This document shows, one piece after another, positions 1 through 29,194 of a DNA stretch of 29,194 bases. Source of the stretch: a virus. Taxonomy: Duplodnaviria; Caudoviricetes. The notes under the pieces are model-generated. The model was given only the letters and a program-made list of their open reading frames with translations. It was not told the origin of the DNA and did no database searches. The translations under genes and the position numbers were made by a program. The DNA is taken from positions 1 to 29,194 of IMG/VR virus record IMGVR_UViG_3300046009_010636; one strand, 5' to 3'. Each line of letters opens with the position of its first letter. Position 1 is the first letter of the stretch.

Positions 1-128
1 GACGAAAATGCTCGCCATGCTGTCGCTGGACGAGGAATTTCAAAACGAGCTGGCATGGCTGACGCTAGCAAAACGAGCTGCACCAGTGTTCGCAGGAACC
101 ATCGCGGCGCTCGATGCTGCAGCTGCTA
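1..128 (+). repeat. Terminal overlap, copy 1
   Basis: 1-128 matches 29067-29194 except position 2 (A) vs 29068 (G). Confidence 0.97.
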
Positions 129-181
129 ACAAGACCAGCGAGTTCGCGGTATTCGTAGACGAAAAAAAAGACTCGAGCTGA
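2..181 (+). CDS. Tail assembly chaperone (gpG-like), C-terminal part continued from 28825 across the junction
   Basis: Frame reads KMLAMLSLDEEFQNELAW...VFVDEKKDSS* with TGA at 179-181. It is in frame with the ATG at 28825 through the overlap and lies between tail tube and tape measure genes. Confidence 0.85.
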   Translation, partial: TKMLAMLSLDEEFQNELAWLTLAKRAAPVFAGTIAALDAAAANKTSEFAVFVDEKKDSS

Positions 182-336
182 ATCGCGACTTCGCCGCAAA
201 ATGCAGGGTCGCAGTTGATGTCTACGGTCAATGGTTCGACGACCTGGACTCACACCATCAGTTTCGCGTCCTGCAAATTCTGGCACTGAACGAGGTTCAG
301 CCGCCATCGCCACAACAAGTCATAATCGTAGGTTAG
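161..336 (+). CDS. -1 frameshift extension of tail chaperone (gpGT-like)
   Basis: Slippery GAA AAA AAA G at 161-170. The -1 frame is open for 55 codons (RLELNRDFAAK...QVIIVG) to TAG 334-336, one base before the TMP ATG, and has no ATG of its own. Confidence 0.85.
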
Positions 337-337
337 G

Positions 338-1885
338 ATGTCAAAAGTCACAGTCGAAATTGTCGAGTCGCAGTACGTCTTGAATTCCAAGGGTTTCGAG
401 GACGGCGCGAAAAAGGTCGCCGCGGCATCGGCTGACGCTGACAAGGCTGTCAAGAAATCAGGCGCATCGGCGCACTCAAGCGGTGGAATGCTCAAGAGAC
501 TCGGCGAAGGCGCGCAGCTGGTGACAGGGACCATCGGAGCAGCTGTCGGAGCTGTGGCTGCAATCGCTGTCCCATTGGTCCTCGGCGGAAAAGCGGCGCT
601 CGAGACGGCGACGCAGTTCGACACACTGCAGCGATCACTCACAGCCATCACAGGCAGTGGCGAGCGCACTGGTCAAATTCTTTCATTCATTGATAAGCTG
701 GCAATTCCGTCGGTGTTCGACACAGCGACGCTTGGCGAGTCGGCAAAGTTGCTCGAGGCATTCGGACTTAGCACCGAGCGATTCCTGCCGATTGCAGAGA
801 AATTGGGAACGGTTTTCGGCGGGAATGCGGAGTCGCTGAATTCATTCGTCGCGGCGCTCGGCTACATTAAGTCGGGTCGATTCGGCGAAGGTTTCGAGTC
901 GCTGGCAAGAGGTGGCATTTCCAGAGAGGCACTGGCTGCGCAGGGTCTGAAGTTCGACAAGGGCGGTAGTTTCCAAGGCACAGTCGACCAGGCACTGACT
1001 GCGATTGAGGTCGTCGTGAATGCCAAATTCGGGAAGCTGGCGGAGGAAATGGCGAGCGGTCCGATGGCAAAGCTGGCGTCGCTAGGCGACTCATTTAACA
1101 GGGTCATGCGCAGCATCGGTCTGGCACTGGTCGAGCCAGTTGTCGCTATCAGCACGACATTGGCTGGGGCGTTTGAAAACCTGAATGCAGTAAATGTTTT
1201 TGGCGAGGCGGTGAAGTCGTTCATGGGTTCAATCAAGGGAATTGGAATAGTTAGCATTGATGCCGAGGAATCAATTTTGAATCTCACTGGCAGTTTCGTC
1301 GCATTCGGTGTATTTATTAAAGGGTTTTCCGAAGGCATGGTAGCGTTTGGCGAGACATTGATTTCTATAGCAGATATGTTTCCAGGAATCTATCTGTTTC
1401 GACGGCAGTTAGGAAATGTTGCAAATGCTATAGGTTTAAGCCAAAATCTTGCCGAGGCATACGGCGGCGGCGAAGCAGAGCGATTCATCGGTGTAAAGCG
1501 ATTCGATTTAGAGCAGCGCAGAAAGAAACTGGCAGAGCAAGCTGCAGCTGGGGAAAACTTAGGGAAAACTGCTGAAGCACCGACAGGTGCTGTGACTCCA
1601 GGCGAGTCGGTCAAGGACCTGCTGAAAAACATCGCAGACAGCAGTGCAGGAACGAATGACAACACCAAGAAAATGGCGGACATAAACGACCGAGTCCTGG
1701 GCGGCGGAGGTCTGGCATCAAGAGGATTGAGCCGCGAGGAAATGCAAGGTTTAGCAGGCAGGCGGCGGTCTGGCACTCAGGAAATCAAGGCGCTGCTGGT
1801 GGATCTGGGTTATGCCATCGAGCGAAACATGGTGAATGTCTCAGCGAAAAACATCGGCTATAACGTCAGCAGGCGGGAAGTGTAA
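338..1885 (+). CDS. Tail tape measure protein
   Basis: 515 aa, Ala/Gly-rich and helical. Contains a tape-measure N-terminal-type segment (LAIPSVFDTATLGESAKLLEAFG) and hydrophobic stretches. Follows the chaperone frameshift. Confidence 0.9.
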   Translation: MSKVTVEIVESQYVLNSKGFEDGAKKVAAASADADKAVKKSGASAHSSGGMLKRLGEGAQLVTGTIGAAVGAVAAIAVPLVLGGKAALETATQFDTLQRSLTAITGSGERTGQILSFIDKLAIPSVFDTATLGESAKLLEAFGLSTERFLPIAEKLGTVFGGNAESLNSFVAALGYIKSGRFGEGFESLARGGISREALAAQGLKFDKGGSFQGTVDQALTAIEVVVNAKFGKLAEEMASGPMAKLASLGDSFNRVMRSIGLALVEPVVAISTTLAGAFENLNAVNVFGEAVKSFMGSIKGIGIVSIDAEESILNLTGSFVAFGVFIKGFSEGMVAFGETLISIADMFPGIYLFRRQLGNVANAIGLSQNLAEAYGGGEAERFIGVKRFDLEQRRKKLAEQAAAGENLGKTAEAPTGAVTPGESVKDLLKNIADSSAGTNDNTKKMADINDRVLGGGGLASRGLSREEMQGLAGRRRSGTQEIKALLVDLGYAIERNMVNVSAKNIGYNVSRREV

Positions 1886-4221
1886 TGCCACGACCAGAAT
1901 TCAGTTTCGATGTCGATGTCGAGCAGTGGCGGCAAAGTCAGGACCGAATCGGGTTTTCGGCAGCTGGTGACGATTTCAACACTGGTCAATTTTTCTCCGA
2001 TACGTTCATCGATCCGCTGACATCGACTTTAATGTTGCGACCACGACCATTCTACGCCGCATGGTACACGTCGAACACTGCGCCGTATGACAAACTCGGT
2101 CTGGCAGATTTCGGACTCGGATCGACATGGTCGGTGACAGACATCACTGGAGTCGGTGGCAGCAAATATCTGGAAGGTCCGACATCGGCAAAAGGCACGT
2201 CGGTCATCACGACTGCGACGTACGCCAAAAACACAGGTTTCTATGTCGGATTTTTCGGATACTCGGAGGGCAGTCGATACACACTGGCTGAATTCGGCTG
2301 GGACGCTGGGGGCAGTGTCACATCAAACACAGCATGCAGATTGTATTCCGATGGCGTCGTCGAGGTCTGGCGCGGCGGCATCAAAGTCGTCGAGGGTCAA
2401 GTGTCTGGTGCGAAGGGCAGCGCGACCATTCAAAACACACTCATTGAGCTGGTGCTGATTCCATGCCGCCATCGCGAGCTGCTGGTCCTGTCGACAGCTG
2501 GGAACGGTGTGCGTGCTATTTTCCCAGACATTCTGGATTCAGACACAAATCCAACCATCACACCATCAACGAAATTCTGGATCCGTATGAACGGCACGGT
2601 GAAATTCCAGGCTGCGCCATTAAAATTCGCGACGTCAGGCTATGCCAGCAGCCAGCTATATGATTTGGCGGAAGCACCAGCAGTAGCAGCTGTGCTGGAA
2701 ACGTACACGAATGCCAGCTGGGGTTCAGGCACTGCGATGATATACGGCGACCAGAGCTATCGGACAGGCAACAGCGATGCAGTCGTCGCATCGATTACCG
2801 AGACAGACGGCACGACGACATTTGTGCCAGACGGTGTCAAAACGCAAGTTAGAGTCAGAGCAGCCATGACTGGAAACGGTCTGTCGAGTCCAGTCGTCTA
2901 TGGGATTTCTGGCGGCTATAAAGCACTGTCGGCGAACACTGATGCGAGCGAATCGGCGAACCTGTCAACGTATTGGCAAAACATGTCATTCAGCGTCCCA
3001 GAGACTGGCGGTGCGACACTCAGGTGGGACCTGTTTGATCCGCTTGGCATCGGCATCACTGGTCTGCAGGACCACGCGAACAAGCCCACAAAGACCACAC
3101 TGGGGACGACGGTTTTCCACAACGGCATCACGGAGCCGATTGAGTGGATTGAGGGAACCACACCATCACTAGGTCGAGCCACACTGACAGCAAACAGCCA
3201 CATCACGCAGCTGCTGAAAACTTACATGTTCCGCGAGCGCATGGTTTTCGATGGCATGCTGATTTCTCACGCCAGCAGCGACTGCGTCATTAAACGGTTA
3301 GTCGAGCTGGTCGGCGGCAGCAGCGCGGACCTGGCACTGGAAACAGCCACAGTCAGAGCTGGCGACATCGCACCAGCACTGTGCGGTGATTTCAGTGAAA
3401 TTGCAGACATTGGCGAAAATGCATGGTCATACCTGTCGAGAGTCATGCAGGACTATCTAGGCGGCTGGTGGTATGGCGAATACCCACATGCAACCACACC
3501 GAAATTCACGACGAAGTCGCCAGCGACCATCAATGCTGCAGCATCGAAATTTACATTCTATGACACCATCGCGAATGCCATCGCAGGCGGGAAAGCAGCA
3601 GCCGAGGCATGGCGCTACGTCTACAGGCAGCAGCGTTATCACTACATAAACCCAGAGGCGAACGAAATCATCGTCACAGGCTTTGATCCGCGTCAGCAGC
3701 AGCCAGTCCAGGCAGTCAAGCGTGACACGTCGAGCATTGATCCAACGCTCGCGCCATCAGCCAGACCGACGAATTGGATAGGCGGACTGTCGAGACTAGG
3801 ATTGATAAACAAAGGTTTGGCGACGCAGGATCTGGTCGATTCGGCAGCTGGTCTGTTATACGACAGATGCAGTCCTGCGCGGCAGGTAAATGAGATTGAG
3901 GTCGAGCTTCCAGTCGTTTCTGATGTCACAGGTTTTCCAGTCTGGGTGTCCGACAAGGTGACACTCAATGGTGTCGACTTCATTGTCACCAGCATTCAGG
4001 GCGGCGTCGAAAAGGATCCGAACAGCGCAGCCAGCGACGACTGGATGTGGCGTCCATGCACATACGTTTTATCCAACATCGTCGGCTATTCAAACTCGGC
4101 ATCGTTCGACGAGATCGTCGCATTCGGGACCATGAACGGGGTCAGGACAGCGCTCGCGCGTCGAGGATTCATTGAAGGGTCAATTACGCGAATGCCGATT
4201 TACACGCGGAATGTGTTATGA
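1885..4221 (+). CDS. Tail tip protein (probable distal tail/hub-type)
   Basis: 778 aa, beta-rich. TAATG coupling to TMP. Position immediately after TMP. The specific family is not recognised. Confidence 0.65.
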   Translation: MPRPEFSFDVDVEQWRQSQDRIGFSAAGDDFNTGQFFSDTFIDPLTSTLMLRPRPFYAAWYTSNTAPYDKLGLADFGLGSTWSVTDITGVGGSKYLEGPTSAKGTSVITTATYAKNTGFYVGFFGYSEGSRYTLAEFGWDAGGSVTSNTACRLYSDGVVEVWRGGIKVVEGQVSGAKGSATIQNTLIELVLIPCRHRELLVLSTAGNGVRAIFPDILDSDTNPTITPSTKFWIRMNGTVKFQAAPLKFATSGYASSQLYDLAEAPAVAAVLETYTNASWGSGTAMIYGDQSYRTGNSDAVVASITETDGTTTFVPDGVKTQVRVRAAMTGNGLSSPVVYGISGGYKALSANTDASESANLSTYWQNMSFSVPETGGATLRWDLFDPLGIGITGLQDHANKPTKTTLGTTVFHNGITEPIEWIEGTTPSLGRATLTANSHITQLLKTYMFRERMVFDGMLISHASSDCVIKRLVELVGGSSADLALETATVRAGDIAPALCGDFSEIADIGENAWSYLSRVMQDYLGGWWYGEYPHATTPKFTTKSPATINAAASKFTFYDTIANAIAGGKAAAEAWRYVYRQQRYHYINPEANEIIVTGFDPRQQQPVQAVKRDTSSIDPTLAPSARPTNWIGGLSRLGLINKGLATQDLVDSAAGLLYDRCSPARQVNEIEVELPVVSDVTGFPVWVSDKVTLNGVDFIVTSIQGGVEKDPNSAASDDWMWRPCTYVLSNIVGYSNSASFDEIVAFGTMNGVRTALARRGFIEGSITRMPIYTRNVL

Positions 4222-4418
4222 CAGATATTTTGATAAGCATTGGCGGCGAAGGCGAGTGGGTCGAGCTGGATCTGAAAATCATTGGCTGCGATTGCAGACG
4301 TGACGACTTCATTTTCGCGCTGGTGAAATTCGCGAATCAGTGGAAAGCTGTTGCCGACGCAGCTGCGCCGACATCGACTAAGGCAGTGAAACCATGCGGG
4401 TGTGGCGATGCCAAATAA
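4218..4418 (+). CDS. Small Cys-containing hypothetical protein in tail module
   Basis: 66 aa. ATGA overlap with the upstream gene and overlap with the downstream start. GCDC and PCGC motifs. Confidence 0.7.
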   Translation: MTDILISIGGEGEWVELDLKIIGCDCRRDDFIFALVKFANQWKAVADAAAPTSTKAVKPCGCGDAK

Positions 4419-7400
4419 CGGACTTATTTTTGCGACCGATGCGATTGAATATAAACTGGAGTCGACGGTTTCAGCGACAGGCGCAGGCAGTGGGACACTG
4501 GCAAAATCGCACACTGCGAACGCGCAGACGCAGTATGTGCCGAATGCGATAAACGTCAATACGGGCATCTACCTGGAGGTGTCATCGAGCGATGATGGTG
4601 CAGGGACAGTCGCATGGCAAGCGAAATACGATGGTCCTGGTGCGCCATTTGGCGGCTATATTGTCGGTGCTGCAGCGTACCTGTCTACGGTCAGCATCAC
4701 GGTCAGAGCGACTGGTGTCAAAATCTACTGCAAGCTGACAGGGTCGCTATTCAGGACAGTCTGGAACAGCCTGATGGTTTTCGTGAACGGCACACTCCAG
4801 ACGACACTGACAGGTGTCGATGTCACATCAAATGGTGTCGGTCCGAACTATATCGACTACATCGGAACACCATTGTATGCCACAGGCAGCTGCAGCGCAG
4901 CCAAGGTTTACACACCATCGGTGTACGATCCATGCGATCCAGCAGCTATGGAATATGTGACCGAGGCGGAGGCGAACCAGACTATCACTGCTGGCTGGCG
5001 ATTTCAAGACGAGACGAATGCATGGACGACACTGCCGTGCGCAGTCTGGACAGCGAGCATTCCGACGTCTGGCAGCTGTCCCTATAACCTGAGTTTCGGC
5101 AGCGAAATCTCGGTCGCAGACACCGACAGCATTATCATTTCGACAAGGTCCTATAGCAAGACAGAGCGAACCTATGACGGGAGGCGCGCACTGATGCAGC
5201 GAGTCATTGGCGAGTGTGTCGGGGAGGGCGGCGGGACCATCGTTTATGACGAAATCGTGCAGGGTTACTGTCTCGATCCATGCACCGACGAATACGATGA
5301 CGGCTACATCGACGCGTATTATGTCGAAAGCTGGAGCGAAAGCCACGGCGGCGCAGCCAGAGCGATACCAAATCTCGAGCGCGCCATTGTCAGGTGGAAC
5401 ACAGATTACAAGGCACTCTGGCGACGTTTTGATTTCCCAGAGGTCAGAGGGTCGGCGACGAGAAACTGCACAGTCGGTGCGGTCACAGTGAACACTGGCG
5501 GGTCGCAGGTCGTGTACGCGGATCTTGGACCTGATTTTCTGGAGGTCGTGACGAATGCGACATCTGACGTCGAGGACGCATTCCCGAACACCATTTACAC
5601 TCAGGCAAATTGGAGCAAGGGGAAAAGCTACAGCAAGACCTGGAGCTACGAGGGATACACGGTCTGTCTCTGTCCGCCGCCTTCGGTGCCGATTCCGAGC
5701 TGTCCAGAGGGCGAGGTGCTGTCCTGGACCTGCACCAACATTGCGCCGACCGATACGAATCTAAACGAGTCGGAGGGCATCGCCATCACATTTCCATCGA
5801 GTGTCGACACGCTGGCTGGCTATCAGGGTCACGCCGACATGCTGATGCGCTATACAGGGTCGTGGGTGAATCCACACTGGAACATCGCGTATCACAGGGA
5901 CGACTGGGACGTCGACTCAGCATCGCAGCCATGGGAGGATTACTGGGGACCTATAAAAGAGCAGTGGCTATACAACGCCGCGCTGCCATCAAATCCGAGG
6001 ACCAGGAACAGCCAGATTTCCTCGGTGCTAGAAATTGACAACGGGAATCAGCCATTCCTCGATGCGTTTTTCGGTGGCTTCAGGTGGATAGGCAGCAGCA
6101 GATTTAAGGTGCTGACCATGACGCAGCCGAGCGCCATCACACTCTCGACCACCAGACCAGGCGTCTGGACTGCGAACGACTGCACAGTGACACTCGGGTC
6201 GAACATCGTTGTCACAGGTTTCACAGGTTCGAACACTTACATCGAGCTAGACATGGCGCAGTGGACGGCAGATCCGTTCATGCTGCTGACCAAAGCAAAG
6301 CAGGTCATTCTGGCATGGTCCACGACGAACGTCTCGAGAATCGAGGTTTCATTCTATGGTCAGGACAATGCCACAAATTACATTGCATCCGCGCCAGGAA
6401 CGTACGACTTGCCGACAGGAATTCAGCTGAAATACTCTGGCACATGGGCGATTGATAACGGGTATTCAATTATCAGCGCCATCACAGACACAGGTGTCGA
6501 CCAGCTGGCGTCTGGTGTCAGCAGCGCGTATATGTCGAATCCAGAGACGGTCGTCGGGTTTCAGCTGGGGAAAGGTCGCCAGTTCGCGAAATTAAGATTC
6601 AGAATTACGCCGACGAATCCTGCGAATCCTGTCACCATCAATTTTCCGACGTTCAATCTTGAGGCGACACATCCGCTGGTCTACTGGGAAAACAGCAGGG
6701 CGGCATCCATGCTGTGGGCGGATGGACCGAACCATCGCTGGGGGAATCTGACCTGGTATTCGCCGATTCTGGGTTTCCAGGATCCGCCTCTAGTCACAGG
6801 TATGGGAACACCGAATACCATCGTCGACGCGCTGGCATTCAAATACCGAGTGGTGCAGGGAAATGGCGGCGCATCACTGGCATCGACCATCACGACGGAC
6901 CTGTCAAGTCTTTACGATTCATACGAAGGTCAGTCAATCGCAGTCGCCGACAAATTCTCAAATTCATACGTCCTGCCGAAAGGCACGAACGACGATTTCA
7001 GGCTGGCGCTGATTAACTCATTCAGCGAGATTCCGCCGCTGGCAGCATTCCCATATAAAAAGAGACTGACGACCGACTGGTCAGCCACAGGCAGCTACGC
7101 GCAGGTCGTGTACGACCATGTTCAAGATGGTCGATACCTGATTTCCAACGCGTCCGCCGCAGCCAAACTCCAGACACCAGCAGCTGTGGATTCAGGTTCT
7201 GCTGTCGCTGTGCCACCGACTGGATGGTACATCTGGCAATTCAACCCAGTTTTGGATAACACAGAAACCGATTGGCGAATTGTCTCGAGCGGCGACATCT
7301 ATGCCAAGGCGCGACCATGGCACGGATGGTTTTGTCTGCTAAGGTCCGCCAGATGCAGACTCTCACTGGACATCGACTTCGCATCGAACGTGCATGCCGC

Positions 7401-7896
7401 CGCCTATGTGGACAACTCAGGAAACGTCCTGATCCGAAAGTCTGACAATGGTCTGACGTTTTCCACAGTAAACACGCTGGCACTGTCTGCGACGAGCTGC
7501 GCCATCAGAATTGATCGCCAGTCAACAGATCAGAAAATTTACCTAGTCGTCGAAATCAACAAGTCAATCAAGCTGTATTCAGCAGCTGCGTTAAACGAAA
7601 CATTTACACTTATGAGAACAATCGCAAACGGCGTTAAGCCGACATTCATCATCGGACGCGACGGAAATCGCTACATCTATTGGATCGATGGCGCATCCAT
7701 CAAGGGTCAAATAACAGACCGAGCAGACACGGTGCTGCAGGCATCACTGACAGTGGTCGCATCTGGCGTCGACGACGAATGCATCGCGGTCGATGAGGAT
7801 GTCACAAACGGTGGAAATCGGCGGCTGGTGCTGCTCGATGTCGAAAGCGGCAGCCTGACGCAGCGCACATCGGATGATGGCATCACGTTCAGCTGA
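4408..7896 (+). CDS. Large virion tail protein (central fibre/receptor-binding candidate)
   Basis: ~1162 aa, Thr/Ser/Trp/Tyr-rich. Cys-rich N-terminal third. The C-terminal part has Asp-box-like SDNGLTF and SDDGITF motifs. ATG 4408 preferred over GTG 4402. Confidence 0.7.
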   Translation: MPNNGLIFATDAIEYKLESTVSATGAGSGTLAKSHTANAQTQYVPNAINVNTGIYLEVSSSDDGAGTVAWQAKYDGPGAPFGGYIVGAAAYLSTVSITVRATGVKIYCKLTGSLFRTVWNSLMVFVNGTLQTTLTGVDVTSNGVGPNYIDYIGTPLYATGSCSAAKVYTPSVYDPCDPAAMEYVTEAEANQTITAGWRFQDETNAWTTLPCAVWTASIPTSGSCPYNLSFGSEISVADTDSIIISTRSYSKTERTYDGRRALMQRVIGECVGEGGGTIVYDEIVQGYCLDPCTDEYDDGYIDAYYVESWSESHGGAARAIPNLERAIVRWNTDYKALWRRFDFPEVRGSATRNCTVGAVTVNTGGSQVVYADLGPDFLEVVTNATSDVEDAFPNTIYTQANWSKGKSYSKTWSYEGYTVCLCPPPSVPIPSCPEGEVLSWTCTNIAPTDTNLNESEGIAITFPSSVDTLAGYQGHADMLMRYTGSWVNPHWNIAYHRDDWDVDSASQPWEDYWGPIKEQWLYNAALPSNPRTRNSQISSVLEIDNGNQPFLDAFFGGFRWIGSSRFKVLTMTQPSAITLSTTRPGVWTANDCTVTLGSNIVVTGFTGSNTYIELDMAQWTADPFMLLTKAKQVILAWSTTNVSRIEVSFYGQDNATNYIASAPGTYDLPTGIQLKYSGTWAIDNGYSIISAITDTGVDQLASGVSSAYMSNPETVVGFQLGKGRQFAKLRFRITPTNPANPVTINFPTFNLEATHPLVYWENSRAASMLWADGPNHRWGNLTWYSPILGFQDPPLVTGMGTPNTIVDALAFKYRVVQGNGGASLASTITTDLSSLYDSYEGQSIAVADKFSNSYVLPKGTNDDFRLALINSFSEIPPLAAFPYKKRLTTDWSATGSYAQVVYDHVQDGRYLISNASAAAKLQTPAAVDSGSAVAVPPTGWYIWQFNPVLDNTETDWRIVSSGDIYAKARPWHGWFCLLRSARCRLSLDIDFASNVHAAAYVDNSGNVLIRKSDNGLTFSTVNTLALSATSCAIRIDRQSTDQKIYLVVEINKSIKLYSAAALNETFTLMRTIANGVKPTFIIGRDGNRYIYWIDGASIKGQITDRADTVLQASLTVVASGVDDECIAVDEDVTNGGNRRLVLLDVESGSLTQRTSDDGITFS

Positions 7897-7899
7897 TAG

Positions 7900-7958
7900 C
7901 AACTATTCGGAATTTCCGAATAGTTGAGCATTGAGTTGTCTGGAATTTCCAGATAACT
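7900..7958. repeat. Two tandem palindromes sharing core GGAATTTCC
   Basis: 7900-7926 CAACTATTCGGAA-T-TTCCGAATAGTTG has perfect 13-bp arms. 7934-7958 AGTTGTCTGGAA-T-TTCCAGATAACT has 12-bp arms with one G/T mismatch. Confidence 0.95.
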
Positions 7959-7991
7959 GACACCATGAACTAGCAGGTGTAAACTGAAACC

Positions 7992-8456
7992 ATGGCAGCA
8001 GTCGACAAATCAATCACAGCGCAGTTTTCACAGCTGCAGCAGACCGTGACACCAGTGTCTGTGAACGAGGGTGTCTGGACACCGATTTTGTCGTCGACTG
8101 GTGGCGACCTAAATTTCACGGTGACTCAACAGGTCGGTTATTATCAGAAAATCCAAAATGTGGTCCACATCAATTTTATCATGAGCTGCCAGAGCAAGCA
8201 GTCAGATGCATCAAGCGGGAATCTGCTGGTCCGAGGTCTGCCGTTTCCAGTCGTGTCAGATTTCGCGAACACGATTCCATGCGCTGCAGGGATGGCGCAT
8301 TCGGTCACGGATTCAGTCGACAAAATCGTCGCATGGTCGCCAGGCAGCGCGCTGCGGCTGATTCACAATCATTCATTCGTACAGGTCAACGTCGTCGGCA
8401 GTGGCAGCAACTTCGACCTGGTCGGCAGCCTGACATATTTCACTACAGAGTTATAA
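7992..8456 (+). CDS. Tail fibre/receptor-binding head-domain protein (paralog 1)
   Basis: 154 aa with an EGxWTP...GYYQKI.NVV...GLPF pattern typical of phage fibre C-terminal domains. Paralogous to 8808-9329. Confidence 0.65.
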   Translation: MAAVDKSITAQFSQLQQTVTPVSVNEGVWTPILSSTGGDLNFTVTQQVGYYQKIQNVVHINFIMSCQSKQSDASSGNLLVRGLPFPVVSDFANTIPCAAGMAHSVTDSVDKIVAWSPGSALRLIHNHSFVQVNVVGSGSNFDLVGSLTYFTTEL

Positions 8457-8484
8457 GGATTCATAATTAACACAGAGAGCAGCC

Positions 8485-8808
8485 ATGGCATACAATAACG
8501 TTCAGAAAAGAATTTCAGTCACAGTCGATTCGACCACACCAGTCAAATTGTTCGACACTAACACTGCCACACGCATCGGCTGGCGAGTCGTCGTGCCGAC
8601 AACTGTCACAGCTGGCGTCGGCGTCCGCATTCAGGTACAGACAGCAGGATCCGCAGCGCCGACTAAGGCGGACATGCTGGTCGGATGTTCTGCCAGAGCT
8701 GAAGCTGGCGCACTGCTGACCGACGCGGCATCGGCATCGCTTGACATCTGGGCAGTCATGGAAAGTGGCGCCAGCGTGACACTCAAGGCAGAGGAAATTC
8801 TAAGCTGA
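8485..8808 (+). CDS. Hypothetical protein, probably virion-associated
   Basis: 107 aa, beta-rich. Lies in the fibre cassette with TGATG coupling to the next gene. Confidence 0.7.
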   Translation: MAYNNVQKRISVTVDSTTPVKLFDTNTATRIGWRVVVPTTVTAGVGVRIQVQTAGSAAPTKADMLVGCSARAEAGALLTDAASASLDIWAVMESGASVTLKAEEILS

Positions 8809-9329
8809 TGCAACTACTCGACTCGACAGATGTTCAGTACACATGGCAGCCTGCTGGTGTAAATCAGGCGAATACATTTCCGTCGCTGCAGACATTTTCT
8901 GCAGGTGTGAAATTCGGTGGTGGCACATCGACACTCAACTATTTTGAGGAAGGTCCATGGACACCAGCATTCACAGGCACTGGCGTGACGGTGACGTACA
9001 CATCGAGGACAGGTAGCTATCAGCGCATCGGAAACTATGTGTTTTTGAATGCGACCATCGTCATCGCGACATCAACCACAACGGGTGCGAAAGTTACGGT
9101 CACAGGTCTGCCGTTCGCGCCATTGGGCGGCGAGGTTTACAGTGGCAGCGGGTTCTTGGGTGGCGCTAGCAACACTCGGGGGACACTCACAACTGGTTAC
9201 AACAACGCATTCAGAGTTTCGTTGATCGCGAACACGACGTCGGACGGCGAATTCACAGATACGATTCTGAACACGATTGCGACGAACGCGTACACGATCA
9301 GCATCAATCTGAGCTATAAGGTGGCATGA
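8808..9329 (+). CDS. Tail fibre/receptor-binding head-domain protein (paralog 2)
   Basis: 173 aa with EEGPWTP...GSYQRIGNYV...VTGLPF pattern. Confidence 0.65.
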   Translation: MQLLDSTDVQYTWQPAGVNQANTFPSLQTFSAGVKFGGGTSTLNYFEEGPWTPAFTGTGVTVTYTSRTGSYQRIGNYVFLNATIVIATSTTTGAKVTVTGLPFAPLGGEVYSGSGFLGGASNTRGTLTTGYNNAFRVSLIANTTSDGEFTDTILNTIATNAYTISINLSYKVA

Positions 9330-9733
9330 TGGAACTGAAAACCAAAACACTCGAAATCATTTTCAATCTTGCTACCGAGCAGGTTGTCAAGCGAACCAAG
9401 GACGTCATTTTGCAGGACGGTGAGGAAATCGGCACATCGGCTGACGGGCAGAAAATCGACGTCCATGGCATCGAGGACATCGAGCGCGATCTGATTTCTA
9501 AAATCGTAAAGCTAGAGAAAAACGAGGTCCTGGTCGCACTGAATTTCGCCGAGGACAACAACAACATCGGAGTGTCTGCGCTGACGTACAAAAACATCAT
9601 GGACGGCAGCAAGCAAATTGGCATTACACCGACACATCGATGTATGCTGCAGCTGACTGCCACGAATCAAAAGCTGGTCAACAGCTACTGCGATTTTGTG
9701 CCAGCGAAACTGCCGCCAGCAAGCGACGTATAA
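9326..9733 (+). CDS. Hypothetical protein, possible fibre assembly/accessory protein
   Basis: 135 aa. ATGA overlap with the fibre gene. Last gene before the terminator. Confidence 0.6.
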   Translation: MMELKTKTLEIIFNLATEQVVKRTKDVILQDGEEIGTSADGQKIDVHGIEDIERDLISKIVKLEKNEVLVALNFAEDNNNIGVSALTYKNIMDGSKQIGITPTHRCMLQLTATNQKLVNSYCDFVPAKLPPASDV

Positions 9734-9745
9734 CGGGCATCCCAC

Positions 9746-9784
9746 AAAAAGAAAAGCCGCCATTATCGGCGGCTATCTTTATTT
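9746..9784. terminator. Bidirectional intrinsic terminator
   Basis: AAAAAGAAA-AGCCGCC-ATTATC-GGCGGCT-ATCTTTATTT, located between convergent genes, with an A tract and a T-rich tract. Confidence 0.85.
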
Positions 9785-9799
9785 CTGGAGGGTCGATTT

Positions 9800-10036
9800 T
9801 CAGCGCAGCAGATAGGCGGCTAGAAAGACCAGGACAGCCAGCAGGACCATCGAGCAGGCGCCAAGCCAGTCCATGTCGTGCGAGTTAACAGTCGACAGGG
9901 ATTTCGAGCGAGCGAGCAGCTGCAGCATTTCACTGTTCATCTGCTGTCGCTGGGTTTCGGTCAGGTTTTCGATGCGATCGATTTCGTCTTGCGAGAGGAC
10001 AACGTCGCTGAGTTTTTGTGAGTAGGTTGATTTCAT
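9800..10036 (-). CDS. Hypothetical protein with C-terminal transmembrane helix
   Basis: MKSTYSQ..., 78 aa. GGAG upstream of ATG 10036. C-terminal WLGACSMVLLAVLVFLAAYLLR. Confidence 0.75.
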   Translation of the reverse strand: MKSTYSQKLSDVVLSQDEIDRIENLTETQRQQMNSEMLQLLARSKSLSTVNSHDMDWLGACSMVLLAVLVFLAAYLLR

Positions 10037-10037
10037 T

Positions 10038-10418
10038 TTAGTTAACTCCAGAGGTTTCGAGGTCAAAGCAAATCGGCAGCAATTCGGTCAGTGTGGAATT
10101 GGTCCAGTTATAGACAAACTGCACGACATCCGAAATCGGTCGCAGATTGTTTTTGCCGTGCGATTCATAAACCTCGACGCAGTGAACGATTGATTCGTAT
10201 GCCGCGGCATAGTCGACGCAGCGCGACAGGTAGAAATGTGCGAGGTCTGGAATGTCGTGAGTCCTGAGGAATATCGCGACGTAGTGTGCAGCGAGGATGG
10301 TCGTGTTGCTGCCAGTGATCGGCACGACCTGGGCAGTCGAGCTGGTGCTGAACGTCGAGGCAGTAACGGTGGTCGAGTTTTCGGTGCGCACGATATGCGC
10401 GTAGAGTTTAGTGTTCAT
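10038..10418 (-). CDS. Hypothetical protein
   Basis: MNTKLYAHIV..., 126 aa. The start overlaps the stop of the upstream gene. Confidence 0.75.
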   Translation of the reverse strand: MNTKLYAHIVRTENSTTVTASTFSTSSTAQVVPITGSNTTILAAHYVAIFLRTHDIPDLAHFYLSRCVDYAAAYESIVHCVEVYESHGKNNLRPISDVVQFVYNWTNSTLTELLPICFDLETSGVN

Positions 10419-10768
10419 TTTATGTAGTCCGAGAGGATAGGCAAAATTGAGTAGACGAACAGCACGGTGCGCTGGGTTTCGTCGAGCTGGTGTGCAGCCA
10501 TGTCGCTGGAATAGGTCGCAAACCATTCAGGAACGAAATGCGATTCGACAACAGCCATGCAGGCATCGAGGTCACAAGCGTCCAGGTCGTGCGATGCATC
10601 CGTGTACCAGCTGGTGATTTGCTTGAGTTCGATTTTTGACCAGCATGCGTCGCAGGTTTCTGACGGATTTTGAAAGTCGCCATCATAGCAAGCGCAGCCA
10701 TCGAGGTCTGCATCATTCAGCAGGTCTGACATGGTCAGTCTGATGGAAGCGATGAGCAGGTCTGTCAT
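10415..10768 (-). CDS. Hypothetical acidic protein with CxC/CxxC (putative Zn-binding)
   Basis: MTDLLIAS..., 117 aa. ATGA overlap at 10765-10768. GCAC...TCDAC motifs. Confidence 0.75.
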   Translation of the reverse strand: MTDLLIASIRLTMSDLLNDADLDGCACYDGDFQNPSETCDACWSKIELKQITSWYTDASHDLDACDLDACMAVVESHFVPEWFATYSSDMAAHQLDETQRTVLFVYSILPILSDYIK

Positions 10769-11142
10769 GCCGCGACTCCATCGAGCAGAGCAGCAAATTC
10801 GGAAACCATTTTCTCGAAATCCGCGTTCGTCTCTGGCGAGTATGCCGTGACAGGTTCGCCGAAATGATGGCTGCCGATGGCGACTCGGATGTGGCGCGTG
10901 TACTGCTGCTGGAGATCGCGTTTGCGATTCGCGTACCATTTTGCGGTCTGTCCGCATGGTTCGAGCCAGATGTTCAGCGACCAGCCGTCCTCAAAATTCA
11001 AGTAAACCTGGGTTTTCTTACCTTCGTCAAAGTAGATGCGGAATTTGCCATGGTTCGCCCAGGGTCTGCCACCGAGCATTTTGGCGAGCTGAATGAGAAA
11101 TTCTGGAGTTGGGTTGCCAGTTTCGAGATTGTAGTGTGTCAT
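10765..11142 (-). CDS. Hypothetical protein, first gene of leftward operon
   Basis: MTHYNLETG..., 125 aa. Lies downstream of a consensus promoter, with GGAG/GGAA upstream of the ATG. Confidence 0.8.
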   Translation of the reverse strand: MTHYNLETGNPTPEFLIQLAKMLGGRPWANHGKFRIYFDEGKKTQVYLNFEDGWSLNIWLEPCGQTAKWYANRKRDLQQQYTRHIRVAIGSHHFGEPVTAYSPETNADFEKMVSEFAALLDGVAA

Positions 11143-11176
11143 GTAGTTCCGTGTCGACTCCGTGCCGACAAACTCT

Positions 11177-11207
11177 ATTATACACATGGAGAAAATTATT
11201 TTGTCAA
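11177..11207 (-). promoter_or_regulatory. Leftward sigma70-type promoter
   Basis: Minus strand TTGACA (11207-11202), 19-bp spacer, TATAAT (11182-11177). Confidence 0.8.
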
Positions 11208-11223
11208 TCGGAGAAAATTATTT
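11188..11223. promoter_or_regulatory. Direct-repeat operator candidate GGAGAAAATTATTT x2
   Basis: Exact 14-bp copies at 11188-11201 and 11210-11223, flanking the -35. A partial third copy GAGAAAAT lies at 11289-11296. Confidence 0.7.
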
Positions 11224-11260
11224 ATATATTTATATTCAAAATAGGTCTAAAGTCCCAGAC

Positions 11261-11305
11261 GATTGTAGAAAAAGTTTTTATACAATCTGAGAAAATGTGT
11301 ATACT
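11261..11305 (+). promoter_or_regulatory. Rightward promoter with palindromic operator
   Basis: Inverted repeat GATTGTAGAAAAA-G-TTTTTATACAATC (11261-11287, one mismatch) over the -35 region. -10 TATACT at 11300-11305. Confidence 0.65.
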
Positions 11306-11312
11306 ATGGTGG

Positions 11313-11498
11313 ATGGCTAACACAAAAACCATGAACGAGCTGATCGAGGAAGCGGCGCAGTGGCTGATTATTCAGCGCAACCTGCGACCATTTTCTCGCA
11401 TCGCGAAAGAGGCGGGTTTATCCCCACAGGGTCTGCGATACCGAGCAGAACACTTTATACGAACAGGCAAGATGCCAGGACAGAAAGGAAGCAAATAA
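11313..11498 (+). CDS. Small helix-turn-helix regulator (Cro-like position)
   Basis: MANTKTMNEL..., 61 aa. FSRIAKEAGLSPQGLRYR is an HTH pattern. First gene of the rightward operon. Confidence 0.75.
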   Translation: MANTKTMNELIEEAAQWLIIQRNLRPFSRIAKEAGLSPQGLRYRAEHFIRTGKMPGQKGSK

Positions 11499-11500
11499 CC

Positions 11501-12052
11501 ATGAGCGAACGAACATACACTATCATCCAAAACAGCGTCGTCGAGACAGCCACAGGTGAAATCTTGTGCGAGGCAATCAGCCACGACGGCATCACATCCA
11601 TGACAGCGCTGGAGGCGGCGCTCGAGCGCATCGGTCGCACCGAGCATGCACTGGCAGCCATGCAGCAGCACCATGCGTTCATTCTCGACAACTGCCGCCG
11701 ACAGGAAAAGCGGCTGCAGTCGCACGTCGACTACCTGCGGGATTTGTACGGCAGCCACATTGAGGCATTCGCACACGGTCGTCTGACAGGTCAAAAATCC
11801 AAGACTCTCGACACTCCATTCGGCAAGGTCAAATTCCGAACGGTCCGCGGCGGCGTAAAGGTCGCCGACAAAGGTCTGGCGCTCGCAGTGGCGCAGAAAT
11901 TCGGCTGGGTCGAGGCGATAAAAATCACCGAGGAGTTTCAGATTTCCAAGATTTCGGACGCGCAGAAACTTGTCCTGATCGAGCAGAAACCAGAGGGTTT
12001 CGAGGTGACTGAGGACGTCGAGAAATGCGACATTCAGGTGGTGTCGAAATGA
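11501..12052 (+). CDS. gam: Mu Gam-like host nuclease inhibitor / DNA end-binding protein
   Basis: 183 aa from ATG 11501. Coiled coil followed by KSKTLDTPFGKVKFR. Adjacent to the recombinase. Confidence 0.75.
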   Translation: MSERTYTIIQNSVVETATGEILCEAISHDGITSMTALEAALERIGRTEHALAAMQQHHAFILDNCRRQEKRLQSHVDYLRDLYGSHIEAFAHGRLTGQKSKTLDTPFGKVKFRTVRGGVKVADKGLALAVAQKFGWVEAIKITEEFQISKISDAQKLVLIEQKPEGFEVTEDVEKCDIQVVSK

Positions 12053-12708
12053 ACAAGCCACAGTCGCTGGCGGCGAAAGTTCTGGCAGTCAGCAGGTCCA
12101 TCGGCGCCGTCGAGAAAAACGGTTTGAATGCACACTTCAAATTTAAGTATCAGGCATGGGATGATGTACTCCCAGCCGTCCGAAACGCATGCTGCGAACA
12201 TGGTGTTCAAATTACACCGACAGTGTTAGATGCGAGGCACGACAACGGTCACGTCATTGTTCACATGATGTTCATTGTGAAGGACGCCGACTCAGATCAG
12301 GTCGACGAGTTCGCATGGTTCGGCGAATCGAAAGGGAGCGACGACAAAGGGATTCAGAAAGCCATCACGAGTTGCACCAAGTACGCGCTGCTGAAATATT
12401 TGATGATTCCGATTGTAGACGACACCGACACCGATGCGCATGGTCCTGCAAAAGCAGCTACAGCCAAGCCAGCGGCGAAACCGACCGAGGTCACAGTCGA
12501 GGACGCCAGAGCTGTCCTGCGAAAGAAAGTTCAGGCGGACTGGCATGAAATCGGCGGCACTACCGAGGACTTAGCATGGATAAGATCTATCGTGCCGAAA
12601 TCGTTGAACATTTTGGACCTAGTCAATGCCGCCATAAACGACGAGGGATGCCAGACAGTTGACGATGTCAGGCTGTACGTCGAGGAGGTCAGCAGGCGGC
12701 AGAAATGA
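12049..12708 (+). CDS. erf: ERF-family single-strand annealing recombinase
   Basis: VEKNGLNAHFKFKY and DKGIQKAITSCTKYALLKYLMIP..DDTD are ERF signatures. ATGA overlap at 12049. Confidence 0.85.
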   Translation: MNKPQSLAAKVLAVSRSIGAVEKNGLNAHFKFKYQAWDDVLPAVRNACCEHGVQITPTVLDARHDNGHVIVHMMFIVKDADSDQVDEFAWFGESKGSDDKGIQKAITSCTKYALLKYLMIPIVDDTDTDAHGPAKAATAKPAAKPTEVTVEDARAVLRKKVQADWHEIGGTTEDLAWIRSIVPKSLNILDLVNAAINDEGCQTVDDVRLYVEEVSRRQK

Positions 12709-12974
12709 CGCGCAAATTCCAGCGGATGCCAGTCTATCTGGTGGATGTGGTCGACAATGAGTGTCTGTTTGTTGTCGGTAGCGAAAGCCGCTGGAATCAC
12801 TTTTACGAGGTCCATGTAAATCAGCATGGACACACGACCTGCGACTGCCACGACTCAATAATGAGACGAAAGGAGCCGCAGTTTCTCGACATCATCACAG
12901 ACAAAAATGCGTTAGCATGTAAGCACATGCGGCGCATCGGACAACAATACAGGAAATTACAAAATGGTAAATAG
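12705..12974 (+). CDS. SWIM zinc-finger protein
   Basis: YEVHV...TCDC...ACKH (CxC...CxH), 89 aa. Confidence 0.8.
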   Translation: MTRKFQRMPVYLVDVVDNECLFVVGSESRWNHFYEVHVNQHGHTTCDCHDSIMRRKEPQFLDIITDKNALACKHMRRIGQQYRKLQNGK

Positions 12975-13371
12975 AACAATTCTTATCGGACGACTGACAC
13001 GCGATCCAGAGCTGCGCACGACATCCACAGGAAAGGACGTCGTCGAATTCAGCATCGCCGTCAACAAACGAATCAAGCCAGCAGAGGGACCAGACGCGGA
13101 TTTCTTTCGAGTCAGAGTCTGGGGACAGGTCGCCAGATACGTCGCCGAGTACATCGGTCGAGGTCGGCTGGTGGCAGTCGATGGTCGGCTGGAGCAGCGC
13201 ACATGGCAGGACCAAAACGGTAACAAGCGCGAGAGCATTGATGTCGTCGCAGATAACGTGAACGCACTCGACCGACCAAAGGACGAGGCAGGCGCGAACA
13301 CATCGACGAATCGAGCTGCGCCAAAGCCAGCAGCAGTCGAGGACGAATACGATCCATTTGGTGATGAGTGA
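12964..13371 (+). CDS. ssb: Single-stranded DNA-binding protein
   Basis: NRTILIGRLTRDPELR, VAVDGRL and an acidic tail EDEYDPFGDE. Confidence 0.97.
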   Translation: MVNRTILIGRLTRDPELRTTSTGKDVVEFSIAVNKRIKPAEGPDADFFRVRVWGQVARYVAEYIGRGRLVAVDGRLEQRTWQDQNGNKRESIDVVADNVNALDRPKDEAGANTSTNRAAPKPAAVEDEYDPFGDE

Positions 13372-13469
13372 TGAGACACTGGGAAATCGTTCTGGCATTC
13401 GTCGTCGTGCTGGCTATTCTAGTCATCTATGCGATGCTGGCAGTCGCGGACTATGGTGACGACGAATGA
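13371..13469 (+). CDS. Small single-pass membrane protein (32 aa)
   Basis: MRHWEIVLAFVVVLAILVIYAMLAVADYGDDE. TGATG and ATGA coupling on both sides. Below the ORF-track cutoff. Confidence 0.7.
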   Translation: MRHWEIVLAFVVVLAILVIYAMLAVADYGDDE

Positions 13470-13753
13470 GCAATGTTATCAAATTCACTCCCAGAACCAT
13501 CAAGGTTTACCACTGCGATGTTTGCAAGCAACCATTTGAATGGGGGAGTAATTCGCATCTTTACGGGTCAGTCGGACACCAAGACATTGGTGCAAGACAG
13601 TTCAAAGTCTGCTCGAACCAATGCCGCAAGAAAGCTCCTTCAATTCTAGACATGGAGTACATCATCGGAGACTACAAGTGCTCTGGTGGCGGCAAAGTCG
13701 TAAACGCTCACTGGGATGAATGGGACAATAAAACTGGAAGATTTACAAAATAA
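13466..13753 (+). CDS. Zinc-finger protein (CxxC...CSxxC)
   Basis: CDVC and VCSNQC, 95 aa, lower GC than its neighbours. Confidence 0.7.
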   Translation: MSNVIKFTPRTIKVYHCDVCKQPFEWGSNSHLYGSVGHQDIGARQFKVCSNQCRKKAPSILDMEYIIGDYKCSGGGKVVNAHWDEWDNKTGRFTK

Positions 13754-13958
13754 ATGGAGGATGAGGAATGATGCGAGAATATTCAATTTTAGATATGATG
13801 CCATTTGGCAAGTATCGTGAGGAACTTGTTGGAACCGTGATAGAGGAAGACCCCGACTACATTTATTGGGCGATTAACAACACCGACTTTCGACTTAATG
13901 CTCATGGTAAAAAATATCTAAAGATTGTAGACCTAGCGAGAGAAATGGAGGATGAGGA
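13752..13958 (+). repeat. 16-bp direct repeat AAATGGAGGATGAGGA bracketing one gene
   Basis: Exact copies at 13752-13767 and 13943-13958. Confidence 0.9.
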
Positions 13959-13962
13959 GTGA
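13768..13962 (+). CDS. Small MPFGKY-motif protein (ExoX C-terminal/DUF3820-like)
   Basis: MPFGKY...DPDYIYW motif, strong GGAGG RBS. Confidence 0.7.
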   Translation: MMREYSILDMMPFGKYREELVGTVIEEDPDYIYWAINNTDFRLNAHGKKYLKIVDLAREMEDEE

Positions 13963-14039
13963 AAATTCTAGGAATACTTCGACCCACCGATAATGGTTGG
14001 GTCTGGGAGACAGAACCACCAGCGGAGGAGAAGAAATGA
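13959..14039 (+). CDS. Micro-ORF (26 aa)
   Basis: GTG start overlapping the upstream TGA, GGAGG RBS, MKILGILRPTDNGWVWETEPPAEEKK. The stop overlaps the next ATG. Confidence 0.55.
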   Translation: MKILGILRPTDNGWVWETEPPAEEKK

Positions 14040-14200
14040 CTGTCCGACGTGCCATCGAGGTCCTAAGCGAGCAGGAAAACCTGTCGGTCGATGTCGTCAG
14101 ACCAGGCGTTTGGCAGCTGACCTGCGGCGATGAAATCGACATTATCGGCGAGCAGAAACTGGTCGACTTGGCAAGGCAAATCGAGGACGACGGAGCATGA
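14036..14200 (+). CDS. Hypothetical protein (54 aa)
   Basis: MTVRRAIEVL..., GGAGG RBS, ATGA overlap with rusA. Confidence 0.7.
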   Translation: MTVRRAIEVLSEQENLSVDVVRPGVWQLTCGDEIDIIGEQKLVDLARQIEDDGA

Positions 14201-14559
14201 GAAAATCGGACACGACCACCATCACGATCGGACCGAGCGTCAACAACATGTACGCGAATGTCCCAGGCAAGGGACGCAGGAAAACTGGCGCGTACAAGGT
14301 CTGGCAGGACAGTGTCCAGCTATACCTGGCACTCACACTCCGAGCTGTCAGTGGTCCTGTCCGAATACATTACATGTTCAATCTCGGTCCCACGTTTCGC
14401 GGCGACCTGTCGAATCGAATTAAGGCGCTCGAGGATGCGCTGGTCAATGCTGGCGTAATTGATGGCGACACGTTTAACACGGTCGTCGGTGGCACGTTCG
14501 AGCATTGTCGGACGGACGATAAAGAATCGAGTGTGACGATCAAAATCGAGAAAGTCTGA
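14197..14559 (+). CDS. rusA: RusA-family Holliday junction resolvase
   Basis: PSVNNMY and DLSNRIKALEDALV...IDGD catalytic pattern, 120 aa. Confidence 0.85.
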   Translation: MRKSDTTTITIGPSVNNMYANVPGKGRRKTGAYKVWQDSVQLYLALTLRAVSGPVRIHYMFNLGPTFRGDLSNRIKALEDALVNAGVIDGDTFNTVVGGTFEHCRTDDKESSVTIKIEKV

Positions 14560-14565
14560 TATAAT
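14557..14565 (+). promoter_or_regulatory. Extended -10 promoter for replication genes
   Basis: TGA-TATAAT (TGn plus consensus -10) at the start of the intergenic gap. Confidence 0.7.
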
Positions 14566-14569
14566 AAAC

Positions 14570-14659
14570 ATGGAGCATTTAACAGGCGAGTATGGTTTCC
14601 TTCCTCCATAGATACCTTGCCAGAAAGCCTGTTAAATGAGGAAGGAACTAAAGGTAAAA
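14570..14659 (+). ncRNA. Structured 5' leader (candidate cis-regulatory RNA) of the replication initiator
   Basis: 12-bp perfect stem 14576-14587/14627-14638. Internal TTCCTTCCTC is complementary to downstream GAGGAAGGAA. Confidence 0.6.
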
Positions 14660-15499
14660 ATGAATAAAAACGAGGGCGCATCGTCGCCAAATATTTCGAC
14701 ACCCATGGGATGGTATCCCTGGTATCCGCGAGACTTCGCATCGTCAATCACTGTCCGCAGCATGTCATTTACGGCGCGCGCCATCTATCGCGAGCTGCTC
14801 GACATTCAGTGGGAAAACGGCTGTTTAACAGATGTTGAACGGCTGTTGAACATTCTTGCAATTTCGCAGGAACAGTGGTCAGAATTCGCGCCATATTTAG
14901 ACGAGTTGTTTCCAGATGGTCGGAACATTCGTCTCGATCAACTGCGAACCGAAGCGATTGAACGTCAAAAAGCTAAGAAATCAGCGGGTCAAAAATCAGC
15001 CGAATCGAGGCGCAGTCAGGTTCAAAAACCTAAGAAAACAAAACGTTCTGAACAGGTGATGAACAAGTGTTCAACAGATGTTCAACAGGTGTTCAACAGC
15101 AGTTCAACAGATGTTCAACCAAACACAAACACAAACACAAACACAGACAGATTATTAACACTAGCTAAAGCTAGTGTAGAGACGCGTGATGTTTGGATTA
15201 TTCCTGAGTGTCTCAGAGAGGACCGATTTCTCGCCAGCTGGTCGGCATTCGTCCAACATCGAAAGGACATAAAGAAACCGATTTCTGCTGTCGGCGGAAA
15301 GGCGCTGCTGCACAAGCTGTCGAAACATGACGCGGAGCTGGCAGCCGACGCGCTCGATGAATCGCTGGCGAACGGCTGGCAGGGAGTTTTTCCAGAGAAG
15401 GTAGAACGTAGCGAACGACCTGGGCGCGCCAGGTCTGGATCGAACGAAAGAAATAGCATGCTCGCCAGAATTGGCAGCAGTATCGAGGAACTAGAATGA
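14660..15499 (+). CDS. Replication initiator, DUF1376/YdaU-type N-terminal domain (lambda O-like architecture)
   Basis: WYPWYPRDF...MSFTARAIYRELLDIQW at the N-terminus, internal iterons, and C-terminal W.AFVQHRK...SLANGWQGVF. An alternative in-frame ATG lies at 14636. Confidence 0.85.
   Translation: MNKNEGASSPNISTPMGWYPWYPRDFASSITVRSMSFTARAIYRELLDIQWENGCLTDVERLLNILAISQEQWSEFAPYLDELFPDGRNIRLDQLRTEAIERQKAKKSAGQKSAESRRSQVQKPKKTKRSEQVMNKCSTDVQQVFNSSSTDVQPNTNTNTNTDRLLTLAKASVETRDVWIIPECLREDRFLASWSAFVQHRKDIKKPISAVGGKALLHKLSKHDAELAADALDESLANGWQGVFPEKVERSERPGRARSGSNERNSMLARIGSSIEELE
14821..14853 (-). repeat. Three inverted copies of the 11-bp iteron
   Basis: CTGTTTAACAG, ATGTTGAACGG, CTGTTGAACAT. 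The last is the exact reverse complement of ATGTTCAACAG. Confidence 0.75.
15045..15177 (+). repeat. Putative replication origin: 11-bp iterons, (AAACAC)4 and hairpin
   Basis: NNGTTCAACAG-type units x5 at 15067-15121 plus two degenerate upstream units. AAACAC x4 at 15121-15144. ACACTAGCT-AA-AGCTAGTGT at 15158-15177. Confidence 0.8.
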
Positions 15500-16020
15500 A
15501 CACACCAACACTCACCAAAACACTCATTAAAGCATTCGCCGTCCTGATCGACGGCGGCTACAAAACGTACGGCGACTGGTCGTTTGAGCAGATGCAGACG
15601 AAGGCGAAACTGTACGCGCTGCTGATGGCTGACGAGCCGAAAATCACGAAGGAAATCGTGCAATCGACGTGCATGCGCTATATGCGGCGACAGGTCTGGG
15701 TCTGGAAGGGCGGCGAGCAGTCGCCAGCATCAATGGATTTTCCATCAGCACCAGAGTTTCGCGAGGCGTGTCTGCAGACATGGCATGCCGAGTTTCAGAC
15801 GCTGGCTATCGGCTACAGCCAGAATGAACTCGGCTATCAAATCGCGCACACCATCGACATCAGGCGGAACATTCCAGAGGCTGAGAAAGAGCGGCTGATT
15901 GACCATGCCAGAAAACAGCTGGGACTGCCGACGCCAGAACCTGCGCGTGAGCTGACAGCCGACGAGCTGCAGCATGCGAAATCACTGGTCGCGAACATGC
16001 TGAAGCTGGAGGATTTATGA
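15496..16020 (+). CDS. Hypothetical protein in helicase-loader (P-like) position
   Basis: 174 aa, ATGA-coupled to the initiator. An FPSAPEFREAC motif is reminiscent of loader/inhibitor proteins. No Walker A. Confidence 0.55.
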   Translation: MNTPTLTKTLIKAFAVLIDGGYKTYGDWSFEQMQTKAKLYALLMADEPKITKEIVQSTCMRYMRRQVWVWKGGEQSPASMDFPSAPEFREACLQTWHAEFQTLAIGYSQNELGYQIAHTIDIRRNIPEAEKERLIDHARKQLGLPTPEPARELTADELQHAKSLVANMLKLEDL

Positions 16021-16493
16021 CGCAAAAGTTCAGCGAGCAGAGCTGGCAGCATCGCGAGAAAACGCTGGGCGATATTGCAGAAACTGCGTTTACGTCCTGG
16101 GCGGATGAGACTGGTCTAAAGTACATCCGCTGGGGACTTGAGCGTCCGCCTCTCGATGTCGCACTGCTGCCGTCGCACATCGCACAGGCGCCAGATTTCC
16201 TCATCCAGGAACGGTTCATTGAGGTCCAGGGATGCGGCGCAGACCAGACGTTCAAATTCAAGCACCAAAAACTGAATGTCATTTCGAGCTGGAACAGCAT
16301 CCACAGGGTCGACTGGTTTCTATACAATCAGCCGCGAAATGAGTTTCTGGTGGTCGAGCATCTGGCTTTAGAGTCTGCCTGTCTCGGTCTCGGCGGCGCG
16401 TTCAGACACGACGGCTATTTTGACGGGAATAAGCCGTACGCTACAATGAAATGGGAAAGATTGATAAGACATGGCAAAGTTCTCGACAGGTGA
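16017..16493 (+). CDS. PD-(D/E)xK-superfamily nuclease-like protein
   Basis: GDIAE helix followed by APDF...FIEVQG (ExQ variant), 158 aa. Confidence 0.6.
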   Translation: MTQKFSEQSWQHREKTLGDIAETAFTSWADETGLKYIRWGLERPPLDVALLPSHIAQAPDFLIQERFIEVQGCGADQTFKFKHQKLNVISSWNSIHRVDWFLYNQPRNEFLVVEHLALESACLGLGGAFRHDGYFDGNKPYATMKWERLIRHGKVLDR

Positions 16494-16638
16494 TTCGATG
16501 TTTCATTCCAACATGGTCGACCACCGAAAATGGTGGCTGAATGATGATCGATACCTGACACCAGAAACGCAGGCGCGTCTGATAGAAATGCAGTCAGCCG
16601 AGGAAATCCGAGACGAGGACGAGCTGGTCGATGATTGA
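16471..16638 (+). CDS. Hypothetical acidic protein (55 aa)
   Basis: MAKFSTGDSMFHSNMVDHRKWWLND...ELVDD. Fills the gap and overlaps both neighbours. Confidence 0.6.
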   Translation: MAKFSTGDSMFHSNMVDHRKWWLNDDRYLTPETQARLIEMQSAEEIRDEDELVDD

Positions 16639-16837
16639 TCTAAACGACGCCATCAAAGAACTGCGGCAGAATGGGTTCAGAGTCCATGCCATCGAGACAG
16701 CCGCCAGTGGCGAAAAGCATGTGCTGGTCACGATTGGTGGCGCGATAGAAATGATGTCGGCTGCAGCTGTAATTGATAAGGCGCAGCAGATGATGGAAAA
16801 ACGTCTGTCAATTCACCAGGATTCGATGGATTTCTAG
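16631..16837 (+). CDS. Hypothetical protein (68 aa)
   Basis: ORF track. Last gene of the early operon. Confidence 0.7.
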   Translation: MIDLNDAIKELRQNGFRVHAIETAASGEKHVLVTIGGAIEMMSAAAVIDKAQQMMEKRLSIHQDSMDF

Positions 16838-16840
16838 GAG

Positions 16841-16933
16841 TACAATTTAACTCGGTAGTAGTGTGTTCTGTAGCAGGTGCTGGCAATGCCAGACGTTAGA
16901 CCGAGCCTGCATCCGTTCTACCGAGGTCAAGAA
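16841..16933 (+). promoter_or_regulatory. -10 box and structured leader upstream of endolysin
   Basis: TACAAT at 16841-16846. CTCGGTAG (16851-16858) pairs with CTACCGAG (16918-16925), which covers most of the GAGG RBS. Confidence 0.55.
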
Positions 16934-17479
16934 ATGAAACTGGCAATCGATCCTGGTCACGGCATGTCGAATAAACGCGACGATGTGTTTGATCCAGGGG
17001 CAGTGGCTGCAGGCGTCCGCGAATGCGACATCGCACTGGAATGGGCGCTCACAGGCAAGTACATTCTGCCGCAGTATGGCATCAATCATTTTCTGACACG
17101 CGACGATAATCTCGACGAGGTTCCTGTCGGTCGCCGCGACGACATGGCTGCAGCTGCGCACTGCACACATTTTCTCTCGATTCACTGCAATGCCGCCGAC
17201 GGAAAAGCCACAGGCGTCGAGGTCTACTATCGCGACATTTCCGATAGGGCGTTCGCACAGCTGGTGCTGGACAGCCTGGTCGAGGCGACAGGTCTGAAAA
17301 GCCGAGGTCTGAAACGTGAGTCGGAAAGCCAGCATTCTCGTCTGGCTGTTCTCGATTTTGGACCACCAGCATGTCTCGCTGAAATCGGGTTTCTTGACAA
17401 TCCACATGACAGGTCTGTGATTCGTGATCGAGAGGTTCGATTGAAATTCTGGGCAGGTCTATGTCGGAGGCTGAAGTAA
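16934..17479 (+). CDS. Endolysin, N-acetylmuramoyl-L-alanine amidase (Amidase_3), catalytic domain only
   Basis: IDPGHG, E, FLSIHCNA, GVEVYY and LAEIGFLDN motifs. ATG 16934 has a GAGG RBS. Confidence 0.95.
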   Translation: MKLAIDPGHGMSNKRDDVFDPGAVAAGVRECDIALEWALTGKYILPQYGINHFLTRDDNLDEVPVGRRDDMAAAAHCTHFLSIHCNAADGKATGVEVYYRDISDRAFAQLVLDSLVEATGLKSRGLKRESESQHSRLAVLDFGPPACLAEIGFLDNPHDRSVIRDREVRLKFWAGLCRRLK

Positions 17480-17733
17480 TGCCAGCGCCAGAAAGCCAGC
17501 AGCAGGGCGTCGAAACCATTTCCCACATCAGCAGCGCGCTGTCGTCATTCTGGGCATGGCTGATTCCCATGGTCGCAGGCATTCTGCACATCGGGAAACT
17601 GCAGCAGAAAATCACGCAGATTGAAACGGACCACGTCGACATGAAACAACTGGTCCATCGCACCGAAACTCATTTGGCGAAACTGTCAGCACATGTCGAG
17701 ACACTGATGAACGACCGAAATCATAATCGCTGA
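17479..17733 (+). CDS. Single-TM coiled-coil protein (holin-like/lysis accessory)
   Basis: 84 aa, TAATG coupling to the amidase, FWAWLIPMVAGILHIG followed by a coiled coil. Confidence 0.6.
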   Translation: MPAPESQQQGVETISHISSALSSFWAWLIPMVAGILHIGKLQQKITQIETDHVDMKQLVHRTETHLAKLSAHVETLMNDRNHNR

Positions 17734-17736
17734 AAG

Positions 17737-17757
17737 TTATACACATACTTTTCCACA
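17737..17757 (+). promoter_or_regulatory. Tandem DnaA-box consensus pair
   Basis: TTATACACA (17737-17745) and TTTTCCACA (17749-17757) both match TTWTNCACA. Confidence 0.55.
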
Positions 17758-17771
17758 GTCAAAATGAACCT

Positions 17772-18635
17772 ATGCGAAACCACATTACGCAGGTTCACAC
17801 AGGATCGGTTCATGACATCGTTCGACTGGGTTTAATTTCCGACCTGCACTTTGGGTCGAGCAGCCTATACAAGCCAGCGCTGAAGCACGATTTCGATGTG
17901 ATGTCGAATCTGGATGCCAAGATTTTTCTGAACGGTGACATCTGGGACGCCATTTTGCCATCGGACATCAAGCGATTCGACCTAAAGGCATTGGATCCTG
18001 AGCTGCTGCAGCTGGGGTCGACACCATTGGACGCAGCGCTCGAGATGGCATACGAATTCCTAAAGCCGTACGCGACGCACATCGAGGGCATAGGCATCGG
18101 AAACCATGAGGCGCACGTCGAGAAACGGCATCACATCTGTCTCACATCAATCCTGATTGACAGGTTAAACCAGCTGCCGAATGTGAACATCATCGCTGGC
18201 GGATGGTGTGGATTCTGGAACATCCAGATTTTCAGGAAAAATAAGAGGACCAGCTGGACACTCTACAGGCACCATGGTGCTGGTGGTGCTGCGCCAGTGA
18301 CAAAAGGTGTCACAGATTTTCAGCGTATGATGGCCTGGCACACGAACATCGATGCATTGTGGCTAGGTCACAAACATAACAGATACGCAATCATGGATAT
18401 GAAAATGCACTACGATTCGCAGCATCATCGCGTTATCGAGCGACCTGTTACCTGCGTTATGACTGGCAGTTATTTGTCGACCTACGGCATCCATCACAAA
18501 ACGAAGGCGAGTTATGCTGCGGGCTGGAATCTGTCGCCGCAGCCCATGGGAGGCGCAGTAATCGAGCTGCGACAAGTCGAGAAAACGGAGAACAAGAAGA
18601 CGACTTTGACCTGCCAGAGCAGGGTGATTCTGTGA
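17772..18635 (+). CDS. Calcineurin-like metallophosphoesterase
   Basis: All five motifs present: SDLH, GDIWD, GNHE, HHG, GHKH. Confidence 0.92.
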   Translation: MRNHITQVHTGSVHDIVRLGLISDLHFGSSSLYKPALKHDFDVMSNLDAKIFLNGDIWDAILPSDIKRFDLKALDPELLQLGSTPLDAALEMAYEFLKPYATHIEGIGIGNHEAHVEKRHHICLTSILIDRLNQLPNVNIIAGGWCGFWNIQIFRKNKRTSWTLYRHHGAGGAAPVTKGVTDFQRMMAWHTNIDALWLGHKHNRYAIMDMKMHYDSQHHRVIERPVTCVMTGSYLSTYGIHHKTKASYAAGWNLSPQPMGGAVIELRQVEKTENKKTTLTCQSRVIL

Positions 18636-18653
18636 GGTCATAATACAAGCATC

Positions 18654-18845
18654 ATGAACATCATCGTGAAAAATATCATCGTCGGCGCATTTTCTGGGCT
18701 ACTGTCAGCCATTATGGTCGACCTGGACAAGTGGAAAACATCGGTCGATGCACAGTTCGATTTCAAACTCGCAGCGAAGCGATGGCTAGCTGGCGCAGTG
18801 TCTGGCGCAGCAGCTGCGCTGGGATTCGGTGCTGCTGTCCAATGA
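18654..18845 (+). CDS. Putative holin (two hydrophobic segments)
   Basis: 63 aa with IIVGAFSGLLSAIMV and WLAGAVSGAAAALGFGAAV, in the lysis module. Confidence 0.65.
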   Translation: MNIIVKNIIVGAFSGLLSAIMVDLDKWKTSVDAQFDFKLAAKRWLAGAVSGAAAALGFGAAVQ

Positions 18846-19045
18846 CGACGCACTACCTGAAGCTGTGGCATCCAGCATTGGGACCTGTCGAAAAAGTGGT
18901 CCGAGTATTCGGCTGGAAACTCAGACAGACACTGACATTCGAGGGAAACCTAGACGATGTGAAACCTGCCGAAATTATCATCGGCAAACTGTTGCTCGGT
19001 CGATTCGGCGTGACTGCCGAAATCGTCGAAAAAGAAAAGCCATGA
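18842..19045 (+). CDS. Hypothetical protein (67 aa)
   Basis: MTTHYLKLWHP..., with ATGA overlaps at both ends. Confidence 0.7.
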   Translation: MTTHYLKLWHPALGPVEKVVRVFGWKLRQTLTFEGNLDDVKPAEIIIGKLLLGRFGVTAEIVEKEKP

Positions 19046-19185
19046 CCAGGCGCGAATCCAGACGAATCAAGATGCGAAAGCAGCGCGAGGCGATGGCTGC
19101 CAAGGGATACAAATTGATTCAGGGTCAATGGATCAGGGAAGGGTCGGCGCTGCATCTGTCGATGACAAAGGGTCGCTGGCAGTGA
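19042..19185 (+). CDS. Small cationic protein (47 aa)
   Basis: MTRRESRRIKMRKQREAMAAKGYKLIQGQW..., ATGA overlap. Confidence 0.6.
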   Translation: MTRRESRRIKMRKQREAMAAKGYKLIQGQWIREGSALHLSMTKGRWQ

Positions 19186-19200
19186 TGGTACTCTCTATAA

Positions 19201-19671
19201 ATGCCGAAACCAAAACCAGAACCAGCGGCTAAACCGAAGCGAAAACCAGCTGTTAAGAAAAACTTAAAAGCTGACGAACGACCTGGGCGAGGACGACCAT
19301 CGAAGTACACGCCAGAGGTAGTCGAGCGCATCTGCTATTCGTTGTCCCAGGGCAACACTCGGACCACAGCAGCCACATGCGCTGGCATTTCGATGGAAAC
19401 ATTTGCAGTCTATGTGCGGGAATTTCCTGAATTTTCTGATGCCATTAAAAGAGCCGAGGAACAAGCTATCGAGCATTATGTCAATGTGATTCACACGGCA
19501 TCGACTCAGACATGGCAGGCAGCAGCATGGTATCTCGAGCGACGGCGGAAGGAGGATTTCGGAAAACAAGACAAGGTCGACATCACGACGAACGGCAAGG
19601 ACATCAATGGCATGAGTGTCGAGGACATGGTCGCGGAACTTGAGCGAATACAGCAAATTAAGCAGACGTGA
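19201..19671 (+). CDS. terS: Terminase small subunit
   Basis: GRPSKYTPE HTH-type N-terminus and AAWYLERR motif, directly upstream of TerL. Confidence 0.88.
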   Translation: MPKPKPEPAAKPKRKPAVKKNLKADERPGRGRPSKYTPEVVERICYSLSQGNTRTTAATCAGISMETFAVYVREFPEFSDAIKRAEEQAIEHYVNVIHTASTQTWQAAAWYLERRRKEDFGKQDKVDITTNGKDINGMSVEDMVAELERIQQIKQT

Positions 19672-21013
19672 ACTCGAGCTGCGGCTGGCAATCGAGCAGC
19701 ACAACCTGACATTTTCCCAATGGTATCAACTGCGCAAGCCTGCTGACTACGGTTTTCCCAGGCACATCAAATACCTGTGCGACATCGCAGACAAGGTCAT
19801 CAAGGGCGAGCTGCAGAACGTCGCCATATCGATGCCGCCAGGACATGGCAAAAGCCAGACCATTACGACCAGGCTGCCAGTGTACTGGGCGCAGCGACAC
19901 TCGAAAGACGCCATCGTTTTCACTGGATACAGTCAGGATTTCGCCGACCGAAACCTGAGCCGACCTGCGAGGGAATTGGCAGCCGAGCTGGGGATACTCG
20001 ATCAGTCGTCGAATGCGATGAGCGAATGGCGACTGACGAATGGCGCCAGACTGGTCGCCAGAGGAGTTGGCAGCGCACCGACTGGGATCAATCCGATTTC
20101 GCTGCTGGTCTGCGATGATCCGATTAAGGACAGAGCGCAGGCGGAGTCAGCCATTGAGCGAGGAAACATCTGGGACTGGTGGCAGGGCAGCATAGTACAG
20201 CGATTTTATCCGCGTACCAAAGCATTCGTAATCGCGACCAGGTGGCATCACGACGACTTAATCGGACGACTCCAGGACCAGGCAGACAGCAGCTGGACGT
20301 TTATCAATCTGCCAGCAATCGCCGAGGAAAACGACGCGCTCGGTCGGCAACCAGGCGAGGCACTGTGGCAGGAAGTGAAGCCACTGTCATTCCTCGAGCA
20401 GGTCCGCCAACAGATGGGCGAATACAATTTTCAAGCACTGTTTCAGGGACGTCCGAGCATCAGAGAAGGCGCCATTTTCAAGGTCGACCGATTTATGTAC
20501 ATCAACTCGAACGAGCTGCCGCCGATGGTCGAGCTGGTCAGGAAATGGGACGTCGCCGCCAGCAGTGGAAAAGGTGACTGGACAGCTGGTGTGAAACTCG
20601 GCAAGGACCAGGCAGGTCGCATCTACATTCTCGATGTCATTCGGGGGCAATGGGCGTCCGACCAGAGAAACGCAGTGATGCAGCAGGTGGCGCAGGCAGA
20701 CGGTCAGCAGGTCCGCATCGTCGTTCCTGAGGATCCTGGGTCAGCAGGTAAGGACGCAGCGCTACAATTCATCAGATTATTCAACGGATACAATATAAAA
20801 GCCATTCGGGAAACAGGGTCGAAAGAGCTTCGCGCCGATGGTCTGGCGAGCCAGGTGAACGCAGGGAATGTGGCACTGGTGCGCGGATCATGGAACGCGG
20901 CATTCGTCGATGAGCTGCGGCAGTTTCCGACTGGCAAAAACGACGACCAGGTCGACGCTGGGTCAGGTGCATATAATGAGCTGTTCAAAACGAAAAATGT
21001 CTGGGACTGGTAA
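19616..21013 (+). CDS. terL: Terminase large subunit
   Basis: Walker A MPPGHGKS, Walker B LLVCDDP, TRWHHDDL, and nuclease motifs WDVA...GDWT...DDQVDA. Exact start uncertain. Confidence 0.96.
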   Translation: MSRTWSRNLSEYSKLSRRELELRLAIEQHNLTFSQWYQLRKPADYGFPRHIKYLCDIADKVIKGELQNVAISMPPGHGKSQTITTRLPVYWAQRHSKDAIVFTGYSQDFADRNLSRPARELAAELGILDQSSNAMSEWRLTNGARLVARGVGSAPTGINPISLLVCDDPIKDRAQAESAIERGNIWDWWQGSIVQRFYPRTKAFVIATRWHHDDLIGRLQDQADSSWTFINLPAIAEENDALGRQPGEALWQEVKPLSFLEQVRQQMGEYNFQALFQGRPSIREGAIFKVDRFMYINSNELPPMVELVRKWDVAASSGKGDWTAGVKLGKDQAGRIYILDVIRGQWASDQRNAVMQQVAQADGQQVRIVVPEDPGSAGKDAALQFIRLFNGYNIKAIRETGSKELRADGLASQVNAGNVALVRGSWNAAFVDELRQFPTGKNDDQVDAGSGAYNELFKTKNVWDW

Positions 21014-21016
21014 ACG

Positions 21017-22375
21017 ATGAAAATTTTTGGCATAGAAATTCGAGCTGCTCGACCACGACCACAGAACAAAAACTTTGAGTTCGTCGGCGACAAATATGTC
21101 GGTCCATCATCAATGCTCGGCGGCTATCTGCGCTATGGAGCCACAGACAGGGACTGGCGCAGCGAGGCAGGGACGATTGAGTCAAACAGCACTGTCGCCA
21201 TCGCTATCAGCAAGATTGCACAGAAAGTCGCGCAGCCCAAGCTGGAGCTGAAAACAGTTCAGCCAGACGGCGCGGTCGTCTACTCGCCAGACTATCGAAT
21301 TTTCGCATGGACGAATCCCATGCCAGGACTGGATCAGCACACGCTGATGAAGGCAATCAGCTGCAGCCTGAAGGTTTACGGAAACGCATACTTATTGAAG
21401 CGCCGAAACAAGACTGGTCTGATGATCGGACTCGCACCATTGATGCCGTTTCAGGTGCAGCCGAAATCAGACACGCATGTCGATGGTTCGCCGAATAATG
21501 GTAACGAGCTGATCACCAGATACCAAATTTTCCCATACGGCGGAGGTCAACAGTTCAGCGTCGCACCGAGCGAAATCATCCATTTCCGCGATGGCATGGT
21601 CGATACCAACAATCCAGCGCTGGGAATGTCGGCGCTCATGGCATGTCTGCGGCAGGTAGTCAGCGATAACGAGGCGGCGAACTATGCAGCGACACTCATG
21701 TCGAACATGGGAATACCTGGCGTGATTTTCTCGCCGAAGGATTCCAACGCGCTCGAGCCATCCACCGAGCAGCGAAAGAGCATGCGGGACCGATGGCAGT
21801 CATTCACCAGAGACCGACGAGGACAGGCGATGGACCTACCTGGCGCGTTTGAAATCACCAGAGTCGCAATGTCGCCGACCGACATCAAGGCTATCGAGCA
21901 AAAGGTCCATGGCATGACAGAAATTTTGGCTGCACTCGGTGTGGATCCGATGATTCTGGGACTGCCGTCTGATAGCAAAACGTACAACAACATGGCGGAG
22001 GCGCGTGAGGCATTCATCGAGGACACTGTGCTGCCGCTACTTTCAATCATCGCCAGCACACTCGACAAGGCGTTTTTCGAGGAGGGTGTCGCGTTCAGTG
22101 ACAACCAGATGCTGGCATTTAACTATTCCTGCTATCGCGAGCTAGATGAGGACGTGACAGCAAAATACGACCGAGCAGAGAAAGCATTCAAGGCTGGCGC
22201 CAGCACTCGAGGTGAGTTTAGAAAAGCGCTCGGGTTCATCACTGACCTGGAGGATGGTCGCACATGGTTCGACATGTCTGCGCTGATGGCGCCGATTCCA
22301 GCGACTAGGTCCGCAAGGTACACAGCTGCGCAGATGCGCGCACTCGAGAACGTCCAGCTGAAGTCCGATGTGTAA
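21017..22375 (+). CDS. Portal protein (HK97-like)
   Basis: 452 aa with YGNAYL, EIIHFRD, GMSAL, LGVDPMILG and TYNN motifs. Follows TerL. Confidence 0.93.
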   Translation: MKIFGIEIRAARPRPQNKNFEFVGDKYVGPSSMLGGYLRYGATDRDWRSEAGTIESNSTVAIAISKIAQKVAQPKLELKTVQPDGAVVYSPDYRIFAWTNPMPGLDQHTLMKAISCSLKVYGNAYLLKRRNKTGLMIGLAPLMPFQVQPKSDTHVDGSPNNGNELITRYQIFPYGGGQQFSVAPSEIIHFRDGMVDTNNPALGMSALMACLRQVVSDNEAANYAATLMSNMGIPGVIFSPKDSNALEPSTEQRKSMRDRWQSFTRDRRGQAMDLPGAFEITRVAMSPTDIKAIEQKVHGMTEILAALGVDPMILGLPSDSKTYNNMAEAREAFIEDTVLPLLSIIASTLDKAFFEEGVAFSDNQMLAFNYSCYRELDEDVTAKYDRAEKAFKAGASTRGEFRKALGFITDLEDGRTWFDMSALMAPIPATRSARYTAAQMRALENVQLKSDV

Positions 22376-23117
22376 AACAAGCCGCCATTGTGTCAGCCAT
22401 TTAGGGTCGCACTATGACCAACTGGCGACACGGGTGCTGGTTTATACTCCAAAGCCAGTTCAAATCAGGGCGCTGCCATCGGCATTCAATCAGCCAGGAA
22501 ATCGAAGCCATCAGGCATGGTTTACCGACATGCTGAATTTCAACTGGAATGCATCAAAAAGGGCGACCAGCAGACTGGTCAATGGCGCCATCGACGAGAC
22601 GCAGTGGGCGGACGCATTTTTCGATGCGATCCTGCAGGCAAACGCGAACGCGCATTGGATAGGCAGGGACCAGGTGTCGACAGCACTGTTCACAGAATTT
22701 GGGACCGAGGACATTCTAGCAGGTCAAGCCATCGCCGACGTCGATGCCGACTACCTTCAGGGATTCATCGACGACATTCTCGATGGAAGGTATGACGACG
22801 AATTCGGCGAGCTGCGCGAGGACCTGATTTTGCAGCGGCAGCGTCTATACATGGGCAAAGCCAGAGGCATCGCGGGTCAGGCTGCGGTCGACAATCTGCC
22901 GATTGAAACCGAAATCACATGGGTTCTCGGAGCTGTCGAAATTCACTGTCAAGATTGTCCAGCACTGGCTGGCATGTCGCCGTTTTTTCCAGATGACCTG
23001 TTCACAACGCCAGGTGCATGCTCGACTCCATGTCTCGGAAACTGCAAGTGTCATCTGGAATTCGAGGTCAATGGCGAGACGGTATCATCTATCAAGCCAG
23101 TAACGCTCGAGGTCTAA
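22368..23117 (+). CDS. Mu gpF/SPP1 gp7-like minor head protein
   Basis: Located between portal and protease. C-terminal W...HCQDC...CLGNCKC pattern. Confidence 0.7.
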   Translation: MCKTSRHCVSHLGSHYDQLATRVLVYTPKPVQIRALPSAFNQPGNRSHQAWFTDMLNFNWNASKRATSRLVNGAIDETQWADAFFDAILQANANAHWIGRDQVSTALFTEFGTEDILAGQAIADVDADYLQGFIDDILDGRYDDEFGELREDLILQRQRLYMGKARGIAGQAAVDNLPIETEITWVLGAVEIHCQDCPALAGMSPFFPDDLFTTPGACSTPCLGNCKCHLEFEVNGETVSSIKPVTLEV

Positions 23118-23118
23118 C

Positions 23119-24252
23119 ATGCCAGAAATTTTCTATCCGCCAAAAGCCGTACAAAACGCATGCAAGAAAGGTCTGCAGCTGTTCGAGGACGGGCTAGGCG
23201 GCGACGGTCTGGAGCCAGCGACTATCAAAGAAGCGCGCTCGATGGCAGCGGGTGAGCAGCAGACAGAAAACAAGATTCGCAAAGGATACCGATGGTGGGC
23301 GCGGAATGAACGATTCTTGGATGAACCTGAGGACTCACCAGCGTATGTGGCTGCGCTGCTGTGGGGCGGCAGGACGGCGAAGGCATGGTTTACAGATGCC
23401 TATAATTACATTATCGATCAGGAGCAAAACAGGCAGATGAACATGACAAAAATTCAGCACCGACAATTCGACCTACGCATGGACGACGCGGTCGAAAGTA
23501 AAGGAGGACTCAAGGGGACGGCATTGGCGTACGGAAAAATGGATTCCTACATGACAGTGTTCGCGCCAGGGTCCGCCACGGCTGCACTGCCAGATTTCGT
23601 CGCGAACGGTTCATTCCTGGCTGCACACGATGCCGACGACCTGGCTATCGGCTACATTCGGTCCGCAGTGGACACTGGCGCAGGCATCGATGTCGAGGTC
23701 GACTATCACACGACAGGTGATGCACAGGATGCTCGCACAGTCGCCATGGAACGACTTGCCGCTGGGAAACGAGTCGGTCTGTCCATCGGGTTCAACATCG
23801 GCGACTACGTCGAGCTGCAGAATGGCGACGCACTGCTGGAAATGGCGGCGACTATGAACATGGACCTGAATGCGTTCGATGTCGAATCCATCAGAAAATG
23901 CCAGCGTGAATGCTATCTGATCACACGAATCGCGAAAATTTTTGAAGTGTCGCAGGTCAATTTCCCTGCGGTTCCTGAATCGGAGGCGACAGCCGTCCGA
24001 CACGATTTAGGGTCTGCTCATGCTGGCATGACTCTCGCTGATCAACTCGATTTAGTTCATGATGCTATCGAATCAGCAACAAAGCGAGCGACCGAAGTTT
24101 TCGAGCTGCGGTCCGAGCAAAACAAAACACTCGGCAAAACTTCCATCGAGAAACTTGAGCAGCTGCGCGGCAAGCTGGACAGCCTGATTCAGGCAGCCAG
24201 CGCACCGACTGCACTCGAGCGACAGGCGGAAAAGTTCGCCAAATTGAGGTAA
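23119..24252 (+). CDS. Prohead protease (HK97-type) with extra N-terminal domain
   Basis: AAHD, GLSIGF and IFEVSQVNFPAVP motifs, preceded by a ~105-aa helical domain ending ALLWGG. Confidence 0.88.
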   Translation: MPEIFYPPKAVQNACKKGLQLFEDGLGGDGLEPATIKEARSMAAGEQQTENKIRKGYRWWARNERFLDEPEDSPAYVAALLWGGRTAKAWFTDAYNYIIDQEQNRQMNMTKIQHRQFDLRMDDAVESKGGLKGTALAYGKMDSYMTVFAPGSATAALPDFVANGSFLAAHDADDLAIGYIRSAVDTGAGIDVEVDYHTTGDAQDARTVAMERLAAGKRVGLSIGFNIGDYVELQNGDALLEMAATMNMDLNAFDVESIRKCQRECYLITRIAKIFEVSQVNFPAVPESEATAVRHDLGSAHAGMTLADQLDLVHDAIESATKRATEVFELRSEQNKTLGKTSIEKLEQLRGKLDSLIQAASAPTALERQAEKFAKLR

Positions 24253-24257
24253 CAAAA

Positions 24258-25469
24258 ATGAAATCAGTTAATGAGCTAAATCAACAACTAGCAAATGCTG
24301 TCGCATTTTTGGACGAAACTCGAGCCAAGTACGAAGGCAAGGCAGTTATGCCAGCTGACGTGGAAGCCCGATTCGACCAAGCTGCTGCAGACATGCTAGA
24401 CGCAAAGAAAGAACTCGAGCGACGAGCAGAAATCGAATCAGCACGATCATTCATGATGCAAAGCGGAAATCAGCCTGGCATCATGGGCGCCAAGGCATCA
24501 ACCGATGTCGAGGACGCAAACGTTCGCGCATGGCGACAGTACCTGCGAGGCGACAGCAGCCAGGTTCAAAACATCCGAGCGCAGCAACAGGTAAACCCTA
24601 ACACTGCAGGTGGATTTTTGGTCCCGACGGTGATTTTGAATGAAATCATCAAGCCAGTCGACGATCCGATTTTCATGCGACAGATCTGCCGCGTGAACAC
24701 CATTCGAGGAAACGTATCTGTCCCACGGCAAACCAACCGAGCCACATCATACTGGCAAGGCGAAGCAGAAACTGCGATTCCGACCAACGTGACCACAGGT
24801 CAGCGTGAATTCAAGCCGCACCGAGTGACTGTAAAGACTTCCAACAGCCGACTACTCATCGAGCAGTCTGTGATTGATGTCGAGCAGTGGTTGGCTGAGG
24901 AATTGGATTACAGCGTCCGACTCAAGGAAGAAGCAGCAGCCATGCAAGGAAACGGCACTGGTCAATGGCTAGGCATTTTCACTGCATCCGCAGACGGTAT
25001 CTCGACAAGCCGAGACATCGAAACTGCAGGCTCAGGAACCATTGCAGCAGACGACATTCTCTCGACCATGATGAACGTGAAAGCGACCATCAGAAACCGA
25101 GGTTCATGGGTCGGATCGAGACAGTTCGTGACTACAGTCATGAAACTCAAGGACTCCGCGAATCAGTATATTTTCACTGAATCTGCTGGCATTGGAAACG
25201 TTCTCGCCGTCGGTACTCCGATGACATTGAAGGGTCGACCATTGTACGAATCGGAAAGCGCACCAACAGTGTTCACTGCTGGCAACTATCCTGTCGTTTT
25301 CGGCGACTTCCAGTACTATCACATTTACGACTTCCTGAATCTTGCTGTGCAAGTATTGGTCGAAGATCCGTACGCATCCGCTGGCGAGTATGGCTACGTC
25401 ATGCATAAATTCAGCGATGGTGCGCCCGTTCTCGAAGAGGCATTCAGCCGACTCAAGGTGAAAGCATAA
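24258..25469 (+). CDS. Major capsid protein (HK97 fold)
   Basis: N-terminal coiled-coil delta domain, AGGFLVP, GNGTGQWLGI, LKDSANQY, LKGRP and VFGDF motifs. GAGG RBS. Confidence 0.96.
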   Translation: MKSVNELNQQLANAVAFLDETRAKYEGKAVMPADVEARFDQAAADMLDAKKELERRAEIESARSFMMQSGNQPGIMGAKASTDVEDANVRAWRQYLRGDSSQVQNIRAQQQVNPNTAGGFLVPTVILNEIIKPVDDPIFMRQICRVNTIRGNVSVPRQTNRATSYWQGEAETAIPTNVTTGQREFKPHRVTVKTSNSRLLIEQSVIDVEQWLAEELDYSVRLKEEAAAMQGNGTGQWLGIFTASADGISTSRDIETAGSGTIAADDILSTMMNVKATIRNRGSWVGSRQFVTTVMKLKDSANQYIFTESAGIGNVLAVGTPMTLKGRPLYESESAPTVFTAGNYPVVFGDFQYYHIYDFLNLAVQVLVEDPYASAGEYGYVMHKFSDGAPVLEEAFSRLKVKA

Positions 25470-25921
25470 TGGCTACTTTTAACGCGTTCAACATCGTCAC
25501 AGTTTTTCCTGATGCTACTGCAGCAACTACGAAAAACCTGGCTGCAGGTACGACTGACGTCAACTCCAGCAGCATCGACTGTCTGGCTGACAGCGCGCTC
25601 AACGTCGTCATCGACATGGGCGCCATCACTGCAACTGGCACTGGGACATTCCAACTCCAGCGCAGCGACAACAACACCAGCTGGACCAACATCACTGGTG
25701 CAAAATACGACTACACAGACGCTGATACCAACAAAACTATCACCATCTGTCTGTCGGAATTGACGAACAGATACATCCGAGTCGCCATCGACCGAAACAC
25801 TGCGAATGCTGTCATCAGCGGCATCAAGGCGTACGCTCGACCACGCGCACTCCCAGTGGCACAGGCAACTGGCGCAAACCAAAACGCAGCAGTCGTCGTC
25901 GTAGCTGGTTCATATCTCTAA
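25469..25921 (+). CDS. Capsid decoration/cement protein
   Basis: 150 aa, beta-rich, FQLQRSD...W...RYIRV pattern, TAATG-coupled to the MCP. Confidence 0.7.
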   Translation: MATFNAFNIVTVFPDATAATTKNLAAGTTDVNSSSIDCLADSALNVVIDMGAITATGTGTFQLQRSDNNTSWTNITGAKYDYTDADTNKTITICLSELTNRYIRVAIDRNTANAVISGIKAYARPRALPVAQATGANQNAAVVVVAGSYL

Positions 25922-25937
25922 CATCTGACATCCGACC

Positions 25938-26540
25938 ATGGCTTACATTACATCGACCGAACTGGGAACCTATCTCTTTAACAAGGGATTCGTCACAGAG
26001 GAACTGTCAGCAGCTGACGAAACACGGCTGCTGAATTCCGCCATCGGTGAATGGGAAGGGCTGGTCGGATGTCGACCATTTCTCGCGGTTTCATCGACCA
26101 AAGTTTTTGATCCGCGAGACATTCAGGCGGATAGGCGCGGCTGGGTCCTGGACTTAGCCGTACCTATTTCCGCAGCACCGACGCTGGTGAAATCGGGTGT
26201 CAGCACAGGCGTTGTCGGCACGACTTTGGTGCAGTGGGACGACTGGCAGCTGCCAGATTACACGGCGCCATATACGCAGCTGATTTTTAGAACCAAGCCA
26301 TACATCAGGCTGGAAATCACAGCGGCATGGGGATACACAGACGCGAACGGCATCGACGACCAGGTCAACGACGCAATCTACTGCCTAGCGTCCGCCAGAG
26401 CCATCGAGGAAGGTGCTGGACGACAAGGCGCAGCGACTCGAATCAAAACAGGTTTAATCGAAATCCAAAACAGCGAAAGCGCAGTACAGACGCTACGGAA
26501 ACGAGCTGCCGAAATTGCTCGAGGGTATTGGTTGTCGTGA
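25938..26540 (+). CDS. Head-tail adaptor/connector
   Basis: MAYITSTEL N-terminus, ITAAWGY, and position in the operon. Confidence 0.75.
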   Translation: MAYITSTELGTYLFNKGFVTEELSAADETRLLNSAIGEWEGLVGCRPFLAVSSTKVFDPRDIQADRRGWVLDLAVPISAAPTLVKSGVSTGVVGTTLVQWDDWQLPDYTAPYTQLIFRTKPYIRLEITAAWGYTDANGIDDQVNDAIYCLASARAIEEGAGRQGAATRIKTGLIEIQNSESAVQTLRKRAAEIARGYWLS

Positions 26541-26881
26541 GTGTTCCGTTCAAGCCACACCAGTTTCGAGTTTTCGCAGTTTCCGCAAGGTTGGGGGCGA
26601 ACAATGTGGTCGAGGGATTCGCGCCAGATGCGCCAGGTATCTACATTTCTGGATGCGCGCAGCAGATGTCGCCGAACGCTGCATACGACATTTTTGCTCG
26701 AGATGTGACCAACGGGTTCGCATTTTACGTCGACGTGACAGACCTGAACCGTTCGACGTTTGAGGTCGGCGGAACCATAGAATGGGTCGGCGACCTGTAT
26801 GCCATCGAGAAGGTTCAGACGAATGAGCAGGGACTGGCGACAGATCACATCGCAGTCTATGCGGTTGGGGTGAAACACTGA
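26537..26881 (+). CDS. Head closure (stopper) protein
   Basis: 114 aa from the GTGA overlap, beta-rich, GGTIEWVGDLYAI, and position in the operon. Confidence 0.65.
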   Translation: MSVPFKPHQFRVFAVSARLGANNVVEGFAPDAPGIYISGCAQQMSPNAAYDIFARDVTNGFAFYVDVTDLNRSTFEVGGTIEWVGDLYAIEKVQTNEQGLATDHIAVYAVGVKH

Positions 26882-27318
26882 TGCACTACACAGACATTTT
26901 CAACGCAATCGCAGGTCACATAAAAACAGCCTGGGACGTCGAGACCACATCGCCAGGTCGAGCTGCCAAGCCGCTGCCACAGTTGCCGCGAGCTGTGATA
27001 ACGCTCGAGAGCTGCGACCGAGCTGCAGCTGGTCGTTCGGTCGAGCAGCAGTGGACATGGACCATCGCTGGCGAATTCGCACTGCCAGTCGGCAGCACAG
27101 ATGCACAGAAACTCATGGCGGAAAAAGCCGAGGCGCTCATCGACCTACTGACACCATTTTCTGAAAGTTCAGGAAGTATTCCAACATCGCCAGCCGCATT
27201 CGGTGGTGTTGGCTACATGCCGATGGTGACGAGCTGGACACCGATTCCATTGGATGATGTCGACAATTCCTGCGGCGTCAGCATGACATTCACGGTGAAC
27301 ACGACAGTATGGCAGTGA
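26881..27318 (+). CDS. Tail terminator-like protein
   Basis: 145 aa alpha/beta pattern (LPRAVI...), position in the neck module. Confidence 0.6.
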   Translation: MHYTDIFNAIAGHIKTAWDVETTSPGRAAKPLPQLPRAVITLESCDRAAAGRSVEQQWTWTIAGEFALPVGSTDAQKLMAEKAEALIDLLTPFSESSGSIPTSPAAFGGVGYMPMVTSWTPIPLDDVDNSCGVSMTFTVNTTVWQ

Positions 27319-27872
27319 AGCGCACGACGACTCAGGCGGCACTTGCCATGGCTGAGAAAATGAAACGGCTAAACATGTCAATGGACAAGGCGGTCGAGGA
27401 AATCAGAGCGCAGATACGGCTAGACATGCAGGATGTGACGAACGGTGCAAAGCCGAGCGGCGAAGCGCGAATCAACTGGCTGGCGCGCATGGGGCATCCA
27501 TACGGTCGAGGAGTCTCGGCAGCAAAGTCTACGCCGAACGGACGGAAAAGAGGTGCGGCGCAGTACAGGCGAGGACCAAAGGTCGGCAAGCGCAAAGGGT
27601 CTGCACCGAATCTGCCTATCGGTCGAATCAGTGGCAATCTGACACGTTCTGCCTACGTCACAAAACGTCGAGCAGGCGGCGCACACGTTATCACAGCAGG
27701 TTTCGGTCGGTCAGCCAAGGGCAGCATTTATGTGGTCCTGCCAGCTGGCACTCGCAAAATGGTAGGTCGAGGCGTCTGGGGCAAAGGGGAGAAAGGATAC
27801 ATCGGCGAGAAAATCAAGTCATATAGAAAAGTGTTCCGCCAGATGTATCTTGATGGCAATCGAAAACCATGA
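27309..27872 (+). CDS. Basic tail-completion protein (HK97 gp10-like)
   Basis: 187 aa, very Arg/Lys-rich, SGNLTRS and GTRKMVGR motifs. Confidence 0.65.
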   Translation: MAVKRTTTQAALAMAEKMKRLNMSMDKAVEEIRAQIRLDMQDVTNGAKPSGEARINWLARMGHPYGRGVSAAKSTPNGRKRGAAQYRRGPKVGKRKGSAPNLPIGRISGNLTRSAYVTKRRAGGAHVITAGFGRSAKGSIYVVLPAGTRKMVGRGVWGKGEKGYIGEKIKSYRKVFRQMYLDGNRKP

Positions 27873-27913
27873 AATCAAAGTGTCAAAATGAATTTATCAC
27901 AAGGTAACCAGTT

Positions 27914-28675
27914 ATGAAATACGCAGGCGATCTCACAGCATATACACTCGACGCAACCAGTGTTCTCGACGTTTTTACGAATGTCAGTTTCAAGGTTTCA
28001 GCGCAAGTCGAGGAGGGCAAGGGCGGAGCAGCCAGACATTCAAAAGCTGTACCTGTGAAACGAAGTTTCGAGGCATCGACCGAGCTGATGCGCGACGTAT
28101 CAGGCACACGACAGACCACACTTACACTGACGGTCGCAAACATCGTCGCAGACGTGCTGGCAAAGATTCGGACACTAAACATCAACATTTCAACAGCATC
28201 GCAGGAATGTTCTGGTCGAGCTGATCAGTTCATGACCTACCAGTCAAGTGGAACCAAATTCACAGGATCCGCGACACTTCAGATTCTCGATGCAGATACG
28301 ACGACGCTGATGGAAACGCTAAACAACGCGACGCTGTCAGCTGTGGAAACAACACTGTCAGTCAGCATCGGCGGCATGGTTCTGGTGCTACCTGTGACAC
28401 TGACGACAGCTGAGCTGCGAACCGAGCGCGACGGGCTGATTTTGTTAAACATCGATTTCGAGCAGCGCGGCACTCCGACCACATCGACAGGCAATACTCT
28501 GTGGACAACTGCACTCACGGGCGACACGCTGGTGACATTCGTCGCGACCATCACAACCATCGGAACCTACACGGGGACCACGCTGGTCGAGTCGGCATCG
28601 CTGACCATGCCAGAAACTGGCATCGTGACCGAATCCTACACATTTAAGGGCATGGGAACTCTGGTTAAGAGTTAA
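27914..28675 (+). CDS. Major tail tube protein with internal duplication
   Basis: 253 aa, Thr-rich, ends ESYTFKGMG, upstream of chaperone and TMP. Confidence 0.8.
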   Translation: MKYAGDLTAYTLDATSVLDVFTNVSFKVSAQVEEGKGGAARHSKAVPVKRSFEASTELMRDVSGTRQTTLTLTVANIVADVLAKIRTLNINISTASQECSGRADQFMTYQSSGTKFTGSATLQILDADTTTLMETLNNATLSAVETTLSVSIGGMVLVLPVTLTTAELRTERDGLILLNIDFEQRGTPTTSTGNTLWTTALTGDTLVTFVATITTIGTYTGTTLVESASLTMPETGIVTESYTFKGMGTLVKS

Positions 28676-28693
28676 TGTAAGGAAACCTAACAA

Positions 28694-28825
28694 ATGGCAA
28701 AACAAAACGAAACCAAGCGAGAAGGCGGATTCCGCGACCATCAGTGCGGAACTGCTGACGAAAAACCAACAGAGAAACCAGCACAGAAACCAGCAGAGAA
28801 ACCTGCTGAGGACGTGACTGAATAA
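28694..28825 (+). CDS. Small low-complexity protein (43 aa) with KPxE/Q repeats
   Basis: MAKQNETKREGGFRDHQCGTADEKPTEKPAQKPAEKPAEDVTE. AAGGA upstream, and TAATG coupling to the chaperone. Confidence 0.65.
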   Translation: MAKQNETKREGGFRDHQCGTADEKPTEKPAQKPAEKPAEDVTE

Positions 28826-29194
28826 TGGTCGGCGAGCTGCTAAATAAAATCCTCGAGACATCAGCGCCAGTGAGCGACACTGTGGATGTCACAGTCGTCG
28901 AGGGTGTCAAGCTGCGGTTCAAAATCCTGATCGACATGGAGGAACGAATTCGCATTGAAAATGAGGTCACGCGCTGGGCGAAGCAGATGTCGAAACAGAT
29001 TTCCGAGGGTGCTGTGCTGCCGAACTGGAAGGACGTCGCGACATCAAATGCTGGCATTCTGGCACAGGCGAAAATGCTCGCCATGCTGTCGCTGGACGAG
29101 GAATTTCAAAACGAGCTGGCATGGCTGACGCTAGCAAAACGAGCTGCACCAGTGTTCGCAGGAACCATCGCGGCGCTCGATGCTGCAGCTGCTA
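28825..29194 (+). CDS. Tail assembly chaperone, N-terminal part (140 aa in total, ends at 181)
   Basis: MVGELLNKILET... stays open to the window end and continues through the terminal overlap. Confidence 0.85.
   Translation, partial: MVGELLNKILETSAPVSDTVDVTVVEGVKLRFKILIDMEERIRIENEVTRWAKQMSKQISEGAVLPNWKDVATSNAGILAQAKMLAMLSLDEEFQNELAWLTLAKRAAPVFAGTIAALDAAAA
29067..29194 (+). repeat. Terminal overlap, copy 2
   Basis: Matches 1-128 with one mismatch. Confidence 0.97.

What the first reader, a model, noticed from the sequence alone, without database searches (positions are those of the whole stretch)
14557..14662. Candidate RNA switch/pseudoknot gating translation of the replication initiator
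Seen: an extended -10 (TGA-TATAAT) starts a ~90-nt leader. A perfect 12-bp outer stem CATTTAACAGGC/GCCTGTTAAATG (14576-87/14627-38) encloses a small hairpin TATGG/CCATA (14591-95/14606-10). That hairpin's loop carries most of TTCCTTCCTC (14597-606), a perfect 10-nt complement of GAGGAAGGAA (14638-47) just 3' of the stem. A second enclosed segment, TACCTT (14613-18), complements AAGGTA (14651-56) next to the ATG at 14660. ATGGAG (14570-75) can alternatively pair with CTCCAT (14604-09). The alternative ATG at 14636 is buried in the stem. Inference: a loop-to-RBS pseudoknot or two-state switch controlling initiator synthesis, conceptually like the pseudoknot control of rep in IncI/IncB plasmids. 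I do not recognise it as a named RNA family.
Basis: partly seen in the sequence, partly recalled or inferred. Interest (0 to 1): 0.8.

Follow-up and report, generated by a model that had tools for sequence, protein, structure and literature searches.

The report
Pseudoknot brake on phage replication initiator
The message for the likely DNA-replication starter protein of a small freshwater phage begins with a long RNA hairpin whose loop matches the ribosome-binding site; related phages change the letters but keep the match, so it likely acts as a brake on making that protein, with a trigger that is still untested.

Summary
Eight close phage leaders keep a rod (P1, an E-loop-like internal loop, P2): 97.5% of cells paired, 6 of 16 pairs changed on both sides. 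Two corrections follow. The 10-bp match is largely compositional (p≈0.14). Four divergent leader types repeat the architecture with different sequence, while two relatives lack any leader. Best reading: a cis-acting translational OFF pseudoknot behind a local extended -10 promoter, with the 5' end as a transient decoy. Polarity and trigger are inferred, not shown. It is not the IncI repZ system: no conserved leader peptide, no antisense promoter, and the pairing covers the SD. Rfam has no match. A published screen lists uncharacterised RNAs before DUF1376 genes that may overlap; I could not read its alignments. This scan earlier noted a similar layout before a different phage's primase gene (e1-5866921).

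The parts
14197..14559 (+). rusA-like Holliday junction resolvase gene; its TGA stop is the TG-A of the extended -10
   Evidence: PHROG 34 E 7.8e-11; Pfam RusA 22.7 bits against cut-off 22.8
14557..14565 (+). Extended -10 element (TG-n-TATAAT); predicted start about 14571-72; no good -35
   Evidence: Sense promoter-like hit in 10 of 14 initiator loci against 1.3 expected; kept in two different rusA reading-frame contexts; transcription start not shown
14570..14575 (+). 5' decoy segment (P0), able to pair with loop 14604-14609; also the start of a 13-codon uORF (14570-14611) that is not conserved
   Evidence: Own-partner permutation p=0.043 over 8 leaders; weak (-2.9 kcal/mol) in L001 and L003; forms as an early co-transcriptional fold; ATG uORF in 2 of 8
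14576..14587 (+). P1 5' strand (pairs with 14627-14638); contains an AACAG core also seen in the iterons
   Evidence: 100% of cells paired; 3 of 12 pairs changed on both sides
14588..14592 (+). 5' side of a 5x4 purine-rich internal loop with the sequence pattern of a loop-E/bulged-G motif (motif name recalled)
   Evidence: GAGTA/GAAA in 7 of 8 close leaders, CGTA/GAAA in L004
14593..14596 (+). P2 5' strand (pairs with 14619-14622)
   Evidence: 3 of 4 pairs changed on both sides; 90.6% of cells paired; RNAalifold consensus
14597..14606 (+). Loop segment S2a, complementary to 14638/39-14647; lineage-specific extra lock on the region upstream of the SD
   Evidence: 10-bp complement; beats loop shuffles in the window (p 0.03) but is not partner-specific across relatives
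14613..14618 (+). Loop 3' segment S3a (anti-SD), directly 5' of the P2 3' strand; predicted pseudoknot partner of 14651-14656
   Evidence: Own-partner p=4e-4 (7 close) and 1e-5 to 2e-5 (10 leaders); T14618>C occurs with A14651>G in contigs of two runs
14619..14638 (+). P2 3' strand (14619-22), 3' side of the internal loop (14623-26), P1 3' strand (14627-38); the in-frame ATG at 14636 is not conserved
   Evidence: homologues start at the 14660-equivalent ATG
14639..14659 (+). Purine-rich tail: S2b 14639-47, linker, S3b/SD position AAGGTA 14651-56
14660..15499 (+). Likely replication initiator (DUF1376/YdaU-like N-terminus, O-like/primosomal C-terminus), 279 aa, with 11-bp iteron-like repeats at about 14805-14859 and 15040-15127
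   Evidence: Pfam DUF1376 E 1.4e-5, 25.8 bits, below the 30.1 cut-off; PHROG 678 'replication initiation O-like' E 5.8e-14; repeats

Best explanation
The leader is a conserved RNA hairpin whose loop matches the initiator's ribosome-binding site, and it likely works as a translational brake by folding into a loop-to-RBS pseudoknot. Shown: sequence, covariation of P1/P2, partner-specific loop-RBS complementarity and the repeated architecture. Inferred steps: (1) a local extended -10 promoter makes a transcript starting just 5' of P1; (2) while it is being made, the 5' end briefly holds the middle of the loop (P0), then the 19-20-layer rod P1/internal loop/P2 forms and the RBS emerges free; (3) the loop's 3' end stacks on P2 and pairs with -9..-4 (S3, H-type), with S2 as an extra, lineage-specific lock, shutting initiation; (4) initiator output per message is therefore limited to a short window, and the invariant upper P1/internal-loop face is what stabilises the closed state. 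I commit to intramolecular docking of the A-rich linker on that face, a folding timer with no dedicated ligand, as the single most likely trigger (about 0.35 within this model), ahead of binding by the initiator (about 0.3).
For: P1+P2 over 8 close leaders: 97.5% of 119 cells paired, 6 of 16 pairs with double-sided change, 0 of 500 shuffles as high; slid controls 26-40%. RNAalifold finds the same fold unaided. S3 own-partner specificity p=4e-4 (exact, 7 close) and 1e-5 to 2e-5 (10 leaders) under three window choices. Divergent leaders L174, L177-180, L181, L217 repeat stem/purine loop/stem/8-9-nt loop with a perfect 7-bp loop-RBS match starting at -9 to -11. Among 5 aligned, 2 of 7 pseudoknot pairs change on both sides (L174 misaligned by one column). 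A fixed detector finds a loop-RBS match of 5 bp or more at 6 of 14 initiator starts and 0 of 360 other ORF starts. The rod is 19-20 layers in 10 of 11 leaders (helix limits set by me). Loop and tail are 41-81% and 54-83% identical between phages whose flanks are 83-97% identical, yet pairing persists (six pairs with near-identical initiator starts). Population contigs show a matched T>C/A>G change in S3.
Against: No expression, probing or reporter data; polarity is inferred only from position on the SD. The S3 windows and the detector were defined after seeing the pairings; the first detector version had a parsing flaw and gave 3 of 14 against 1 of 360. S3 is only 4 Watson-Crick pairs in L001, L005 and L171. 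Whole-loop/whole-tail pairing beats composition shuffles in just 3 of 7 close leaders, with own-partner p=0.063. The sequences are related, so shuffles overstate significance. In L174, L181 and L217 the P1-to-S3 linker is 1 nt, so S3 needs P1 to fray or bend (geometric inference, not modelled). L175 and L176 have initiators without any such leader. SD-like strength at that position is weak in L180 and L181.
Confidence: 0.65

Rival explanations
1. Autogenous repression: the initiator (or another phage replication protein such as SSB) binds the P1/internal-loop face and locks the pseudoknot when protein exceeds its DNA sites, as T4 gp32 and gp43 do on their own messages.
For: Upper P1 and the internal loop are nearly invariant while loop and tail scramble. 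The P1 arm shares 8 nt with an iteron in the window. The E-loop-type leader is confined to one initiator clade (100/100 support) with a shared C-terminal region. T4 precedent (passages of PMC3014915).
Against: L001 and L003 have 97.6% identical leaders but 65.7% identical initiator 5' ends, and the same P1 arm accompanies both N-domain/iteron types. The internal loop differs in the divergent leaders. No binding test was possible.
Confidence: 0.25
2. Processing switch: the two-turn rod is an RNase III site; cutting P1 detaches the anti-SD loop and turns the initiator on, tying replication to host state (lambda N leader precedent, recalled).
For: The rod is 19-20 layers in 10 of 11 leaders, and the best proximal-box match is 3 of 4 in 10 leaders and 4 of 4 in 1, against the E. 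coli rules read in passages of PMC1540722.
Against: In 10 of 11 leaders the best register puts the distal box wholly or partly in the non-canonical internal loop, and only 6-8 of 11 layers are paired. A 3-of-4 match is easy to reach by chance and was not shuffled. The host enzyme is unknown.
Confidence: 0.12
3. Ribosome coupling: a ribosome ending rusA, or re-initiating on the 14570-14611 uORF, remodels the leader so that read-through and local transcripts are translated differently; in this reading the pseudoknot could even activate, as for repZ.
For: The upstream stop lies 7-18 nt before P1 in 10 of 12 leaders. The window's uORF would end inside the loop.
Against: The distance is 58-66 nt in L180 and L217. 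An ATG-started uORF is present in 2 of 8 close leaders (a 6-codon GTG frame in a third). Stop/-10 overlap is expected because such hexamers contain stop triplets.
Confidence: 0.12
4. DNA operator: the P1 arms are inverted initiator-binding half-sites just downstream of the promoter (transcriptional autorepression), and the RNA fold is incidental.
For: The arm core resembles the iteron (8-nt identity in the window, L171 and L165) and sits 9-12 nt after the -10 hexamer in the 8 close leaders.
Against: This does not explain P2 covariation, G-U substitutions, the internal loop or the S3 match. Arm and iteron types do not co-segregate, and L174 has the same iteron 8-mers with an unlike arm.
Confidence: 0.07
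5. Antisense target or small-molecule riboswitch: the loop is read by an antisense RNA (which would explain its rapid divergence), or the fold binds a metabolite or ion.
For: Loop and tail diverge faster than the flanks, as incompatibility loops do in antisense-controlled replicons (recalled). Loop-SD pseudoknots are common riboswitch platforms (recalled).
Against: 0 antisense promoter-like sites against 7.2 expected in 14 loci. Only two isolated 9-mer matches to the loop lie elsewhere in the window. No nucleotides are shared across all leader types beyond AGG/CCU in P1. No Rfam match.
Confidence: 0.08

Closest known systems
IncI/IncB-complex repZ/repA leader pseudoknot (ColIb-P9; passages in PMC8383071 and PMC10286972)
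   Same: A loop-to-downstream pseudoknot in the leader of a replication initiator gene.
   Different: There it lies upstream of the RBS, is required for translation, needs leader-peptide translation and is blocked by antisense RNA. Here the partner is the SD position, there is no conserved leader peptide and no antisense promoter-like site, and the carrier is a phage.
T4 gene 32 pseudoknot and gene 43 hairpin operators (passages in PMC3014915)
   Same: Structured phage leaders that limit translation of a DNA-replication protein.
   Different: The gene 32 pseudoknot lies about 67 nt upstream and nucleates protein binding over an unstructured RBS. Here the pseudoknot helix itself covers the RBS, and protein binding is not shown.
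hok mRNA tac/ucb/SD elements of plasmid R1 (passages in PMC9841398; lead from earlier finding e1-5866921)
   Same: One anti-SD segment with two possible partners, the 5' end of the message or the SD; transient co-transcriptional folds.
   Different: hok switches through 3'-end trimming and Sok antisense RNA and encodes a toxin. Here the anti-SD sits in a hairpin loop (pseudoknot), and the decoy is weak in two relatives.
Candidate RNAs DNAVirus_4653, _187 and _230 of Fremin et al. 2023 (PMC10690425, supplement rows)
   Same: Predicted structured RNAs within 25 nt upstream of DUF1376/YdaU genes; DNAVirus_4653 is 124 nt, 43 sequences, mostly freshwater.
   Different: Listed by name only in what I read, without mechanism. 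Their alignments (zip files) could not be read, so identity with this element is neither shown nor excluded.

Membership tests
IncI/IncB rep pseudoknot control | Pseudoknot in the leader of a replication initiator | tested here: met
   Loop-RBS complementarity that covaries; gene likely an initiator
IncI/IncB rep pseudoknot control | Pseudoknot partner upstream of the RBS, activating translation | tested here: not met
   Partner starts at -4 to -11 from the AUG in 12 leaders; polarity itself not testable here
IncI/IncB rep pseudoknot control | Conserved leader peptide whose translation is needed | tested here: not met
   ATG uORF in 2 of 8 close leaders; none before P1 in L174 and L181
IncI/IncB rep pseudoknot control | Cis antisense RNA against the loop | tested here: inconclusive
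   0 consensus antisense promoter sites against 7.2 expected in 14 loci; a consensus scan cannot exclude a transcript
T4 gene 32/43 autogenous operators | The encoded protein binds its own leader | not testable with these tools
   Indirect only: leader and initiator N-domain types reassort
hok-type tac/anti-SD switch | Anti-SD segment with an alternative 5'-end partner | tested here: inconclusive
   Own-partner p=0.043; 6-7 bp in 6 of 8 close leaders, 3 bp in L001 and L003
hok-type tac/anti-SD switch | Long-range 5'-3' fold-back and 3' trimming | not tested
   Transcript 3' end unknown
Rfam families (riboswitches, cis-motifs, ribozymes) | Match to a covariance model | tested here: not met
   0 hits at gathering score in the window and 20 loci; 0 over the leader at E<=10; 0 at E<=2 in 4 loci
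E. coli-type RNase III substrate | About two helical turns | tested here: met
   19-20 layers in 10 of 11 leaders
E. coli-type RNase III substrate | Proximal and distal box within an 11-bp helix | tested here: not met
   Distal box falls in the internal loop in the best register of 10 of 11
Loop-E / bulged-G motif | AGUA/GAA strand pattern between two helices (recalled) | tested here: met
   7 of 8 close leaders, one with a C-for-A variant; 3D form not testable; replaced by 3x3 or 4x4 purine-rich loops in the divergent leaders

The most novel reading that the evidence does not exclude
A clade-wide, sequence-free design for controlling phage replication: a fixed-length two-turn RNA rod that a trans factor (the initiator's C-terminal domain or a host dsRNA enzyme) reads to decide whether a loop-to-RBS pseudoknot closes. 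The loop/RBS pair is re-coded rapidly between near-identical phages as a private specificity code. This would be a second phage example of pseudoknot-based feedback on a replication protein after T4 gene 32, here in small phages with no integrase found and with the opposite polarity to plasmid repZ.
Probability: 0.25. Interest if true: 0.82.

Novelty: new variant of a known kind. Interest (0 to 1): 0.62.

Why it matters
How lambda-O-like/DUF1376 initiators are dosed in phages without an integrase is not described in the papers I could search. This leader gives a compact, testable element (65-120 nt) with natural compensatory variants, natural simpler versions (L174, L181, L217) and natural leaderless controls (L175, L176). 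A 2010 review (PMC3014915, passage) called the T4 gene 32 pseudoknot possibly the only viral pseudoknot used in translational autoregulation. If this one is trans-controlled it adds a new case; if it is a pure folding timer, it is a portable part for limiting translation per message.

Tried and rejected
ATG 14636 as start: homologues begin at the 14660 equivalent; one database entry (P0001) is called from it. S2 as the conserved pseudoknot: p 0.13-0.15. Terminator: none found in 13500-16500. Pattern scan of viral contigs: 119 matches in 47 of 64 parts; only three were family members, all already known, and L119 was a weak look-alike (model E 0.42). Metagenome scan: 3 of 15 matches were members. 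Model R1 over 78 sources found only the window below E 0.1 and does not detect the divergent leaders, so their kinship rests on position and architecture, plus a shared GATACC in the L174 loop. Scans with the downstream gene, the 89-aa gene and the L180 hairpin added no new leader. No GTDB prophage of this clade was found: 6 distant hits. No match in GenBank phages, so the host is unknown. No RNA holder was listed, and the one RNA-guess run laid nothing; no evidence either way. Paper searches: searches returned nothing; searches listed no paper describing this element. The supplement of PMC5737381 was unreadable. Distant proteobacterial-type leaders (L183, L185, L188, L192) were folded only, not tested.

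Full report
Context. The window is a 29,194-base virus record with tailed-phage genes: terminase, portal, capsid, endolysin, Gam, Erf, SSB and RusA. Its best holders are lake-water metagenomes, three of which may be its source. Four relatives with direct terminal repeats are 29.6-33.7 kb, so the window is probably near complete. No tyrosine integrase was found in 10 of 10 records, and no resolvase-family or ParA-family gene in 5 of 5. The finding lies between rusA (14197-14559) and a 279-aa gene (14660-15499). That gene has a sub-threshold Pfam DUF1376 match, a PHROG 'replication initiation O-like' match (E 5.8e-14) and internal 11-bp direct and inverted repeats. Its role as initiator is inferred from these.

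Observation. None of 1500 shuffles of the leader produced a 12-bp helix or two helices of 10 bp or more, and none of 275 window tiles had two such helices. The nested folding energy alone is ordinary (z -0.23; -1.35), so the case rests on comparison.

Relatives. Protein and pattern scans gave seven more leaders of the same type: L001, L003, L004, L005 and L165, L168, L171 (3 of 15 metagenome matches). L001 and L003 are identical from P1 onward. On their alignment the structure P1 (14576-87/14627-38), a 5x4 internal loop and P2 (14593-96/14619-22) has 97.5% of 119 cells paired. Six of 16 pairs change on both sides, 0 of 500 shuffles score as high on cells paired, and slid controls fall to 26-40%. 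RNAalifold returns the same fold unaided. The tool warns that relatedness inflates such shuffles, and the count of pairs with double changes was reached by 33 of 500. The internal loop reads GAGTA/GAAA in 7 of 8, the pattern I recall for a loop-E/bulged-G motif; a paper search for it returned nothing.

Which pseudoknot. Whole loop against whole tail is partly a matter of composition: own-partner p=0.063 among 7 close leaders, and only 3 of 7 beat loop shuffles. The last 7-8 loop bases against the last 12-14 bases up to the AUG (S3) are specific: exact p=4e-4 in the 7 close leaders and 1e-5 to 2e-5 with three divergent ones, under three window choices fixed after I had seen the pairings. S3 is 6 WC pairs in the window, L165 and L168, 8 in L004, but only 4 in L001, L005 and L171. 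In population contigs T14618>C occurs with A14651>G in two runs. Another variant changes loop positions 14595-14617 together with tail positions 14640-14655 and, read by hand, restores an 11-pair loop/tail match. This variant agrees with the over-called N-terminus of P0004. The 5' end can pair with the middle of the loop (P0; p=0.043; weak in L001 and L003) and does so early in simulated transcription.

Wider architecture. Of the loci in the 40-50% identity band, L174, L177-180 and L181, and L217 from the RusA scan, carry leaders of different sequence with the same plan. Each has a -10-like hexamer at the upstream stop, a stem, a 3x3 or 4x4 purine-rich loop, a short stem and an 8-9-nt loop whose 7 bases match the 7 bases starting 9-11 nt before the AUG. 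GTAGCTC/GAGCTAC, GTATCTC/GAGATAC and GTACCAC/GTGGTAC differ by compensatory changes (2 of 7 pairs; L174 off by one column). L175 and L176 have no such leader. A fixed detector found a loop-RBS match of 5 bp or more at 6 of 14 initiator starts and 0 of 360 other ORF starts; it missed L168, L177 and L179 and scored three others at 4. Its first version had a parsing flaw and gave 3 of 14 against 1 of 360 at 6 bp. The rod is 19-20 stacked layers in 10 of 11 leaders (helix limits set by me). Model R1 does not recognise the divergent leaders, so common descent is inferred, not shown.

Promoter and start. A sense promoter-like site lies upstream in 10 of 14 initiator loci (1.3 expected), and none lies on the antisense strand (7.2 expected). 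The TG-A-TA-x-AAT motif is kept although rusA reads it in two different frames. Homologues start at the 14660-equivalent ATG. The position of L217's hexamer was entered one base off, which affects only its printed context.

Mechanism. Shown: covarying rod, partner-specific loop-RBS match and repeated design. Inferred: S3a abuts the P2 3' strand, so it would stack on P2 as an H-type pseudoknot. The 12-nt linker can span the rod in the window, whereas S2 (0-1-nt linker) and P0 cannot coexist with an intact straight rod, and the 1-nt linkers of L174, L181 and L217 require P1 to fray or bend (geometry reasoned, not modelled). The element therefore has competing states, and because S3 covers the SD position I read the pseudoknot as OFF. 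For the trigger I rank a ligand-free folding timer first and binding by the initiator close behind. Upper P1 and the internal loop stay nearly invariant while loop and tail fall to 41-83% identity between phages with 83-97% identical flanks, so that face is recognised by something. However, the leader reassorts freely against the initiator's N-terminal type and iterons. RNase III cutting fits the length but not the distal box. Ribosome coupling, a DNA operator, antisense RNA and a riboswitch each have evidence against them, listed under rivals.

Comparison with known systems. Rfam has no match. [quoted passage not shown] T4 gp32 and gp43 repress their own leaders (PMC3014915, passages). hok uses a 5'-end decoy for an anti-SD (PMC9841398, passages). 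In PMC5737381 (passages; supplement unreadable) I saw no motif like this. PMC10690425 (passages and supplement rows; alignments unreadable) lists three candidate RNAs upstream of DUF1376/YdaU genes. One is 124 nt and mostly freshwater and could be this element or the L177-type. RNase III rules come from the abstract and passages of PMC1540722. The lambda N leader and riboswitch platforms are recalled. Earlier scan notes held nothing on this genome or look-alikes. One unchecked note, e1-5866921, describes a similar decoy/RBS loop before a cattle-gut phage primase gene; it gave me the hok lead and is not counted as support.

Verdict. A real, covarying cis-regulatory RNA, best read as a loop-to-RBS translational brake on a phage replication initiator (confidence 0.65). 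It is a new variant of a known kind, with the trigger open and possible overlap with an uncharacterised published candidate. Interest 0.62.

Noticed in passing
window 11140-11330: Divergent promoter region: a perfect TTGACA-17-TATAAT on the minus strand (about 11175-11203) facing small unknown ORFs, a TATACT before a 58-aa ORF (11324-11498) that reads like a Cro-type regulator, and repeated GGAGAAAATTATTT boxes (about 11188 and 11210) that look like operators. No integrase was found in the record.
   Followed up: no
window 14805-14859 and 15040-15127; L003-L005, L168: Two interchangeable initiator N-domain/iteron types (GTTCAACA repeats versus GGCTAG/AAGCC-type repeats) are swapped onto the same C-terminal region and the same leader, a sign of modular recombination of origin specificity.
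   Followed up: partly
L177-L180 about 2856-2912; L217 about 2372-2425: These leaders carry an extra conserved 5' hairpin before the pseudoknot domain; in L177-180 the first bases mimic the P1 strand and loop and can pair with the RBS strand. Found in 5 viral contigs only.
   Followed up: partly
L183, L185, L188, L192 (about 130 nt before DUF1376-like genes): A different shared leader in distant phages: an outer GC stem enclosing a hairpin with a CTGATCC/TTGATCC loop, and a segment complementary to the region before the start codon; no Rfam match at gathering score.
   Followed up: partly
L175, L176: Close initiators with no leader or -10 element: the rusA stop lies about 20-35 nt before the initiator ATG; natural controls.
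   Followed up: partly
L119 1495-1552: An unrelated viral contig holds a stem with the same GAGTA/GAAA internal loop (model E 0.42); context not examined.
   Followed up: no
window 7845-7950: [quoted passage not shown]
   Followed up: no
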